Assembly: GCA_964372915.1 (NCBI GenBank)
Contig: CAYJRN010000003.1
Coordinates: 16,376 to 80,375 of the forward strand
Origin: an uncultured Planctomycetales bacterium
GTDB taxonomy: Bacteria; Omnitrophota; Gorgyraeia; Zapsychrales; JAHFFX01
Length of the DNA stretch: 64,000 nt
Reading direction: 5' to 3'
The notes under the pieces were generated by a model. It saw nothing but the letters and a program-made list of their open reading frames with translations. It did no database searches and was not told the origin of the DNA. Positions within the stretch are counted from its first letter, which is position 1; each line of letters starts with the position of its first letter. The translations under genes and the position numbers were made by a program. Of this stretch, positions 1 through 64,000 are shown in pieces.

Positions 1-13
1 GAAATGGTTAAAT

Positions 14-388
14 ATGCCGACAATACAGCAACTGATAAGAATTCGAAGAAGTCTCAAGAAGAAAAAGAGTAAATCGCCTGCCTTAACCGTTTGTCCGCAA
101 AGACGGGGGGTGTGTCTGCAGGTGAGGACCATGACACCGAAGAAACCGAACTCGGCATTAAGAAAAATCGCCAGGGTCCGTTTGTCGAACGGCATAGAAG
201 TGACATCCTATATTCCCGGCGAGGGCCACAATCTTCAAGAGCACTCGATTGTTTTGGTCCGCGGCGGAAGAGTTAAAGATTTGCCCGGGGTGCGTTATCA
301 CATTGTCAGGGGCACGCTCGATACCGCGGGTGTGGCAAAAAGACAAAAGTCCAGGTCCAAATACGGGACCAAAAGAGATAAAAAGTGA
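14..388 (+). CDS. rpsL: 30S ribosomal protein S12
   Basis: The N-terminus MPTIQQLIR and the [10 protein letters not shown] motif are typical of S12. Confidence 0.95.
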
Positions 389-444
389 GGGATCAGATAT
401 TTTCTAAGCGCCCTCATCCTGAGCGAAGCGAAGGATCATAAAAT

Positions 445-915
445 ATGAGAAGACGTTCAGCAGAGAAAAGAGAAACAACTCCGGATCCGAAGTTCAATAA
501 TACGACGGTCACGCGTTTCGTCAATATTGTGATGACGCACGGGCAGAAATCGGTGGCGGAAAATATCGTTTACGGGGCATTGGATATCCTGGTTCAAAAA
601 ACCGGCGAAGACAGCGCAATCAAAATCTTCAACAAAGCTATTGAAAATACTCGTCCTCGGCTTGAAGTCAAGCCCCGCCGCGTCGGCGGCGCTACCTATC
701 AAGTGCCGGTGGAAGTGAGTACCCCTCGCGGCGCCTCTCTGGCGATGCGCTGGATCAGGGATTTTGCCAGAACCAAAAAAGGAAAACCCATGATGGTCAA
801 ATTGGCCGATGAATTGTTGATGGCCTATAAGGGGGAAGGTTCCGCAATCAAGAAGCGAGATGAAACTCATAAAATGGCTGAGGCCAACAAGGCGTTCAGT
901 CACTTAAGGTGGTAA
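445..915 (+). CDS. rpsG: 30S ribosomal protein S7
   Basis: S7-like sequence in the canonical position after rpsL. Confidence 0.93.
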
Positions 916-919
916 AGAC

Positions 920-3019
920 ATGGCAAAGACTGCCCCATTAGAAAAAGTCAGGAATATCGGGATCATCGCGCATATCGACGCGGGGAAAACGACGACGACC
1001 GAGAGAATTCTTTTCTACACGGGTGTCATCCATAAGATGGGGACCGTTGATGAAGGCAACACCGTTATGGATTTTATGCCTCAGGAGCAGGAACGAGGGA
1101 TTACCATTACGGCGGCCAACACCACGTGTTACTGGAAGGATTACAAGATCAACATCATTGACACTCCCGGCCACGTGGATTTCACCGTTGAAGTCGAGCG
1201 TTCCTTGAAAGTTCTAGACGGCGCGGTCGTCGTTTTTTGCGGTTGCAGCGGCGTTCAACCCCAAACCGAAACCGTTTGGCGTCAGGCGGATCGCTACCAG
1301 GTGCCGAGAATCGCTTTCATCAACAAAATGGATCGTATGGGGGCTGATTTTGAGCGTGTCGTCGGTGAAATGCATGATCGCTTGGGCGCCAACGCCGTCC
1401 CCATCCAGTTTCCCGTTGGTGCCGAAGACAGCTTTCGGGCCGTCATCGATATCATCACCGAAAAACATATTACCTACGATGATAAAGAAGGCGTTAACTT
1501 AATCCTCACCGAGGTCCCGGCAGAATTTAAAGACAAGGTGAAGCAATATCGCCATACATTGATCGAGAAATTAGCGGAAGTCGATGATGAGATGATGGAA
1601 AAGTTCTTGGCCGAAAAAGAGATCACCAACGACGACATCCAGTCCGCCATGAGAAGAAGTGTCCTCAAAAACGAATTTGTTCCGGTTCTGTGCGGTTCCT
1701 CCTTAAGAAACAAAGGCGTCCAAATGGTTTTGGATGCCGTAACCTACTATCTTCCTTCCCCCCTCGATGTTCCTCCCACGAAAGGAATCAATCCTGAGAC
1801 ACAAGAAAAAGAAGAAAGACTCCCGAGCGTCGATGTTCCGTTTTCGGCTCTGGTATTTAAAATCGCCTCCGATCCTTACGTCGGAAAATTATTTTACACC
1901 CGTATTTATTCCGGAAAACTCATTTCCGGTGTTCAAACCTATAATTCCACTAAAAAAATCAAAGAAAAAATTTCTAAAATTCTCGTTATGCACGCCAACA
2001 AACAGGAAATCGTGGACTCAGCCTCTGCCGGTGAAATCGTGGCTCTGGTCGGTTTGAAAGAGGCCAAGACGGGTGTCACATTATGCGACCCGGATCACCC
2101 CATTGTTTTGGAAAGTTTGCGCGTTCCGGAACCCGTCGTTTCCATGGCCATCGAGCCCAAATCGAAAGCCGATCAGGATAAGCTTGGTTTTATCATTAAA
2201 AAATTTCTTGATGAAGATCCTTCTTTAAGAGTTCAGTATGACCAGGAAACCGCGGAGACCATTATTTCCGGCATGGGAGAATTGCACTTGGAGATCATCA
2301 TCGACCGCATGAAACGCGAACACAATCTGGAATGCAATATCGGTCGTCCGCAGGTTGCTTATAAGGAAACGATTGTCAATAAAGTTCAAGGGGTCGTCGG
2401 CAAATTCATTTCGCAATCCGGCGGCCGCGGTCAGTACGGCCACGTGGTCATCGATGTCGAACCTTCCGAAGAGAAGGGCAAGGGAGTTACTTTTATCAAC
2501 AAGATCCGCGGCGGCTCTGTCCCTCGGGAGTTCATCAAGCCTTGCGAAGAGGGGGTGCGCACGGCATCCTTGAACGGTGTCTTGGCCGGCTATCCGGTCA
2601 TTGATCTTACCGTCACCTTAGTCGACGGTTCCTATCACGAAGTGGACTCGAGCGAGTTGGCGTTCCAGTTGGCGTCCAAATACGCTTTACACGATGCTTT
2701 GCGGCAGGGGAAATCAAAATTCCTCGAGCCCATTATGGATATTGAAATTGTTGTCCCGGAAGATTATCAGGGGGCGGTCGTCGGTGACCTTAACACCCGT
2801 CGGGCCAAAATTGTTTCGATGGGTTCTCGAGGTAAACTTAAGACCGCTCGTTGTGAAGTTCCGCTGGCGGAGATGTTCAATTACGCCAACGCCTTAAGAT
2901 CGCTGTCGCAAGGTCGTGCCACGTTCTCGATGGAGCCGGCCTTTTACGCGGAAGTTCCGCACCATATCACCGAGAAAATTATCGGCATGAGACAAGAAAC
3001 GGCAGGACATAAAAAATAA
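920..3019 (+). CDS. fusA: Elongation factor G
   Basis: GTPase motifs AHIDAGKTT and DTPGHVDF, 699 aa, str operon context. Confidence 0.96.
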
Positions 3020-3033
3020 AGGGAGGTAATCAC

Positions 3034-4227
3034 ATGGCTAAGGAAAAATTTATAAGAAATAAACCGCATTTAAACATCGGAACCATCGGTCACGTTGATC
3101 ATGGTAAGACGACCTTGAGCGCGGCCATTACGACAGTTTTGTCCAAGCAGGGTTTGGCTCAGGCCCGTTCCTATGATTCCATTGACAACGCTCCCGAAGA
3201 GAAAGAGCGCGGCGTTACCATCAACATCTCCCACTTGGAGTATGAAACGCCGACCAGACACTATGCGCACATCGACTGCCCCGGACACGCGGACTACATC
3301 AAGAATATGATCACCGGCGCGGCTCAGATGGATGGCGCTATCCTCGTTGTTTCAGCCGCGGATGGTCCCATGCCTCAAACCAGAGAGCATATCCTTTTGG
3401 CCCGCCAGGTCAACGTTCCCCATGTCGTTGTGTTCATGAACAAATGCGACCAAGTGGAAGATAAAGAACTTTTGGATTTGGTTGAACTCGAAATCCGTGA
3501 CCTCTTGACCAAATACAAGTTCCCGGGCGATAAAACCCCTATTATTAAGGGAAGCGCCTTGGAGGCCTTGAACAACCCAACCGATGCCGCCAAGACCAAA
3601 CCGATCCTTGATCTTATGAAGGCAGTCGACGAATTCATCCCGGAACCTAAGAGAGATTTGGATAAACCGTTCTCTATGGCCGTGGAAGACGTTTTTTCGA
3701 TTTCCGGCCGCGGGACCGTTGCGACGGGTCGTGTTGAAAGAGGGATTTGCAAGGTCGGCGAGGAAGTTGACGTCGTGGGTTTGCGTCCCAACATTCAGAA
3801 GACCGTTATTACGGGGGTGGAAATGTTCCGTAAGGAATTGGATCAAGGTCAGGCCGGGGACAACGTCGGGCTCCTCCTAAGAGGCATGGACAAGGATTCG
3901 ATCGAAAGAGGAATGGTTTTGGCCAAGATTGGTTCCATCACTCCGCATACCCAGTTCAAGGCAACGGTGTACGTTTTGACCAAGGAAGAGGGGGGACGCC
4001 ACACGCCGTTCTTTAAAGGATATCGTCCGCAATTCTATTTTAGAACGACCGACGTTACCGGTACCGCCGAGTTGCCTAAGGGGGTCGAGATGTGTATGCC
4101 CGGTGACAACGTGGAGCTCGCAGTCGAGTTGATCACTCCCGTCGCCATGGAAAAAGAGCTTCGCTTCGCCATTCGCGAAGGCGGGCGCACCGTTGGAGCG
4201 GGTGTCATCTCTGAGATCATCAAGTAA
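3034..4227 (+). CDS. tuf: Elongation factor Tu
   Basis: [18 protein letters not shown] and NKCD motifs, 397 aa. Confidence 0.97.
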
Positions 4228-4275
4228 GCAGCGCTCTTTATCAAAGCTTCAAAGAACACGTAAGGTAACGTAGTT

Positions 4276-4578
4276 ATGCAAAAAATTCGAATTAAACTGA
4301 AAGCCTACGATCATCGATTGATCGATCAGTCAACACAGGAAATCGTGGACACGGCGATCCGCACCGGTGCCAAGGTCTGCGGCCCTGTACCGCTTCCCAC
4401 CAAAAAGGAGCTGTACACGGTCTTGAGATCGCCGGTCATCGATAAGAAATCGCGCGAGCAGTTTCATTTGGCCACGCATAAACGTTTGATTGATCTCATC
4501 GAACCGACGGCCAAGACCGTCGAAGCTTTAAGAAAGCTCAATCTCCCCGCCGGGGTGGACGTGGAGATCAAGCAATAA
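4276..4578 (+). CDS. rpsJ: 30S ribosomal protein S10
   Basis: [19 protein letters not shown] is S10-like; first gene of the S10 operon. Confidence 0.94.
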
Positions 4579-4591
4579 TTCACAGGATCAC

Positions 4592-5302
4592 ATGATCAGC
4601 GGACTCATTGGAAAAAAACTTGGCATGACGCAGATTTTCAACCACGACGGGAACATCATCCCGGTGACCGTTGTTGAAGCGGGCCCCTGCACTATTTTGA
4701 AGACGATCGATGCTCCTTTGAAGGTGATGCTCGGTTATGGACTACTGAAAGAGTCAAGAGTTAAGAAACCACAACAGGGGTTTTTTAAGAAAATCGGAGT
4801 GGCGCCGCTTGGCATGATCAGAGAATTCCGTTCTAGCGACAACAAAGATTACAAGGCGGGTCAGGAGATCAAGGCCGATCTTTTTAAAGCCGGCGATTTT
4901 GTGGATGTGACCGGCGTTTCGATTGGCAAAGGTTTTCAGGGCGGTATGAAGCGTTGGGGTTGGAAGGGTGGTCCGGCTTCTCACGGGTCTATGCATCACC
5001 GTCGGGTCGGTTCAATTGGTTCCAGCGCCGACCCTTCTCGCGTCTGGAAAGGCCATCATATGCCCGGCCACATGGGAAACAGAACCGCCACGACCCAATC
5101 CTTACGCGTGATGCAGGTCGATGCGGAAAATAATCTGTTACTCTTGAAAGGTTCGGTCCCCGGATTTGACAGCGGATACATCACGATTCAAAGATCGAAA
5201 AAGAAAGTATTCAAGCCCTTGGATGAGGTCAAGGTCGTCGTGGAGAAAAAGAAAAACCCCATGAAACAGGCGAAGGCCAAGGTCGCGGGTAAAGGAAAGT
5301 AA
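4592..5302 (+). CDS. rplC: 50S ribosomal protein L3, with a Lys-rich C-terminal tail
   Basis: L3-like core in the expected gene order. Confidence 0.92.
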
Positions 5303-5303
5303 T

Positions 5304-5927
5304 ATGCCCTCGGTTCCGGTTTTTACATTTGATGGAAAACAGAAAGAAACGGTTGATCTCCCGGATGCGGTTTTTGGGCAAAAGGTCAACACGGATATCA
5401 TTCACCAGGCCGTATTGATGTACCAGGCCGGAGGGCGCCAGGGAACCGCTAAGACCAAGGGCCGGGCGGAGGTTTCCGGCGGCGGTAAGAAGCCATTTCG
5501 TCAAAAAGGAACGGGCCGCGCGCGGGCCGGTTCCATACGTTCGCCTCTTTGGATGGGCGGCGGAGTTACCTTCGGTCCGGTCTTAAGGGATTACAGTTAT
5601 TCTATTCCTAAGAAAATTAAAGTGGCGGCCTTAAGAGAAAGCTTGAACGCCAAATTTCTCGACAAGAACTTGACCTGTGTCCAAGATTTGAGCATCAAGT
5701 CCAACAAGACTAAAGATTTTGCCAAAGCCCTGTCGGGATTGAAGCTCGAGGGGAAAATATTGGCCCTGTGGGATGGGAAGGACGGAAACGTGGTCAGGGT
5801 CTCTCGGAACCTTCCCCGTTTTCGGCTTATCCGCTCTGCGGATGTCAATGCCTATGATGTCATGGCGGCCAAGAAAATTTTAATCACCAAAACGGCTCTA
5901 CAAGATTTATTGAAACGAATCAAATGA
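5304..5927 (+). CDS. rplD: 50S ribosomal protein L4
   Basis: L4-like sequence in the expected gene order. Confidence 0.92.
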   Translation: MPSVPVFTFDGKQKETVDLPDAVFGQKVNTDIIHQAVLMYQAGGRQGTAKTKGRAEVSGGGKKPFRQKGTGRARAGSIRSPLWMGGGVTFGPVLRDYSYSIPKKIKVAALRESLNAKFLDKNLTCVQDLSIKSNKTKDFAKALSGLKLEGKILALWDGKDGNVVRVSRNLPRFRLIRSADVNAYDVMAAKKILITKTALQDLLKRIK

Positions 5928-6202
5928 TTACATCCTACGATATCATCAAAACGTTGGTAAGGACGGAAAAAGGCACGCTCCTGGAGCCGCAGCGCCAGTA
6001 TCTTTTCGCGGTGGCCAAAAGGGCCACCAAGATCGACATCAAACGGGCCGTGGAGGAAATTTACAAGATCCAGGTGCAAAGTGTCAACACCCAAATCGTG
6101 GCGGGAAAAAGAAAAAGAGTCCGCCAGGAGTTCGGCTATACCGACGATTGGAAAAAAGCGATTGTGACCCTTAAAGAGGGTCAGAAAATAGAAACAACTT
6201 GA
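5924..6202 (+). CDS. rplW: 50S ribosomal protein L23
   Basis: L23-like sequence; 4-nt overlap with rplD. Confidence 0.92.
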   Translation: MITSYDIIKTLVRTEKGTLLEPQRQYLFAVAKRATKIDIKRAVEEIYKIQVQSVNTQIVAGKRKRVRQEFGYTDDWKKAIVTLKEGQKIETT

Positions 6203-6269
6203 TGTGCCTCGCGCCGCAAGTTAGACGAATGGCGCTTAAGCATGAGCACGATCAGTTAACGAGGAACCC

Positions 6270-7106
6270 ATGGGCTTAAAAACTTTTAAACCGACAACCC
6301 CGGGATTAAGACACGCGGTGATTTCCGATTTCGTGGAGATCACCAAAGGGTATCCGGAAAAATCTTTATTAAGACCCCTCAAGAAATCGGGTGGACGCAA
6401 TTTTTATGGCCGCATCACCTCGCGTCATCGAGGCGGCGGACACAAGCGGATGTATCGGCTTATCGATTTCAAGCGCGATCGGATCGATGCCCCGGCCAAA
6501 GTTTTGGCGATTGAATATGATCCTAACCGCACCAGCCGCATTGCGCTCATTCAATATCAGGACGAGCAGAAAAGCTACATCCTCGCCCCGCTCGAGCTCA
6601 AAGTCGGTGATGAAATTGTGAGCACCCAGCAAGCGAATGTGGAAATAAGAGCGGGCAACTGTATGCCGCTGGCGCGTATCCCGTTGGGGAGCGCCATTCA
6701 CAATATTGAATTGCAGCCCGGCAAGGGCGGGCAAATCGTTCGCTCCGCCGGTTCTTCGGCGCAGTTGATGGCCAAGGAAGGCGGGTTCGCCCAAATCCGT
6801 TTGCCCTCGAGTGAAGTGAGAAAAATCAAGTTGGGATGCCGCGCGACCATCGGTCAGGTCGGTAACGTCGAGAACGAATCGATCTCAATCGGTAAGGCCG
6901 GACGCAATCGCTGGCTGGGGAGAAAACCGCAGTCTCGCGGGGTTGTCATGAACCCGCACGATCACCCTCATGGCGGCGGTGAAGGTAAGTCCCCACAGGG
7001 CAATCCCCATCCTGTGACCCCGTGGGGAAAACCCACAAAAGGCTACCGCACCCGTAAGCGCCGGAAATATTCGGATCCGTTTATCATAAAAAGAAGGACA
7101 AAATAA
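6270..7106 (+). CDS. rplB: 50S ribosomal protein L2
   Basis: [16 protein letters not shown]-terminus, 278 aa. Confidence 0.95.
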
Positions 7107-7109
7107 GTC

Positions 7110-7397
7110 ATGACCCGCTCGCTCAAAAAAGGGCCGTTTGTCGATGAGGGCTTACTGAAGAAGGTAGAAAAGATGAACCGGCTGGGACAAAAGCAGCCGA
7201 TCAAGACCTGGTCGAGGCGTTCGACCATTACCCCCGACTTCGTCGGAATGACGATCGCCATCCATGATGGAAAAAAACATGTTCCGGTGTTCGTCACCGA
7301 AAACATGGTGGGTTATAAGTTAGGAGAGTTCGCGCCTTCTCGCATTTTCAAGAAGCACGGCGGTGTTAAGGCCAAAAAGGCCCCGGATAAGACTTAA
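7110..7397 (+). CDS. rpsS: 30S ribosomal protein S19
   Basis: [13 protein letters not shown]-terminus. Confidence 0.95.
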
Positions 7398-7406
7398 AAT
7401 TAAATT

Positions 7407-7742
7407 ATGATTGTACAAGCCAAAGGAAAGTTTATTCGTGTCGCGCCGATGAAAATGCGGCAGGTGATTGACTTGATCCGAGGGAAAGACATCCCTGCCT
7501 CCTTGGCGATCTTGACACATGTCAACAAGGGTTCGACTCGCTCCGTGTCCAAGGTTCTTAACTCGGCGGTGAGCTCTGCCAAGCAAAAGGGCTTAAACGA
7601 GGATCAACTTTTTATTTCGAAGATCGTGGCGGACCAGGGGCCGTCGTGGAAAAGATACCGCGCTGCCGGGTTCGGCCGCGCCTCGAGTATTTTAAAACGT
7701 ACCACTCATTTAACCATTGAACTGGATGTCAAAACCAAGTAA
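7407..7742 (+). CDS. rplV: 50S ribosomal protein L22
   Basis: L22-like sequence in the expected gene order. Confidence 0.92.
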   Translation: MIVQAKGKFIRVAPMKMRQVIDLIRGKDIPASLAILTHVNKGSTRSVSKVLNSAVSSAKQKGLNEDQLFISKIVADQGPSWKRYRAAGFGRASSILKRTTHLTIELDVKTK

Positions 7743-7754
7743 GGGAGAAACGAC

Positions 7755-8456
7755 GTGGGTCAAAAGGTCAGTCCGTTAATCATCAGAATCGGCTATATCA
7801 AGAATTGGAGAAGCCTTTGGTATGCCGATAAAAAAGAATTCGCCAAGAATATCAAGGAAGATTATAAAATTCGTAAATACATCAAAAAAAGATTTGAGCA
7901 GGCGGCGATTTCGCTCGTGGTGATTGAGAGATTGGCGGAACAAGTCAAAGTGAAGATTCATTCGGCCAGACCGGGCATCATCATCGGCCGCCGTGGAGCC
8001 GACATCGATAAGTTAAGAACCGAGCTGGGGAATCTCAGCCCTAAAGAGATTTCCATTGATATCGTCGAAATCAAGAATCCGGCCATCGACGCCCAGCTGA
8101 TCGCCCAGAACGTCGCGCTTCAATTAGAGAAGAGGGTGGCGTTTCGCCGCGCGATGAAAAGATCGATTGAACAGGCGATGACCTCGGGCGCCAAAGGCGT
8201 CAAGATCAGTTGCGCGGGGCGTTTGGGCGGCGCGGAAATGTCTCGCCGGGAAACATATAAAGAAGGGAAGCTTCCCTTGCAGACCTTTCGAGCGGATGTG
8301 GACTATGGTTTTGCCGAGGCTTTAACGACGTACGGAATTTTAGGGATCAAGGCTTGGGTCTATAAGGGGGATGTGATCGATGTGCGAGCTCCAGAGCTTC
8401 AATCTGCGCAAACTGCGGAAGATCTCAACAAAATAAAAGCGGCAAAAGGAGAATAA
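7755..8456 (+). CDS. rpsC: 30S ribosomal protein S3
   Basis: MGQKVSP N-terminus and a KH domain. Confidence 0.94.
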   Translation: MGQKVSPLIIRIGYIKNWRSLWYADKKEFAKNIKEDYKIRKYIKKRFEQAAISLVVIERLAEQVKVKIHSARPGIIIGRRGADIDKLRTELGNLSPKEISIDIVEIKNPAIDAQLIAQNVALQLEKRVAFRRAMKRSIEQAMTSGAKGVKISCAGRLGGAEMSRRETYKEGKLPLQTFRADVDYGFAEALTTYGILGIKAWVYKGDVIDVRAPELQSAQTAEDLNKIKAAKGE

Positions 8457-8460
8457 TTCC

Positions 8461-8880
8461 ATGGCGCTTATGCCCAGAAGAGTGAAGTATCGCAAGAGCC
8501 AGCGCGGCAAGAACAGAGGCATTTCGATCCGCGGCAGTACGCTCACCTTCGGTGAATTTGGTTTGAAGGCCATCGAGAATGGGTTCATCAAAAGCAATCA
8601 CATTGAAGCGGCGCGCGTGGTTGTCGCCCGTAAGTCCCGAGGGGCGAGCCGTCTATGGATCAATATTTTTCCCAGTAAGCCGGTTACCATGAAACCGGCG
8701 GAAACCCGTCAGGGAAAGGGAAAAGGAGATTTGGCCTTTTGGGGATCCAATGTCAAGCGCGGCAAGGTTCTTTTTGAAATGTCCGGTGTGCCGGAGGCGT
8801 TCGCGAAACAAATCTTTCGTCTGGTGGCCTTCAAGCTGCCCGTGAGAACCAGATTTATTACCCGGGAAATGGTGTTATAA
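8461..8880 (+). CDS. rplP: 50S ribosomal protein L16
   Basis: MPRRVKYRKSQRG is L16-like. Confidence 0.94.
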   Translation: MALMPRRVKYRKSQRGKNRGISIRGSTLTFGEFGLKAIENGFIKSNHIEAARVVVARKSRGASRLWINIFPSKPVTMKPAETRQGKGKGDLAFWGSNVKRGKVLFEMSGVPEAFAKQIFRLVAFKLPVRTRFITREMVL

Positions 8881-8901
8881 CTTACCCAGCGAAGGTTTTT
8901 T

Positions 8902-9108
8902 ATGAAAACGAAAGAATTAAGAGTGCTCACGGCGGAAGATCTTTTAGAGAAGGAAAAGACTTTGAAGAAGGAACTTTTTGGCCTGCAATTTGAGCGCAAG
9001 ATGGGGCGCGTGGAAAAGCCGGGTCGTTTTCGTTCGCTGCGCCGCGAGATTGCCCGGATCCTTACCCTCCTTAATGAAAAGGAACAAGATGGAAGAAAGA
9101 ATCAATAA
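8902..9108 (+). CDS. rpmC: 50S ribosomal protein L29
   Basis: A 68-aa L29-like protein. Confidence 0.9.
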
Positions 9109-9349
9109 GCGCAAGTTTTTTAATGGGATCGTTGTGAGCGACAAGATGAACAAGACCCGCGTGGTGCAGGTGCGCTGGTCCTCGAAACATGACCGTTACA
9201 CCAAGACGATCCGTCGGGCGGTCAAATTCAAGGCTCACGATGAAAAGAACGCTTCCAAAATGGGCGACATGGTCAAGATCATGGAAACCCGGCCGCTTTC
9301 CAAGGATAAGCGCTGGACTATCTGTGAAATTATAAAGGACACAAAATAA
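9089..9349 (+). CDS. rpsQ: 30S ribosomal protein S17
   Basis: Start trimmed to the ATG at 9089 ([23 protein letters not shown]), which has an AAGGA ribosome-binding site. The longer ORF-track start at 8978 would overlap rpmC. Confidence 0.85.
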
Positions 9350-9356
9350 AAGGGCC

Positions 9357-9725
9357 ATGATTTTTTTAAGATCAATATTGGATGTCGCGGACAATACGGG
9401 CGCGCGCAAAGCCTCCTTCATCGGCGTCTTAAACAGCAAAGGCCGCATGACGGCGAAAGTGGGAGATATCGTGCGCGTGAACATCAAGGAATCTGCCCCG
9501 GAAGCGGCCGTTAAGAAAGGTGATATGGCCAAGGCCATTATCGTCCGTACGAAAGCCCCGATTCGCCGTTCGGATGGAACCTATGTTCGTTTTGACAGTA
9601 ACGCCGTCGTTATCATTGATGATACCGGCAATCCGCGCGGGACGCGCGTGTTCGGTCCGGTCGCGCGCGAGTTGCGTAATTTGGAATACATGAAAATCGT
9701 GTCCCTGGCCCCCGAGGTCATCTAA
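9357..9725 (+). CDS. rplN: 50S ribosomal protein L14
   Basis: L14-like protein of 122 aa. Confidence 0.93.
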   Translation: MIFLRSILDVADNTGARKASFIGVLNSKGRMTAKVGDIVRVNIKESAPEAAVKKGDMAKAIIVRTKAPIRRSDGTYVRFDSNAVVIIDDTGNPRGTRVFGPVARELRNLEYMKIVSLAPEVI

Positions 9726-10036
9726 TGTTAAGAATCAAGAAAGATGACACGGTTGTCGTGATTGCCGGCAAGGACAAAGGAAAAACCGGCAAGGTGAGGA
9801 TCGTTTATCCTAAGCTGTACAAGGCTTTGGTGGAGAACATTAATATCGTGAAGAAGGCGCGTCGGCGCACGCAGCAGGATCAAAAAGGGGGCATCGTGGA
9901 CATTGAGGCGCCCATTCATCTGTCGAATCTTATGCTCATCGATAAGCAATCCGGTAAGCCCTCTCGCTTTTCAACATCCACCTTGAAGGATGGTTCGAAG
10001 GTTCGTTTAAGCAAAAAAAATGGAGCGACCATCTAG
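9725..10036 (+). CDS. rplX: 50S ribosomal protein L24
   Basis: KKDDTVVVIAGKDKGK is the L24 KOW motif. Confidence 0.93.
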   Translation: MLRIKKDDTVVVIAGKDKGKTGKVRIVYPKLYKALVENINIVKKARRRTQQDQKGGIVDIEAPIHLSNLMLIDKQSGKPSRFSTSTLKDGSKVRLSKKNGATI

Positions 10037-10134
10037 TGCGCCTACAACTGTCTTTCTGTGAAGAATCCGGGGATAGAAAAGGCGACACGAGCGTCTCTTT
10101 TTCTAAGTAATAAATAATAGCAGGAGCGCTGGCT

Positions 10135-10698
10135 ATGAAACCGCGTTTGCAGGAAAGATATCAGAAAGAAGTCATTCCCGAAATGCAAAAAAAGTTCGGG
10201 ATCAAGAACGTGAACGCCGTTACCCGCATCGAGAAGATCGTGGTGAATATGGGCGTGGGCGAAGCCATTAATGATCAGAAGATCATTGAAAGGGCCGCTG
10301 AAGACCTCGCAACGATCACCGGCCAGAAACCGACGATCCGCCATGCCAAAATCGCCATTTCCAATTTTAAATTGAAAGTTGGGGCGGCGGTGGGTTGCAA
10401 GGTCACCTTGCGCCGGGTCAGGATGTACGAATTTTTGGACAGGCTCCTCAACGTGACCCTGCCGCGTATCCGTGACTTTAACGGCGTTTCCAAGAAATCC
10501 TTTGACCACGACGGGAATTATAGCATGGGGTTTAAGGAACAGTCGATCTTCCCGGAGATCGATGCCGGTAGAATCCAGCACACCCAAGGGATGGATATCA
10601 CCTTCGTGTTTAACCGGAAATCCCCAGAGCAAAATTTCGAACTATTGCGGCTCATGGGAATGCCGTTCGCTCCGACGCCAGAAAGCCATAGCCGTTAG
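10135..10698 (+). CDS. rplE: 50S ribosomal protein L5
   Basis: L5-like protein of 187 aa. Confidence 0.94.
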   Translation: MKPRLQERYQKEVIPEMQKKFGIKNVNAVTRIEKIVVNMGVGEAINDQKIIERAAEDLATITGQKPTIRHAKIAISNFKLKVGAAVGCKVTLRRVRMYEFLDRLLNVTLPRIRDFNGVSKKSFDHDGNYSMGFKEQSIFPEIDAGRIQHTQGMDITFVFNRKSPEQNFELLRLMGMPFAPTPESHSR

Positions 10699-10752
10699 CA
10701 TCAATGACCGGCTTTCTGGCGGCGGAACTCATCAGCAAAAAGAGAATTCATT

Positions 10753-10941
10753 ATGGCAAGAAAATGTTTGGTCAATAAGGCTTTCATGTTTAAACCGAAA
10801 TTTTCGGTACGCCAGCACAATCGTTGTCCATTGTGCGGCCGCTCGAGAGGTTATTTAAGAAGGTTCGGTGCCTGCCGCATTTGTTTTCGGGAGTTGGCCT
10901 GGAAAGGCGAAATCCCCGGCGTTAGAAAGGCCAGTTGGTAG
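10753..10941 (+). CDS. rpsN: 30S ribosomal protein S14, zinc-binding type Z
   Basis: A 62-aa protein with CPLC...CRIC cysteine pairs. Confidence 0.9.
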
Positions 10942-10985
10942 AGCAGCGTACTCGTAAAATATATTAAAGAGGATTTAATCGCACA

Positions 10986-11384
10986 ATGTCTTTAAACGAT
11001 CCGATTAGCAATTTGTTGACCAATGTTCGTAACGCCGCCGGTGCCCGCCAAGAGACGGTGGATATCCCCGCGTCTCGTTTGGGACAGAAGATCCTTGAGA
11101 TCTTCAAGACCGACGGGTACATCGAAGATTTTCGCCTTCTCAAGGACAACAAGCAGGGGCTCTTTAAGATTTATCTCAAGTATGGTCAGGATAAAAAATC
11201 CGCGATTATCGGCTTAAAGAGAATTTCAAAACCGGGCCTGAGGGTTTATTGTCAGCGGGACAATATCCCGCGGGTCATCGACGGGCTTGGAACGGCCATC
11301 CTTTCAACCTCCAGAGGTGTTATGACCGACCGGCAGGCTCGTAAGAACAAAGTCGGCGGCGAAGTCATGTGTTTCGTTTGGTAG
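10986..11384 (+). CDS. rpsH: 30S ribosomal protein S8
   Basis: S8-like sequence in the expected gene order. Confidence 0.93.
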   Translation: MSLNDPISNLLTNVRNAAGARQETVDIPASRLGQKILEIFKTDGYIEDFRLLKDNKQGLFKIYLKYGQDKKSAIIGLKRISKPGLRVYCQRDNIPRVIDGLGTAILSTSRGVMTDRQARKNKVGGEVMCFVW

Positions 11385-11448
11385 GAGAACCACCTTAAGC
11401 GAGTCTGCAGGGCGAGTTGAAGAGTCAAGCTGAGAAGGTTAAACAAAA

Positions 11449-11988
11449 ATGTCCAGATTAGGAAAAATACCGGTTAATCTTCCCAAAGAGGTCAAGATCG
11501 TCCTCAATAAGGAAGCGGTCCAGGTGAGCGGCCCCAAGGGCCAGATGTCGATCCTCGTGCCTCAGGGAATCAGTCTACAGCAGAAGGAAGATAAGATTTT
11601 GGTCAATCGCTCGACCGACAACAAGCAAGCCAAGGCCAATCATGGGACCATCCGGGCCATCTTGGTGAATTCCATTCAGGGGGTCACGCAAGGCCATAAG
11701 ATCGACCTGGAAGTGCAGGGGGTAGGTTTCCGCGGTCAGGTTCAGGGAGACAAGTTGACGTTAACCTTGGGGTTCAGCCACCCTATTGAATACACGATTC
11801 CCAAAGGCGTCAAAGTCTCTACCCCTAAACCGACGGAGATATCAGTGGAAGGTATTGATAACGCCTTGGTCGGAGAGGTGGCTGCCAACATTCGCCGCTT
11901 TAAACCGCCGGAGCCATATAAGGGCAAGGGCATCAGATACGTCACAGAAGTGGTTAGAAGAAAGCAAGGGAAATCCGTTACTAAATAA
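11449..11988 (+). CDS. rplF: 50S ribosomal protein L6
   Basis: L6-like sequence in the expected gene order. Confidence 0.93.
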   Translation: MSRLGKIPVNLPKEVKIVLNKEAVQVSGPKGQMSILVPQGISLQQKEDKILVNRSTDNKQAKANHGTIRAILVNSIQGVTQGHKIDLEVQGVGFRGQVQGDKLTLTLGFSHPIEYTIPKGVKVSTPKPTEISVEGIDNALVGEVAANIRRFKPPEPYKGKGIRYVTEVVRRKQGKSVTK

Positions 11989-11992
11989 TAGT

Positions 11993-12355
11993 ATGCTTAA
12001 AGAAAAAGAACTTAAAAGATCGTATCGTCACAAAAGGATTCGTAAAAGCCTTCGGGGGAGTCCCCAAAGGCCGAGGTTGTGCGTTCACCGCAGTCTTAAC
12101 AACCTTCAGGCTCAGGTGATTGATGATGTCCAGGGAAAGATTTTATTCGGACTTTCCACCCTTAATGAAAAATTACGTTCTAAAGTCAAGACCGGTGGCA
12201 ATGTGAACGCGGCTACGGTGTTAGGGGAAGCCTTCGCGGCCTTGGCGAAAGAAAAAGGTATTACAAAAGTTTGTTTTGATCGCGGTGGATATCTTTATCA
12301 CGGCCGGGTGAGGGCTTTCGCGGAAGCGGCCAGAAAAGGCGGACTCGAGTTTTAG
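11993..12355 (+). CDS. rplR: 50S ribosomal protein L18
   Basis: Start trimmed to the ATG at 11993 (MLKEKELKRSYRHKRIRK); the ORF-track start at 11786 overlaps rplF. Confidence 0.88.
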   Translation: MLKEKELKRSYRHKRIRKSLRGSPQRPRLCVHRSLNNLQAQVIDDVQGKILFGLSTLNEKLRSKVKTGGNVNAATVLGEAFAALAKEKGITKVCFDRGGYLYHGRVRAFAEAARKGGLEF

Positions 12356-12389
12356 CGAAGCGAAGGGGAGAGATAGAGTAAATAAAATT

Positions 12390-13040
12390 ATGACTAAAGA
12401 CAATCAAGACCAAAATAAGAACAAAGAAGCGGAACCGCCGGAAAATAAGGCAATTGCCCATACAACAAGAACTGCTGAAGCCGCGGCTCCTGCCAGCGGC
12501 GACCGGCAGAGATCTAAGGGGTCGCGTAAACCTTTTCTCAAGAAAAGGGACGCAGCGGCTTCTGAATTCGTCGAAAAAGTCATTGCCATTAACCGCGTGA
12601 CCAAAGTGACCAAAGGGGGGAAAAGGCTCGCCTTTAGCGCTTTGGTTGTCGTCGGTGACACTAAGGGGCGCGTCGGATATGGTTTAGAGAAAGCCGGAGA
12701 AGTCGCCACCGCCATCAAGAAATCTTTGACGCATGCCAAAAGAGCGATGATCCGGGTTCCCTTATATGAATCGACGATCCCGCATTTGGTGATTGGGACC
12801 TGCGGGGCGGCACAGGTCATGCTTAAGCCTGCCAGCGAAGGTACGGGCGTTATCGCGGCGGGGCCGGTGCGGGCCGTTTGCGATTCCGTCGGGATCCGTA
12901 ATATCCTGACCAAATGCCATCGCTCCAACAATCCCATTAATGTCGTAAAGGCAACGATTGATGGGTTGGAAAGATTGAAGCCGCGTAAAGTGGAAACAGT
13001 CGCGAAACCACCAGAGGTACGTGAAAATGCAACTGCATGA
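12390..13040 (+). CDS. rpsE: 30S ribosomal protein S5, with an N-terminal low-complexity extension
   Basis: S5 core (VTKGGKR...) preceded by a roughly 60-aa extension. Confidence 0.9.
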   Translation: MTKDNQDQNKNKEAEPPENKAIAHTTRTAEAAAPASGDRQRSKGSRKPFLKKRDAAASEFVEKVIAINRVTKVTKGGKRLAFSALVVVGDTKGRVGYGLEKAGEVATAIKKSLTHAKRAMIRVPLYESTIPHLVIGTCGAAQVMLKPASEGTGVIAAGPVRAVCDSVGIRNILTKCHRSNNPINVVKATIDGLERLKPRKVETVAKPPEVRENATA

Positions 13041-13497
13041 ATTAAAATCCCCCAGGGGTTCTCGTAAGCGAAGGAAAATCGTCGGTCGAGGGCAAGGCTC
13101 GGGTCATGGCAAGACTTCTTGCCGCGGTCACAACGGCCAAGGCCAGCGTCCGGGGCGCGGAACGCTTTTGGGTTCCGAAGGCGGGCAGATGCCGCTCATC
13201 CGTCGTTTGCCGAAGGTGGGCTTTAACAGCAAGAGTCCAACGATCTATCAAATTGTAAATTTAGAAAGTCTGTCCCGTGTCGAGGAAGGCACACTCATCG
13301 ACGCCGAATATTTGAGAACGCGCGGGCTCATTAAGCGTTTGACCAAACCCTTCAAAATTTTGGGGACAGGAGAAATCACCAAGGCCTTGACGATCAAGGC
13401 CCACAGTTTCTCAAAGACCGCTCAAGAAAAAATTACAAAAGCCGGCGGGAAGGCCGAGACGATCGTAAAGACGTCGGCTGAAGAAGCTAAAGCGTAA
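13021..13497 (+). CDS. rplO: 50S ribosomal protein L15
   Basis: Gly-rich L15 N-terminus. It overlaps the rpsE end, so there is no room for an rpmD (L30) gene between them. Confidence 0.9.
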   Translation: MKMQLHELKSPRGSRKRRKIVGRGQGSGHGKTSCRGHNGQGQRPGRGTLLGSEGGQMPLIRRLPKVGFNSKSPTIYQIVNLESLSRVEEGTLIDAEYLRTRGLIKRLTKPFKILGTGEITKALTIKAHSFSKTAQEKITKAGGKAETIVKTSAEEAKA

Positions 13498-13516
13498 TAT
13501 TGTTTCAAAGTCATAT

Positions 13517-14863
13517 ATGCTATCAGCGTTCGTCAATTGTTTTAAAATACCGGAACTAAAGAAAAAGATCCTTTTTACTCTGGGGATCATTGCCATTTAC
13601 AGGATCGGCTGTTTTATTCCGACGCCCGGCATCAACGGCAGCGTTTTGGCCGAGTTCTTTAAAAGATTGAGCTCTACCGGTGAAGGCACGATCTTCAATA
13701 TTATGAATATGTTCACCGGGGGCGCGATGGAGAAGTTGACCGTGTTCTCTCTCGGGATTATGCCGTACATCTCAAGCTCCATTATTTTGCAGCTTTTGAC
13801 GGCAGTGTTTCCGGCTCTCGAGCGTATCGCGAAAGAGGGCCACGCGGGTCATATGAAGATCAATCAATATACCCGCTACGGGACACTTCTTCTATCGCTG
13901 GTACAGTCGTATTTCATTGCTTTATGGCTGGAAAGTCCCCAGTCGTTTCAGGGGTTGCTCATTGTCAATAATCCGGGTTGGGGTTTTAGATTGACGACCG
14001 TTTTGACTTTAACGACGGGAACTTTGCTTTTGATGTGGCTGGGGGAACAGATTCAGGAGAAGGGTATCGGGAATGGGATTTCCCTGGTGATTACCGCGGG
14101 AATCCTTTCCGGCGCACCTTCCGCCGTTCACGATCTCATCCTTTTACTGTCTCCGAAAATGGCGGCCGCGCGCCAAATTCAGCCTTTGACGTTAATCGTT
14201 ATGTGCGCTCTTCTCTTGAGCGTGATTCTTGCGATCACCCTGATTACTCAGGGACAAAGAAAAATCCCTGTGCAGTATGCCCGTCGGATCGTGGGAAGAA
14301 AAGTTTACGGCGGGCAAAGCACGTATATCCCTCTTAAGGTTGATACCTCGGGCGTTATTGCGATTATCTTCGCCCAGTCGATTATTCTTTTTCCGGCAAC
14401 GCTGGCGAGTTTTATTCCCAATCAAAGTTTTCAGCACTTTGCCAGCTTCCTTTTGCGCGGACACGTGATCTACTACGGTCTTTATGCGATCCTGATCATT
14501 TTCTTCTGTTATTTTTACACGGCGATTGTTTTTAACCCGATTGACGTCGCGGAGAATATGAAAAAGCACGGAGGGTTTATTCCTGGCGTAAGGCCGGGGA
14601 GCCCAACCGCCGATTATCTGGATTTTGTTTTGACCAGGATCACCTTGGCGGGCGCACTTTTTATCTGTGTGATCGCCATCATGCCCGATGCCATCATGGC
14701 GGCTTTTAAGGTGCCGTATCTGGTGGCCTCGTTCTTTGGCGGGACAGGGGTCCTCATCATTGTCGGGGTCATGCTCGACACCATGAAGCAAATTGAGTCG
14801 CATCTTTTGATGCGTCATTATGAAGGTTTTATGAAGTCGGGTCAGCTTAAGGCAAGACGATGA
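13517..14863 (+). CDS. secY: Preprotein translocase SecY
   Basis: A 448-aa polytopic protein in the canonical position. Confidence 0.95.
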   Translation: MLSAFVNCFKIPELKKKILFTLGIIAIYRIGCFIPTPGINGSVLAEFFKRLSSTGEGTIFNIMNMFTGGAMEKLTVFSLGIMPYISSSIILQLLTAVFPALERIAKEGHAGHMKINQYTRYGTLLLSLVQSYFIALWLESPQSFQGLLIVNNPGWGFRLTTVLTLTTGTLLLMWLGEQIQEKGIGNGISLVITAGILSGAPSAVHDLILLLSPKMAAARQIQPLTLIVMCALLLSVILAITLITQGQRKIPVQYARRIVGRKVYGGQSTYIPLKVDTSGVIAIIFAQSIILFPATLASFIPNQSFQHFASFLLRGHVIYYGLYAILIIFFCYFYTAIVFNPIDVAENMKKHGGFIPGVRPGSPTADYLDFVLTRITLAGALFICVIAIMPDAIMAAFKVPYLVASFFGGTGVLIIVGVMLDTMKQIESHLLMRHYEGFMKSGQLKARR

Positions 14864-15546
14864 GAATAGTCCTTCTGGGGCCTCCGGGTGCCGGCAAGGG
14901 GACCCAGGCCCATTTGCTCAAAGCGGACCTTCAGATTATTCATATCTCCACCGGCGATATTTTTCGCGAGGAGATGAAGAATCATACGCCGCTGGGTCAG
15001 GATATTAAGAAGTATGTGGACAAAGGTAAGCTTGTTCCCGATAGCGTGGTAACAAAGATCGTCGCCAATACGTTGAGCCTGATGGATCCTCAGGGGCCCG
15101 GCTATCTTCTGGATGGATTTCCTCGGACGGAAAAACAGGCGAAAGATTTAGACAAGATTTTGGCTCGGCTTAAGCAACCTTTGGATTATGCGATTTACAT
15201 GGAAGCGACCTTGCCGGTTATCGTCCAGCGTTTGACCGGTCGTCGGGTTTGCAAAAAATGCGGGAGTCTCTATCACGCTCTCAACCGGCCGCCTAAGAAA
15301 GAAGGCACCTGCGATCAATGTGGCGGGGCCCTTTATCAGCGGGCCGATGATAACGAAGAGACGATCAAGATCAGGATGAAGGAATATTTGGCCAATACCA
15401 TGCCAATGGTCAAATATTATGAATCCAGAGGAATGCTTTTGAAAGTGGATTCCGACAAGGATTCCGCAGATGTGCAAGCGATCCTTATGAAGAAACTCAA
15501 AGAAGACGGAAAACTTGATCCCCATAAAGACAAGAGAAGAAATTGA
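14860..15546 (+). CDS. adk: Adenylate kinase with a zinc-binding lid
   Basis: GPPGAGKGTQ P-loop; CKKC...CDQC lid cysteines. Confidence 0.95.
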   Translation: MRIVLLGPPGAGKGTQAHLLKADLQIIHISTGDIFREEMKNHTPLGQDIKKYVDKGKLVPDSVVTKIVANTLSLMDPQGPGYLLDGFPRTEKQAKDLDKILARLKQPLDYAIYMEATLPVIVQRLTGRRVCKKCGSLYHALNRPPKKEGTCDQCGGALYQRADDNEETIKIRMKEYLANTMPMVKYYESRGMLLKVDSDKDSADVQAILMKKLKEDGKLDPHKDKRRN

Positions 15547-16267
15547 AATTTTAAGAAGAGCTGGTCGGGTCCTTGCTTCTATCGTTGTTGATTTAAAACG
15601 TTCTTTAAAATCGGGAATGACCACCCAAGACATTGACGCGCTGACCGAGAAACTCATACGAGAGCGCGGGGCAAAGTCGGCCTTTAAAGGTTATCGCGGT
15701 TTTCCGGGCTGTGCCTGCGTCTCCGTAAATCAGGAAGTGGTCCACGGGGTTCCCGGCAAAAAAGTCATCAAGGACGGCGATATTATTAGCGTCGATGTTG
15801 GTATTGTGCTTGATGATTATTATTCGGACACGGCGTTTTCTGTCGGGATCGGCAAAGTGGATCCTTTGTTAGAAAAGCTTCTTAAGGTGACTGAAGAGTC
15901 CCTATATCAGGGAATCGAAAAGGCCCGGGTGAACAATTGCCTTTCCGACATTTCTCATGTCATTCAGAAGTTTGTGGAAGCGCAGGGATTTTCGGTGGTG
16001 AGGGATTTTGTGGGGCATGGGATCGGACGCTCACTGCATGAAGATCCGGAAATTCCCAATTTTGGTTCGGCGCACGAAGGGCCGATTTTAAAAGAAGGAA
16101 TGGTCTTTGCCATTGAGCCCATGGTCAACGTGGGAGCCTGGCAGACAAAGGTTTTGGAGGACGGCTGGACGGTCGTGACCATTGATGGGAAACCCTCGGC
16201 GCATTTTGAACATACGGTGGCGATCAGAAGCCAAGGCCCGGAAGTTTTGACCAAATACAATGGCTAA
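15515..16267 (+). CDS. map: Methionine aminopeptidase type I
   Basis: M24A-type sequence in the canonical position after adk. Confidence 0.92.
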
Positions 16268-16478
16268 AGAAGATTTGATAGAGGTGGAAGGAACAGTGCT
16301 TGAGGCCTTGCCGAATGCCATGTTTCGGGTAGAACTGGAAAACGGACATAAGGTGCTGGCGCACATCTCGGGAAAGATCAGAATGCATTTTATCCGTATT
16401 TTGCCCGGTGACAAAGTCAAGGTTGAGCTTTCTCCTTATGATTTAACCCGCGGGCGCATCACCTATCGGAATAAATGA
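16260..16478 (+). CDS. infA: Translation initiation factor IF-1
   Basis: A 72-aa S1-like protein, typical IF-1. Confidence 0.95.
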
Positions 16479-16479
16479 G

Positions 16480-16593
16480 ATGAAAGTCAAATCGTCGGTC
16501 AAAAGAATTTGCAGTAAATGCAAGATCATCAGAAGAAAAAATGTGGTGAGGGTGATCTGTTCAAACCCCAAGCACAAACAGAGACAAGGATAA
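16480..16593 (+). CDS. rpmJ: 50S ribosomal protein L36
   Basis: Translated by hand as [37 protein letters not shown]. It is absent from the ORF track, presumably because it is short. Confidence 0.9.
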
Positions 16594-16600
16594 TTTTCCT

Positions 16601-16984
16601 ATGCCCAGAATTTTAGGTATTGATCTTCCCAAGGAAAAAAGGATCGAGGCCTCGCTTCCCTATATATACGGAATCGGTCCCGCCTCTTCCCGCAAGATTT
16701 TGTCGGAAGCGAAGGTGGACGGCAATCGCCGCGCCAAGGACCTTTCCGAGGATGAAATTTCCCGTATCACCGCGATCATCCAGAAAAATTACCGCACGGA
16801 GGGGGATCTGCGACGGGAAATCCAGCAGAACATCAAGCGTCTGATTGATATCGGCGCTTATCGGGGACTGCGCCATAAGAAAGGTTTGCCGGCACGGGGC
16901 CAGCGCACGCGAACCAATGCCCGCACCCGTAAGGGCAAGAAGAGAAATTTCGCGGCCATTATGAAACCGGCGGCTGAAAAATGA
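16601..16984 (+). CDS. rpsM: 30S ribosomal protein S13
   Basis: [15 protein letters not shown]-terminus. Confidence 0.94.
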
Positions 16985-17069
16985 ACCTGAGGAATAAAGG
17001 CCGCCCAAGGGCGAGCCTCGTCCCCGCTTATAAAAGCAAAGTGGGGAGGAAAAATGACGGGAAATCTTT

Positions 17070-17456
17070 ATGACTAAAAGCGATAAAACAAAGAAAAAAA
17101 CGTTTAAAGGCGTTACCAGCGGCATCGTCCATATCCAGGCGACGTTCAACAATACCATCATTACCGTGGCTGACCGGCAAGGCAACACGATTGTCTGGGC
17201 CTCGCCCGGAATCGTGGGGTTTAGCGGCAGCAAGAAATCCACGCCGTTCGCCGCGCAGGTTGCCGCTTCAGACGCCGCCCGCAGGGCCAGGGAATTGGGT
17301 TTGCAGACGGTGGATGTTTTAGTGAAAGGCCCTGGATCAGGACGCGAATCCGCCATTCGGGCTTTACAGGCAGCCGGATTAACGGTCACTTCCATTAAAG
17401 ACGTGACCCCGATGCCGCACAATGGCTGCCGTCCGCGCAAAAAACGCAGAGTCTAA
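17070..17456 (+). CDS. rpsK: 30S ribosomal protein S11
   Basis: S11-like sequence in the expected gene order. Confidence 0.94.
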
Positions 17457-17474
17457 AAGAGAGGTTAGAACAGA

Positions 17475-18107
17475 ATGGGAAGAAATTTAGGTGCCAGTTG
17501 TCGTCAATGCCGAAGGGAAGGCGAAAAGCTTTTCCTCAAAGGGACCCGTTGCTACACGCATAAATGCGCGATTGATCGTCGCGAGTACGCCCCAGGTCAG
17601 CACGGGGCGGGGGCGAAACGCTCGAAGTTGTCGAACTTTGGTTTGCAGATGCGCGAGAAACAAAAGGTCAAAAGGATCTATGGCTTGCTGGAAAAGCAGT
17701 TCAGAAATTATTTCAACAAGGCCGCTCAAACTAAAGGGGTCACCGGTACGACGTTGTTGCAATATTTGGAACGACGTCTGGACAATGTCCTTTATCAATT
17801 GGGTTTTGCGACCTCCCGGTCTGAAGCCAGGCAAATCGTCTCCCATAATTTTGTTTACGTAAACAATCATCGGGTGAACATTCCTTCCTTCCAAGTGAAG
17901 GCCAATGATGAGATTGAGCTGAAATTTAAAAACACCGGAATGAAGAACGTCAAAGAAAATCTTGAAGCCTCAGAGGGCAGAAATGTTCCCGCCTGGCTTA
18001 CGGTGGACAAGGATCATTATCGCGGCAAGATTTTGCGTATTCCGCAAAGGGAAGATATTATGTATTCAGTCAACGAGCAGTTGATTGTTGAGCTTTATTC
18101 AAGGTAA
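17475..18107 (+). CDS. rpsD: 30S ribosomal protein S4
   Basis: N-terminal CRQCRREGEK...C..HKC zinc ribbon. Confidence 0.94.
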   Translation: MGRNLGASCRQCRREGEKLFLKGTRCYTHKCAIDRREYAPGQHGAGAKRSKLSNFGLQMREKQKVKRIYGLLEKQFRNYFNKAAQTKGVTGTTLLQYLERRLDNVLYQLGFATSRSEARQIVSHNFVYVNNHRVNIPSFQVKANDEIELKFKNTGMKNVKENLEASEGRNVPAWLTVDKDHYRGKILRIPQREDIMYSVNEQLIVELYSR

Positions 18108-18140
18108 GTTTTACCTCTTGTATATTGCCAGCAGGAGGTA

Positions 18141-18261
18141 ACCCAGCACTAATTTTGATTCAAGGTCAACGTTGCAAAATTAGTGCTGGGTAAATTCCGT
18201 ACGCACTTTTTCCTAAAAAAATGTTTTAGATGAAAAGTGCTACGTCATTTAGGAGAAAAAC
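18141..18261 (+). repeat. Dispersed palindromic element, copy A (two hairpins), forming the 5' leader of rpoA
   Basis: A 17-bp perfect inverted repeat acccagcactaattttg / caaaattagtgctgggt lies at 18141-18191. A second imperfect hairpin lies at 18198-18244. A shared RBS taggagaaa follows. Confidence 0.7.
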
Positions 18262-19254
18262 ATGGGAGTTAAGTGGCGCGATTTTCAGATGCCCAAAAGG
18301 CTAGACTGCGATGAACAGTCCTACACGAGTACTTACGGGAAATTCATAGCTGAACCCTTCGAGCGAGGTTATGGCGTGACTTTGGGAAATTCTTTAAGAC
18401 GGATACTCTTGAGCTCTATCGAAGGCGCGGCGGTGACCTCCATTAAGATCGACGGCGTGCAGCACGAATTCTCCACCATCCCCGGTGTGATGGAACAGAT
18501 TCCGGACATTGTCCTTAATGTCAAGAATGTCGTCTTGAGATCTCACTCCAAGGCCCCCAAAACCATTTACGTCAAGGCCGACAAAAAGGGTGAAGTCAAG
18601 GCTAAGGATATGATCTGCGATGAGACCATTGAAATTCTTAACCCCGATCTTCATATCGCGACTTTAACCCGCGACGCTCAGTTCCATATGGAGATGGAAG
18701 TCTCTCGTGGCCGAGGGTATGTCCCGGCGGAATTGAATAAAAAGGATTCCCAAGGGGTGGGCGTCATCCCCATCGATTCGATCTTTACCCCGATCGTGAA
18801 AACCAATTTCTTTGTAGAAAATACCCGCGTGGGTCAAAGAACCGATTATGATAAGCTCATCGTCGAGATCTGGACCAACGGGAGCATCAATCCCAAAGAG
18901 GCGCTTTTGTACGGGGCCAATATCCTGCAAAGGCACTTGGACGTCTTCGTCAGTTACGGTCAGCTTCCCGAGGAGGAAGAAGAAGAGGAAGAGATCACAG
19001 CCGAAGAGCAGGCCCTTTATGAGAAGTTGCGCCTGCCGATTTCCGAGCTGGAACTTTCCGTCAGGAGCTCCAACTGTCTTAAGGATGCCAACATCAAGAC
19101 GATCGCGGATCTGGTGAGAAAACAAGAGGCGGAACTTTTGGGCTTCCGCAATTTCGGGAAGAAGTCTCTGCAGGAAATTAGCGATCTCTTGAAGGCCATG
19201 AACTTAAACTTAGGCATGAAAGTGGATGTTAAGAAATTAAAGAAGAAGGAATAA
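18262..19254 (+). CDS. rpoA: DNA-directed RNA polymerase subunit alpha
   Basis: A 330-aa protein with alpha NTD and CTD, in canonical context. Confidence 0.95.
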   Translation: MGVKWRDFQMPKRLDCDEQSYTSTYGKFIAEPFERGYGVTLGNSLRRILLSSIEGAAVTSIKIDGVQHEFSTIPGVMEQIPDIVLNVKNVVLRSHSKAPKTIYVKADKKGEVKAKDMICDETIEILNPDLHIATLTRDAQFHMEMEVSRGRGYVPAELNKKDSQGVGVIPIDSIFTPIVKTNFFVENTRVGQRTDYDKLIVEIWTNGSINPKEALLYGANILQRHLDVFVSYGQLPEEEEEEEEITAEEQALYEKLRLPISELELSVRSSNCLKDANIKTIADLVRKQEAELLGFRNFGKKSLQEISDLLKAMNLNLGMKVDVKKLKKKE

Positions 19255-19255
19255 C

Positions 19256-19849
19256 ATGCGACACAATATCGCGGGCAACAGATTAGGCAGGAACCAAGGA
19301 TTACGCAAAGCGACCGTAAGAGACCTGGCCCGGGCCACGCTTGTAGAAGAGCGGATCCTGACCACCAAGGCCAAGGCCAAAGAAGCCAGAAAGCTCGTCG
19401 ATCAACTTATTACCATGGGGAAAATGGGAACGCTCGCGCATCGCCGTAAGGCCTTCTCTATTCTCTGCGATCACACCCTGGTGAGTGAACTGTTCAATAC
19501 CACCGCCAAGAGGTTCAATAGCCGTCAGGGCGGTTATACCCGGGTCATTCCCCTTTCTGTGCGCCGGGGCGATAACGCGCAACTGGCGTTTTTGGAGCTT
19601 ACGGAAAAGACGGAAGTGATCGTTTCCAAACCCAAGACGGATGCCGTCGGTAAGGCCGTGGACGTCAAGAAAGAGAAGAAAGAGCCTGTGGCGCAAAAGG
19701 CCCTCGAAGAGAAAAAAGAAAAGACGCCGAAGCGCGAACAGCCCAAATCTCATCCTAAACAAGATGTTTCCATCAAGGAAAAACCAAAGACTCCCAAATT
19801 CATGGGAGGTATTAGAAAGATGTTCACCAGAAAACAAGGCGGTGAATAG
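19256..19849 (+). CDS. rplQ: 50S ribosomal protein L17, with a Lys/Glu-rich C-terminal tail
   Basis: L17 core followed by an extension. Confidence 0.92.
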   Translation: MRHNIAGNRLGRNQGLRKATVRDLARATLVEERILTTKAKAKEARKLVDQLITMGKMGTLAHRRKAFSILCDHTLVSELFNTTAKRFNSRQGGYTRVIPLSVRRGDNAQLAFLELTEKTEVIVSKPKTDAVGKAVDVKKEKKEPVAQKALEEKKEKTPKREQPKSHPKQDVSIKEKPKTPKFMGGIRKMFTRKQGGE

Positions 19850-19870
19850 TCCCTGCTGTAAATCCGTTGT

Positions 19871-21055
19871 ATGAACGTTAACCGGCGCATCAAGTTAATA
19901 GTCGGATCCACAACACTTGCCATCACAGCTCGGGCCAAAGAGCTTCAAGGCCAGGGGAAGGATGTGGTGAATTTTGCCGCCGGGGAACCGGATTTTGACA
20001 CCCCCGATTTTATCAAACACTCCGCGATCAAGGCCATCCAAGATGGTTTCACCAAGTATACGCCTTCCATCGGCACGCCCAATTTAAGAGAAGCGATCGC
20101 CGCCAAATTCCTTAAAGACAACCAGTTGAACTATAAGCCTTCGCAGATCGCCGTTTCCTGCGGAGCCAAGCATTCCATTTACAATATCATTCAGATTTTG
20201 GCCGATGAGAAAGAGGAAGTCCTCATCCCAGTCCCCTATTGGGTCAGTTACCCCGAAATGGTGAAGCTTGCCGGGGCAACCCCTGTCTTTGTCCCCACGA
20301 GCGCCGCGACCGGTTTCAAACTGACCGTTGAGCAGCTTAAAGGAGCCGTCACGCCTAAAACTAAAATTCTTATCATCTGTTCTCCATCCAACCCGACGGG
20401 CATGGTTTATTCAAAGGATGAGTTGCAGGCGATTGCCGATGTTTGTATCCAAAATAACATTTATGTGATTAGCGATGAGATTTACGAGAAACTGATCTAT
20501 GATAAGAAAATCTTTACATCCATCGCGTCTTTAAATGACAAGATTTTTGCGCTCACGGTCACGGTGAACGGCGTCTCCAAGGCTTATTCAATGACCGGCT
20601 GGCGTATCGGGTATTGCGGGGCAGCCCAGGAGATAATTGACTATATCAATAAATTCCAGGACCACTCCACCTCCAATCCCACCTCCATCAGCCAGATGGC
20701 AGCCTTGGCCGCCTTGAAGGCGCCCGAATCGAGTGTCAAAGAAATGTGCCGCGAATTTGAAACCAGAAGAAACCTAATGCTTTCTTGCCTCGATGAGATT
20801 CCTGAGATAAAATATGTACGTCCTCAAGGCGCGTTTTATGTTTTTTGCGATATCTCAAAGCTGGGATCGGCGGAAAACGTCGCGAAAAGGATCCTTGATG
20901 AGATGAACGTGGCGGTCATCCCCGGCGAAGGATTTGGGAGCCCGGGCTATGTGCGTTTTAGTTTCGCGACCTCCCAGGAGAAAATCAAAGAGGGGGTAAA
21001 AAGAATCGGCGAATGGGTGAGGAATTTTAAAAATTTCCCTAATGCTACTTTATAA
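19871..21055 (+). CDS. Aspartate/aromatic aminotransferase, class I PLP-dependent
   Basis: PLP-lysine motif SKAYSMTGWRIGY, 394 aa. Confidence 0.85.
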   Translation: MNVNRRIKLIVGSTTLAITARAKELQGQGKDVVNFAAGEPDFDTPDFIKHSAIKAIQDGFTKYTPSIGTPNLREAIAAKFLKDNQLNYKPSQIAVSCGAKHSIYNIIQILADEKEEVLIPVPYWVSYPEMVKLAGATPVFVPTSAATGFKLTVEQLKGAVTPKTKILIICSPSNPTGMVYSKDELQAIADVCIQNNIYVISDEIYEKLIYDKKIFTSIASLNDKIFALTVTVNGVSKAYSMTGWRIGYCGAAQEIIDYINKFQDHSTSNPTSISQMAALAALKAPESSVKEMCREFETRRNLMLSCLDEIPEIKYVRPQGAFYVFCDISKLGSAENVAKRILDEMNVAVIPGEGFGSPGYVRFSFATSQEKIKEGVKRIGEWVRNFKNFPNATL

Positions 21056-21060
21056 AATTA

Positions 21061-21183
21061 ACCCAGCACTTATTTTGCGACACGACGTCCAGGCCAAAAT
21101 AAGTGCTGGGTAAATTCCGTACGCACTTTTTCCTTAATAAATTTTTATTAGATGAAAAGTGCTACGTCATTTAAGGAGAAATC
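21061..21183 (+). repeat. Dispersed palindromic element, copy B, forming the 5' leader of pilT
   Basis: Hairpin acccagcacttattttg / caaaataagtgctgggt. The downstream 75 nt, including the RBS, are nearly identical to copy A. Confidence 0.7.
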
Positions 21184-22275
21184 ATGAGTTTAAGAGAATT
21201 ATTGCTTTTGGCCAGTCATGAACGGGCCTCGGATTTACATTTGACCGAAGAAACGCCGCCGGTGTTGCGGATCGACGGACGTTTGGTTTTGACGAAGCAG
21301 GAGCCCTTAGATCGTGATCAGATCAAGAAAATGATTTATATGATGCTCACCGATGACCAGAAGGGAAAATTTGAAAAGGACCGTGAGTTGGATTTTTCTT
21401 TGGCCTTGCCGGGCCTGGATCGTTTTCGCGTGAATGTTCACCTGCAGCGTGGCTGTGTTGAGGTGGCATTTCGACGCATTCCACTTTTGGTTCCGGATAT
21501 CTCTGAGTTGGGTCTGCCTGAGATCGTAAGCGAATTGGCGCGTAAGCCCAGCGGCCTTGTCCTGGTCACCGGCCCCACGGGAACAGGAAAGACGACCACT
21601 CTTGCCGCCATGATCAATCTCATTAATCATGAACGCAGTACCTTGATTGTCTGTATTGAAGATCCTATCGAGTACGTTCACACCAATAAAAAATCCATCA
21701 TCAAACAACGCGAGGTCTACAGTGATACCCATTCGTTTGCGGAGGCCTTGAAACGCTGTTTGCGCCAGGACCCCAACGTCATTGTCGTCGGAGAAATGCG
21801 TGATTTGGAAACAATTTCCACAGCTTTGACGGCCGCTGAAACCGGCCACTTGGTTTTGGCGACTTTGCATACGCCGGATGCACCGCAGACCGTTGAACGT
21901 ATCATCGATGTTTTTCCTCCTTATCAGCAGCAACAGGTGAAGATGCAGCTGGCCAACTGCCTGCAGGGCGTTATCTCACAATTGCTTTTACCGAGAGCCA
22001 AAGGGCAAGGGCGGGTTGTGGCGACCGAAATTATGATTGCGACCTCCGGCATCAGGAATCTTATCCGCGAACAAGCCATTGAGCAAATTCCAACGGCTAT
22101 TCAAACCGGAAGTCAACACGGAATGAAGACGATGGACCGTTGCTTGTGCGATTTTTATGTCGAAGGAACCATCACCTACGAATCCGCGTTTGCCAAGGTT
22201 AAGAATCCCGAAGAATTCAAACAACTGCTTGCGGTCCAGCAGGCCAACCAAAACCGGCAGCCACGCCCCCGCTAA
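21184..22275 (+). CDS. pilT: Type IV pilus retraction ATPase PilT
   Basis: PilT-like N-terminus and Walker [10 protein letters not shown]. Confidence 0.85.
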
Positions 22276-22303
22276 CCTTAAGAAGATAGGAGTATCAAAA
22301 GCG

Positions 22304-23386
22304 ATGCCGTATCAAGTCACCTTGCTTCCCGGGGATGGCATTGGCCCGGAAGTTGCTATGGCCATGAAAAAATGCGTCGAGGCCACCGGGGTCAAGATCG
22401 ATTGGGACGAACAGCCCGTTGGGGATTTTGCCATCCAGAAATTCGGGACCCCGCTTCCGGATCAGGTTTTGGAATCCATCCGGCGCACCCAGGTCGCCAT
22501 CAAGGGGCCGATCGTGACGCCCGTCGGGAAGGGTTTTCGCTCCGTCAACGTAGCCTTGCGTCAGGCATTGGACCTTTTTGCCTGCGTCAGACCCTGCAAG
22601 TCACTCGAAGGGACGAAGTCCTGGTTCAAAAATATTGACCTTGTCATTGTTCGCGAGAACACCGAGGATCTTTACGCGGGCATCGAATTTGATTTAGGAA
22701 CGGATGCGGCTAAGAAACTCATCAAAGAAATCAACGCCTTGCAGCCTAAAGAGATCCGCGAGGATTCGGCCATTTCTATAAAACCCATTTCGGTTTTTGG
22801 GTCGCGCCGCATTGTCAAATATGCTTTTGATTATGCCGTAAAAAATAAACGACGCAAGGTGACGGCCGTGCACAAAGCCAACATCATGAAATTTTCCGAC
22901 GGGCTTTTCTTGAAGACGGCCCGCGAGCTGGCGGAAGAATACAAGGGCAAGGTCGAGTTTGAAGATGTGATCGTCGACAATATGTGCATGCAGCTGGTGC
23001 AGCGTCCCGCCTATTTTGACGTCTTGGTCTTGCCGAATCTCTACGGCGATATCATTTCGGATTTGTGCGCCGGCTTGATTGGAGGCTTGGGCGTTGCTCC
23101 CGGGGCCAACCTGGGCGACTCCATCGCTCTTTTTGAACCCGTGCATGGCGCGGCCCCCAAATACGTCGGACAAAACAAGGTGAACCCCACGGCGAGCGTT
23201 CTTTCCGGCGTTCTCATGCTGCGGCATTTGAACGAGACCAAAGCGGCCGATGCGCTGGAAAGGGCCGTCCGCGAAGTCATCAAGGAAGGCAAGTTCGTCA
23301 CCTACGATCTTAAAAGCGACCGCAATGACCCCACAGCCGTCGGGACAAGAGAAATGGCGGATGCCATCCGCCAGAAGATTCGCTGA
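22304..23386 (+). CDS. icd: Isocitrate/isopropylmalate dehydrogenase family enzyme, probably isocitrate dehydrogenase
   Basis: Start trimmed to [17 protein letters not shown], which has an AGGAG ribosome-binding site. NLYGDIISD motif. Confidence 0.75.
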
Positions 23387-23452
23387 AAAATTTCCTCATT
23401 TTCGTATATAATAATCCCTCACTCGCTGTAGGAAAAATGACGGGAGCTTGTT

Positions 23453-24106
23453 TTGATTCTTAAACTTAAAGAAGAACAATCCCTGTGTGAAATCCTGGAT
23501 CTAGGGCTTATCGACTACACCAGCGCTTGGGATTTCCAGAAAAAAACCGTGGAGCAGGTGATTCAAGGGGGCAAAGATACCTTGATCTTGTGCGAACACC
23601 CACCGGTTTTGACGCTGGGGCGTTTGGCCAAGGACAACAACATCCTTTACTCTCCAGCAGAACTGAGTCGTGAAGGCGTTAAGATCGTTCCTATCGATCG
23701 CGGCGGAGAAGTGACGCTCCACAGCCCCGGGCAACTGGTCATTTATCCCATTTTTAACCTCACCCGTTATGGGCGGGACTTAAAGGTTTTTTTAGAAACG
23801 CTGGAGCAGGTAGCCATTGATTTATTGTTGGATTTTGGTATAGTGGCTAATAGTTTACGGGGCGGGCGCGGGGTTTGGGTGAAGGAGCGCAAGATCGCTT
23901 CCATCGGGATCGGAGTTAAGAAATGGGTCTCTTTTCATGGGATGGCGATCAACGTGAATACCAATCTCGATTTGTTCAAACTCATAAAACCCTGCGGCTT
24001 GGATGTTGAAATGACCTCCCTCCAAGCATTGACGGGCCGTCCCGTGGATATGAACGCCGTTAAAAAAAGCGCCGTGAGCCACTTTAGCCGGCATTTTTCA
24101 ATCTGA
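23453..24106 (+). CDS. lipB: Octanoyltransferase LipB
   Basis: Lipoate-protein ligase B family motifs RGGEVTLHSPGQLV. Confidence 0.8.
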   Translation: MILKLKEEQSLCEILDLGLIDYTSAWDFQKKTVEQVIQGGKDTLILCEHPPVLTLGRLAKDNNILYSPAELSREGVKIVPIDRGGEVTLHSPGQLVIYPIFNLTRYGRDLKVFLETLEQVAIDLLLDFGIVANSLRGGRGVWVKERKIASIGIGVKKWVSFHGMAINVNTNLDLFKLIKPCGLDVEMTSLQALTGRPVDMNAVKKSAVSHFSRHFSI

Positions 24107-24118
24107 AAGAGATCATCC

Positions 24119-24349
24119 ATGAAGCCAGTGGTTCTTCCTGAGTTGGGAGAAGGGATCAAGACCGCAACGGTTGCCTGCTGGCACGTGAAGGTTGGCCAAC
24201 AGGTGGAAGCCGATGAGGATATTGTGGAAGTAGTGACCGACAAGGCAACCTTTAATGTTCCGGCCCCTGAAAACGGCATGATCCAAAAGATCCTTGTTCC
24301 GGAAGGCCAGGAGGTCTCTATCGGAAGTGTTCTGGCGGTCTTGCGATAA
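24119..24349 (+). CDS. Stand-alone lipoyl (biotinyl/lipoyl attachment) domain protein
   Basis: A 76-aa protein with a VVTDKAT lipoyl-lysine motif and a hybrid-barrel pattern. Confidence 0.7.
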   Translation: MKPVVLPELGEGIKTATVACWHVKVGQQVEADEDIVEVVTDKATFNVPAPENGMIQKILVPEGQEVSIGSVLAVLR

Positions 24350-24360
24350 AACCTATTCCT

Positions 24361-25596
24361 ATGTACGACTCTCATCCTCGACGGATTTTACTCATGTACA
24401 TTACCAAGGTGTCTGGCCACCGGGCGGCGACGGTGGCCATCGAACGCTCCTTGAAGCTTTTGGACCCAGCAACGGAGGTGATGAGCATCAATGGCTTCGG
24501 TTACGCGTATCCCACCTTCGAGAAGGTCGTCAACCGCGCGTATATGGGGATCATCCGCCGCACTCCCAAGGTCTGGGATTATCTTTATGACAACCCTCAA
24601 ATCGTGCGCCGTACAGAAGGGTTAAAGAACTATCTTCATAAAACCAGCCATAAAAAACTTGCCAAGCTCTTCGAACAATTTCGGCCCGACACGGTTGTCT
24701 GCACGCAGGCTTTCCCCTGCGGGATGGTGGCGGATTATAAAAGGGCCCATGGCCTCAACATCAATCTCATCGGAGTTCTGACCGATTATGCGCCGCATTC
24801 GTTCTGGCTCAATGAAGGCGTCGACTATTACGTAGTTCCTTCCGAAGATTCAAAAGAGCGGTTCCTCAAGAAAGGGATTCCTGCCGAGCGTATCAAGGTT
24901 TATGGCATCCCTACCCACGCCAATTTTTCTATCCACAAAGACAGGAATATCATCGCGCGAAAATTAGGTTTTGACGCACAAATCCCCGTACTGCTTATCA
25001 TGGGCGGAGGACAGGGCCTGGGTCCCATCAAAGATGTGGTCAAATCGCTGCTTAAACTTAAGAAGGAATTACAACTCATTGTGATTGCCGGCGTCAATAA
25101 AAAGCTCATTAAGTGGCTCAACAAGACTGCTTTAAGAAGTGAGAAGAAGATGAGGGTATTTGAATATGTGGATAATGTGGATGAGTTGATGGACGTGGCT
25201 TCTCTTATTATCACCAAGCCCGGCGGGATGACAACCTCCGAATGCCTTGCCAAGGGACTGCCCATGGTGATCATCAATCCCCTGCCGGGCCAGGAAATGC
25301 GCAATACCGATTTTCTTCTTGAGAAAGGGATTGCTTTGAGGGTGCATAAAACCGACGATATCGGAGAGGAAGTGGAACTGCTTTTGAAGAGTCCCCACAA
25401 CTTGCAGTCTATGCGTCAAGCGGCTCTTTTAAACGGTCGTCCGCACGCGGCGATGGATATCGCCCGATTGATCCTGTATGCCAAGCCCGGGGCAAAGGCC
25501 TTAAGGGGGGTAGGCACATCTTTACACCGTGAATTTCCGCAAGATCAACAGATTCAACTGCGTGATGCTCCCCAAGACAAACCGGTAGATGTTTAA
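24361..25596 (+). CDS. GT28-family glycosyltransferase (MGDG synthase / UgtP-like)
   Basis: N-terminal G..GH motif (KVSGHRAA) and a C-terminal MurG-like domain. Confidence 0.7.
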   Translation: MYDSHPRRILLMYITKVSGHRAATVAIERSLKLLDPATEVMSINGFGYAYPTFEKVVNRAYMGIIRRTPKVWDYLYDNPQIVRRTEGLKNYLHKTSHKKLAKLFEQFRPDTVVCTQAFPCGMVADYKRAHGLNINLIGVLTDYAPHSFWLNEGVDYYVVPSEDSKERFLKKGIPAERIKVYGIPTHANFSIHKDRNIIARKLGFDAQIPVLLIMGGGQGLGPIKDVVKSLLKLKKELQLIVIAGVNKKLIKWLNKTALRSEKKMRVFEYVDNVDELMDVASLIITKPGGMTTSECLAKGLPMVIINPLPGQEMRNTDFLLEKGIALRVHKTDDIGEEVELLLKSPHNLQSMRQAALLNGRPHAAMDIARLILYAKPGAKALRGVGTSLHREFPQDQQIQLRDAPQDKPVDV

Positions 25597-26452
25597 ATTC
25601 CTTATTTATAAGTTTGGGCAATTCTGCGTCAATCATCTTCCCTTGAAGGTTTCCTACCACATTGCCATGTTTATGTCTGATCTACAGTACTGGTTGTCGC
25701 CCCGCGATCGCCGGGCCGTGAGAAACAATTTACGGATTATCGTCAAAGACAAAGCGGATATCTCGCGGCTGACCAAAGAAGTCTTTCGAAATTTCGGCAA
25801 ATACCTCGTGGAATTCTTTCGGATGGCCGGTAACGTCGATGAAAAATACATTCAAAAAAATGTTGAGATCCGGAATGTCGACCGGATCGATCGCGTTTTA
25901 AAAAAGGGTAAAGGCGGCATTGTTCTCACCGCCCACATCGGTAACTGGGAGCTGGGAGCGGTGATCCTATCCCGTTTAGGATATCCTTTGACCGCGATCG
26001 CTTTGCCGCATAAAGAACGCCCCGTCAACGATCTGTTTAACGCGCAAAGAGAGATTCATGGCGTCACCGTCATCCCCACCAACATCGCGATTCGTCGTTG
26101 CCTGGAAACCTTAAAAGAGAATAAATTGGTGGCTCTGCTGGCGGACCGGGACTTTGGCCACAATGGCGAAGAGATGGAGTTCTTAACCCGTAAAGCCATT
26201 CTTCCCAAAGGCGCGGCTATCTTTTCTTTGAAGACCGGGGCCCCAATCATCCCAACCTTCTTGATCCGGCAAAAGGATGATCGCTTCACCCTGATGGTGG
26301 AAGAACCCATTACTCCTCCTTTGTGTGAGCCCGGCGAGGTGGCAAAAGAAATTTTTGTTCCCTTGATGCGTCAATATACGACGATCATCGAAGAAAGAAT
26401 CAAACAGTTCCCATCACAGTGGCTTATGTTCAGGGAATTCTTTATCCGATGA
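25589..26452 (+). CDS. Lysophospholipid / lipid A (LpxL-HtrB-like) acyltransferase
   Basis: AHIGNWE motif of the LPLAT family. Confidence 0.7.
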   Translation: MFKFLIYKFGQFCVNHLPLKVSYHIAMFMSDLQYWLSPRDRRAVRNNLRIIVKDKADISRLTKEVFRNFGKYLVEFFRMAGNVDEKYIQKNVEIRNVDRIDRVLKKGKGGIVLTAHIGNWELGAVILSRLGYPLTAIALPHKERPVNDLFNAQREIHGVTVIPTNIAIRRCLETLKENKLVALLADRDFGHNGEEMEFLTRKAILPKGAAIFSLKTGAPIIPTFLIRQKDDRFTLMVEEPITPPLCEPGEVAKEIFVPLMRQYTTIIEERIKQFPSQWLMFREFFIR

Positions 26453-27207
26453 AAGTTTGCGTTCTTATCCCGGCGTTGAACGAATCCTTGACGATTGGTC
26501 GGATTGTGGAGGATGTGAAAAAACTTTTTTTAGCACCGCCCATGCCGGCTAATAGCGAGGATGTGGGTGGCGGTCCCAGGGTCTCTGATCTTGATAAAAA
26601 GATAGTTGTAGAGGCCTTGGATGTGGTGGTCATTGATGACGGTTCCACGGACGATTCCGCGCAAATGGCTCAAAAGAAGGGGGCGGTTGTCATCCGGCAC
26701 GCCCAAAGACAGGGCAAGGGACAGTCGTTGCGGGACGGATTTGAGTACGCGTTAAAAGAGAGTTATGATTGTGTCGTTACGATGGACGGCGACGGACAGC
26801 ACGATACGGCGGACCTTGAAAGGTTTATTCAGAAGGCCCAAGAGCATCCCAACTCCATTGTGACCGGAACCCGGATGGAGAATCCTCAAGGGATGCCGCC
26901 GGTCCGTCGCATGACCAACCGCTTCATGTCCTGGTTGATCTCTCTCGCCTGCAAACAAAAGGTCCCCGACACGCAGTGCGGGTATCGGTTGATCAGTTGC
27001 GAGATCTTAAAAGCCATCCAGATCAGTTCTTCGGACTATGAGATCGAGACCGAGGTGTTGATGAAGGCCGCCAAGAAGGGTTTCAAAATTTATTCGGTTC
27101 CCATTAAGACAATCTACCGTAACGAAAAGAGCAAAGTTCATCCCATCGTTGATACGGTCCGTTTTTTTAATTATTTTTTTAGGGAATTGTGGACTTCCAA
27201 CTCTTAA
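26449..27207 (+). CDS. Family 2 glycosyltransferase (DPM-synthase-like)
   Basis: DDGSTD motif and a DGDGQH motif. Confidence 0.7.
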   Translation: MKVCVLIPALNESLTIGRIVEDVKKLFLAPPMPANSEDVGGGPRVSDLDKKIVVEALDVVVIDDGSTDDSAQMAQKKGAVVIRHAQRQGKGQSLRDGFEYALKESYDCVVTMDGDGQHDTADLERFIQKAQEHPNSIVTGTRMENPQGMPPVRRMTNRFMSWLISLACKQKVPDTQCGYRLISCEILKAIQISSSDYEIETEVLMKAAKKGFKIYSVPIKTIYRNEKSKVHPIVDTVRFFNYFFRELWTSNS

Positions 27208-27848
27208 GAGAAGAGATGTTACGGACAATCGCCCGATACGGCGTGAGTGATAAAGCTGTCCTTAAGGCGATGCGCGAGGTTCCCCGTCATGAATTCGTTC
27301 CAGCGGACAAACGGCCGATGGCTTATGAAGATCGGCCGCTGCCCATCGGCTATGAGCAAACCATTTCTCAGCCTTACATGGTCGCCCTCATGAGCGCGTC
27401 TTTAGAACTTAAGGAAACCGATACCGTTCTTGAGATCGGGACCGGCTCCGGTTATCAATCTGCCGTGCTTTCTAAGATTTGCCGGGAGGTTTGTACGGTG
27501 GAGCGGATCCCGGAATTATCTTTTACCGCGGAAAAATTATTTAAAAGACTGGGGATAAAAAATATTCAATGCTGCATTTCCGATGGGACCCAAGGGTGTC
27601 TCGCTGGTGGCGAGACAGGGAAACGTCTTTTTGAGGGAATCATGATAACGGCGGCGGCCGGCAATATTCCGGAACAGCTGCTCAATCAATTGGCGCCAGG
27701 AGGGCGGATGGTCATTCCCCTAGGAGATTTTTCCGGGCAGGTCCTTACCCTCATTACGCGTGAGGAAAATCGTTTTGAGCAAAAAGAAATTTGCCGTTGC
27801 GTTTTCGTGCCGCTCATAGGAAAATTCGGGTTAAAAATTCATGAGTAA
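27189..27848 (+). CDS. pcm: Protein-L-isoaspartate O-methyltransferase
   Basis: VLEIGTGSGYQSAVL SAM-binding motif. Confidence 0.85.
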   Translation: MDFQLLREEMLRTIARYGVSDKAVLKAMREVPRHEFVPADKRPMAYEDRPLPIGYEQTISQPYMVALMSASLELKETDTVLEIGTGSGYQSAVLSKICREVCTVERIPELSFTAEKLFKRLGIKNIQCCISDGTQGCLAGGETGKRLFEGIMITAAAGNIPEQLLNQLAPGGRMVIPLGDFSGQVLTLITREENRFEQKEICRCVFVPLIGKFGLKIHE

Positions 27849-28557
27849 TGTTATGAGCTATTCACGGGATCCTTCCATTTTTGAGAATCGTGTTTTTAGG
27901 TATTCGCTTTTCTTTTCTCTTCTGGTGCATGCTCTGCTTCTCACCCGAATTTCTTACAACATCGTTCGACACGCTCCCAGAAGCGCCAAACCCATCCAAG
28001 TGATGTATGAAAAGGCCCAACCCCCAATCAAGGCCGAGCCAAGGAAAGAACCTCCCCAAGAATTAAAGAGGATTAAAGAAGAAAAATTGCAAAATACCTC
28101 CAACCTTTTTCCAAAAGAATCGTCATTTTCCCCGGTACTCAGAGATGTCAAGAAGGCCACCGAAGGGATCAAGCTGTCGGAGAAAAACACGCCGCTCTAC
28201 CGTCCAACGGTGGAGAGGCGCGTCAGTGTTCCGCCCTTGAAGTCCGAAAAGATCAATAATCCCGTTTACCTCAATTACTATCAGCTCGTGCGCAACCGCA
28301 TTAAGGGCGAGGCGTACAAGAACTATTCGGAGTACGACTCCGGCAAAGTGTACCTCGCGTTTGTTTTGCTTTCCAATGGAACGCTCAAGCAAATCAATCT
28401 TATCGAAGAGAAAACCGATGCCAACGCGTATTTACGCAATATCGGTCTTAAAAGCATAAAAAACTCGACGCCATTTCCACCTTTTCCTGAGAATCTGAAA
28501 TATCCGGAATTGTCCTTTAATGTCGTGATTTCTTTTGAGGTGAGTGAAGGCCGGTAA
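27841..28557 (+). CDS. TonB-like energy transducer
   Basis: Inferred from an N-terminal TM segment, a Pro/Lys-rich spacer and a C-terminal TonB-like domain. Confidence 0.5.
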   Translation: MSNVMSYSRDPSIFENRVFRYSLFFSLLVHALLLTRISYNIVRHAPRSAKPIQVMYEKAQPPIKAEPRKEPPQELKRIKEEKLQNTSNLFPKESSFSPVLRDVKKATEGIKLSEKNTPLYRPTVERRVSVPPLKSEKINNPVYLNYYQLVRNRIKGEAYKNYSEYDSGKVYLAFVLLSNGTLKQINLIEEKTDANAYLRNIGLKSIKNSTPFPPFPENLKYPELSFNVVISFEVSEGR

Positions 28558-28685
28558 ACACACAGGAAACAGTTTCCAACTCAAAGAGGAAGGCGGGCGC
28601 AGAGGCTTTAAAATAAAAATTCGAATTTGTAGGAGATGGAATCTGAAAGTCAATTTTAAGGGTTAGAATAATCTAATCGAACCCT

Positions 28686-28904
28686 ATGGAAAAGCTGTTG
28701 ACCATTCAGCAGGTTAGTGATCTCTTGCAGGTAAGCCGGTCTCTGGTTTATAAGTGGGTGCATTATGATTTCGTGCCTTATGTCAAAATAGGAAGTGTAT
28801 TGAGGTTCAAAGAATCTGAATTGAACAGATGGCTCAAAAATAAAGAGCATAAAGGCCGGGTGCAGTATCGAATTGATACAGAAACATTGACGGCAAGTTT
28901 TTAA
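28686..28904 (+). CDS. Excisionase/AlpA-family helix-turn-helix DNA-binding protein
   Basis: LTIQQVSDLLQVSRSLVYKWV motif in an AT-rich islet. Confidence 0.6.
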   Translation: MEKLLTIQQVSDLLQVSRSLVYKWVHYDFVPYVKIGSVLRFKESELNRWLKNKEHKGRVQYRIDTETLTASF

Positions 28905-28920
28905 TCTGTTGACCTTTTAA

Positions 28921-29436
28921 CGGCCTGCCATTAAAATAATCGCCGTGATTAATAAAAATAACAATTATGCTTTTATCGACAGCCAAAATCTGAACCTCGG
29001 CATCAAAGAGTAAGGATGGAGTCTGGATTTTAAAAGGTTTCGGGTTTATCTTCAAGAAAAATACGGCATTACAAGAGCCTTTTTATTTATTGGTTATATC
29101 CCAACGAATCAAAGCCTATACACGACGTTGCAGTCATTTGGCTATATTCTGGTTTTTAAACCGACATTGCAGGGGGCAAAAGGAAAGATCAAGGGAAATG
29201 TTGACGCTGAACTTGTTTTGAATGCTATGAAAGAAATCCCGAATTATGACAAGGCGCTTATTGTCTCCGGCGATGGGGATTTTTGCTGTTTGATTGAGTA
29301 TCTGAAAAAGATGAACAAACTTTTAAACCTGATGATCCCCGATGTAAATCAGTATTCTTCGCTGCTGCGAAAATTTAGCCAGGATATTGTTTTTATGAAT
29401 AATTTGCGTGGAAAATTGGAATACAAGAAGGCATAA
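28921..29436 (+). pseudogene. NYN-domain (LabA-like) nuclease gene, decayed
   Basis: The NYN N-terminus IKIIAVI...FIDSQNL has no ATG (ATT sits where the start is expected). An in-frame TAA at 29011-29013 interrupts the otherwise continuous NYN sequence. Confidence 0.6.
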
Positions 29437-29572
29437 AAAAGAGAGGCATCGCCGCGGGACGGAACCCTTTGGATAGCCTCTCATCGTGATACGGTATAAA
29501 TATAGCACGTTTTGAATGAAGGTCAAGAATTTAATTTAGTGCCCAAAAGGTGCCCATCGGAAGTGAAAAAGT

Positions 29573-29607
29573 TGTATAATCTTGTATAAAGTTGTATAAA
29601 GGGTGGA
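29573..29607. repeat. Tandem TTGTATAA(A/T)(G/C) x3 repeats upstream of the DUF1844 gene
   Basis: ttgtataatc ttgtataaag ttgtataaag read directly; may be a promoter or iteron. Confidence 0.4.
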
Positions 29608-29665
29608 AAGTTTCTTCATCGATGCTATTCTAGACGAGCATTTTCATTGAAAAGGGATAGGAAAA

Positions 29666-30055
29666 ATGTCTGACGAAGAAAAATACGTCGATGAGTCCTG
29701 GAAAGACTCTATCGCGCAAGAAAAAATGAAGGAGCCGGAAGTCCTTGTCAAGAAGGATGAGGAAAAGGAACCTCTGTCGAAGGAATCTCTGCCGACGGAA
29801 ATTAATTTCCTGGATTACATCACGAGCCTGGCGTTCCAGGCGATGATTTTTTTAGGGGAGGTGCCTCACCCGGCCACCAACGCCGTCGAAAAAGATTTGC
29901 GCCAGGCCAAGGTCCTCATTGACACGCTTCTACTCTTGCGCGGCAAGACGAAAGGCAACTTGAGCCCGGAAGAAAACGACACGCTCAATGCGGCTCTTTA
30001 CGAACTGCAGATGCGTTTTGTAGAATTGGCCCAGAAAAAGGGAACGCCTCAATGA
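29666..30055 (+). CDS. DUF1844-family hypothetical protein
   Basis: FLGE...KTKGNLSPEE pattern typical of that family. Confidence 0.5.
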   Translation: MSDEEKYVDESWKDSIAQEKMKEPEVLVKKDEEKEPLSKESLPTEINFLDYITSLAFQAMIFLGEVPHPATNAVEKDLRQAKVLIDTLLLLRGKTKGNLSPEENDTLNAALYELQMRFVELAQKKGTPQ

Positions 30056-30207
30056 TCGACAAACAATTGTTGGCGATCCTGGCCTGCCCGGCTTGTCAGG
30101 GCGATGTGGTGTTAAAAGAGGAAAGGATTGTTTGCCTCACATGCGGACGGAAGTACCCAATCAAGAACGGAATTCCCGTCATGCTCACCGATGAGGCGGA
30201 AAAATAA
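30052..30207 (+). CDS. Trm112/UPF0434 zinc-ribbon protein
   Basis: Hand-translated as [18 protein letters not shown]...[18 protein letters not shown]; not in the ORF track. Confidence 0.7.
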
Positions 30208-30209
30208 TC

Positions 30210-30650
30210 ATGAAAAAAATTCTTGTCATCCACGGCCCTAACCTCAACCTCCTGGGAACCCGGGAACAAGAGATTTATGGACAGACGACCCTCTCGGAAG
30301 TCAATCAAATGCTTACGACCCAAGCCGGGGCCCAAGGTGTGACGCTCAAATTCTTCCAATCGAATCATGAAGGCGAGATTGTCGATTGTATCCAAAAGGC
30401 CAAAGAGGAGGGGGTCGGCGCCATTCTCATTAATCCGGCCGCCTATACCCACACGAGCGTGGCCATCCGTGATGCTCTCCTGGCGGTCAACATCCCGACG
30501 GTGGAGGTGCATTTGTCCAATATTCACGCCCGCGAGGATTTTCGTCGTACCTCGCTCATCGCCTCGGTGGTCAAGGGTCAGGTGGCGGGATTTGGCGTCC
30601 AAAGTTATGCCTTGGGGCTAGAGGCCGCCGTCGCCCTTCTTAAAACCTGA
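30210..30650 (+). CDS. aroQ: 3-dehydroquinate dehydratase type II
   Basis: [17 protein letters not shown]-terminus. Confidence 0.9.
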
Positions 30651-30665
30651 TGGCCCATAAGAACC

Positions 30666-31712
30666 GTGAATCTTCGGATCAAAAAACTTATCTCTTGGTT
30701 TGCCGCCTTTTCCCTCGACGCTTATCTGGTTACTAAAGACGTCAACATCCGTTACTTGACCGGTTTTCCCGCCAGCGAATCGTGGCTCCTCGTCACTCCT
30801 AAAAAGTCTTACTACATCACCGATTCCCGTTATGTCTTGGAAGCACAAAAAAGTTTGAAGGGAATCCCGGTCAAGCGCTACACCGCTTCGATGTCCAAAA
30901 CTTTGTTTGATCTTATGAAGGCCCTCAAGCTGAGGGCCTTGGGGTTGGATGAACATCATGTGTCCCTGGCGCTTTACCGCAACCTTAAGAAATACCGCCC
31001 CAAGAATGTTCAGCTCAAGACAGTCAATTCTTTGGTAGAAAATTTACGGGAAATTAAGGACACTCATGAGATTGGGCAAATCCGTAAGGCGCTTAAGGTG
31101 CACTTAGAAGCTTATGATTTTTTGAAAGGCGTTATCAAGCCGGGAGTAAGCGAGCAACAGGTTTTTCAAAAGCTGGAACAATTTGTGAAAGCCAAAGGCG
31201 TTGCTTTTTCTTTTGACCCCATCATCGCTTCCGGCCCCAATTCCTGTCTGCCGCACGCTAAAATAACGACGCGGAAAATCCGCAACAACGAATCCGTTCT
31301 CGTCGACATCGGGATCGATATGGGCGGCTATAAGTCCGACTTGACACGTATATTCTTTTTAGGTAAAATACCCCACCTTGTTCGAGAAATTTATCAAACT
31401 GTCAGTGTCGCGCAGAAAAAAGCGATTGCGAAAATTCAAGCAGGTGTCAAGGTCTCGGCCGTTGATGAACAGGCGCGTAACTATTTAAAGAGCAAATCTT
31501 TAAGCCGATTTTTCGGTCATTCTTTGGGGCATGGAGTAGGCTTGGAGATCCATGAAGCCCCCAGGCTTGCTTCCAGTAATCCTGCCATCTTGAAGGAAAA
31601 TATGGTTGTGACCGTTGAGCCTGCCGTTTACCTGCCGAATAAGTTTGGGATTAGAATAGAAGATATGGTTTTAGTCACGCGGGAAGGATGTGAGGTGTTG
31701 AGTGGGGTTTGA
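30666..31712 (+). CDS. Xaa-Pro aminopeptidase (M24B)
   Basis: HGVGLEIHE metal-binding motif. Confidence 0.8.
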   Translation: MNLRIKKLISWFAAFSLDAYLVTKDVNIRYLTGFPASESWLLVTPKKSYYITDSRYVLEAQKSLKGIPVKRYTASMSKTLFDLMKALKLRALGLDEHHVSLALYRNLKKYRPKNVQLKTVNSLVENLREIKDTHEIGQIRKALKVHLEAYDFLKGVIKPGVSEQQVFQKLEQFVKAKGVAFSFDPIIASGPNSCLPHAKITTRKIRNNESVLVDIGIDMGGYKSDLTRIFFLGKIPHLVREIYQTVSVAQKKAIAKIQAGVKVSAVDEQARNYLKSKSLSRFFGHSLGHGVGLEIHEAPRLASSNPAILKENMVVTVEPAVYLPNKFGIRIEDMVLVTREGCEVLSGV

Positions 31713-32268
31713 CATCAACGACATTAAAGGCGGAATAGCTCTATTGATTAACGGGGAAGCTTGGATGGTGGTCGAAGCCCATCATATCAAGCCAGGGAAA
31801 GGGGCGGCTTTTGTCCGGGCGAGGCTCAAGAATTTAAAGACCGATCTGGTCAATGAAAAAACCTTTCGAAATTCCGATAAAGTGGAAGAGGCCGTACTCG
31901 AGGAACGAAGATTGATCTACCAATACAGCGCCGGCGACACCTATCACTTTATGGATAAAGAGACATATGAGGAGACGGCCGTTTCCAAAGAATTCTTGGG
32001 CGATGCCATCAAATTTCTTCAAGACAGCATGGAAGTGTTTGCCGTATTTTATAATCATAAGATCCAAAGGATCTATCTGCCTAATTTCATCGTGACACAA
32101 ATCACAGAAAGTGAGCCCGGGATTAAAGGCGATTCCTCGAAATCCGGAGGTAAACCCGCCAAGATTGACACCGGGACACAGGTGTCGGTCCCGCTATTCA
32201 TCAATATCGGAGATTGGGTCAAAATTGACACTCGGGATGGTTCTTACGTCGAAAGGGTACAAAAATGA
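31702..32268 (+). CDS. efp: Elongation factor P
   Basis: KPGKGAAFVRARLKNL motif; GTG start. Confidence 0.9.
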   Translation: MGFDINDIKGGIALLINGEAWMVVEAHHIKPGKGAAFVRARLKNLKTDLVNEKTFRNSDKVEEAVLEERRLIYQYSAGDTYHFMDKETYEETAVSKEFLGDAIKFLQDSMEVFAVFYNHKIQRIYLPNFIVTQITESEPGIKGDSSKSGGKPAKIDTGTQVSVPLFINIGDWVKIDTRDGSYVERVQK

Positions 32269-32720
32269 ACTTTAAGGAAATCAAGGAACTTATCAATCTC
32301 ATGAATGAGAACGATCTTTCGGAACTGGAGATTGAGAAAGAGGGATCGAAGATTAAACTCAAGAAGGCTCTTGCGGATTTCCCGGACGCCCTCCCCCGTC
32401 AACCCGCCTCTTATCGCTTAGAAAATATTCCCGCCGCCTCTAAGGCCCTCGGAGAATCGGGCGGCGGCTCAGCCAAGGCCACCCAGCCTATCACTTCTCC
32501 CATGGTCGGCACGTTTTACCGCGCCGCTTCCCCGGAGGCTCCGTCTTTTGTGGAAGTCGGCCAGACCGTGGAGATCGGGCAGGTGGTGTGCATTGTGGAA
32601 GCGATGAAATTGATGAACGAGATCAAGTCGGAAATCAGAGGCAAGGTCGTTGAGGTGGCCGTGGAAAATGCCGAGCCTGTCGAATTTGGGCAGACATTAT
32701 TCGTCGTGGAGCCGCTGTAG
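32265..32720 (+). CDS. accB: Biotin carboxyl carrier protein
   Basis: EAMKLMNEI biotinyl-lysine motif. Confidence 0.9.
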   Translation: MNFKEIKELINLMNENDLSELEIEKEGSKIKLKKALADFPDALPRQPASYRLENIPAASKALGESGGGSAKATQPITSPMVGTFYRAASPEAPSFVEVGQTVEIGQVVCIVEAMKLMNEIKSEIRGKVVEVAVENAEPVEFGQTLFVVEPL

Positions 32721-32732
32721 AATTGGAGTTTC

Positions 32733-34094
32733 ATGTTCTCAAAGATTCTGATCGCCAATCGCGGCGAAATCGCTTTACGGGTTATCCGTGCCTGCAAGGA
32801 AATGAACATCCGCACGGTCGCCGTTTTTTCCCAGGCCGACCGTGAATCCTCGCATGTGCGCTTTGCCGACGAGGCTGTTTGTATCGGCAATGCCCCCAGC
32901 CGGGACAGTTATTTGAACATCCCGGCCATCATTTCGGCCGCGGAAATCACCGATGTGGAGGCCATTCACCCCGGGTATGGGTTTCTCTCGGAGAACGCGC
33001 ACTTTGCCGAGATTTGCGAATCCTGTCATATTACTTTTATTGGTCCAACGCCGCAGACGATCCGTCTCATGGGCGATAAGGTAATGGCGCGCGAGACGAT
33101 GCGTAAAGTCGGTATTCCCGTGACCCCGGGCTCTGAAGGGGTCGTGAAGACCCAGCAGGAAGCGCTCGATATCGCGAAAAAAATTAAATACCCCGTCATC
33201 ATTAAGGCGTCGGCCGGCGGCGGCGGCAAAGGCATACGCGTGTGCCATAATGATGTCACCTTGCGCAGCCAGTTCGCCATCGCCAAGAACGAAGCGGAAG
33301 CGAATTTTGGCAATCCGGACGTTTACATTGAAAAATATATTTCCGATCCCCGGCACATTGAATTCCAAATCGTCGCCGATCATCACGGGCATATCATCCA
33401 TCTGGGCGAGCGTGATTGCAGCGTGCAAAGACGGCATCAGAAACTGCTCGAGGAATCTCCTTCACCGGCACTCGACGGTAAACTGAGAAAGAAAATGGGG
33501 GAGGTGGCGGTCAAGGCCGCCAGGGTCGCCAATTACCGCGGCGTGGGGACGATCGAATTTCTTTTGGACGCTGACGGCGTGTTTTATTTCATGGAGATGA
33601 ACACCCGTATTCAGGTGGAACACCCCGTCACCGAGATGGTGACGGGAATCGACATCGTCAAAGAGCAGATTCGTCTTGCCTACGGCGGGAAGCTTAAGAT
33701 GCGCCAGGACGATGTGAAGTTAAAAGGCGCCGCCATCGAATGCCGCATCAACGCCGAGGATCCGTCCAACAACTTTCTACCTTCGCCGGGAAAGATCGAA
33801 GAGCTCAATCTTCCGGGCGGTTATGGCGTGCGGGTCGACACGCATATTTATCCAGGGTATGTGATCGGGCCCCATTACGATTCCATGGTGGCAAAACTCA
33901 TCGTGCACGGTAAAACCCGTGAAGAGGCCATTCGCATTATGCTGAGGGCCTTGGATGAATTTTATGTGGCCCCGATCAAGACGACCATCGATCTTCACCA
34001 AAAAATTCTGAATCATCCATTATTCGTGAAGGGCCAGGTTTCCACCCATTTCTTGGAGAAGATGATGAAAAGCGAGGGGGAGGTTCACAAATGA
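32733..34094 (+). CDS. accC: Biotin carboxylase
   Basis: ATP-grasp biotin carboxylase sequence, 453 aa. Confidence 0.93.
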
Positions 34095-34447
34095 GAGATT
34101 TAAGCCGCGTCGATTTGGGTTCTATCCAGGTTCACAAAAAGGCCATTGCCGACATTGCCGTCTCGGCGCTCTCTGAGCTCGACGGGGTCAGCCTTATGCC
34201 TGCGGATTTACCCACACAGTTCATGGAATTTTTCGGGCAGAAAAGTTATCCCGGTATTATTGTGACGGTTGACAAGAACAACCAGGTGACTTTGGAATTG
34301 AGGCTCCGTATCCGCTACGGCATCAGTGTTGCCGATATCGCGCGGCAGATCCAAGAGACGGTGCGTTCGGCCATCGAAAGGACCGTCGACATCAACTTAA
34401 AAGACATTAACGTCAACATCCAAGGCATAGAGAGGGGGAAGGCATGA
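34091..34447 (+). CDS. Asp23/Gls24-family stress protein
   Basis: Asp23 pattern. Confidence 0.7.
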
Positions 34448-35055
34448 GGCTATTCACTCGGGTCGCCATATTTTTTTACGTTCTTACGTTATCGGTCTTG
34501 TGCGGGATGATGATTCTTTTCGTCGCTCATGCCGTTACGCTGCCGGAATTGAACAGTCTGATCGAAATTGCGTATGACGATTCGGATATTCGAATGGTTA
34601 TCGGCATCATCAACGCCGCCCTCATTATCGTGAGCTTTATGTCGGCAAGGATCATTTACGGCAGTTACGCGAAAGAACGCACGATCGCCTTCGACAACCC
34701 CACGGGCCGGGTCACAATTTCTTTACATGCCATTGAAGATTTGGTCCGCCGGGTGATGTTAAGAATGAACGAGATCAAGGAAGTTAAAACCAATATCATT
34801 GCCACAAAAAAGGGTTTGGAGGTCGAATCGAGGCTGGTCCTTAAAGCCGAGGTGAACATTCCCGAAATGACCGCGCATTTGCAGGAGATGGTGAAGACCA
34901 AGATTCAGGATACGATCGGCATTGAAGAGTCTGTGGTAGTTAAGATCCACGTCATCAAGATTACCGCCGAGGATTTGAAAGCGAAGAAAAACAAAGCGAA
35001 CGAGGATGACGATCGTCCCTCGCCGACCTTGCCCTTCCAGGGGTATCGGGCTTAA
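34444..35055 (+). CDS. Asp23-associated membrane anchor (AmaP-like)
   Basis: N-terminal TM helices plus Asp23-adjacent context. Confidence 0.5.
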   Translation: MRLFTRVAIFFYVLTLSVLCGMMILFVAHAVTLPELNSLIEIAYDDSDIRMVIGIINAALIIVSFMSARIIYGSYAKERTIAFDNPTGRVTISLHAIEDLVRRVMLRMNEIKEVKTNIIATKKGLEVESRLVLKAEVNIPEMTAHLQEMVKTKIQDTIGIEESVVVKIHVIKITAEDLKAKKNKANEDDDRPSPTLPFQGYRA

Positions 35056-35090
35056 ATTTCACCCTAGAGCAATCATCAAAGGATTTTTTT

Positions 35091-36122
35091 ATGAAAAAGA
35101 TTGGCATTCTGACCGGAGGCGCGGATTGCCCGGGTTTAAATTCCGTCATCCGGGCCGTCGTGCGTAAGGCCATGCTGGAAGGAATGGTGGTGAGCGGCAT
35201 CAAGAATGGTTGGAGTGGACTCATTGACAACGACACGCGTGTCTTGGATTTGCGAACCACCTCCGGGATCCTCGATCGCGGCGGGACGATCCTTGGTACC
35301 AGCCGTATCAATCCGCTCAAAGACCCTACCAAAGAACAGGTTAAAAAGATCAAAGAAAACTATAAGCGCAGCGGTATCGATGCCTTGATCGCCGTCGGCG
35401 GCGAGGAAACCCTCAAAGTCGCCCTCGAGCTGCACAAAGAAGGGATCATTCGCGTGGTCGGTGTGCCCAAATCCATCGACAATGCGCTTTCGGGAACGGA
35501 TTATGCGTTCGGATTCGATACGGCGGTCAACATCGCTACGGAATGCATCGACCGTCTGCACACAACGGCTGAATCTCATCACCGCATTATGGTCATCGAG
35601 GTCATGGGGCTTTATACGGGCTGGATTGCGCTTGAGGCAGGTATTGCCGGCGGGGCCGATTTTATTCTGATCCCCGAGATTCCGGTCAAAATGCAGGAGG
35701 TCTGCGACGCCCTCAAGAACCGCCATAAAAGAGGAAAAAATTTCAGCATCATTGTCATTTCCGAAGGAACCGAGATCGACGGTTATTGCAAAAATCGCGA
35801 GCCTGTGGACGAGCTTTCGCAACGGCGCACGGCCGGAATTGGTGAGCACGTCGCCAACATTATTGAACGGGAAACTGGTTACGAGGCCCGTGTGAGTGTT
35901 TTGGGATATATCCAAAGAGGCGGAACCCCAACGGCCTACGATCGCATCATCGGGACACGTTTCGGCGTCAAGGCGGTGGAGCTTGTCAACGAAGGTAAGT
36001 TCGGTAAGATGGTGAGCTTGAAAGGCGATAAACTGCATTACGTGGATATTGAAGAAGCGGTTCGCGAACGTAAGAAAATCGATATGGAGCTTTATGAGAT
36101 CGCTAAAGTCTTTTTTGCTTAA
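35091..36122 (+). CDS. pfkA: 6-phosphofructokinase
   Basis: GILTGGADCPGLN motif. Confidence 0.88.
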   Translation: MKKIGILTGGADCPGLNSVIRAVVRKAMLEGMVVSGIKNGWSGLIDNDTRVLDLRTTSGILDRGGTILGTSRINPLKDPTKEQVKKIKENYKRSGIDALIAVGGEETLKVALELHKEGIIRVVGVPKSIDNALSGTDYAFGFDTAVNIATECIDRLHTTAESHHRIMVIEVMGLYTGWIALEAGIAGGADFILIPEIPVKMQEVCDALKNRHKRGKNFSIIVISEGTEIDGYCKNREPVDELSQRRTAGIGEHVANIIERETGYEARVSVLGYIQRGGTPTAYDRIIGTRFGVKAVELVNEGKFGKMVSLKGDKLHYVDIEEAVRERKKIDMELYEIAKVFFA

Positions 36123-36145
36123 AAATATTAGGAATCTCCGATCAT

Positions 36146-36709
36146 ATGAAAAATCTCATTAGATCCATTTTTGAAGAATCGATCGCGGTCAAACAAAAAA
36201 CCTTGGAGGATAATCTTGAAGCGATTGTAAAATCCGTCAATACTATCGCGGATTGTTTTAAAAAGGGCGGCAAGGTGATTTTTTTCGGTAATGGCGGCTC
36301 GGCCGCCGACAGTCAGCACGCGGCGGCGGAATTCATCGGCCGTTTCCAAAAAGAAAGAAGGTCGCTCGCGGCCATCGCTTTGACGACGGATTCTTCGATT
36401 CTGACGGCGCTGGGCAACGACTATGGATTTGATAGTGTTTTCGCGCGTCAACTCGAGGGCTTGGGAAAGCCAGAAGATGTGGCGGTGGCGATTTCCACCA
36501 GCGGCAATTCCAAGAATGTCTTAAAAGGCGCTCAGCAGGCCAAGAAGATGGGGATGAAGGTCATTGCCTTGAGTGGCTGCGGCGGAGGGAAGCTGGCCCC
36601 TTTAAGCGATATCAACCTCATTGTGCCCTCGAATGTGACGGCGCGGATTCAGGAATCCCATATCTGCCTTTACCATGCGATCTGTGAACTGGTTGAAAAG
36701 AGATTTTAA
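36146..36709 (+). CDS. gmhA: Phosphoheptose isomerase (SIS domain)
   Basis: SIS-domain pattern, 187 aa. Confidence 0.82.
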   Translation: MKNLIRSIFEESIAVKQKTLEDNLEAIVKSVNTIADCFKKGGKVIFFGNGGSAADSQHAAAEFIGRFQKERRSLAAIALTTDSSILTALGNDYGFDSVFARQLEGLGKPEDVAVAISTSGNSKNVLKGAQQAKKMGMKVIALSGCGGGKLAPLSDINLIVPSNVTARIQESHICLYHAICELVEKRF

Positions 36710-36716
36710 CGACAAC

Positions 36717-37202
36717 GTGAATTTTAAAAAGAAAATAGTCAGCCGGGCCGCGCTTAAAAAAATCGTGGCCCGTGAACGTAAAAAAGGAAAAACGATCGCC
36801 TTCACCAACGGCTGTTTTGACATCATCCATTACGGGCATGTCAGTTATTTAACTTCTGCCAAAAAGGACAAGCGGGTTTTGGTGGTCGGGGTGAATTCGG
36901 ATGCTTCGATCCGGGCGATCAAAGGGCCGCATCGCCCGATTATTACGGAAAAAGCCAGGGCGGCGGTTCTGGCGGCCTTTGCGTGCGTGGATTACGTTAC
37001 GATTTTTAAGGAACCGACCCCTTACAGGTTAATTAAGGCACTCCAGCCTGATATTCTGGTGAAGGGCGCCGACTGGAAAGGGAAGGCGGTTGTCGGCAGC
37101 GACATCGTCCGTCAACGGGGCGGCAAAGTCGAATTCATCAAATTTGTCGACCGGTATTCGACAACCGAAATCATCGAATCGATTCTCAAGAAGTGCACGT
37201 AG
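36717..37202 (+). CDS. D-beta-D-heptose 1-phosphate adenylyltransferase (RfaE domain II, cytidylyltransferase fold)
   Basis: FTNGCFDIIHYGH nucleotidyltransferase motif. A GTG start at 36717 is proposed; an alternative start at 36675 would overlap gmhA. Confidence 0.7.
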   Translation: MNFKKKIVSRAALKKIVARERKKGKTIAFTNGCFDIIHYGHVSYLTSAKKDKRVLVVGVNSDASIRAIKGPHRPIITEKARAAVLAAFACVDYVTIFKEPTPYRLIKALQPDILVKGADWKGKAVVGSDIVRQRGGKVEFIKFVDRYSTTEIIESILKKCT

Positions 37203-37211
37203 GGGAAAACA

Positions 37212-37625
37212 GTGCGCGCGCCAGATAGAAAATACTTCCGGGTGATCGACGCCAACTTTAACCGGGCGAAAGAGGCTTTGCGGGTTTGCGAAGATGTTTG
37301 CCGGTTCTTTCTTAATAAAAAAAACTTATCCGCCGGATATAAAGCGGTGCGGCATCAGTTGAGGAATGTCGTGGAGGCTTTGGAGATTACAGATATGATC
37401 AACGCCCGCAACATCCCAAGAGACGTCGGCAAGGGCTCCACCCAAGGTGAACTCAAACGCCGTGACCTGAGCGATATCTTTTACGCCAATTCGCAAAGGG
37501 CCAAGGAATCGGTGCGGGTCCTCGAAGAATTTATGAAGTTATATGATGCGCGTTTGGCGAAAAGAGCGAAGCGTTTGCGTTATAAAATCTATGACCTCGA
37601 AAGAGAGACGGTTAAAAAACTGTAA
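37212..37625 (+). CDS. Conserved hypothetical protein ending exactly where the ThiE domain begins in another frame (possible ThiE N-terminal domain)
   Basis: A 137-aa ORF that stops at an A6 tract. Confidence 0.4.
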   Translation: MRAPDRKYFRVIDANFNRAKEALRVCEDVCRFFLNKKNLSAGYKAVRHQLRNVVEALEITDMINARNIPRDVGKGSTQGELKRRDLSDIFYANSQRAKESVRVLEEFMKLYDARLAKRAKRLRYKIYDLERETVKKL

Positions 37626-38226
37626 GCTTTACCTGGTCCTTGACGCCGAGGCCAGCGATTACGCCAGTCTGCTTCGGGTCCTGCGTCAGGCCGTTGGGAA
37701 AGGCATTGATATCGTCCAGTTGCGTGACAAAAAAGGGACCGCTCAAGATATTTTGGGGTTCGCAGGTGAAGCAAAAAAGATTTTAAAGAATCGAATTCCT
37801 TTCATCATCAACGATCGCGTGGATATTGCCATTGCGGCTCGCGCCCAAGGGGTTCACTTAGGACAAGACGATTGTTCGATCGCTTTCGCCCGGCGGATGA
37901 TGGGCGACAAAGCTATTGTCGGCGCTTCCTGTCAGAATGTGTTCCATGCCCGTCAAGCCGAGCGCGACGGAGCCGATTACATCGGTTTCGGTTCAGTTTT
38001 TAAGACGAAAACTAAACCGCAGCGAAGGCCCATGGACTTGAAGGTATTGTCCCGTGTCGTGAAAGAAATAAGAATCCCGGTGTTCGCCATTGGCGGTATT
38101 GACCTTTCGAATGCGGCGCTGGTCAAAAAAGCCGGGCTTGATCGGGTTGCCGTCACCCGCTGTATCGCGTTAAGTAAAAACGTGGCGCGAACGACGGCAC
38201 AATTGAAAAGATTTTTGGCGGGGTAA
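37543..38226 (+). CDS. thiE: Thiamine-phosphate synthase catalytic domain
   Basis: KLYLVLD...IVQLRDK...GASCQN TIM-barrel ThiE motifs. Start unresolved (37591 ATG or fused to the upstream ORF). Confidence 0.75.
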   Translation: MMRVWRKERSVCVIKSMTSKERRLKNCKLYLVLDAEASDYASLLRVLRQAVGKGIDIVQLRDKKGTAQDILGFAGEAKKILKNRIPFIINDRVDIAIAARAQGVHLGQDDCSIAFARRMMGDKAIVGASCQNVFHARQAERDGADYIGFGSVFKTKTKPQRRPMDLKVLSRVVKEIRIPVFAIGGIDLSNAALVKKAGLDRVAVTRCIALSKNVARTTAQLKRFLAG

Positions 38227-38243
38227 GATTCTTATGGGTTTTC

Positions 38244-38318
<75 letters not shown>

Positions 38319-38329
38319 AGAATACTTTT

Positions 38330-39034
38330 ATGCGGCTTCCATGGAATGTTTTTTTCAAGGTCGGCGCTCTGTTCATTCTGGTTCTTTTTGCCGGCTGTGC
38401 GACAACTGGAGGTAAAAAGGAATTGTCTCCGGGGCCGCTCAAAGCCCCATCGCTTAACAAAGGTGTTTATCACAAGGTCCAATCCGGTGAGACGCTCTGG
38501 CGGATCGCGAAAACCTACAGCGTGGATATCGGGAGTATCGTCAAGATCAACAACATCCCCAACGTCGCGAAAATAGAAAAAGACCAGTTGGTCTTTATCC
38601 CCGGGGCGACAGAAGTGAAGGACGTCCAAGGAGTTGTTCCTTCGGGAAAGCTGGAGGGCGACGCCAACAGTAGTGAATTCATATGGCCCGTGAAGGGGAA
38701 AGTGATTTCCTATTTTGGAGAACGGCAGCGCTTGCGAGTGAACCGTGGTATCTCGATTGAGGCGACGGAAGGTGAAATCGTCCGCGCCGCGCGCGCCGGG
38801 GTCGTCGTCTTTGCAGATTATTTGGCTGGATACGTTTATACGGTGATTCTGGATCACGAAGACGGGTTATTTTCCGTCTATTCGCAAAACGCGAAGCTTC
38901 TGGCAACGGTGGGGACCAGAGTGGCAAAGAATGGCCCCATCGCCCACGTGGGCCGGAATCAAGGTATCGCGTTTTTACATTTTGAAATCCGCAAGAATTC
39001 GATCGCCGATAATCCTTTGTATTATTTGCCATGA
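38330..39034 (+). CDS. LysM / M23 peptidase lipoprotein (NlpD-like)
   Basis: Lipobox LFAGC, LysM domain and M23 domain. Confidence 0.8.
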   Translation: MRLPWNVFFKVGALFILVLFAGCATTGGKKELSPGPLKAPSLNKGVYHKVQSGETLWRIAKTYSVDIGSIVKINNIPNVAKIEKDQLVFIPGATEVKDVQGVVPSGKLEGDANSSEFIWPVKGKVISYFGERQRLRVNRGISIEATEGEIVRAARAGVVVFADYLAGYVYTVILDHEDGLFSVYSQNAKLLATVGTRVAKNGPIAHVGRNQGIAFLHFEIRKNSIADNPLYYLP

Positions 39035-40668
39035 ACACCATCGATCTTAAAAAAGATTTTTTCGGCCGGCACAACGTTCTGTCGCTCTTGAGCCGGCGCG
39101 TCACGGATCTTAAAGAAGGTTACCGGCAGAATATCGCCATTTTGGGCAACCGTTTTGTCGGAAAAACCGCGCTGTTATGTAAATTCCTTTCCACCCTCGA
39201 GGACGATTCGATTATCGACATTTATCTGGATCTCGACACCAAAGACACCCATTACCTTTTCAAAAAATTCGCGGGCAGCCTGCTGTACAATTATTCCCGT
39301 CATGGAAAGCTGCCGTTGCACGAAGATTTGAACCTCCTTATGCAAAGCACCAAATCGTTCATTCCTCAAACGGTCGAAGCAATCAAGAAGATCGAAGTCC
39401 ACATCCATAAAGGAAGGTTTACGGAAGGCTACCGCGAGCTCTTGTCGTTGCCGGATGTCTTCAGCGCCGAGACGGGAAAATTCTGCGTGATTATCTTGGA
39501 CGAATTCCACTGCCTTGAGGAGTTAGGGGTGGCGGATGTTTTTCTGGAACTGGGCAAGAAGATTATGACGCAGAAAAAATGTCTGTATATTGTCACCAGT
39601 TCTTATCCGGTCGTCGCGCGCAAGATCATTGCCGAAAAACTTTCTCTTTTATTCGGTAATTTCGAAATCATTCCTCTTGCCCCCTTTAAGTTGAAAACGG
39701 CCCAGGCGTTTATTGAGCATCATCTCCAAGATATTAAAATCAGCAATCAACTGCGTAACTTCTTAACGGATTTTACCGGCGGGCATCCGTTGTATCTGCA
39801 TTTGATTTGCCAAGAGATTGTGTCTTTGTGCGGCATCCACCGCCAGACAGAGGTCTTCATGCCGCTTTTGCTGCAGGCGCTTGAGAACACGATTTTCAAT
39901 CCCTGGTGTGTCTTGGGACGCCATTTTGATTTTATCATCAATCAACTCTGCATAGGCAAGGGCAACCGCAATGTGGCGGCAATTTTACTGACGCTTGCCA
40001 ACGGCAAACATAAATTAAAAGACATCATGGCGGCGACCGGCCTTAAGAAAACGTTCCTGACGCAGAAACTTTCGCACCTAAAGGAGGTTGGGCTCGTCGT
40101 CAAGAACGGTTTGTTTTATCATCTCGAGGATAAGCTGCTGCGTTACTGGATTAAATATGTTTTTGAGAAACGGATGAATGCCGTTGATCTTAAGCTTGAA
40201 AAACTGCGCCGGGAATTTCAGGAAGAAATCAAACAAGCCTACGGTAACTTTCATATGGTTTCCCAAGAAGGATTATCTTCGCGGATTATTCAGCTCTTAC
40301 AGTGTTTTGACAACGAGGACTTGAATATCAACGGCCGGAAATACAAATTGCCGTTTTTCCGGAACATCGTCCCTTTGAAAAGAATAGAAGAAAGAGACCA
40401 TCCCATTGAGATGATCAAGGCCTCCTCATCGCAAGGAGCCTGGTATATCATCCTGAACAGCGAGACGATCGGAGAGGGGGAACTCAACGCCTTTTTGTCG
40501 GAGTCCAAAAAATTTGATAAAAAACCGATCCGTCGGGTGATCATTTCTCTGTCGGAGCTTGAACCCAACGCGCGTTTGCGCGCTTTGCAGGAGAAAATCT
40601 GGATTTGGAACGAGGATGAGTTAAGAGCGCTTCTCAACATTTACGACCGGCCTTGTATTACCAAATGA
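39031..40668 (+). CDS. PF01637 (archaeal-ATPase-like) P-loop ATPase with wHTH and an extra C-terminal domain
   Basis: Walker A GNRFVGKTAL, Walker B IILDEFH, a DUF234-like wHTH, and 545 aa. Confidence 0.6.
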   Translation: MNTIDLKKDFFGRHNVLSLLSRRVTDLKEGYRQNIAILGNRFVGKTALLCKFLSTLEDDSIIDIYLDLDTKDTHYLFKKFAGSLLYNYSRHGKLPLHEDLNLLMQSTKSFIPQTVEAIKKIEVHIHKGRFTEGYRELLSLPDVFSAETGKFCVIILDEFHCLEELGVADVFLELGKKIMTQKKCLYIVTSSYPVVARKIIAEKLSLLFGNFEIIPLAPFKLKTAQAFIEHHLQDIKISNQLRNFLTDFTGGHPLYLHLICQEIVSLCGIHRQTEVFMPLLLQALENTIFNPWCVLGRHFDFIINQLCIGKGNRNVAAILLTLANGKHKLKDIMAATGLKKTFLTQKLSHLKEVGLVVKNGLFYHLEDKLLRYWIKYVFEKRMNAVDLKLEKLRREFQEEIKQAYGNFHMVSQEGLSSRIIQLLQCFDNEDLNINGRKYKLPFFRNIVPLKRIEERDHPIEMIKASSSQGAWYIILNSETIGEGELNAFLSESKKFDKKPIRRVIISLSELEPNARLRALQEKIWIWNEDELRALLNIYDRPCITK

Positions 40669-40672
40669 AAAT

Positions 40673-40746
40673 CGTTCTTCTTCGCCCCAAGGCTTTCGCG
40701 TTGGGGCTACGAAGCAACTTCGGTCGTATGTAGGCGAAGAAGAACG
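40673..40746 (+). other. A roughly 74-nt three-way-junction RNA-like structure (possible terminator or structured element)
   Basis: Outer stem cgttcttcttcgcc / ggcgaagaagaacg enclosing two hairpins (gccccaa/ttggggc and cgaag/cttcg). Confidence 0.35.
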
Positions 40747-40823
40747 CTGCTGCGAAGCTCCACTGGAATTATTTAATGTGCGGGAGCGAAGCAGAGCAGT
40801 GAAGGCACGAAGGTTTCATCCAA

Positions 40824-41312
40824 ATGAAAATCGGCGTTGTTGCAGATACACATTCTCATAAACTCCCCGCGCAGATGCTGAGTGATTTTAAGAATGTGGA
40901 TGTCATCGTTCATGCGGGCGACTTCTGCACGCTGGATATCTTGAAAGAGCTTGAGAGAGTTCAAGAAGTCAAGGCCGTCTACGGCAATATGGACGGCAAA
41001 GAGATCCGATCCCTTTTTCCCCGAAGCCGGATTCTTAAGCTGGGCGACGTTACCATAGGACTCTTTCACGGCGAAGGGGCGCCGCAAACCCTGTTGGAAA
41101 AAGTCAAATCCGAATTCCATGGGAAAAAAGTGGACGCCGTCGTCTTCGGGCATTCGCATCAGCCCATGAACGAGGTGATTGATCAGGTCTTGTATTTCAA
41201 CCCCGGCAGCCCCAACGACAAGGTCTTTGCGCCCTATTGCTCCTACGGGATTTTGGAGCTTAAAGGTAAAGAGATCGAGGGCAATATCATCAAGGTGAAG
41301 GAAAAAATATGA
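40824..41312 (+). CDS. YfcE-like metallophosphoesterase
   Basis: MKIGVVADTHS and GDF motifs. Confidence 0.75.
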   Translation: MKIGVVADTHSHKLPAQMLSDFKNVDVIVHAGDFCTLDILKELERVQEVKAVYGNMDGKEIRSLFPRSRILKLGDVTIGLFHGEGAPQTLLEKVKSEFHGKKVDAVVFGHSHQPMNEVIDQVLYFNPGSPNDKVFAPYCSYGILELKGKEIEGNIIKVKEKI

Positions 41313-41806
41313 TGGATCATCTTTGGGCGCCGTGGCGGAGCAAGTACATCAGGCTTCTTAAAAATTCGCCGAAGAAATGCGTGTTCTGTCGTATTCATAC
41401 GGGGAAAAAAGACCGAAAGAATTATGTGGTGGTGAGAACAAAGTTTTCCTTCGCGGTCCTCAATATTTATCCTTATAACAATGGGCATCTTTTGATTGTT
41501 CCCAACCGTCACGTCGATAGTCTCTCGAAGTTGAACCGAAATGAACGGGAGGACCTTTGGGACCTTCTGGAAACAATGAAAAAACTTCTCGATAAAGTCC
41601 TCAGACCCGAGGGTTACAATATCGGCATCAATTTGGGGCGCGTGGCCGGGGCAGGATTCCCCGGCCATTTGCATATCCATATGGTGCCGCGCTGGAGAGG
41701 CGATGTCAACTTTATGCCCGTCATCGGCAATACCAAGATCATTTCCCAATCTTTGCAAACGCTGTTTAAACGCTTACGGACGGTTGTTTCTAAAATAAAT
41801 AAATAA
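41309..41806 (+). CDS. HIT-family nucleotide hydrolase/transferase
   Basis: HLHIHMVPR histidine triad. Confidence 0.75.
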   Translation: MMDHLWAPWRSKYIRLLKNSPKKCVFCRIHTGKKDRKNYVVVRTKFSFAVLNIYPYNNGHLLIVPNRHVDSLSKLNRNEREDLWDLLETMKKLLDKVLRPEGYNIGINLGRVAGAGFPGHLHIHMVPRWRGDVNFMPVIGNTKIISQSLQTLFKRLRTVVSKINK

Positions 41807-41873
41807 ATTAAAGAAGCAACCGTCCGTACGGGTTACCATAATATGGATTTTAAAAAGAAAATGTCAGTACAAG

Positions 41874-43040
41874 ATGCGCACAAGAAAAGAACTTGAAGAG
41901 CTGGAAGACCAGGTCTTAGCGTCGTATGCCATGAGGTCCAAGGATTCCGCCGGCCGAGAACACAAGGAAGGGCAGCATGAGACCAGAACCTGTTATCAGC
42001 GGGACCGCGACCGCATCGTGCATTCTGAGGCATTCCGCAAGCTCGAATATAAAACTCAGGTGTTTGTCATCTTTGAGGGCGATTATTACCGCACGCGCCT
42101 GACGCACACCATCGAAGTTGCCCAGATTGCCCGTACCATCGGCCGGAATTTGCGTCTGAATGAAGATTTGATTGAAGGGGTGGCCCTGGCGCACGATTTA
42201 GGACACCCGCCCTTCGGGCACGCCGGTGAGGACGCGCTCAACAACATCATGCGGCAAGCGGGCCTGCCCAGTTTCAACCATAATAAGAGAAGCTTTGACA
42301 TTGTCACGAAGTACGAGAAGCGGTATCCGGATTTTGATGGCCTCAACTTAACGCGGGAGGTTTTGGTAGGGATTCTCAAGCACCAGACGCCCTATGATCT
42401 GCCCGGCAAGGACAATAAACTCCTGGGCGAAGGCCCCACATTGGAGGCCCGGGTTGTGGACATTGCCGATTCCCTGGCTTATCTTAATCACGATATCGAC
42501 GACGGATTGACCTCGGGGTGCATCAGCGAGGATGATTTGCGCGAAAGCGCCCTCTGGCAGAAGGTTTTAAAGAAACTTGAAGCCCCCTTAAAGGGGCAGA
42601 ATCCGGAGATGCGCAAGTACCAGATCGTCAAGGAACTCATCGACATGCAGGTGAAGGATCTTTTACAGGCCACGGACCAAAGACTCAAAGACGAAGATTT
42701 TAAGTCTTCCGCCCAAGTCAAGAAAATTAAGAAAACGATCGTTGGTTTTAGCCAAAGGATGGCCCAGGAGCGCAACAGCCTGCAGGGGCTTATCAATAAG
42801 AAACTCTATCACCATTATCGGGTAGAACGAATGACCGCCAAGGCCAAACGCATTGTCGACGCGCTTTTTACCGTTTACAAAGGGCAGCCCAGTCAGTTGC
42901 CGGAAGAGATTTATGAGAGAAACAAGAAATACACCCAGAGGCAGATCTATGAACTCATTTGCAATTATATCGCCTCGATGACCGATCGATTCGCGCTTGA
43001 TGAATACAAAAAACTCTTCCATCCATACGAAAAAGTATAA
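41874..43040 (+). CDS. dGTP triphosphohydrolase-like HD-domain protein
   Basis: HD motif and dGTPase-like N-terminus. Confidence 0.75.
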   Translation: MRTRKELEELEDQVLASYAMRSKDSAGREHKEGQHETRTCYQRDRDRIVHSEAFRKLEYKTQVFVIFEGDYYRTRLTHTIEVAQIARTIGRNLRLNEDLIEGVALAHDLGHPPFGHAGEDALNNIMRQAGLPSFNHNKRSFDIVTKYEKRYPDFDGLNLTREVLVGILKHQTPYDLPGKDNKLLGEGPTLEARVVDIADSLAYLNHDIDDGLTSGCISEDDLRESALWQKVLKKLEAPLKGQNPEMRKYQIVKELIDMQVKDLLQATDQRLKDEDFKSSAQVKKIKKTIVGFSQRMAQERNSLQGLINKKLYHHYRVERMTAKAKRIVDALFTVYKGQPSQLPEEIYERNKKYTQRQIYELICNYIASMTDRFALDEYKKLFHPYEKV

Positions 43041-43062
43041 GCTCGTTCTTTCTGCGGTGCAC

Positions 43063-44070
43063 ATGGTCTATAGGCTGGTCAATTCCACCTATAATGTCCG
43101 CGAGCTCACCTTGAGATTGACGCGCCTCTTGTGCCAGTTTATTCACGCCAGCTCTTCGAGCGTTTATATCTTGGATTCCACTCAAAAAAGAATTGCGCTG
43201 ATTGCTTCGTTCAATAATCAGATCAATACGATGATCGACAAGAAAACCGATTTTTCCCAAGTGGGACCAAGGGAGCGGGCGGTCGTGGGCGGTGCCGAGA
43301 TTTTTGAAAAATGTTTCATCGGGTTGCCGCTGGTTGCCGACGACATCATCGGAGCAATATTCATCCAGAGGAAAAGAAGCGAGCACCCCTTTAGTGAATT
43401 TGACCGCGACCTGCTGGCTGTTTTTGCCGAGCAGGCGGTGATGGCGATCAAGAATCTGCAGCTTTACGAGGGACAACAGAAGACGATTTTAGGAAGCATG
43501 CGGTTCATCGGGAACCTTTTTGAGAAGCAGAGGCCACGGCCGCTGACGCACGCCCCGGTCTATTTCAAGGTCACTAAGCGCCTGGCGGAAAAGTTGAACA
43601 TGGGGCAAATCGGCATCGACAGCCTTGAACATGCCAGTATGCTGCACGATGCCGGGGTCTTGGATGTCCCTTACGAAATCCTCTCCAAGACCAGCCAATT
43701 GTCTGCGTCGGAATTCAAAGTTATTCGCGAGCATCCCGCCAAAAGTGTCGAGCTCATTAAACCCGTCGAGTTTTTAAAACCCGTCCTGCCTATTATCCTT
43801 TATCTTCATGAAAAGTACGACGGCAGCGGTTACCCTTCGGGACTTAAAAAAGAACAAATTCCTTTGGGGGCGCGGGTCATGGCGGTGGTGGATGCTTTCG
43901 AGGCGATGATTTCCCAAAGACCCTATCGAAAAACGATGACGATCAACGATGCCTTGATCGAACTCAAGCGTAACAGCGGAACGCAATTTGATCCTAAGGT
44001 GATCGAGACGTTTTGTGAATTGTCTACCCAAAGAAAATTCAGAAAGTACTTGAGTTTGATCAAACGCTAA
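43063..44070 (+). CDS. GAF-domain HD-GYP phosphodiesterase
   Basis: HD motif plus YDGSGYP. Start trimmed to the first ATG after the dGTPase stop. Confidence 0.65.
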   Translation: MVYRLVNSTYNVRELTLRLTRLLCQFIHASSSSVYILDSTQKRIALIASFNNQINTMIDKKTDFSQVGPRERAVVGGAEIFEKCFIGLPLVADDIIGAIFIQRKRSEHPFSEFDRDLLAVFAEQAVMAIKNLQLYEGQQKTILGSMRFIGNLFEKQRPRPLTHAPVYFKVTKRLAEKLNMGQIGIDSLEHASMLHDAGVLDVPYEILSKTSQLSASEFKVIREHPAKSVELIKPVEFLKPVLPIILYLHEKYDGSGYPSGLKKEQIPLGARVMAVVDAFEAMISQRPYRKTMTINDALIELKRNSGTQFDPKVIETFCELSTQRKFRKYLSLIKR

Positions 44071-44172
44071 CCATATAATACGCACTACAGACCATTACAG
44101 AGTAATCGTGTCATTTTTGATATGTTGAAGGTCAGCAGTGACCGTCACTATATAAATATAAGAGAAGTTAGT

Positions 44173-44841
44173 ATGAGTATAAATTTTAAGCAATCCCAAT
44201 TCGAATTATTTCCAGGAACTCAAGGGACTCAGGTTGAGGTCGACAGACCTCGCTTTTTCTTCGCTCATCTTACGCTTTCCATCGAAAATCTGGTGGTTGT
44301 GAGTATCGTCATCCTGATGTTCATCGTGCTGTCTTTTTCGCTGGGCGTGGAGAGCGGCAAGAAGGTGATGGTTACGCGCTACCGGGAATATCAAGCCAGA
44401 ATCAGCCAAAATCCGCCGACGCCGACGACCACAAAGACCCCGGTTCCTCAGACCCAGGGAACGAATCCCAAGAAAGTTTCTCAGCCGGCAAATGCCGCGG
44501 TTATTCCGGTGCCCGCAAGGCCCGTCAATCCATCGTTAATGGTCCGGGTTGATGCCACGCCCGTTGAGAAGAAAGCTTTACAGCCGGTTTCTTCTCTTGT
44601 ATACTTTTCGCCTGATTCATCCCCCAGACCTTACACCATCCAGGTCGCCTCTTTCAAGAAACAAGAATACGCGAACCAGGAAGCTTTGTTACTCAAGCAA
44701 AAGGGTTATGAAATTTTCGTTCTCTCTAAAGGGGAACATTCCATCGTCTGCGTGGGGAGATTTCTCTTGCAGAAGCAGGCGGAAAGTTTCTCGGCGAGAC
44801 TCAAGAAACAATACAAAGATTGTTTAGTCAGGAGATTCTAA
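44173..44841 (+). CDS. SPOR-domain membrane protein
   Basis: TM helix plus C-terminal SPOR domain. An alternative start at 44122 is possible. Confidence 0.6.
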   Translation: MSINFKQSQFELFPGTQGTQVEVDRPRFFFAHLTLSIENLVVVSIVILMFIVLSFSLGVESGKKVMVTRYREYQARISQNPPTPTTTKTPVPQTQGTNPKKVSQPANAAVIPVPARPVNPSLMVRVDATPVEKKALQPVSSLVYFSPDSSPRPYTIQVASFKKQEYANQEALLLKQKGYEIFVLSKGEHSIVCVGRFLLQKQAESFSARLKKQYKDCLVRRF

Positions 44842-44842
44842 G

Positions 44843-45148
44843 ATGGGAATTCATTCTTCACTTAAAATCGATACCGCCGGCGCTCAGCAAAGATCGGTTC
44901 TGTCCCGGATTGAACGTATCAAAGATTTGATGAAAAAGGGTTTGTGGATGGAAGATCGGGCTGTGACGGGCTTGCCCAAGACCAAGATTGTCAGGATCAA
45001 GGCAAGAAAAGCCGTCAAAGCCGTAGCCGCCGAGGGTGCGGCCGCTCCAGGTACTGCCGCTGTGGGCGCTGCCGGCACTGCTGCCGCTAGTCCTGCGGCC
45101 GCTGCCGCGGCTCCCGCTAAAGACAAAAAAGCTCCAGCCGCAAAATGA
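44843..45148 (+). CDS. Small basic protein with an Ala-rich tail
   Basis: A 101-aa protein, MGIHSSLK..., with no internal stops. Confidence 0.45.
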   Translation: MGIHSSLKIDTAGAQQRSVLSRIERIKDLMKKGLWMEDRAVTGLPKTKIVRIKARKAVKAVAAEGAAAPGTAAVGAAGTAAASPAAAAAAPAKDKKAPAAK

Positions 45149-45936
45149 AGCTCTGTCAGGCATTTTTTCTCTTTCTTCTTTTATCTTCTCCCGTTTCCGC
45201 AGAATCCCATCTTCCTTCCTTAGCAGAAGTCAGCTTCGAAAACGTTAATGTCCGCGCCGGCCAGAGCGTCAACTTTGAGAAACTGGGGAAGCTACCCCAA
45301 GGCACAACCGTCGTTGTGGTTGAGGAAAGTTACGGCTGGTATAAGATTAAAGCCTGCCCCGCCAACGGCGGGGCGACGGCACCTTTGCTGTGTTTTATCA
45401 GCCGCAAATACATTCGGCTTCTTCCCGACGGTCGAGGGGTCGTGACCGGAAATAAGGTTAACTTGCGCGCCGATCCCAACGTCGAAGCCGCCCAGATCGG
45501 CCAACTCACCCAAGACAGCATTGTCAAAATTGTCGCCACAAGGGATGATTTCTATCAGATCGAACCTATGGAAGGTGTCTATGGGTGGGTGTCGACCCAA
45601 TTTCTGTCTTTAAAGCCGGGAGCCGTTCCACCGACTCAAGAGGTGGAGAAATTCAGTGCCGCTGCTCAAGTTGTCGCCCAAGAGAAAGCACCCAAAGTTG
45701 TGTCTTCTGTGGAAGTTGTTCTTAAGATCAGTGTATCCGGACGTTTGGAAAAATCTTCGGAAGGGACGCACTACCAGGTTGTTCTCACCGACGGTACCCG
45801 TTATATTCTCAACGCGCCTTCGCAAGCGCTGGAGCCTTTCCTCGAATATACGCTCAAGGTGCAGGGAACGAAAGGAATCAGTTCGTCCGGATCCTTTGCG
45901 ACGATCAACCCCAACCGTATTGAGTGCGTGTTATGA
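45145..45936 (+). CDS. Secreted SH3b-domain protein
   Basis: Signal peptide plus SH3-like repeats. Confidence 0.55.
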   Translation: MKLCQAFFLFLLLSSPVSAESHLPSLAEVSFENVNVRAGQSVNFEKLGKLPQGTTVVVVEESYGWYKIKACPANGGATAPLLCFISRKYIRLLPDGRGVVTGNKVNLRADPNVEAAQIGQLTQDSIVKIVATRDDFYQIEPMEGVYGWVSTQFLSLKPGAVPPTQEVEKFSAAAQVVAQEKAPKVVSSVEVVLKISVSGRLEKSSEGTHYQVVLTDGTRYILNAPSQALEPFLEYTLKVQGTKGISSSGSFATINPNRIECVL

Positions 45937-46541
45937 CATTAAACGGATTGGTGAACATTCTCATTGCGTTCTTGCCCGCCGTGATTTTGCATGAGTACGC
46001 GCATGGCTGGGTTGCCAACAAACTGGGCGATCCCACGGCCAAAAATGCCGGGCGCCTGACACTTAATCCTTTCAAACATATCGATCCGGTGGGGACTATT
46101 ATATTTCCGGGGCTGCTGATATTTCTTAAATCGCTGGTCGTTTTTGGCTGGGCCAAACCCGTTCCCGTCGATTTTAAGCGACTGCGCAATCCTCGTCGGG
46201 ATATGCCCCTGGTCGCCCTCGCCGGTCCGCTGACGAACATCCTTTTGGCGGCGATCTTGAGCCGATTTCTGATAGCCGATCTGACTGGACAGGTTTACGA
46301 TCTTCTGGTCACCGCGATTTTGATCAATTTGGTTTTGGCGGTTTTTAACATGATCCCGATTCCGCCCTTGGATGGTTCGAGGCTGGTCTTAAGCCTTTTG
46401 CCTTTAAGCGCGGCGCGGTATTATTCTCAGCTGGAAATCTACGGCATCCTGATTGTCTTCGTTTTATTATCCTTAGGCGTTTTGGATCACATCATTTGGC
46501 CGGCCGTATTTTATTTGGCGAAACTGTTGGGCGTTTCTTGA
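45933..46541 (+). CDS. M50-family (site-2-protease-like) membrane metalloprotease
   Basis: HEYAH (HExxH) and NMIPIPPLDG motifs. Confidence 0.75.
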   Translation: MTLNGLVNILIAFLPAVILHEYAHGWVANKLGDPTAKNAGRLTLNPFKHIDPVGTIIFPGLLIFLKSLVVFGWAKPVPVDFKRLRNPRRDMPLVALAGPLTNILLAAILSRFLIADLTGQVYDLLVTAILINLVLAVFNMIPIPPLDGSRLVLSLLPLSAARYYSQLEIYGILIVFVLLSLGVLDHIIWPAVFYLAKLLGVS

Positions 46542-47626
46542 TGAAAATTCATCTTGCTTTAAAAGAGAATAGTTATGACATTCTTATTGGGAATAAAATC
46601 CTTTCCCGGTTAGGGAAGGTTTTACTTACGCTCAACCTAGGACAGGATGCCGTGATTATCACGAATCCCGTTATTGAAAAATTGCATGGGAAAAATGTTG
46701 TCGCGGGACTTAAAAGAAGCGGATCTTCGGTCAAGGTCTTTACCGTTCCCGATGGAGAAAAGAGCAAATCGGCAAGGTTTGCCTTTGGGCTCCTGGAAAA
46801 AATCGCCCACTATGATGTCGGTAAGAAGATTTTTATCGTGGCCTTAGGCGGAGGTGTTGTCGGCGATCTGAGCGGCTTTGTGGCCGCGGTCTATAAACGA
46901 GGAACTCCTTACGTGCAGGTTCCTACAACCCTTTTGGGTCAGATCGATTCGGCCATCGGAGGGAAGGTCGCCATTGACTTGGTTGTCGGCAAGAACCTGG
47001 TGGGGGCTTTTTACCAGCCGAAATTGGTTTTTAGCGACGTTTCCGTCCTCTCAACTTTAAGCGTCCGTCAAATCCAAAACGGCCTTTCCGAGGCTGTTAA
47101 GTACGGCGTCATTGATGATGAGAGACTTTTTAGCTATATCGAAAAGAATTACGCGCGTTTCTTAAAGCGCGATCCGAATGTCTTGGCCCATGTCGTCGAG
47201 GCCTGCAGCCGTATTAAGGCGCGGATTGTCACTCAAGACGAAAAAGAGACCAAGGGTTTAAGGGCGATCCTTAACTTCGGTCATACGGTGGGCCACGCCA
47301 TTGAGACCGCCGGCGGCTACAACCTTTATCATCACGGCGAGGCGGTCGCTTTAGGCATGAGAGTTGCCGCGGATATTTCGCATCAATTGGGGCTTTTGAG
47401 CGCGCGCAATGCCGAGCGCCTTAATGAGCTTCTTTCCAACATCGGACTCCCCTTAAGAATCAAGAACATAAAGTTGAACGATATCTTAAGCGCGATGCGT
47501 CATGATAAAAAATTCAAAGGCACAAGAAACCGTTTGGTCCTGGCTAAAGTTATCGGCAAGGTTGTTGTTCGGGAAGGAATTCCTTTAGATGTGGTTCGTC
47601 GAGCCATCGCGGCGAGACTTGCGTAA
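46541..47626 (+). CDS. aroB: 3-dehydroquinate synthase
   Basis: GGGVVGDLSGF and DHQS motifs. Start trimmed to MKIHLALK. Confidence 0.85.
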   Translation: MKIHLALKENSYDILIGNKILSRLGKVLLTLNLGQDAVIITNPVIEKLHGKNVVAGLKRSGSSVKVFTVPDGEKSKSARFAFGLLEKIAHYDVGKKIFIVALGGGVVGDLSGFVAAVYKRGTPYVQVPTTLLGQIDSAIGGKVAIDLVVGKNLVGAFYQPKLVFSDVSVLSTLSVRQIQNGLSEAVKYGVIDDERLFSYIEKNYARFLKRDPNVLAHVVEACSRIKARIVTQDEKETKGLRAILNFGHTVGHAIETAGGYNLYHHGEAVALGMRVAADISHQLGLLSARNAERLNELLSNIGLPLRIKNIKLNDILSAMRHDKKFKGTRNRLVLAKVIGKVVVREGIPLDVVRRAIAARLA

Positions 47627-47646
47627 AATTATCCGCCTTCGGCTGG

Positions 47647-48120
47647 TCAGTCTCTGGTCGTAAGAACTATCGTTTCTCTCCCGCTTAAGATCTCCACTTT
47701 TCCGTCCGTAATGCTCAAAACTTTTTTTTCGTTGATGGAATCACCGGTTTTTACGATTTGGTCGTTGATGAGGGCCAGGGATTCTTTCCCGGACATAATG
47801 GTTCCGCTTAACATAAGAGCCTGACCGGTAGGTGGGCTTAAAAGCCTGGATTGAGAGAAGAGAGGATGAACGATCTTTTCTTGTGATTTTGAGTGGACAA
47901 GAGTTTTTTGGGGCTTCGCAGTGGAATAAAAGAAAGTAAAAAGAGCGCACAAGAGAATGACCAGGAGGATAAAGATAGGCGTCGGCAGGCTGTGCATGTC
48001 TTTTTTTTCCGGGCTCGTCGGTTGAGGTGGGGGTGATAACGGGACCGCGCTTAAAGGTTGCGAAGACTCGGTTCCTAAATTGTTCTGGGCTTTTTTTAAA
48101 GCTTCATGAATGATACTCAT
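47647..48120 (-). CDS. GspB/ExeB-like protein
   Basis: ATGA overlap with the ExeA-like stop. GGAGG ribosome-binding site. TM helix plus C-terminal domain. Confidence 0.5.
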   Translation of the reverse strand: MSIIHEALKKAQNNLGTESSQPLSAVPLSPPPQPTSPEKKDMHSLPTPIFILLVILLCALFTFFYSTAKPQKTLVHSKSQEKIVHPLFSQSRLLSPPTGQALMLSGTIMSGKESLALINDQIVKTGDSINEKKVLSITDGKVEILSGRETIVLTTRD

Positions 48121-48995
48121 GTGACCTCCTGTGCGCATTGTTGAATGATTTTGTCATCGATGGTGAGCGTTTCCTGGGTATAGCCGGCCAGAAGGGCTCG
48201 GTCACAGATGACGTTGATGAGCCGCGGTGTACCGCCGGAAACTGTATAGATCTGCTCCATCGCCTCGGGAGTAAATCTCAAGTCATTGTTGGCGCCGGCC
48301 ACGTTCAAACGGTGCAGGATGTACTGCCCCGTCTCTGTTTTTTTAAGCGGCAGGATATGGTAACGCACCGCGATCCGTTGGTTGAGCTGTCTTAAGGAGG
48401 GAAGTCTCAATTTGTCCAATAGCTCCGGCTGACCCACCAAAATAATCTGCAGGAGTTTCTGTTTTTCCGTCTCCAAATTCGAGAGAAGTCGAATGTGTTC
48501 CAGTTGTGAGGGTTTTAAATTTTGAGCTTCATCGATGATGAGGACGACGTTGTAGCCTAAACTGCTTTTTTTAATGAGAAAGTCATTGAGGACGCTGACC
48601 AGGGCGAACTTGTTGTTGTGTTTGGGCGTTACATCGATGCCCAGGTCTTTGATAATCAGTTGTAGAAATTGAAGCTCCGAGAAGTTTGGGTTAAGAATAA
48701 GGGCCGTTTTGGTCCTCGAATCAAGACGCTGTAAGAGGGTCCGGCACAGCGTTGTCTTGCCGGTACCGATCTCTCCGGTGATCACGATAATCCCTTTACG
48801 CTCTTCAATCCCATAGACTAAATGGGCGAACGCATCATTGTGGCGCGAACTTGAAAAAAAGAAGGAGGGGTCGCAGGTGATATTAAAGGGGTATTCCTTG
48901 AGGTTGTAAAAATCTTTGTACACGAAAAACAGTATAGCACGCTCTTGGAATTTGGTAAAGAATCTAAGAATTGAGAAAAGCCGGTGGGAACCCAA
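48117..48995 (-). CDS. ExeA/GspA-like AAA ATPase
   Basis: GEIGTGKTTLCR Walker A. The likely true start is the GTG at 48923 (MYKDFYNLKEYPF). Confidence 0.65.
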   Translation of the reverse strand: MGSHRLFSILRFFTKFQERAILFFVYKDFYNLKEYPFNITCDPSFFFSSSRHNDAFAHLVYGIEERKGIIVITGEIGTGKTTLCRTLLQRLDSRTKTALILNPNFSELQFLQLIIKDLGIDVTPKHNNKFALVSVLNDFLIKKSSLGYNVVLIIDEAQNLKPSQLEHIRLLSNLETEKQKLLQIILVGQPELLDKLRLPSLRQLNQRIAVRYHILPLKKTETGQYILHRLNVAGANNDLRFTPEAMEQIYTVSGGTPRLINVICDRALLAGYTQETLTIDDKIIQQCAQEVT

Positions 48996-49051
48996 CCCCC
49001 TTCGTACTTGTTTTTCTTAACATTTTTTAGATGCTTCTCTAAAAAAATATT

Positions 49052-49079
49052 TTGTGCTTAGATGGGATTATGTTATAAT
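49052..49079 (+). promoter_or_regulatory. Near-consensus sigma70 promoter
   Basis: TTGTGC -35, a 16-nt spacer, and an extended -10 TGtTATAAT. Confidence 0.45.
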
Positions 49080-49126
49080 ATAATTAACTTTAGAGAGTTG
49101 GAGTCCTTAGCAAAGGAGCAAAGTCG

Positions 49127-49489
49127 ATGTTTATTGTGGAGGAACCCCGGAAACAAGAGGATTTAAGGCGATTTCCCCGTCAGCAGTTCCGGGAAGCCGT
49201 ACAGTTCCAAATGAAAGAGCCCCAGCAACTAGGCTGGTGCTTAGGATGTGACATTTCCGAGGGGGGCTTAAGGATCCATTTTGAGAATTTTGTTCCTTTA
49301 AATACTGAAATGATCGTCTGGGTGAAGCTTCCCAGCGGCAGGATTTTAGGACTTTCGGGTCGAGTGGTCTGGGCCAACCAAATCCCGCATTCGGACTATT
49401 ACCATCTGGGCCTGAAATTTACCGAAAATCAGCCATCAGAAGCAACAAAGCAGGAATTCCAACGATATTTCCAATCCCGTCTATTTTAA
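49127..49489 (+). CDS. PilZ-domain protein
   Basis: RRFPRQQ and DISEGG motifs (RxxxR, DxSxxG). Confidence 0.65.
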   Translation: MFIVEEPRKQEDLRRFPRQQFREAVQFQMKEPQQLGWCLGCDISEGGLRIHFENFVPLNTEMIVWVKLPSGRILGLSGRVVWANQIPHSDYYHLGLKFTENQPSEATKQEFQRYFQSRLF

Positions 49490-49549
49490 TCCAAACTAAT
49501 CCTCATAGAGAAAAAGTTCCAAAGTCGTTGAAAGGAGTTATAGTTTATC

Positions 49550-49732
49550 ATGGCTGAAAAGACTGAAAAGGTTCCAGCAGCGCCGACAGAAGAAAAAAAG
49601 AACTGTGCCGGCTGCGGCAAACCGATGAAGAAAGCGAAGAGATATTATCGCAACGGCCAGTATTATTGCAATAAGAACTGCTTTAAGAACAAGGGAAAGG
49701 CCGACGCAGGCAAGGAAAAGGAGCCGGTCTAA
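49550..49732 (+). CDS. Lys-rich zinc-ribbon small protein
   Basis: CAGC...CNKNC cysteines and an AAAGGAG ribosome-binding site. Confidence 0.5.
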   Translation: MAEKTEKVPAAPTEEKKNCAGCGKPMKKAKRYYRNGQYYCNKNCFKNKGKADAGKEKEPV

Positions 49733-50116
49733 TTGAACAAACCCGTTGACGAACGACGCAAACATCCGCGTTTAGAAAACAATATCCCGATCAAACTTTC
49801 CAGTGAGGACACGGATGTCGTTACCGAGACTCGAAACCTTAGCTGCGCGGGAACGTATTGCAAGGTCAATCGTTATTTTGAACCGATGACCAAGCTCAAA
49901 ATTCACCTCTTATTGCCTCTCAAGAAACGCAACAAGACGGTCACCAAAAAGCTGTCCTGCCAAGGCATCGTCGTGAGAACCGAGCCGGTTCCGGGCGCGG
50001 AGTATTTCAACGTCGCCATCTTCTTCAACGGTATCAGCGTTGCGGATTCCAAAACAATCTCGGAATACATCAGTTCGCATACACAGCCGAAAACCAATAC
50101 CCTTAATCCCAATTAA
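49733..50116 (+). CDS. PilZ-domain protein
   Basis: RKHPR motif and an NLSCAG region. Confidence 0.5.
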   Translation: MNKPVDERRKHPRLENNIPIKLSSEDTDVVTETRNLSCAGTYCKVNRYFEPMTKLKIHLLLPLKKRNKTVTKKLSCQGIVVRTEPVPGAEYFNVAIFFNGISVADSKTISEYISSHTQPKTNTLNPN

Positions 50117-50117
50117 C

Positions 50118-50279
50118 ATGGAAAACGCTATTACTCTTAATTTATCTCCTTTACAATTGTTGTTGTCCCTGGCGATCCAGATATGGATTGTGGTGGCCCC
50201 GATTCTCATTATCCGCAAGCTGGATCATCTGACGAGACTTTTGCAGTCGAGTGAAGACGACGAGCAGCCGCAATCTTAA
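50118..50279 (+). CDS. Small membrane protein
   Basis: A 53-aa protein with one hydrophobic helix and an acidic tail. Confidence 0.3.
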   Translation: MENAITLNLSPLQLLLSLAIQIWIVVAPILIIRKLDHLTRLLQSSEDDEQPQS

Positions 50280-50310
50280 AAAGGATAAGACGGCGTAAAG
50301 GCAAGGTTTT

Positions 50311-50979
50311 ATGCACAAGGCCATTCCGGTGCTCTTTGAAGATGATTGTTTTGTTGTTTTCGAAAAACCCTCTGGGACCTTGACGATTCCCACTCCCAGG
50401 GGCGAAAAAAACACGCTTGATCGGATCGTCAATGAAGAACTTCCTAAGGACAAGGAGCGCGAATACCATTTGCATCCGTGTCATCGCCTTGACCGTGAAA
50501 CTTCCGGGGCCATCATTTTCGCTAAGGGGAAAAAAAATCAGCAATCGATGATGAATCTGTTCAAGCACAAGGGGGTCAAAAAAAAATATGTAGCTCTCGT
50601 GCAGGGACGGATGAAACGCCTGGTGGGAGAGATCAAAAGCGCGATTAAGGATTTCAGCGACAACCGGTTTCGGCGCGAGGCCAGGGGAAAATTGGCGATT
50701 ACCCGTTTTAAGGTCATTGAGGTCCGGCACACCTATAGTATTGTCGAGGTCTCTCCTTTGACCGGCAGGACGAACCAGGTCCGCATCCATTTTTCCGAAA
50801 TCGGTCATCCGCTTTTAGGCGAACGCCAATACGCCTTCGGCAAGGATTACGCGCTTAAATTCCGTCGGATAGCGCTGCACGCGAGCGAAATCGAGTGGAT
50901 GCACCCCTTGACCCATAGACCGGTCAAAATCGTTTCAGAGCTGCCGGCGGACATGGAGAATTTTATCCGCCTGCACTAG
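50311..50979 (+). CDS. RluA-family pseudouridine synthase
   Basis: HRLDRETSG catalytic motif. Confidence 0.8.
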   Translation: MHKAIPVLFEDDCFVVFEKPSGTLTIPTPRGEKNTLDRIVNEELPKDKEREYHLHPCHRLDRETSGAIIFAKGKKNQQSMMNLFKHKGVKKKYVALVQGRMKRLVGEIKSAIKDFSDNRFRREARGKLAITRFKVIEVRHTYSIVEVSPLTGRTNQVRIHFSEIGHPLLGERQYAFGKDYALKFRRIALHASEIEWMHPLTHRPVKIVSELPADMENFIRLH

Positions 50980-51001
50980 AGCGATGCCGCGTTGAAAGGA
51001 A

Positions 51002-51310
51002 TTGATTGCAATGAAAGACTATACGTTGAGTGAAATGAGCGAGCTGTGTCATAAAATCGCCCGTGAAAAAGGATTTTGGGACAAGGAGCGCAACATCGGG
51101 GAGGCTTTGATGCTCATCGTGACCGAACTCGCCGAGGCCATGGAAGGGTACCGCAAGAAGGATGATGAAAATTTCAAGGAAGAGCTCGCGGACGCTTTTA
51201 TCCGGCTCTTTGATTTGTGCGGAGGCTTGAAGATCGATATCCAGGCGGAAATCAACAAAAAATCAGATAAGAATAAAACCCGTCCGTATATGCACGGGAA
51301 AGTATGTTAA
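51002..51310 (+). CDS. MazG-like nucleotide pyrophosphohydrolase domain protein
   Basis: EALMLIVTELAEAME...ELADAFIRL pattern. Confidence 0.55.
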   Translation: MIAMKDYTLSEMSELCHKIAREKGFWDKERNIGEALMLIVTELAEAMEGYRKKDDENFKEELADAFIRLFDLCGGLKIDIQAEINKKSDKNKTRPYMHGKVC

Positions 51311-51317
51311 TGCGCAC

Positions 51318-51369
51318 GTGACTTACGGGCCCCGCTTTGGCGGGGGAACGTAAGTCACTGTGCGAATTA
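51318..51369 (+). repeat. Palindromic repeat copy D
   Basis: Hairpin gtgacttacgggccccgc tttg gcgggggaacgtaagtcac followed by the conserved tail tgtgcgaatta. Confidence 0.6.
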
Positions 51370-51411
51370 ATCCCCGGAGCGAAGCGGAGGGGATAAAGCG
51401 GAGACTCATTT

Positions 51412-51870
51412 ATGCAAAAAAAATCTTTGTTCTTATTGACAGCCTTCGCGTTCTTTCTTGTGGGCTGCACGACAGTAAGAATTCCCAAATATGTCACCGA
51501 CAAGAGTCCGTATAAAAGGGTGTTCGTTGCTTCCTATGAAAATACTTTGGATGTGACCAAACAGACGCTCGAGAATTTAGGTTGGAAGGTCACGGACGCC
51601 GCGAATCCCTCTTTGTATGAACAGAATCGCGTGAGCGACGCTTCAAAGAAGCAAATCCTTCTTTTTACCCAAATCCGTCAGACCGCGATGTTTCTTTTTA
51701 CCCGCTATTCGACTCTGAATGTTTACTTGCGGGACATCCAAGGTACGAGCGAAGTGGAAATTCGTTATCTGGTCATGACGCCGTTTTTGTTCAAAACCTT
51801 CGAAGGCCACAAGAACGATCGGCTCGTCAACCAAATTTTTTCCAGAATCGCTAAAGGATTGGAGAAATGA
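51412..51870 (+). CDS. Lipoprotein, hypothetical
   Basis: Lipobox LVGC. Confidence 0.5.
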   Translation: MQKKSLFLLTAFAFFLVGCTTVRIPKYVTDKSPYKRVFVASYENTLDVTKQTLENLGWKVTDAANPSLYEQNRVSDASKKQILLFTQIRQTAMFLFTRYSTLNVYLRDIQGTSEVEIRYLVMTPFLFKTFEGHKNDRLVNQIFSRIAKGLEK

Positions 51871-51888
51871 ACCCCTCCAAATAATTAT

Positions 51889-53916
51889 GTGGACCGATTC
51901 ATCCTGGAGAGTAAGTTCAAACCCGTCGCTGAGCAGATCAAGGCGCTTCAACCGCTGGCTCACAATATCCAACGGGGTGTTAAGTCGCAGGTTCTTCTGG
52001 GGGTGACCGGCAGCGGCAAGACCTTTACCCTTGCCAATGTGATTGAAAAGCTCAATCGGCCCACCCTCGTCATTTCCCACAACAAAACCCTCGCCGCCCA
52101 GCTCTACAGCGAATTTAAGGGATTCTTTCCGCAGAATGCCGTCGAGTATTTTGTCAGTTACTACGATTATTACCAGCCGGAAGCCTACATTCCCCAAACC
52201 GATGTTTATATAGAGAAGGATTCTTCGATCAACGATCGTTTGGATCGCCTGCGCCTGGCCGCCACGACGTCCTTAATGTCCCGACGCGATTGTTTAATCG
52301 TTGCCAGCGTTTCCTGCATTTACAACTTGGGCGATCCGGCAGATTACAGAGAAGCCTTGCTCTTTCTTAAGAAAGAGCAGACCATTGATCGGGACGAGGT
52401 GTTGGCGAAGCTCATCGATATTCAGTATGAACGCAATGATTATGAATTCACGCGCGGAAAAGTGCGTGTGCGCGGGGACGTGGTGGAAGTTTTTCCGGCC
52501 TACCGGCAGGACGCGGTAAGGATTGAATTAAACGGCGACGCAATCGAGCGCCTCTCACAGATTGATCCCATTACGGCAAACGTCATTCAAGAGTTAGAGC
52601 AGGTGGCTATTTATCCGGCCAAACATTTCATCGTTCCGGAGCCGCGTCTTCAGGCGGCGCTTAAGGAGATCGAAGAGGAGTTGAAGGCGAGGGTGGCGGA
52701 GCTCAATGCCCAGGGCAAACTTCTGGAATCCCAGCGGCTCAATTCCCGCACGCGTTATGATATGGAAATGCTCAAAGAAATGGGATTTTGCCACGGCATT
52801 GAAAATTATTCGCGGGTCCTCTGTGGCCGTCCCGCCGGCTCGCGGCCATATTGTCTTTTGGATTATTTTCCGGAAGATTTTGTCGTACTCATTGATGAAT
52901 CGCACGTGACGGTCCCGCAATTAAACGGAATGTACGAGGGGGATCGCGCGCGCAAAGAAATGCTCGTCGAGTATGGGTTTCGTCTGCCGTCGTGTCTGGA
53001 TAACCGGCCGCTCAAGTTCAAAGAATTCGAGCAGCTCGTTAAGCAAAGGATCTATGTCTCAGCCACCCCGGGGCCTTTTGAGAAAAAAGAATCCGGAGGC
53101 TGTATCATCGAACAGATCATTCGCCCCACCGGAATTGTCGATCCGCCGATTGAGGTGAGGCAAAGCCAAGGACAAATTGAGGATTTGTTGGTTGAAATCA
53201 AGAAACGGGTCAAAGCCAACGAGCGCGTACTCGTAACCACTTTGACCAAACGCATGTCGGAAGATTTGAGTGAATATTTACAAGAGCAAGGGATCAAAGT
53301 CAAATATCTTCATTCCGACATCGAGACCATTGACCGGGCGAAGATCTTGCAGGATTTGCGCCTGCGAAAATTCGATTGCCTGGTGGGGGTCAACTTATTA
53401 AGAGAAGGCCTAGACCTGCCGGAGGTATCGCTGGTTGCCATTCTGGACGCGGATAAAGAAGGGTTCTTGCGTTCTCATACATCGCTTATTCAAACCTCGG
53501 GTCGTGCCGCGCGCAACATTCACGGCCTGGTCGTTATGTATGCCGATAAAATCACCTCGGCCATGCGCCTGACCATCAGTGAGTGCGAACGCCGTCGGAA
53601 AATTCAGATCGCATTTAACAAAGAGCACGGCATCACGCCGCGCTCGATTGAGAAGGCGATCAAACAGGGGATTGAGGAATGGGCGGATAGTGAAGAGTTG
53701 GTTATGGAGGCGACCGGCCAATCTCCGGAAGAATTTGCTGTCGCTTCGATTGTCGCCGATTTGGAGCGGGAAATGGAACTGGCCGCCCGCAACCTGCAAT
53801 TCGAGAAAGCGGCGCTCATTCGTGATAAGATTAAGGAAATTGAGGGAGGAGATTTTGCTCTTAGCGATCGACATAGGCAACACCGCGATCTGCCTCGCGG
53901 TTCTAAAAAACGCTAG
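51889..53916 (+). CDS. uvrB: Excinuclease ABC subunit B
   Basis: Helicase motifs GVTGSGKT and a UvrB C-terminal coiled coil. GTG start. Confidence 0.93.
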   Translation: MDRFILESKFKPVAEQIKALQPLAHNIQRGVKSQVLLGVTGSGKTFTLANVIEKLNRPTLVISHNKTLAAQLYSEFKGFFPQNAVEYFVSYYDYYQPEAYIPQTDVYIEKDSSINDRLDRLRLAATTSLMSRRDCLIVASVSCIYNLGDPADYREALLFLKKEQTIDRDEVLAKLIDIQYERNDYEFTRGKVRVRGDVVEVFPAYRQDAVRIELNGDAIERLSQIDPITANVIQELEQVAIYPAKHFIVPEPRLQAALKEIEEELKARVAELNAQGKLLESQRLNSRTRYDMEMLKEMGFCHGIENYSRVLCGRPAGSRPYCLLDYFPEDFVVLIDESHVTVPQLNGMYEGDRARKEMLVEYGFRLPSCLDNRPLKFKEFEQLVKQRIYVSATPGPFEKKESGGCIIEQIIRPTGIVDPPIEVRQSQGQIEDLLVEIKKRVKANERVLVTTLTKRMSEDLSEYLQEQGIKVKYLHSDIETIDRAKILQDLRLRKFDCLVGVNLLREGLDLPEVSLVAILDADKEGFLRSHTSLIQTSGRAARNIHGLVVMYADKITSAMRLTISECERRRKIQIAFNKEHGITPRSIEKAIKQGIEEWADSEELVMEATGQSPEEFAVASIVADLEREMELAARNLQFEKAALIRDKIKEIEGGDFALSDRHRQHRDLPRGSKKR

Positions 53917-54610
53917 AACACTTCAAGTCTGGCGCATCGACACCGTGCAGGAAAAATTTCTTTTATCGGTTCGATTAAATCCGATTTTAAAGGTGATCAA
54001 AAAAAAATATCCGCGAATTCAAAAGACGGTCATTTGCAGTGTCGTGCCGAATGTTTTAAAGATTTTGCAGCCGATCGTTAGGGCCGTCCCCGTGCGGGGA
54101 CGGCCCCTTATCATCGGCCAAGACATCAAGGTGCCGATTGTCAACCGTTATAATCATCGGCAAATCGGGCAGGATCGTTTGGTGTGCGCCTACGCCGCCA
54201 AAATCCTTTACGGACAACCGGCGATTGTGATCGATTTAGGAACCGCAATCACCTTTGATGTCGTGTCGGTTAAAGGCGAATATTTGGGTGGAGCGATTGT
54301 CCCAGGGATTCGGCTTTCAGCCGAATCCCTATACAAGAAAACCGCACTCCTTCCCAAAATAAAAATCAAAGGACCAGGGGATGTGATTGGTAAGAATACT
54401 GAAGCGAGTATCTTGAGCGGAATTTTTTATGGGTACGGAGCGTTGTGTGCCGGCATGATCGAGCTCGTGTCGAAAAAACTCGGCATCCGCCCCAAAGTAA
54501 TTTTGACCGGAGGCCATTCGCTCTTGATGAAAAAATACATCCCCGCCAAAATCCATGCGGTCGAGCCGGATTTGGTTTTGAAGGGGTTGGAGTTGTTGAG
54601 CCGCTTTTGA
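53855..54610 (+). CDS. coaX: Type III pantothenate kinase
   Basis: LLAIDIGNT N-terminus. A TTG start with a GGAGGA ribosome-binding site is proposed. It overlaps the uvrB tail. Confidence 0.75.
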   Translation: MLLAIDIGNTAICLAVLKNARTLQVWRIDTVQEKFLLSVRLNPILKVIKKKYPRIQKTVICSVVPNVLKILQPIVRAVPVRGRPLIIGQDIKVPIVNRYNHRQIGQDRLVCAYAAKILYGQPAIVIDLGTAITFDVVSVKGEYLGGAIVPGIRLSAESLYKKTALLPKIKIKGPGDVIGKNTEASILSGIFYGYGALCAGMIELVSKKLGIRPKVILTGGHSLLMKKYIPAKIHAVEPDLVLKGLELLSRF

Positions 54611-54615
54611 AGGCA

Positions 54616-54644
54616 TTGACAAAACAAGTTATAACTTGTATACT
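54616..54644 (+). promoter_or_regulatory. higBA promoter with palindromic operator
   Basis: TTGACA, a 17-nt spacer, then TATACT. The spacer contains the perfect 14-bp palindrome caagttataacttg. Confidence 0.5.
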
Positions 54645-54665
54645 TATATTGCAGAAAAAGGTCGA

Positions 54666-55016
54666 ATGTTAAAGTCAATTTATTTTTTTGTTGATGAGCG
54701 GGGCGATAACCCTGTCAAAGATTTTATTAAGAAATTGCCTTTTAAAGATCAAGCCAAAATTAGGGCTTATCTTGATGAGTTGAAAAAGCAAGGCCACAAT
54801 CTGCGCAGGCCCATGGCCGATTATCTGGGCGAAGGGATATATGAGCTAAGACCCCGCGATAACCGTATCTTTTATTTCTTCTTTTTACGCGACCACGCCG
54901 TTTTATTGCACGCTATAAAGAAAAAGACAGATAAAATTTCTTCGGGTGATTTGAACCTATGTCTTAAGAGAAAAAGGCAGGTGGAGGAGGAAAGAAACAT
55001 TGAGAACTTGTATTGA
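54666..55016 (+). CDS. higB: Gp49-like (HigB/RelE superfamily) toxin
   Basis: DUF891 pattern: YELRP...RIFYFF...LLHAIKKKT. Confidence 0.8.
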   Translation: MLKSIYFFVDERGDNPVKDFIKKLPFKDQAKIRAYLDELKKQGHNLRRPMADYLGEGIYELRPRDNRIFYFFFLRDHAVLLHAIKKKTDKISSGDLNLCLKRKRQVEEERNIENLY

Positions 55017-55030
55017 TAAGGAGGCCCCCA

Positions 55031-55357
55031 ATGGCAAATGTCCGTTTAGAAAATATAGATAGTTATTTTCAGGAGAAATTGAAAGACAAGAAATTTCGCC
55101 GTTTATATGAAATTGAACGCGTCAAAGTCACTCTGGCTCAAAAAATAGCCGAGATGCGTCAAGAAAAACATCTTAACCAGAAAGAATTGGCCGCGCGGCT
55201 GGGTGTTTCTCAGCAGTTTATCTCTCAGATCGAAACGGGAGAAGGGCGTAACCTAACTCTTGATACCCTGACCCGTATCGCCGAATCTCTGGGGCATAAG
55301 GTGCGAATCTCCTTTCCTAAAAGCATTGGCCGCGGCGCACACCTCGAAATAGCTTAA
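55031..55357 (+). CDS. higA: XRE-family HTH antitoxin
   Basis: QKELAARLGVSQQFISQIE is a helix-turn-helix. AAGGAGG ribosome-binding site. Confidence 0.8.
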   Translation: MANVRLENIDSYFQEKLKDKKFRRLYEIERVKVTLAQKIAEMRQEKHLNQKELAARLGVSQQFISQIETGEGRNLTLDTLTRIAESLGHKVRISFPKSIGRGAHLEIA

Positions 55358-55376
55358 TGGATATGTTCAGGATTCT

Positions 55377-55450
55377 TTCCGCCAAAATTCCCAAGGTCGA
55401 GCCGGATTTGGTTTTTAGGGGGATGGGGTTGGTGAGTAGAAAGCATAAAT
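55377..55450 (+). repeat. Diverged duplicate of the coaX 3' end
   Basis: gccaaaat..ggtcgagccggatttggtt matches 54543-54610. It translates as IPKVEPDLVFRGMGLVS, against IHAVEPDLVLKGLELLS in coaX. Confidence 0.65.
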
Positions 55451-55470
55451 AACGCGTAGGAGTTAAGCCT

Positions 55471-56271
55471 ATGTCCACAGAACCTCAATTTATTTCACCA
55501 GATCAATGGCATGATTTTTGTCGCTATCTGCGCAAAGAAAACAGGTACGTTTTGAATAAGAAATGGGATAGGTTTATTGAAACGATTTTATTTACAGCCA
55601 AGAAGCGGGAACATATTTTAATGAAGGGAGGGGTATTATATCGTGCGCGCATAGGCAGTAATGAACGGGAATATGAAGTTGAAGATGAAAATAAGAAAAG
55701 CCATTGGGGAATCGATATCAGTCCATTGCATCCACAGGAAATAGACGCCCCTCCTGATGGAAAGGCGTTAGAAGGAAGAATAAATCCGAAAGGAATCTCG
55801 TATCTTTATTTAGCAAATGACATAAAAACCGCCATATCAGAAGTCAGGCCTTGGTTGAATCAGAGCGTCACAGTGGGATGGTTTGGGTTAACTAGAGATT
55901 TAAGAGTCGTTGATGCATCTAAAGACAAGCATAGTCGTCATATTTTGTCAGAAGAAGAGATTGAGGAACCGTCAGAAAAATGGGAACCGTTTGTCTGGAG
56001 AGATATAAATAATTCTTTCTCTATGCCGGTTAACGTTGGTGAAGAGCATAATTATTATGTTCCAACTCAATATCTATCAGAATATTTTAAGAATGCCGGA
56101 TATGATGGAATTATTTACAAAAGCTCTTTAACTAAAGATGGATATAATATTGCTTTATTTGATCCAAAGGTTGCGCGTTTAAAAGGGGCATGGTTATATG
56201 ATGTTAAATCTATAGATTATGCTTATATAGAGAGCGCAAATCATTATGTGTGTAAAGAAGACCAAGAATGA
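55471..56271 (+). CDS. RES-domain protein (putative NAD-targeting toxin)
   Basis: LYRAR, GRINPKGISYLYLA...EV and DGIIYKSS...NIALFDP cover the R, E and S motifs. Confidence 0.7.
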   Translation: MSTEPQFISPDQWHDFCRYLRKENRYVLNKKWDRFIETILFTAKKREHILMKGGVLYRARIGSNEREYEVEDENKKSHWGIDISPLHPQEIDAPPDGKALEGRINPKGISYLYLANDIKTAISEVRPWLNQSVTVGWFGLTRDLRVVDASKDKHSRHILSEEEIEEPSEKWEPFVWRDINNSFSMPVNVGEEHNYYVPTQYLSEYFKNAGYDGIIYKSSLTKDGYNIALFDPKVARLKGAWLYDVKSIDYAYIESANHYVCKEDQE

Positions 56272-56381
56272 AATTTTAGAAATCGCGCCAGGCACAAATA
56301 AAAGGGGCAGGTTGTTTGCTTCCCCGGAATTTCTGGTAACGTCAATGGACGAACAAGCGGTTCTGCTGTATACTTAAAATC

Positions 56382-56675
56382 ATGAGCGAGCTGGATAAAA
56401 TTAAACAAACTTTAAGGCAGAATAAACCCGCGCTGACGAAAGAATTTAAAGTAAAGCAGCTGGGCGTGTTTGGTTCTTTCGTGCGAGGAAAGCAGAAGAA
56501 AAACAGCGACGTGGATATTCTGGTAGAATTTAGCCGCACTCCGGGCCTTTTTGATTTCCTTAAAATGGAAAACCGCCTGAGCGCGATATTGAAAAAACGC
56601 GTGGATTTGGTGATGAAGGGGTCATTAAAACCGGCGATCGGCAAAAATATCATGCACGAGGTTGTGTACGTATGA
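56382..56675 (+). CDS. Minimal nucleotidyltransferase (MntA-like antitoxin)
   Basis: GVFGSFVRGK...DVDILVEF motif. Confidence 0.8.
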   Translation: MSELDKIKQTLRQNKPALTKEFKVKQLGVFGSFVRGKQKKNSDVDILVEFSRTPGLFDFLKMENRLSAILKKRVDLVMKGSLKPAIGKNIMHEVVYV

Positions 56676-57010
56676 TCCGTGAATATAAGGATTACCTGGT
56701 CGATATTATTGATGCGATTGAGAAGGCGGAATCTTTTGTCAAAGGAATGAATTTTGAATCTTTCGAAAAAGATGCCAAAACTACGTTTGCGGTCATACGC
56801 GCTTTCGAGGTCATGGGAGAAGCCGTCAAGAAAATCCCTTCCAGCGTTCGCAATAAGCATAAGAATCTTCCGTGGAAAGAAATGGCCGGCATGAGAGATA
56901 AGCTCATCCACGAATACTTTGGCATTAAACCCCGTGTTGTCTGGAAAACCATCAAGCGAGACCTGCCCAAAATAAAACCCTACTTGCAATCTATCTTAGA
57001 TAGTCTTTAA
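56672..57010 (+). CDS. HepT/DUF86 HEPN toxin
   Basis: RDKLIHEY, the Rx4-6H motif. Confidence 0.75.
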   Translation: MIREYKDYLVDIIDAIEKAESFVKGMNFESFEKDAKTTFAVIRAFEVMGEAVKKIPSSVRNKHKNLPWKEMAGMRDKLIHEYFGIKPRVVWKTIKRDLPKIKPYLQSILDSL

Positions 57011-57041
57011 TCAAGATTTTGGATTGACCAGAAGGTCTGCA

Positions 57042-57137
57042 ATGATCAAGGTTCGTTTAGAAAAAATAGATGGTTATGTTCAGCAGAAGCTCAAACAGAG
57101 ACCATTCCCAGACACATACCGTAACCCAAATGCCTAA
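57042..57137 (+). pseudogene. Remnant of a higA-like 5' end
   Basis: MIKVRLEKIDGYVQQKLKQRPF matches higA MANVRLENIDSYFQEKLKDKKF; a stop follows. Confidence 0.5.
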
Positions 57138-58149
57138 ACCCCTCACCAAACCCAACGATTACAAGTCTCTCGTCCGAAAAGTTTCGCAAGAGCTTTCCGA
57201 GCTGGAGTTCTTTCTCAAGCGACGGACCGCAGAAGCTTACTGGAAAGTCGGGCGGTATATTCACGAGCATCTTTTGGAACACAAGGACAGGGCGGAGCAC
57301 GGTACAAATTTTTTTATAAGATTAGCCGAAGATGTTGACTACGACGTTTCCATTTTGCAGCGCTGTGTGAAATTCTACCGCGTTTACCCAATTTCCGCGG
57401 CGCCGCGGAAATTGACCTGGGAGCACTACAAGAGCCTGATCACCGTTAAGGACGAACAGGAGAGAAAGAAGCTTGAGCAAAAAGTTCTTCGTCATGATTG
57501 GAACACAAAAGAACTCCGGGAATATTTAAACACCAGGCGCGAGCTCACCGCGCCCGAGAACGACGACAAACCCGTCGCGCAACTCAAATTCACCTTTGGT
57601 AGGTTGCACGCCTACCAGATTGTCCAGGCCAACAAACCGCTTGCGAAAGAGAGTCCGCTGGTTTTGGATCTGGGGTTTCGTCTGCAGTATCTCATCCCTA
57701 AAAATGCCCCGCGCTTTAAGGAAAATGACACGGTTGAACTTCTCTTAAAAGAGGGAGAGATCTCCAGCGTCAAGAAAATCGAGTCTTCCAAAGACGAGCT
57801 CTTCACCTATCAAGCCCAGGTCGATAAAATCATCGATGGGGACACGCTGTTAACCTCGTTTGATTTGCATCTCAACGTTTCCATCAGCCAAAAACTGCGG
57901 CTGCGGGGCATTGACTGCCCGGAGATGGACACCGAGGAGGGAAGACGGGCCAAGCGCTTTGTCGAGGCCCGTCTGAAGGGCTGTGCTTTTATCATCGTTA
58001 AAACCATCAAAGACCGTTCGGATAAATTTGACCGCTACCTCGCCGATATTTTTTACCTGCCCGGCGCCACCGATCCATCGGTCGTTGCCCAAAAGGGAAC
58101 TTACCTTAATCAAGAGCTTCTCAACGAGCATTTGGCGGTGAGGTATTGA
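57130..58149 (+). CDS. YhcG_N (DUF1016 N-terminal) domain fused to a staphylococcal-nuclease (SNase/thermonuclease) domain
   Basis: AYWKVGRYIHEH...LTWEHYKSLITVKDEQER in the N-terminal half. DGDTL...RLRGIDCPE in the C-terminal half. Confidence 0.6.
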   Translation: MPKPLTKPNDYKSLVRKVSQELSELEFFLKRRTAEAYWKVGRYIHEHLLEHKDRAEHGTNFFIRLAEDVDYDVSILQRCVKFYRVYPISAAPRKLTWEHYKSLITVKDEQERKKLEQKVLRHDWNTKELREYLNTRRELTAPENDDKPVAQLKFTFGRLHAYQIVQANKPLAKESPLVLDLGFRLQYLIPKNAPRFKENDTVELLLKEGEISSVKKIESSKDELFTYQAQVDKIIDGDTLLTSFDLHLNVSISQKLRLRGIDCPEMDTEEGRRAKRFVEARLKGCAFIIVKTIKDRSDKFDRYLADIFYLPGATDPSVVAQKGTYLNQELLNEHLAVRY

Positions 58150-58211
58150 TGATTTTATAGTTTTTAGAATGCGGATGAGGTGTTATACTAAAATTCAAGG
58201 AGGGCGAGTTT

Positions 58212-58397
58212 ATGACGGCTAAACAAGAAGTCCGGTCTTTGCTTCAAAAATTACCTAAGGACTGCACCATTGAGGACATTCAGTACCATCTTTACGTCAT
58301 TGAAAAAATTCATAGAGGTCTTCAGCGGGCAAAGCGAGAGGGAGGCATTTCTCAACAGCAAGTTGAAAAACGGTTGACCAAATGGCTCATCAAGTAA
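58212..58397 (+). CDS. Addiction-module antitoxin (ParD/RelB-type small protein)
   Basis: A 61-aa protein whose gene overlaps the start of the decayed parE. Confidence 0.55.
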   Translation: MTAKQEVRSLLQKLPKDCTIEDIQYHLYVIEKIHRGLQRAKREGGISQQQVEKRLTKWLIK

Positions 58398-58706
58398 TAT
58401 GGTCTCCCGAAGCCGTTGAGGACGTGGAATCCATCGCTCAGTACATAAGCCGTGATTCGTAATTTTATGCCCGGGCTACGCTCTCCAAAATCCTCGATTT
58501 CTCTTATAGTATATAGTATCGCCCAATTCCCGTATATGGGTCGCATAGTTCCTGAGTGTAATGATAAGAACATCAGAGAACGATTGGTATATAGTTATCG
58601 ATTGGTGTACAAGATTGAACGTACAAAAATTCTTATTGTTGCGGTCATTCACGATAAACGATTATTTTATTCTGTTTCCGAACGCTTTATCCCTCCCCAA
58701 CCTTAA
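58382..58706 (+). pseudogene. ParE/RelE-family toxin gene, decayed
   Basis: N-terminus MAHQVIWSPEAVEDVESIAQYISRDS, then an in-frame TAA at 58460. The ParE C-terminus (FPYMGRIVPE...YRLVYKIE) continues in the +1 frame. Confidence 0.65.
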
Positions 58707-58733
58707 CGCCTTCTTTAGCAAAAAAATTATCCC

Positions 58734-58789
58734 TTGACAAAATTTTTTTGGTTTTGTACACTAGCACTCTATCAGAAGCAGTGCTAATT
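58734..58789 (+). promoter_or_regulatory. groESL sigma70 promoter plus CIRCE (HrcA operator)
   Basis: TTGACA, a 17-nt spacer, TACACT. CIRCE is TAGCACTC-N9-CAGTGCTAA. Confidence 0.7.
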
Positions 58790-58863
58790 GAAAATTTTGC
58801 TTAAAGATGAGCAAGAATAGTCCAACGGTTCAACTTTTAAAAAATTTAAAAGGAGGTGTTGTA

Positions 58864-59154
58864 GTGGATATCAAACCATTAGCCGATAGAATTGTCGTGA
58901 AGCCTTTGGAGGCGGAAGAAAAGACCAAGGGGGGCATTGTGTTACCGGATACGGCCAAGGAGAAACCCCAAGAAGGAAAAATTGTGGCGGTCGGCAAGGG
59001 CAAGGTTTTGGAGAACGGCCAACTCCAAACTCCGGAGGTGAAGGTCGGGGATCGCGTGTTGTATGGCAAATACAGCGGGACTGAGATTACCACCAAGGAC
59101 GGACAGGAACTTCTTATTATGAAGGAAGAGGATATTTTTGCGGTGGTTAAATAA
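58864..59154 (+). CDS. groES: Co-chaperonin GroES
   Basis: GTG start with an AAGGAGGTG ribosome-binding site. [15 protein letters not shown]-terminus. Confidence 0.88.
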
Positions 59155-59161
59155 ATGAGCA

Positions 59162-59266
59162 GGTAACTTACGGAGTCCGCCTTTGGCGGACGACGTAACT
59201 TACAAGTGCGAATTTACCCAGCACTTATTTTACGACACGGTATTTAAGCCAAAATAAGTGCTGGGT
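59162..59266 (+). repeat. Two adjacent palindromic repeats, copies E and C, in the groES-groEL spacer
   Basis: E is the same element family as copy D; C is the same as hairpin 1 of copies A and B. Confidence 0.65.
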
Positions 59267-59294
59267 TATCTAAAAAAATAATCGGAGGGAATAA

Positions 59295-60941
<1,647 letters not shown>

Positions 60942-60971
60942 TACCGCGTGTTGAAATAGCAGGAATGCCGA

Positions 60972-61012
60972 GGGGGCCCTGTCCGCCAGAGGCGGACAGG
61001 GCCCCCTTGTTT
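60972..61012 (+). terminator. Rho-independent terminator of groESL
   Basis: A 16-bp GC-rich stem, ggggccctgtccgcc / ggcggacagggccccc, followed by TTGTTTT. Confidence 0.75.
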
Positions 61013-61052
61013 TACCGCCCTTGTTTTACCGTGTAACCCCAAAGGGTAATTC

Positions 61053-61080
61053 TTGACATGATAAACTCGTTGATTATAAT
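61053..61080 (+). promoter_or_regulatory. Consensus sigma70 promoter
   Basis: TTGACA, a 16-nt spacer, TATAAT. A gataaactcgttgattat segment resembles a Fur/PerR box. Confidence 0.5.
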
Positions 61081-61170
61081 GAGCCCTTGAGGAGTTTTTG
61101 AGGGGCTCACCCCGACCCCTCATGATAATAAGCCCTTGAGATTCACATTTGAACGGAAGGGTTGCCGACA

Positions 61171-61719
61171 ATGGCTTTGATTGAATCTGTTCTTGTTCCG
61201 CTTGACTCCAAGATGCCCGACTTTGAGCTCAAAGATCCATCCGGCAAACTTTATAAAAGCGGCGATCTTTACGGCAAAAGAGGGTTGTTGATTGCTTTCA
61301 CCTGCAACCACTGTCCTTATGCCTTGGGGGTTTGGCCAAGATTCATTCGGCTTGCCAAAGCGGCACAGGCCGCCGGTATTCCTACGATTGCCGTTAACCC
61401 CAATATCCATCCCGATTATCCCCAAGATGCTCCCGATCGGATGAAAGAGAAAATCAAGGAATGGAAGATTGAGTTTCCCTATCTGGTGGATGAGACGCAA
61501 AAAGTGGCCGATGCCTTCAAGGCCCAGTGCACGCCGGATATCTATCTCTACAACAGCGAGAAAAAGTTGGTCTATCATGGCCGCATCGATGACAACTGGC
61601 AGGATGAATCGAAGGTCACAAAAGAAGAACTGAAGGAAGCCATCAACAACCTCGCCGCCGGCAGACCTATCTCAAAAGAGCAGAGACCCTCCATGGGCTG
61701 TTCCATCAAGTGGCGTTAA
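61171..61719 (+). CDS. Thioredoxin-fold redoxin (AhpC/TSA-like)
   Basis: FTCNHCPY CxxC motif. Confidence 0.65.
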   Translation: MALIESVLVPLDSKMPDFELKDPSGKLYKSGDLYGKRGLLIAFTCNHCPYALGVWPRFIRLAKAAQAAGIPTIAVNPNIHPDYPQDAPDRMKEKIKEWKIEFPYLVDETQKVADAFKAQCTPDIYLYNSEKKLVYHGRIDDNWQDESKVTKEELKEAINNLAAGRPISKEQRPSMGCSIKWR

Positions 61720-61777
61720 ACCCCCCGAAGTAATCACCTGAAATAAAAAAATTAATCCTTGCCTTTATAAATTTTAA

Positions 61778-62260
61778 ATGATACAGTGTCTCATTATGAT
61801 CAAAGCCAAATCCCAAAGTTTATTTACAGAGCGCGTTAAACTTGAGAATTACTTAAAAGGCTCCGGCCTTAAATTTAGCCAAGGCCGGGAGGCTGTTTTT
61901 AAGGAAGTCCTTACCACTCATGGTCACTTCAACGCAGAAGACCTCGTCAAAACCTGCAAAAGAAAAGATAAAAAAGTCTCGCGCGCGACGGTGTACCGCA
62001 GCCTGCGGGAACTCTTGGAATCCGGCGTTATTCGCGAAACCGCCTTTGGAGACAAACACCATCATTTTGAGCACATTTATGATGAAAAACCCCACCATCA
62101 TGCCCAATGCCTGCACTGTCATCAATTCATCGAATTTCCCGATCTTAAAGAAGACACTGTGTATCATCCGTTTTTAGAGAATGCGGGTTTTAAAATATTA
62201 GGCCATGAAATGCACTTTTATGGGATTTGCAAAAAATGTAGGAGCAAGAAAAATGTATAG
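61778..62260 (+). CDS. Fur-family metalloregulator (possibly PerR-like)
   Basis: HHH..CLHCH and CKKC metal-binding sites. Confidence 0.75.
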   Translation: MIQCLIMIKAKSQSLFTERVKLENYLKGSGLKFSQGREAVFKEVLTTHGHFNAEDLVKTCKRKDKKVSRATVYRSLRELLESGVIRETAFGDKHHHFEHIYDEKPHHHAQCLHCHQFIEFPDLKEDTVYHPFLENAGFKILGHEMHFYGICKKCRSKKNV

Positions 62261-63140
62261 TCGAACTATTATCAAAGCAAGTGTGTTAATCCTTGGAATG
62301 CTTTGTTTGGCAAGTTGGGCCATGGCCCAGGAACCTTCGCCGCCGCCTTCAGGCCCCAGTAAATCCCAATATCATCTTTTGAATCCCACTCCCAAAGAAC
62401 TTATGCGGGAGATGAGTACTGACAGGCCCGATAAAACCGAAAGCGCCTATACGGTTGATGCCGGCCATTATCAAATCGAAATGAGTTTTATTGACTACAC
62501 CTATGATCACCGTAATGTTGAAAACACCGACACCCGCGTGGACAACTTCAGTTCCTTGCCCACGAATTTCAAAATCGGCTTGTGCAACAGTGTTGATCTG
62601 CAGTTGGTTTATAGTCCTTTCTTGGATAAAAACAGCAAAGGCCAAGGAGAAAAAACAAGCAAAACCGGCAGCGGCGATCTGCAAACCCGCCTCAAGGTAA
62701 ATCTCTGGGGAAACGATGGCGGCAAAACGGCCCTGGCGGTGATGCCGTTCATTAAGTATCCTACCAATACGGATGATTTGGGTAACGATGATGTGGAAGG
62801 AGGGATCATCATTCCTTTGGCTGTTTCTTTGCCGAAGGAATGGAATATGGGGATCATGACCGAATTCGATTTTAACCGCAGCGCCGATAATGATGATTAT
62901 TACACGGATTTCATCAACAGCATTACTTTCGGACATCAGATTATTGGCGCGCTTAACGGCTATATCGAATTTTTCAGTAAGTTTAACAACGAGCCGGATT
63001 CCACATGGGTAGGTACGGTCGATGGTGGACTCACCTATGCCGTGAATGAAAACATTCAGTTGGACGCGGGGGTTAATATCGGCGTTACCCGCTCAGCCAA
63101 TGATTTTAATCCCTTTTGCGGAATTTCAATACGCTATTAG
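62253..63140 (+). CDS. Outer-membrane beta-barrel protein, hypothetical
   Basis: Signal peptide, alternating beta-strand pattern and a C-terminal aromatic (RY). Confidence 0.5.
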   Translation: MYSRTIIKASVLILGMLCLASWAMAQEPSPPPSGPSKSQYHLLNPTPKELMREMSTDRPDKTESAYTVDAGHYQIEMSFIDYTYDHRNVENTDTRVDNFSSLPTNFKIGLCNSVDLQLVYSPFLDKNSKGQGEKTSKTGSGDLQTRLKVNLWGNDGGKTALAVMPFIKYPTNTDDLGNDDVEGGIIIPLAVSLPKEWNMGIMTEFDFNRSADNDDYYTDFINSITFGHQIIGALNGYIEFFSKFNNEPDSTWVGTVDGGLTYAVNENIQLDAGVNIGVTRSANDFNPFCGISIRY

Positions 63141-63158
63141 CAGGTTAAGGTGACCACG

Positions 63159-64000
63159 ATGTCCAAATTAACCAATAATACTCAAGATTCTCCACATAAG
63201 AAAAGAAATATGCGTAAAAAGCTTTTTTCTAAAAGTTTTAGAATATTTGTTTTGATCGTATTTTTATTTTCGATACGAGGGGCACATGCCGACATTATCC
63301 TACCAGAAAATTTACATCCTGTTGCCGAAAGTTATCGCCGGATGACTTTTATCCTTAATCTTAATCCCGTCCTTTGGAAAGAAGTAAGAAACGACGCAAA
63401 CCGAATTGCTGGCGAATTTATCCCACTTTCTCCTCTTGAGGCCGAGACTTATCAGACGAGAATTAATGAACTTATTGATAAAATTACTTCCCGATCTGAA
63501 GAACAAGTAGAATCTCTTGACCGCAACAAAACAGCCCAAGAAATTTTTGAACTTTCGACCCGTGCCGTGGCTCGGATTCTTATTTTGAAATTAGAAATGG
63601 CAGAAAAATTTCTTTCTGACTATTTGAAGGCCTCCCAAGAGCTTGATACGGCAAGACAAATTTGGGCAAGTTTCGAACACGAAGTCAAAGCAACAGATCA
63701 TTCCGCATTTCTCAAGATTGGCCAGCTCTGGTTAGAGTTATCAACTGCTTTAGGCAATCCGGCTTTCTTGGGGGTGGGTTCGGTCCCTGCTGATAAGACA
63801 ACATTTCATCAAAAATCAGGTGAGATTATTAAATACATCAGTACCAATTATGGAGATTCTTTTCAAACACCTGATAAAGGACCCGCACCTCTCGTCTATC
63901 ATCGATTCTGTCCACTCCCACAAAAGAGTCCTACTTTTGATCCGACAAAAGAAGTACCTGTGAAATTACCACCAGGAAACAATATTAATAAGCAGGTGCC
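63159..64000 (+). CDS. Secreted hypothetical protein, partial (runs off the window); AT-rich
   Basis: Frame open by hand translation from the ATG at 63159. N-terminal signal-like hydrophobic stretch. GC is visibly lower than in the neighbours. Confidence 0.4.
   Translation, partial: MSKLTNNTQDSPHKKRNMRKKLFSKSFRIFVLIVFLFSIRGAHADIILPENLHPVAESYRRMTFILNLNPVLWKEVRNDANRIAGEFIPLSPLEAETYQTRINELIDKITSRSEEQVESLDRNKTAQEIFELSTRAVARILILKLEMAEKFLSDYLKASQELDTARQIWASFEHEVKATDHSAFLKIGQLWLELSTALGNPAFLGVGSVPADKTTFHQKSGEIIKYISTNYGDSFQTPDKGPAPLVYHRFCPLPQKSPTFDPTKEVPVKLPPGNNINKQV

What the first reader, a model, noticed from the sequence alone, without database searches (positions are those of the whole stretch)
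54611..58706. Compact toxin-antitoxin/defence island inserted between coaX and groESL, marked by a duplicated coaX 3' end
Seven or more addiction or defence-type genes sit in about 4 kb between two housekeeping genes: higB/higA, a RES-domain protein, an MNT/HepT pair, a YhcG_N-SNase nuclease, and parD with a decayed parE. After higA (55377-55450) there is a roughly 74-nt diverged copy of the coaX terminus; both copies encode VEPDLV.KG. That shows the higBA cassette entered at or inside the coaX 3' end. A truncated second higA-like 5' end at 57042 suggests repeated insertion and erosion. The island is more AT-rich than its neighbours. The combination of modules may act as one defence locus.
Basis: partly seen in the sequence, partly recalled or inferred. 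Interest (0 to 1): 0.7.

Follow-up and report, generated by a model that had tools for sequence, protein, structure and literature searches.

The report
Toxin-antitoxin islet between coaX and groES
An uncultured Omnitrophota bacterium has a 4.1-kb patchwork of independent toxin-antitoxin and nuclease genes wedged between two housekeeping genes that are adjacent in all seven relatives checked; leftover gene fragments show it was built in several rounds, which is a clear but ordinary example of how such islets grow.

Summary
The island lies at 54611-~58719, between coaX and the groES promoter. It carries higB/higA, a solo long RES protein, MNT/HepT, a DUF1016_N-SNase nuclease, a 61-aa antitoxin-like ORF and a ParE pseudogene.

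Both repeats are real. The coaX 3' end (54543-54600) recurs at 55379-55436: 58 nt, 83% identity, about 20 SD above shuffles. The higB-3'/higA-5' junction (55003-55084) recurs at 57014-57095: 82 nt, 74%.

Seven Omnitrophota relatives have coaX followed directly by groES-groEL across a 155-215 nt gap, so the island is a lineage-specific insertion. All modules except the nuclease gene are AT-rich. The RES gene is 89% identical in DNA to one on an integrase-bearing element, whereas coaX has no relative above 61% protein identity.

RES and nuclease homologues sit in unrelated contexts elsewhere, so this is a patchwork and not one co-evolved system. "parD" is not supported as a family assignment. 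No attC sites or integrase were found.

The best mechanism is piecemeal entry anchored in coaX (homology-facilitated illegitimate recombination, or 3'-end displacement), followed by erosion. This is a new member of a known kind, of modest interest.

The parts
53855..54610 (+). coaX (type III pantothenate kinase), the left flanking housekeeping gene. Its last 58 matched bases, 54543-54600, are repeat copy a.
   Evidence: Pfam Pan_kinase 1.2e-53. The gene call in identical contigs gives 251 aa. Closest relatives are <=61% identical, and the named ones are all Candidatus Omnitrophota.
54616..54644 (+). higBA promoter (TTGACA-17-TATACT). A perfect 16-nt palindrome, ACAAGTTATAACTTGT at 54625-54640, lies between the hexamers and is a probable HigA operator.
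   Evidence: Best promoter-like site in the region, 11 of 12 matches. The palindrome was read. Operator function is inferred.
54666..55016 (+). higB-like toxin (Gp49/DUF891, RelE/ParE superfamily), intact.
   Evidence: Pfam PF05973 at 5.6e-19, covering profile positions 1-89 of 90.
55031..55357 (+). higA-like Xre-type HTH antitoxin, intact.
   Evidence: Pfam HTH_3 at 6.9e-15 and HTH_37 at 1.7e-12. The NCBIfam HigA equivalog scores below its cut-off.
55379..55436 (+). Repeat copy a': a displaced or duplicated coaX 3' end. It lies inside a 31-aa ORF, 55357-55452 (MDMFRILSAKIPKVEPDLVFRGMGLVSRKHK*), whose ATG overlaps the higA stop codon.
   Evidence: 58 nt at 83% identity to 54543-54600. Score 68 against 20.5 +/- 2.4 in shuffles. 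tblastn with coaX gives E = 0.002. No extension beyond 58 nt.
55471..56271 (+). Solo long-form RES-domain protein of 266 aa: an N-terminal domain of about 95 aa plus a RES ART-like NAD+-consuming domain. No Xre/DUF2384 antitoxin gene is adjacent.
   Evidence: Pfam RES 1.5e-18. R103, E124 and S218 are invariant in 41 homologues. The AF2 model has pLDDT 90.7, and its best PDB folds are MbcT, ParT and Xre-RES. 89.2% nt identity to a gene on an integrase/TraG element, confined to the ORF. GC3 is 0.30, z = -7.1.
56382..56675 (+). MNT (MntA-like nucleotidyltransferase antitoxin, type VII TA).
   Evidence: Pfam NTP_transf_2 8.2e-16. NCBIfam MntA 6.5e-13, below cut-off. PADLOC PDC-S09 7.8e-30. The GSxxRG...DVD motif was read.
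56672..57010 (+). HepT RNase toxin; its start overlaps the MNT stop by 4 nt (ATGA).
   Evidence: Pfam HepT-like 3.4e-30. The Rx4HxY motif (RDKLIHEY) was read.
57014..57095 (+). Repeat copy b': the fossil of an older higBA cassette, comprising the last 4 codons and stop of higB', the ribosome-binding site, and the first 18 codons of higA'. It lies in a 31-aa ORF, 57042-57137, that overlaps the nuclease start by 8 nt.
   Evidence: 82 nt at 74% identity to 55003-55084. Score 60 against 21.9 +/- 2.4. tblastn with HigA residues 1-26 gives 54%, E = 0.001. It is not part of the nuclease unit, because homologue DNA similarity starts at 57128-57160.
57130..58149 (+). DUF1016_N (YhcG N-terminal domain) fused to a staphylococcal-nuclease (SNase) domain. 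It has native-like composition.
   Evidence: Pfam DUF1016_N 5.3e-15 and SNase 6.8e-5. PADLOC PDC-S02 matches the N-domain only. More than 100 full-length homologues at 45-70% identity, and every source name that gives an organism says Omnitrophota/Omnitrophica. They sit in variable contexts, twice at the edge of a defence or mobile block. GC3 z = +0.8.
58212..58397 (+). 61-aa antitoxin-like ORF, the upstream partner of the ParE pseudogene. It belongs to a large unclassified family of proteins about 62 aa long and is not demonstrably ParD.
   Evidence: No Pfam or NCBIfam hit. No PDB hit with a profile. 1209 cluster representatives at E <= 1e-3. It overlaps the ParE start by 17 nt.
58381..58706 (+). 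ParE/RelE-family toxin pseudogene. It has a nonsense codon at 58459-58461 and a frameshift caused by a 7-nt tandem duplication (TATAGTA x2, 58505-58518).
   Evidence: The fragment matches ParE_toxin profile positions 36-88 of 89. The lesions were read and are also present in the independent contig L006.
58720..58863 (+). Retained groES promoter (TTGACA-17-TACACT, 58734-58762), one CIRCE operator (58761-58787) and the 5' leader. This is the right boundary of the island; the upstream CIRCE seen in relatives is missing.
   Evidence: DNA similarity to the relatives' coaX-groES spacers starts at 58720. CIRCE match; promoter. The relatives' spacers are shown, with a CIRCE scan.
58864..60941 (+). groES (58864-59154) and groEL (59298-60941), the right flanking housekeeping genes.
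   Evidence: Pfam Cpn10 1.1e-34. Gene calls in identical contigs.

Best explanation
The region is a lineage-specific 4.1-kb accretion of independent, separately acquired selfish or defence modules. It sits in the spacer between coaX and the HrcA/CIRCE-controlled groESL promoter of an uncultured Omnitrophota bacterium.

Working parts, inferred from intact domains and motifs:
- A HigB-like mRNA interferase with its HigA repressor/antitoxin. The pair has its own strong promoter, and a 16-nt palindrome that probably serves as operator.
- A solo long-form RES NAD+-consuming enzyme.
- An MntA/HepT type VII pair.
- A stand-alone DUF1016_N-SNase nuclease.
- An orphaned small antitoxin whose ParE toxin has been inactivated by two lesions.

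Assembly history (inferred). The modules came in piecemeal by horizontal transfer, each essentially as a bare ORF or operon. At least one entry used coaX as a homologous anchor, with an illegitimate joint at the other end. This is homology-facilitated illegitimate recombination, the '3'-end displacement' pattern known from Rhs and T6SS effector-immunity arrays. That event supplied a fresh coaX terminus together with higBA. It pushed the old terminus (55379-55436), and everything behind it, downstream. An older higBA copy was overwritten by later arrivals (MNT/HepT and perhaps RES on its left, the nuclease on its right), leaving the 82-nt junction fossil at 57014-57095.

Shown: the gene content, both fossils, the empty site in relatives, the foreign composition, the mobility of RES, and the parE lesions.
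Inferred: the recombination mechanism, the order of arrival, and the activity of each module.
For: - Domain content.
- Both repeats lie far above chance and end sharply.
- Both coaX copies share the lineage-specific VEPDLV, where nearly all relatives have VD.DLV. They are each other's nearest sequence. The donor was therefore this lineage or a very close relative, as anchor-based recombination requires.
- Empty site: seven relatives show uvrB-coaX-groES-groEL synteny. Spacer homology resumes at 58720.
- Composition: the island is 43.0% GC against 49.0%, and the RES GC3 z-score is -7.1.
- RES is 87% identical in protein and 89% in DNA to a gene on an integrase/TraG element, while coaX has no relative above 61%.
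- Similarity of RES and of the nuclease gene to their homologues stops at the ORF ends, and their neighbourhoods differ elsewhere.
- Omnitrophota are reported to have an unusually active mobilome in which RelE/StbE, MntA and HigA1/HigB1 KEGG assignments figure among the cargo shared between chromosomes and co-sampled circular mobile elements in a groundwater metagenome dominated per genome by Omnitrophota (bioRxiv 10.64898/2026.05.20.726742).
- The displacement/HFIR model is described for T6SS and Rhs arrays (PMC5361080).
Against: - No close relative (above 61% coaX identity) exists in the collections searched. No intermediate island states were seen, and neither the polarity of the coaX duplication nor the order of arrivals can be tested.
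- The RES gene, apparently the most recent arrival by composition and identity, sits in the middle and left no coaX fossil of its own. Entry was therefore not always at the coaX end.
- HFIR is rare where it has been measured (PMC5361080).
- No activity of any module was tested.
Confidence: 0.8

Rival explanations
1. In-situ tandem duplication. A unit running from within the coaX 3' end through higBA (54543-55378, 836 nt) was duplicated head to tail by unequal crossing-over or slippage. The interior of the second copy was later replaced by RES-MNT-HepT, and its higA' was truncated by the nuclease gene.
For: The fossils occur in the order a-b-a'-b', which a tandem duplication predicts. The divergences of a/a' (17%) and b/b' (26%) are statistically compatible over such short stretches. 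a and a' are each other's closest sequences.
Against: The spacings differ (836 against 2011 nt). Nothing of higB' or its promoter remains between a' and b'. A precise replacement of about 400 nt by about 1580 nt must therefore be added to the story. A duplicated active TA pair has no obvious advantage.
Confidence: 0.2
2. Site-specific integration. higBA is the remnant of an integrase-borne element that targeted the coaX 3' end and carried a replacement coaX terminus in its attP. The 58-nt repeats would then be attL and attR, with the 21-nt identical core GGTCGAGCCGGATTTGGTTTT as the crossover site.
For: The direct repeats bracket exactly one cassette. The identical core is flanked by diverged arms. 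Integrative elements that restore the 3' end of their target gene are well known (general knowledge). The closest RES homologue sits on an integrase-bearing element.
Against: No integrase or excisionase lies anywhere between uvrB and the genes downstream of groEL. The 'element' would be only 778 nt. Similarity also extends to the left of the core (CCGCCAAAAT), which an attP arm need not share. A 21-nt identical run within an 83%-identical 58-mer is not improbable.
Confidence: 0.08
3. Integron-like cassette array (a CALIN): co-oriented, promoter-poor TA cassettes captured at attC sites.
For: All eight genes are co-oriented, tightly packed and mostly TA modules, as in sedentary chromosomal integrons. 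The gaps between genes are 55-120 nt.
Against: None of the six spacers folds better than shuffled sequence as single-stranded DNA (z from -1.65 to +1.2). There are no shared repeats between the spacers, no Rfam hit and no intI nearby. Two spacers are demonstrably gene fossils, not attC sites.
Confidence: 0.02
4. A single integrated multi-gene defence system, in which RES, MNT/HepT, the nuclease and the TA pairs cooperate.
For: The genes are physically clustered and share one orientation. No strong intrinsic terminators lie inside the island. Two components match PADLOC 'phage defence candidate' families (PDC-S09, PDC-S02).
Against: The components are found apart in every other context examined. 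Their compositions differ. One member is a pseudogene. No PADLOC multi-gene system model matches.
Confidence: 0.05

Closest known systems
Chromosomal toxin-antitoxin / defence islets at intergenic insertion sites
   Same: A compact, co-oriented cluster of type II and type VII TA modules and stand-alone nucleases. It is compositionally foreign, flanked by conserved housekeeping genes, mixes intact and decayed members, and is absent from relatives.
   Different: It is not a shared hotspot. All seven relatives examined have the site empty. No integrase, transposase or tRNA gene lies at the border.
3'-end (C-terminal) displacement arrays of Rhs and T6SS effector-immunity loci, attributed to homology-facilitated illegitimate recombination (Kirchberger et al. 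2017, PMC5361080; Jackson et al. 2009, cited there)
   Same: A conserved upstream gene acts as the anchor. The incoming DNA brings a new 3' end plus cargo, and the old 3' end is shifted downstream as an orphan fragment. Repetition builds an array with fossils.
   Different: Here the anchor is a housekeeping kinase gene (coaX) with no functional link to the cargo. Only one displaced terminus is present, and not all modules entered at the anchor end. The mechanism is inferred, not demonstrated.
HigBA (Gp49-type HigB with HTH_37/Xre HigA), for example the Vibrio cholerae higBA loci
   Same: The toxin gene comes first, the toxin carries a Gp49/RelE-fold domain, the antitoxin is an Xre HTH protein, and the promoter contains a palindrome.
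   Different: The antitoxin scores below the NCBIfam HigA equivalog cut-off and the toxin matches no NCBIfam model. Activity was not tested.
Xre-RES toxin-antitoxin systems (MbcTA, ParST, P. putida Xre-RES)
   Same: RES domain with invariant Arg/Glu/Ser. The predicted fold is closest to MbcT, ParT and RES-Xre structures.
   Different: The protein is 266 aa with an extra conserved N-terminal domain of about 95 aa. No Xre/DUF2384 antitoxin gene is adjacent, here or in the two homologue contexts examined. The family rides on integrative elements and on contigs that IMG/VR classes as viral.
YhcG / DUF1016 nucleases (PADLOC candidate PDC-S02)
   Same: The N-terminal DUF1016_N domain. In two of the three homologue contexts examined the gene sits at the edge of a defence or mobile gene block.
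   Different: The C-terminal PD-(D/E)XK nuclease domain is replaced by a staphylococcal-nuclease domain. The architecture is widespread; every source name that gives an organism says Omnitrophota/Omnitrophica, under 'thermonuclease family protein'.
MntA/HepT type VII toxin-antitoxin
   Same: NTP_transf_2 and HepT domains, the catalytic motifs, and a 4-nt gene overlap.
   Different: Both proteins score below the NCBIfam equivalog cut-offs. Activity was not tested.

Membership tests
HigBA type II TA | Toxin of the Gp49/HigB (RelE/ParE-fold) family | tested here: met
   PF05973 at 5.6e-19 and 68.4 bits (cut-off 23.9), covering profile positions 1-89 of 90.
HigBA type II TA | Xre-type HTH antitoxin encoded immediately downstream of the toxin | tested here: met
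   HTH_3 and HTH_37 above their cut-offs. The gene order is toxin then antitoxin, 14 nt apart.
HigBA type II TA | Meets the curated HigA equivalog (TIGR02607) | tested here: not met
   19.5 bits against a cut-off of 47.7.
HigBA type II TA | Toxicity neutralised by the antitoxin; autoregulation at an operator | not testable with these tools
   Only a 16-nt perfect palindrome inside an 11-of-12 promoter match was seen.
MntA/HepT type VII TA | Minimal nucleotidyltransferase with the GSx(n)DxD motif, next to a HepT with Rx4HxY | tested here: met
   PF01909 at 8.2e-16 and PF01934 at 3.4e-30. The motifs GSFVRG...DVD and RDKLIHEY were read. The genes overlap by 4 nt.
MntA/HepT type VII TA | Meets the NCBIfam equivalog cut-offs (NF047752, NF047751) | tested here: not met
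   48.5 and 40.5 bits against a cut-off of 60 for each.
Xre-RES TA (MbcTA/ParST type) | RES domain with conserved Arg, Glu and Ser and an ART-like fold | tested here: met
   PF08808 at 1.5e-18. R103, E124 and S218 are invariant. Foldseek best hits are 6fkg, 6d0i and 9r35.
Xre-RES TA (MbcTA/ParST type) | Cognate Xre/DUF2384 antitoxin gene directly upstream | tested here: not met
   What lies upstream is the coaX fossil, and before it HigA, which belongs to higB. No such gene lies next to the homologues in L026-L029 either.
YhcG / PDC-S02 | DUF1016_N domain | tested here: met
   PF17761 at 5.3e-15. PDC-S02 models match residues ~30-155 only.
YhcG / PDC-S02 | C-terminal PD-(D/E)XK nuclease domain | tested here: not met
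   The C-terminal half matches SNase (PF00565, 6.8e-5) and thermonuclease models. The PD_DExK hit in PADLOC covers only residues 117-155 at 1.2e-3.
ParDE type II TA | Intact ParE toxin | tested here: not met
   One nonsense codon and a 7-nt duplication causing a frameshift. Full profile coverage is obtained only after repair.
ParDE type II TA | ParD (RHH or PHD-type) antitoxin | tested here: not met
   The 61-aa ORF and 29 relatives match no Pfam, NCBIfam or PDB family.
Integron cassette array (CALIN) | attC hairpin sites between cassettes | tested here: not met
   The spacer folds are no better than shuffles. No inter-spacer repeats were found. IntegronFinder's own model was not available.
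Integrase-borne integrative element | Direct repeats (attL and attR) flanking the element | tested here: inconclusive
   58-nt repeats at 83% identity flank higBA, but they fit other models equally well.
Integrase-borne integrative element | Integrase gene within the element | tested here: not met
   All ORFs between the repeats and across the island are accounted for, and none is a recombinase.
Shared defence-island hotspot | The same core-gene junction is occupied by variable cargo in related genomes | tested here: not met
   All seven relatives have the junction empty. No relative closer than 61% coaX identity was available.

The most novel reading that the evidence does not exclude
TA and defence genes in Omnitrophota might be captured without any dedicated recombinase, by repeated anchor-in-a-core-gene displacement. 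This would be the same process that builds Rhs and T6SS immunity arrays, here acting on a housekeeping gene. Two cargo genes would then be new stand-alone defence effectors that travel as bare ORFs: the antitoxin-less long-form RES protein, and the DUF1016_N-SNase fusion, which is widespread and whose named members are all from Omnitrophota. A smaller variant of this reading is that the 31-aa higA' N-terminal ORF is retained as a mini-antitoxin or a translational coupler for the nuclease gene.
Probability: 0.25. Interest if true: 0.5.

Novelty: new member of a known kind. Interest (0 to 1): 0.3.

Why it matters
The locus is a clean natural record of how a small toxin-antitoxin/defence islet is built in a poorly known, uncultured phylum. 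It offers a defined empty site in relatives, two sequence fossils marking separate entry events, a freshly inactivated toxin with its antitoxin kept, and one cargo gene traceable to an integrative element.

It also flags two widespread but uncharacterised gene families as candidates for stand-alone defence or addiction functions: antitoxin-less long RES proteins and DUF1016_N-SNase fusions. A third family, the ~62-aa antitoxin-like proteins, is absent from Pfam and NCBIfam.

None of this overturns current understanding. It illustrates it.

Tried and rejected
- Integron/attC reading: rejected.
- A single multi-gene defence system: rejected on context and composition.
- Extension of either repeat beyond 58 and 82 nt, including into the higBA promoter: no significant similarity.
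- Polarity of the coaX duplication, tested by comparing both copies with six relatives' coaX termini: uninformative. Both copies are equally distant from the relatives (26-34 of 54) and closest to each other.
- Close relatives of the host: the GTDB species-representative scan and the JGI metagenome scan gave nothing closer than 57%. The protein database gave a maximum of 61%.
- Nucleotide matches of the island to plasmids or phages: none. HigB in viral contigs: none.
- RES against PDB by sequence: no hit. A fold search was needed.
- The 61-aa ORF against Pfam, NCBIfam and PDB, including a 30-member profile: nothing.

Full report
**What is there**

ORF listing and profile searches give this order on the + strand:

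| Feature | Coordinates | Notes |
|---|---|---|
| uvrB | to 53916 | |
| coaX | 53855-54610 | |
| higB-like Gp49 toxin | 54666-55016 | |
| higA-like Xre HTH antitoxin | 55031-55357 | |
| RES-domain protein | 55471-56271 | 266 aa |
| MNT nucleotidyltransferase | 56382-56675 | |
| HepT | 56672-57010 | overlaps MNT by 4 nt |
| DUF1016_N + SNase protein | 57130-58149 | |
| 61-aa ORF | 58212-58397 | |
| ParE fragment | to 58706 | |
| groES | 58864-59154 | |
| groEL | 59298-60941 | |

The named coaX homologues identify the organism as an uncultured Candidatus Omnitrophota bacterium. Contigs assembled independently from three public runs are 100% identical over the parts of the region each covers, and one of them (L006) spans the whole island. 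The structure is therefore not an assembly artefact.

**The two repeats**

- *coaX terminus.* Positions 54543-54600 recur at 55379-55436: 58 nt, 83% identity, no gaps. The local alignment score is 68, against 20.5 +/- 2.4 for shuffles.
- *higB-end/higA-start junction.* Positions 55003-55084 recur at 57014-57095: 82 nt, 74% identity. The score is 60, against 21.9 +/- 2.4.
- *Sharp ends.* Neither repeat extends significantly on either side.
- *Frame of the coaX copy.* It keeps the coaX reading frame through to a stop codon (...AKIPKVEPDLVFRGMGLVSRKHK*). It lies in a 31-aa ORF whose ATG overlaps the higA stop.
- *Content of the higBA copy.* It keeps the last four codons and the stop of a former higB, a ribosome-binding site, and 18 codons of a former higA. 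It lies in a 31-aa ORF that overlaps the nuclease start by 8 nt.
- *Origin of the coaX copies.* Both carry VEPDLV, where nearly all relatives have VD.DLV. They are closer to each other (43/54) than to any relative's coaX terminus (26-34/54). The duplication therefore arose within this lineage, or from a very close relative.

**The island is an insertion**

Seven distinct Omnitrophota relatives (coaX 57-60% identical) have uvrB-coaX-groES-groEL with only a 155-215 nt spacer. These are L010, L017, L018/L019, L020, L043-L048 and L049.

That spacer carries a TTGACA promoter overlapped by a CIRCE operator. In most relatives a second CIRCE lies upstream. In the window, homology to these spacers resumes at 58720. 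Only the promoter (58734-58762) and one CIRCE (58761-58787) remain.

The island therefore spans 54611 to about 58719, and the upstream CIRCE was lost.

**Foreignness and mobility**

- The island is 43.0% GC, against 49.0% for the rest of the window.
- GC3 z-scores against 40 background genes are -7.1 (RES), -6.0 (ParE fragment), -3.3 to -3.8 (higB, higA and the 61-aa ORF), -0.8 (MNT) and -2.2 (HepT).
- The DUF1016_N-SNase gene is native-like, at +0.8.
- The RES protein has a homologue at 87% identity. It lies on an element with a tyrosine integrase, a TraG-like coupling protein and HTH_17 genes.
- DNA identity to that homologue is 89.2% and is confined to 55485-56261, inside the ORF. coaX, by contrast, has nothing above 61%.
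- Another RES homologue lies in a defence island with an MmeI-like methylase and Gabija-like genes. More distant ones are on contigs that IMG/VR classes as viral.
- DUF1016_N-SNase has more than 100 full-length homologues at 45-70% identity, and every source name that gives an organism says Omnitrophota/Omnitrophica. One sits between leuS and comEA/comEC. Another sits beside a type I restriction enzyme, HipA and HIRAN genes. A third sits beside ParB, methylase and PIN genes. Similarity again starts at the start codon.
- No two modules of this island were seen together elsewhere. This is a patchwork, not a conserved system.

**State of the modules**

- *HigB, HigA, MNT and HepT.* Each covers its profile end to end and keeps its catalytic motifs.
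- *higBA promoter.* It is the best promoter-like site in the region (11 of 12 matches). It contains a perfect 16-nt palindrome, a likely HigA operator.
- *RES protein.* It belongs to a long-form subfamily of 250-320 aa with a conserved N-terminal domain and invariant R103, E124 and S218. A confident model (pLDDT 90.7) is closest to MbcT, ParT and Xre-RES toxins. No Xre/DUF2384 antitoxin gene accompanies it, here or in the two homologue contexts examined.
- *Nuclease.* It pairs the YhcG N-domain with an SNase domain in place of the usual PD-(D/E)XK domain. PADLOC's PDC-S02 models match only the N-domain.
- *ParE.* It is a pseudogene with one nonsense codon (58459-58461) and a 7-nt tandem duplication (58505-58518). 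After repair it covers the whole ParE_toxin profile.
- *ParE's upstream partner.* The 61-aa ORF is intact. It belongs to a large family (1209 cluster representatives) with no Pfam, NCBIfam or PDB counterpart. Calling it ParD is unsupported.

**Mechanism**

- *Integron array.* Excluded for practical purposes. The spacers do not fold better than shuffled sequence, share no repeats, and give no Rfam hit. No integrase was found.
- *Integrase-mediated insertion.* In this model the 58-nt repeats would be attL and attR. It is possible but weak. The bracketed segment is only 778 nt and holds nothing but higBA, and there is no recombinase.
- *In-situ tandem duplication of coaX-3'/higBA.* This fits the a-b-a'-b' order. 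It needs an extra, precise replacement of higB' by 1.6 kb of other genes.
- *Best fit: homology-facilitated illegitimate recombination.* DNA from a close relative, carrying a coaX 3' part plus higBA, pairs in coaX and joins illegitimately just upstream of the resident terminus. The old terminus and the older cargo are pushed downstream. The same model is proposed for Rhs C-terminal displacement and for Vibrio T6SS immunity arrays (PMC5361080). The reverse polarity is equally allowed by the data: the RES-side DNA could have arrived with a donor coaX end, anchored in groES.
- *The older higBA fossil.* It shows that later arrivals (MNT/HepT on its left, the nuclease on its right) overwrote an earlier cassette. 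Entry was therefore not always at the coaX end.
- *Background.* Omnitrophota are reported to have a very active mobilome. In that groundwater study, RelE/StbE, MntA and HigA1/HigB1 assignments are among the cargo shared between chromosomes and co-sampled circular mobile elements (bioRxiv 10.64898/2026.05.20.726742).

**Verdict**

The insertion and the 'repeated insertion and erosion' readings are supported. The specific claim that higBA itself entered within coaX is plausible but unproven. The 'one defence locus' idea is not supported.

This is a well-documented but ordinary TA/defence islet: a new member of a known kind. Its minor points of interest are:
- the coaX-anchored displacement signature;
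- the antitoxin-less long RES family;
- the DUF1016_N-SNase fusion;
- the unclassified 62-aa antitoxin-like family.

Noticed in passing
window 58707-58863, compared with L010 2051-2265, L017 1918-2088, L018 8778-8938, L020 8766-8950 and L049 1336-1539: Relatives usually carry two CIRCE (HrcA) operators ahead of groES, one upstream of the -35 hexamer and one overlapping the -10. This genome keeps only the promoter-proximal one, because the island's right edge removed the other. All island genes point into groESL, and no strong terminator lies between them and it. Heat-shock regulation may therefore be altered.
   Followed up: partly
window 55357-55452 and 57042-57137: Both fossils persist as 31-aa ORFs with start codons. 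The coaX' ORF starts on the higA stop (TAATG). The higA' ORF has its own ribosome-binding site and overlaps the DUF1016_N-SNase start by 8 nt, so translational coupling or a mini-antitoxin role is conceivable. The substitution pattern (7 non-synonymous and 3 synonymous codons out of 18) gives no sign of selection.
   Followed up: partly
window 54625-54640: A perfect 16-nt palindrome, ACAAGTTATAACTTGT, sits between the -35 and -10 hexamers of the higBA promoter. It is a likely HigA operator.
   Followed up: no
L026/L027/L028 3462-7961, next to RES at 8001-8828: The closest RES homologue lies directly after a 1499-aa protein combining HSP70/MreB-like and trypsin-like domains. The element also carries a PLD nuclease, a SLFN/AlbA_2 gene, TraG and an integrase. 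This is an unusual pairing of candidate defence genes that was not examined further.
   Followed up: no
window 57130-58149; L021-L025: DUF1016_N-SNase is a large family, and every source name that gives an organism says Omnitrophota/Omnitrophica. It has host-like composition. The gene is co-oriented with, and directly upstream of, housekeeping genes, and in two of the three contexts examined it lies at the edge of a defence or mobile block. No function is known.
   Followed up: partly
window 58212-58397: The 61-aa ORF belongs to a family of proteins about 62 aa long (consensus ...LPDDCxLEDIQYHLYVLEKI...W). The family has 1209 50%-identity cluster representatives but no Pfam, NCBIfam or PDB counterpart. 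It appears to be an uncatalogued ParE/RelE-associated antitoxin family.
   Followed up: partly
window 58505-58518: The parE frameshift is a clean 7-nt tandem duplication (TATAGTA TATAGTA). Together with the single nonsense codon at 58459-58461, it suggests recent inactivation of the toxin while the antitoxin gene stays intact.
   Followed up: yes
window 59216-59266: A perfect 16-nt inverted repeat (ACCCAGCACTTATTTT / AAAATAAGTGCTGGGT, 19 nt apart) lies in the groES-groEL spacer. It may be a processing, attenuation or stabilising hairpin. Its only Rfam match, miR-430, is a chance-level hit.
   Followed up: no
window 56246-56377: A 43-aa ORF overlaps the RES 3' end and fills the RES-MNT spacer. 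It has no family match. It could be a small partner of RES or simply noise.
   Followed up: no

Follow-up and report, generated by a model that had tools for sequence, protein, structure and literature searches.

The 64-kb window, that is, the whole stretch of DNA that was analysed, carries an accessory island of ~4.2 kb between coaX and groES (54611-58806, forward strand), which was delimited by Pfam matches, empty sites in relatives, repeats, a frameshift and GC content. The island comprises, in order, a higB-like gene, a higA-like gene, a scar of the coaX 3' end, RES, MNT and HepT genes, a higBA scar, a nuclease gene, an antitoxin gene and a frameshifted parE. It is a decaying TA island in an otherwise tight coaX-groES junction, and the Pfam assignments (HigB/HigA-like, RES, MNT/HepT and antitoxin/ParE) bear out the original prediction, which had placed the nuclease gene in a TA island. 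In two relatives (L086 and L087) with the same uvrB-coaX-groES-groEL synteny the coaX-groES site is empty (161-185 nt), and the nearest CoaX homologs, which are only ~60% identical, have an entirely empty site, so that the order of the insertions cannot be reconstructed from close relatives. The nuclease gene has a GC content of 0.50, which is the core-genome level, while the TA cassettes are AT-richer, and this core-like composition suggests that the gene has long been resident in the lineage. There is no second copy of the nuclease gene within the window, and an Rfam scan of positions 53000-61000 matched no RNA family.

Just upstream of the nuclease gene lies the scar of a second higBA copy (57014-57095, forward strand), consisting of a higB 3' end and a higA 5' end and recognized by a repeat match, blastn and peptide comparison. 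It is 74% identical over 82 nt to positions 55003-55084 (blastn: 77% over 70 nt, E 1.6e-9) and reaches from ~6 codons before the end of higB to about codon 22 of higA, with the ATG at 57042 taken as codon 1; the higA-like start that had been reported at this position is thus real and beyond chance. The region contains an ORF of 31 codons (57042-57137), with a Shine-Dalgarno-like AGAAGG at 57029-57034 and a stop codon that overlaps the ATG of the nuclease gene (ATGCCTAA). Between the scar peptide and the HigA-like peptide 17 of 32 residues are identical, and the resemblance covers only the first 22-32 codons of the intact HigA-like gene (55013-55357), whose HTH occupies residues 45-94; likewise, the 37-aa upstream ORF has no Pfam match of any kind, including HTH_3 or Xre. 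Judged by its sequence, the upstream higA-like ORF is a fragment and not a gene. It is also missing from the upstream regions of all 80 homolog loci, and the idea that the higA-like piece belongs to a mobile cassette was therefore rejected. That the nuclease gene displaced a higBA copy, as originally proposed, is plausible and fits the scar, but the scar is compatible with other rearrangements, from which a displacement cannot be told apart, and no relative was found that is near enough to reveal the ancestral state.

The arrangement of the island raises the question of whether the nuclease is the toxin of a TA pair that is kept in check by a small neighboring antitoxin, as the gene is located between MNT/HepT and an antitoxin/ParE pair, the 31-codon scar ORF overlaps its start codon, and a nuclease of this type would be toxic in the cytoplasm. 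We consider this very unlikely, because the higA scar lacks an HTH domain and recurs upstream of none of the homologs, the 61-aa antitoxin ORF downstream has its own partner in the frameshifted parE, whose start overlaps the stop codon of this ORF, and none of the neighboring families is recurrent in 78 loci of the family, where even the commonest neighbor is seen only 5 times among 144 flanking genes and housekeeping genes make up many of the neighbors.

The longest ORF at the locus (57070-58149, forward strand) has 359 codons for amino acids, and gene callers place the start of the gene at 57076; however, homologs of ~340 aa align from an internal ATG at 57130 (MPKPLTK...), and the product is therefore likely to be a protein of 339 aa encoded by positions 57130-58149 of the forward strand, stop codon included. 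One protein (P0001) is 100% identical to it. The AF2 model of the window protein, with a pLDDT of 86, divides into a DUF1016_N head, a middle beta-barrel and an SNase domain. The alpha-helical head (residues 1-140; 57130-57549, forward strand) was assigned by Pfam, hhalign, AF2, a PDB profile search and Foldseek. Pfam locates DUF1016_N at residues 52-155 in the numbering of the 359-aa ORF (E 5e-15, 56.2 bits, gathering cut-off 32.8), and hhalign matched the family profile to Escherichia coli K-12 YhcG with a probability of 94.4% (E 9e-8), a match that is limited to family residues 34-138 and YhcG residues 37-180. The N-terminus is thus of the DUF1016_N type, as had been claimed. In the AF2 models, the head is composed of a 40-residue N-terminal helix (residues 11-50) and a ParB/Noc-like helix-turn-helix bundle (residues 57-140), and it is basic (pI 9.5). 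The ParB/Noc-like character is indicated by several weak matches that converge while all remaining below curated thresholds, namely Pfam HTH_ParB (PF17762) with 17.6 bits in the window protein and 22.2 bits in a relative (P0085; cut-off 22.6 in both cases), a PDB profile match to Noc (E 0.012) and Foldseek matches to ParB (6sdk) and Noc (6y93) with a probability of 0.96, E-values of 0.07-0.09 and low TM.

The head is followed by a small five-stranded beta-barrel (residues ~159-217; 57604-57780, forward strand), which was delineated from the AF2 secondary structure and from conservation. Although no other module varies as much overall, G157, D180, G182 and F183 are invariant or nearly so across the family, the last three forming a DxGF motif. 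A fold assignment for the barrel was attempted and given up, as Foldseek gave only weak OB/S1/IF1-like matches (E > 1).

The C-terminal module is an SNase (thermonuclease) OB-fold nuclease domain (residues 222-339; 57793-58146, forward strand), which is supported by Pfam, a PDB profile search, Foldseek of the AF2 model and conservation. In the numbering of the 359-aa ORF, Pfam finds SNase (PF00565) at residues 275-358 (E 6.8e-5, 23.7 bits, cut-off 21), the family profile matches S. aureus nuclease in the PDB with E 3.8e-6, and Foldseek aligns the AF2 model to SNase over 118 columns (E 1.3e-6, target-normalized TM 0.65-0.67). The motifs IIDGDTL and RLRGIDCPE are present and align to D19/D21 and R35...D40-T41-P42-E43 of SNase, respectively, while DKFDRY aligns to R87, so that D236 and D238 correspond to D19 and D21, R257 to R35, D262 to D40, C263 to T41, E265 to E43 and R302 to R87. 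Among 260 relatives, in which no other module is as well conserved as the SNase domain, D236 is found in 100%, D238 in 99.6%, R257 in 100%, E265 in 96% and R302 in 99%, and the position of D262 is D in 82% and N in 17%. The Asp, Glu and Arg residues expected of an active SNase are thus all present by alignment and 82-100% conserved, whereas the last SNase helix is missing from the window protein. The Ca2+-dependent Asp/Arg/Glu mechanism of SNase is textbook chemistry, and the intact catalytic set predicts Ca2+-dependent hydrolysis of DNA or RNA by this protein too. No Pfam match to YhcG_C (PF06250) or another PD-(D/E)xK domain was obtained in the window protein at E <= 0.1, while in E. coli YhcG PF06250 scores 192 bits at residues 208-360. 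Since PD-(D/E)xK is absent, an SNase fold takes up the C-terminal half, and the family profile resembles YhcG only as far as residue ~138, the nuclease-for-nuclease swap put forward in the original prediction is real.

It could still be argued that the SNase domain is a nucleic-acid-binding OB-fold and not an enzyme, and that the protein is a DNA-binding regulator or partition-like protein. The ParB/Noc-like head, the N at the equivalent of the Ca2+ ligand D40 in 17% of members, and the Leptospira plasmid homologs, which have W at this position and have lost the Pfam SNase match, could be cited for such a role. In the window protein and most relatives, however, the catalytic residues are intact and nearly invariant, which is unexpected for a domain that only binds, and this reading is accordingly given little credence. 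Even less probable is a secreted, prey-directed nuclease with which host-dependent Omnitrophota would digest foreign DNA for nutrients. While the classic SNase is an exoenzyme and the family is expanded in Omnitrophota, the protein has neither an export signal nor a hydrophobic segment (maximum 0.79 in a 19-residue Kyte-Doolittle window), its N-terminus is polar and helical, a sequence-reading HTH head would be unexpected on a scavenging enzyme, and no secretion genes are conserved near the family loci.

The same architecture is found in ~983 clusters at 50% identity, hence the description of the fusion as unusual does not hold, as it defines a very large family. The DUF1016_N-SNase family occurs mainly in Omnitrophota, where it is very widespread, and is patchy elsewhere, including distant copies on Leptospira plasmids. 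GTDB species genomes contain 262 family loci. Two to four divergent copies are present in 19 of 53 assemblies, and the copy number ranges from one to at least four. Family proteins already bear the NCBI names "thermonuclease family" or "DUF1016 N-terminal domain-containing," and a literature search found no paper on the DUF1016_N-SNase family. None of the best 80 IMG/VR viral-contig matches and none of the phage genome records contained the full-length fusion, viral sequences matching only as stand-alone SNase domains, and therefore the links of the family to mobile elements rest on the island context and the Leptospira plasmids.

When the ORFs within four genes on either side were clustered for 78 loci, no conserved partner or immunity gene emerged. 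The 144 immediate neighbors, which were scanned against Pfam and PADLOC, match 155 different Pfam families; recurrent neighbors are of the island type, such as ORF6N/PDC-S05, MNT/PDC-M05A, PIN, Bro-N and methyltransferases, and many copies adjoin housekeeping genes (leuS, pdxA, rsmA, lysS), many of them inside strings of such genes on the same strand with short gaps. At the pdxA|rsmA junction, the family members share only 36% identity and occur together with other cargo, which rules out vertical inheritance and marks a hotspot, not orthology. The family gene is thus carried as cargo by small, variable islets that lie among housekeeping genes. A search for conserved terminal repeats or target-site motifs yielded only one recurrent element among the matches examined, the palindrome GGGACAC...GTGTCCC upstream of five homologs, which is absent from the window. 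These observations bear on whether the gene is instead a lineage-typical housekeeping nuclease that serves in DNA repair, recombination, nucleoid processing or nucleotide salvage. Such a role would accord with the core-like GC, the copies in same-strand housekeeping strings, the very wide occurrence in Omnitrophota and the strong purifying selection on the catalytic residues. It is at odds with the absence of the gene from the same site in relatives, the variable copy number and divergent paralogs, the 36%-identical members at a single junction with other cargo, the patchy occurrence outside Omnitrophota, including plasmids, and the lack of conserved repair or recombination partners near the family loci, hence we regard a housekeeping function as unlikely, if the most serious of the alternatives.

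Taken as a whole, a solo, cytoplasmic, DNA-tethered nuclease that acts as a conflict or defense gene is the reading that we favor by a modest degree. Its biochemical part, i.e., a nuclease built of three modules, is held with high confidence, whereas the conflict or defense role is tentative and stays somewhat short of even chances. In this model, the basic DUF1016_N head with its ParB/Noc-like helix-turn-helix would bind DNA and dimerize, probably through the 40-residue N-terminal helix, the small beta-barrel with its invariant DxGF would join the head to the nuclease, and the C-terminal SNase domain would cut nucleic acid by the Ca2+-dependent mechanism. The gene may then serve as an accessory conflict gene, in defense against mobile DNA or in competition between mobile DNAs, with a lifestyle equivalent to that of canonical YhcG/PDC-S02 and a different nuclease effector. 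Its accessory mode of occurrence speaks for this model, with several divergent copies per assembly, island-type neighbors, dissimilar members at the pdxA|rsmA junction, and relatives that lack the island of the window. Against a conflict role weigh the need to keep a non-specific cytoplasmic nuclease harmless without an immunity partner, the many copies beside plain housekeeping genes, and the core-like GC (0.50) of the window gene. The more specific proposal of a novel defense effector found no direct support, the PADLOC match being confined to the N-terminal part of the PDC-S02 models.

A bolder and rather improbable extension of the DNA-tethered nuclease model is that the DUF1016_N head is a portable DNA-sensing module on interchangeable nucleases (PD-(D/E)xK in YhcG/PDC-S02 and SNase in the window protein), and that its SNase version constitutes a new single-gene immunity against mobile elements, massively expanded in the ultra-small Omnitrophota. 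The nuclease would then be silent until the head or the DxGF beta-barrel recognizes foreign DNA, or, alternatively, it might be switched on by a rise in cytoplasmic Ca2+ upon envelope damage. To our knowledge, no function has been established for YhcG/DUF1016 proteins since at least 2005, and YhcG itself has never been characterized and so provides no mechanism that could be transferred. The sister family described here shares the head and carries a biochemically well-understood nuclease, which marks the head as the conserved, portable part and offers an easier handle for assays. With ~1,000 clusters at 50% identity the family is large, and it has multiple copies in Omnitrophota, a phylum for which we know of almost no experimental genetics, while the plasmid homologs in culturable Leptospira are a possible experimental entry point. 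For the window itself, the outcome is mostly clarifying, as the gene is an ordinary family member in a decaying TA island.

Three known systems can be compared with the window protein. Proteins of the YhcG/DUF1016 type are often encountered on mobile elements and close to restriction-modification (R-M) systems. With this family (COG4804; PF17761 + PF06250; PADLOC PDC-S02) the window protein shares a homologous N-terminal DUF1016_N as well as the occurrence as a solo gene without conserved neighbors, with several paralogs per genome and in islands or on mobile elements; canonical YhcG likewise has no conserved neighbors and multiple paralogs and is occasionally found in R-M loci (PMC1189080, PMC9881135). 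Unlike YhcG, it has a small beta-barrel and SNase where YhcG has the PD-(D/E)xK domain YhcG_C with its E-D-E(I/L/V)K motif. PADLOC PDC-S02 models were matched down to E 1.7e-19 in their N-terminal parts only (e.g., positions 36-151 of 351); no full-length match was found, and the C-terminal nuclease part of the models was unmatched. PDC-S02 is a candidate system, and for its one tested representative no protection against T4, T5, and T7 was reported (bioRxiv 10.1101/2024.09.26.614923). The ParB/Noc/Spo0J HTH (PF17762; 6y93, 7ng0, 6sdk) is the PDB domain that comes closest, in sequence as well as in structure, to the helical bundle at residues ~60-140, with scores that are all sub-threshold, and the window protein has neither the N-terminal CTPase domain of ParB nor a context of partition genes. 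With S. aureus Nuc (PF00565; PDB 3bdc and related entries) it shares the OB-fold and the catalytic constellation D21, R35, D40, E43 and R87, at 26-29% identity over ~118 aligned positions. It differs from Nuc in being intracellular, without a signal peptide, in the missing last helix and the Cys in place of T41, and in that its SNase domain is fused behind a putative DNA-binding head and a beta-barrel. The closest stand-alone relatives of this domain are small phage-encoded SNases with 35-46% identity.

The stretch 57042-58149 holds a single long ORF (57070-58149, forward strand, 359 aa). Full-length relatives have ~340 aa and their alignment starts at an internal ATG at 57130 (MPKPLTK...), therefore the likely product is a protein of 339 aa (57130-58149); gene callers of public assemblies place the start at 57076 (P0001, 357 aa, 100% identical). 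Pfam identifies DUF1016_N (ORF residues 52-155) with 56.2 bits (E 5e-15) against a cut-off of 32.8 and SNase (ORF residues 275-358) with 23.7 bits (E 6.8e-5) against one of 21; an HTH_ParB match lies below threshold, there is no YhcG_C or PD-(D/E)xK domain, and many PADLOC models of the YhcG-like candidate PDC-S02 are matched, but in N-terminal parts only. When a 42-sequence family profile was compared with E. coli K-12 YhcG by hhalign, the two aligned with a probability of 94.4% (E 9e-8), the overlap being limited to family residues 34-138 and YhcG residues 37-180. In E. coli YhcG this N-domain is followed by YhcG_C (residues 208-360, 192 bits), whereas in the window protein it is followed by a beta-barrel and the SNase domain.

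The family profile matches S. aureus nuclease in the PDB (E 3.8e-6), with IDGDT aligned to D19/D21 of SNase, RLRGIDCPE to R35...D40-T41-P42-E43 and DKFDRY to R87. In an AlphaFold2 model built from the family alignment (mean pLDDT 86), the C-terminus superposes in Foldseek on SNase structures (E 1.3e-6, target-normalised TM 0.65-0.67, ~118 aligned columns, 26-29% identity), differing from them in the missing last helix; the fold and the catalytic equivalents that the original prediction wanted confirmed are both present. Among 260 relatives of 300-400 aa, D236 (SNase D19) and R257 (R35) are 100% conserved, D238 (D21) 99.6%, R302 (R87) 99% and E265 (E43) 96%, while D262 (D40) is D in 82% and N in 17% (residues numbered by the 339-aa form). 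SNase is also the best-conserved module in these relatives (mean column entropy 1.64 bits vs 2.1-2.3 for the head and 2.7 for the middle domain), a pattern that would be expected of an active enzyme. The nuclease-for-nuclease swap of the original prediction is borne out, as YhcG homology is confined to the N-domain and SNase stands in place of YhcG_C; with DUF1016_N at the N-terminus and no PD-(D/E)xK fold in the C-terminal half, both objections foreseen for it fall away.

In the AlphaFold2 models, residues 11-50 form one long helix and residues 57-140 a helical bundle. The profile of residues 1-225 has the Noc DNA-binding domain as its top PDB match (E 0.012), followed by Spo0J/ParB, and Foldseek with a separate model of these residues (pLDDT 82) returns ParB (6sdk) and the Noc DNA-binding domain (6y93) first (probability 0.96, E 0.07-0.09). 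From these matches, which are singly weak but concordant, and from the basic character of the head (pI 9.5), we infer that it is an HTH DNA-binding module of the ParB/Noc type. The middle domain is a beta-barrel of five strands (residues ~159-217), for which Foldseek gives only weak matches of OB/S1/IF1 type (E > 1). Although it otherwise varies more than any other module, G157, D180, G182 and F183 of this region are nearly invariant, hence the barrel is functionally constrained. Gating of the nuclease by the DxGF barrel is speculation, as is the idea that a low cytoplasmic Ca2+ requirement of SNase chemistry is a factor here. Neither a signal peptide nor a hydrophobic segment is present in the protein, and a solo cytoplasmic nuclease of three modules, in which a YhcG-type, ParB/Noc-like DNA-binding head and a constrained barrel would be joined to an SNase catalytic domain, is a well-supported prediction.

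The architecture had been regarded as unusual, which did not hold, as the fusion is very common: among 1.84 billion cluster representatives searched exhaustively with the profile, 983 clusters reached E <= 1e-30, and most of the top 150 are full length. A word-indexed search gave 1402 matches, of which the best 120 are nearly all full length (few fragments), share 45-70% identity and mostly contain both PF17761 and PF00565; named matches are Omnitrophota MAGs, most matches have no source name, and the database names are "thermonuclease family protein" or "DUF1016 N-terminal domain-containing protein". No paper mentioning the DUF1016_N and SNase architecture was found in the literature. The GTDB set (one genome per species) contains 262 loci; the 80 that were retained fall into 53 assemblies, 19 of these with two to four divergent copies. 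Hosts are mainly Omnitrophota, in addition to Latescibacterota, Spirochaetota, Elusimicrobiota, Deltaproteobacteria-type MAGs, Opitutus and Margulisbacteria. Distant full-length members (26-29% identity) are carried by 24 plasmids of pathogenic Leptospira, including L. weilii and L. interrogans plasmids (L083 5908-6906; L084 5746-6735), where they adjoin RHS toxin/immunity genes and Rpn-family nucleases. These members have lost the Pfam SNase match, and may be catalytically altered, since Trp replaces the Ca2+ ligand equivalent to D40 and Ala takes the place of Pro42. Among the matches listed from phage genomes and IMG/VR viral contigs, the fusion was not found, only short stand-alone SNases (<=46% identical to the window SNase domain).

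In the window, a rluD-like gene, uvrB (51889-53916) and coaX (to 54610) are followed by the island, groES (58807) and groEL (59298). The order uvrB-coaX-groES-groEL is kept in two Omnitrophota relatives, in which just 161-185 nt separate coaX from groES (regions compared: window 54611-58806; L086 7001-8229; L087 7001-8247), hence 54611-58806 (~4.2 kb) is an insertion, and its Pfam contents confirm the predicted TA island. All on the forward strand, these are a HigB-like protein (Gp49), a HigA-like protein (HTH_3), a RES-domain protein (55471-56271, 266 aa, with an N-terminal extension of ~95 aa), MNT, HepT and, 3' of the nuclease, an antitoxin-like ORF of 61 aa and ParE (58382-58706). The gene upstream of the RES gene is the HigA-like one, and no Xre/DUF2384-type antitoxin adjoins it. 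The parE gene, skipped by public gene calls, carries a frameshift: the initial 26 codons (MAHQVIWSPEAVEDVESIAQYISRDS) lie in one frame, overlapping the antitoxin stop, and the remainder in another. After higBA the coaX 3' end is duplicated (54543-54600 vs 55379-55436, 83% over 58 nt), and the peptide encoded by a small ORF (55357-55452) resembles the CoaX C-terminus. This second recombination scar suggests that higBA came with a replacement coaX end. With this duplicate, the frameshifted parE and a higBA scar, the island is visibly decaying. Between groES and groEL lies a perfect 16-nt inverted repeat (59216-59231 / 59251-59266; ACCCAGCACTTATTTT ... AAAATAAGTGCTGGGT) with no Rfam match, whose half-site AGCACTT we take to resemble loosely the CIRCE operator.

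The predicted higA remnant before the nuclease was found at 57014-57095, which matches the higB-stop / higA-start junction at 55003-55084 (74% over 82 nt, blastn E 1.6e-9, peptides 17/32 residues), so that, by sequence, a second higBA copy or duplicated junction is truncated here. Displacement of higBA by the nuclease is a different matter, as the scar does not show nuclease insertion to be the cause. The scar starts three bases past the hepT stop, fades ~25-35 nt before the nuclease ATG and has no counterpart upstream of homologs (0/80). It retains an SD-like AGAAGG (from 57029) and an ATG (57042) opening a 31-codon ORF that ends at 57137 in a stop overlapping the start of the nuclease gene (ATGCCTAA) and that may serve as a leader. 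The nuclease gene lacks its own SD, and neither a promoter-like site directly upstream nor a terminator-like site after hepT was found; it may therefore plausibly be co-transcribed with MNT/HepT and translationally coupled to the scar ORF.

Clustering of ORFs within four genes each side at 78 loci revealed no recurrent partner gene. The 144 immediate neighbours gave 155 different Pfam families, most commonly ORF6N (5), PdxA (3), MNT nucleotidyltransferase (3), PIN (2) and Bro-N (2), and many others are housekeeping genes (e.g. leuS, lysS, rsmA, lpxI). PADLOC candidates recur among neighbours (PDC-S05 (5), PDC-M05A (3), PDC-S09 (3), PDC-S13, PDC-S04, mad2 and methyltransferases), which is no more than suggestive of a link to defence. 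The pdxA-rsmA junction holds a family member in four genomes (L006, L008, L041, L045), and since the two pairs of occupants are only 36% identical, with different accompanying cargo, it is better seen as an insertion hotspot than as the site of an inherited ortholog. Landing sites recur at such housekeeping junctions, also in the lpxI-lysS region (L030, L033, L034), and in different Omnitrophota genomes they also receive further small cargo such as Bro-N. A conserved palindrome, GGGACAC(A/G)nTACTTAATT...AAATAAGTAnTGTGTCCC, absent from the window, recurs in several Omnitrophota MAGs (L001 5937-5971; L004 5953-5979; L008 5907-5938; L027 217-251; L029 2317-2353; also L028, L046, L054), with 10 copies in 714 kb. 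Five of these copies precede a family gene by 48-102 nt, and the palindrome may represent an operator, the boundary of a cassette or an element of REP type. Directly upstream of three homologs, ORFs (L012 117-323; L005 5365-5988; L025 5717-5959) share a C-terminal motif (EFLIIYGLKEVKEMC...), and that of L012 contains ADVFYLPGEKD, resembling a remnant of another member's SNase domain, which suggests tandem decay.

Members are accessory, multi-copy and divergent, and are carried at hotspots alongside TA and candidate-defence genes, which points to conflict with mobile DNA as a candidate biological role. A long-resident lineage gene, rather than an established conflict gene, would also fit, as the GC content of the nuclease gene (0.50) is like that of core genes and the window mean (0.486), compared with 0.37-0.44 for the TA genes, and housekeeping neighbours are frequent in the family. 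PDC-S02, the canonical cousin of the window nuclease, is a candidate system only, and the one representative tested was not among the protectors of E. coli B against T4, T5 and T7 (bioRxiv 10.1101/2024.09.26.614923), which counts against treating the conflict role as established. Canonical YhcG resembles the family in having no conserved neighbours and multiple paralogs, sometimes in type I R-M loci or integrative elements (PMC1189080, PMC4316617, PMC9881135). Against the databases, the window gene is unremarkable, one of many in a large family that is already catalogued; against described systems, it is a variant of the YhcG-type kind with an SNase effector.
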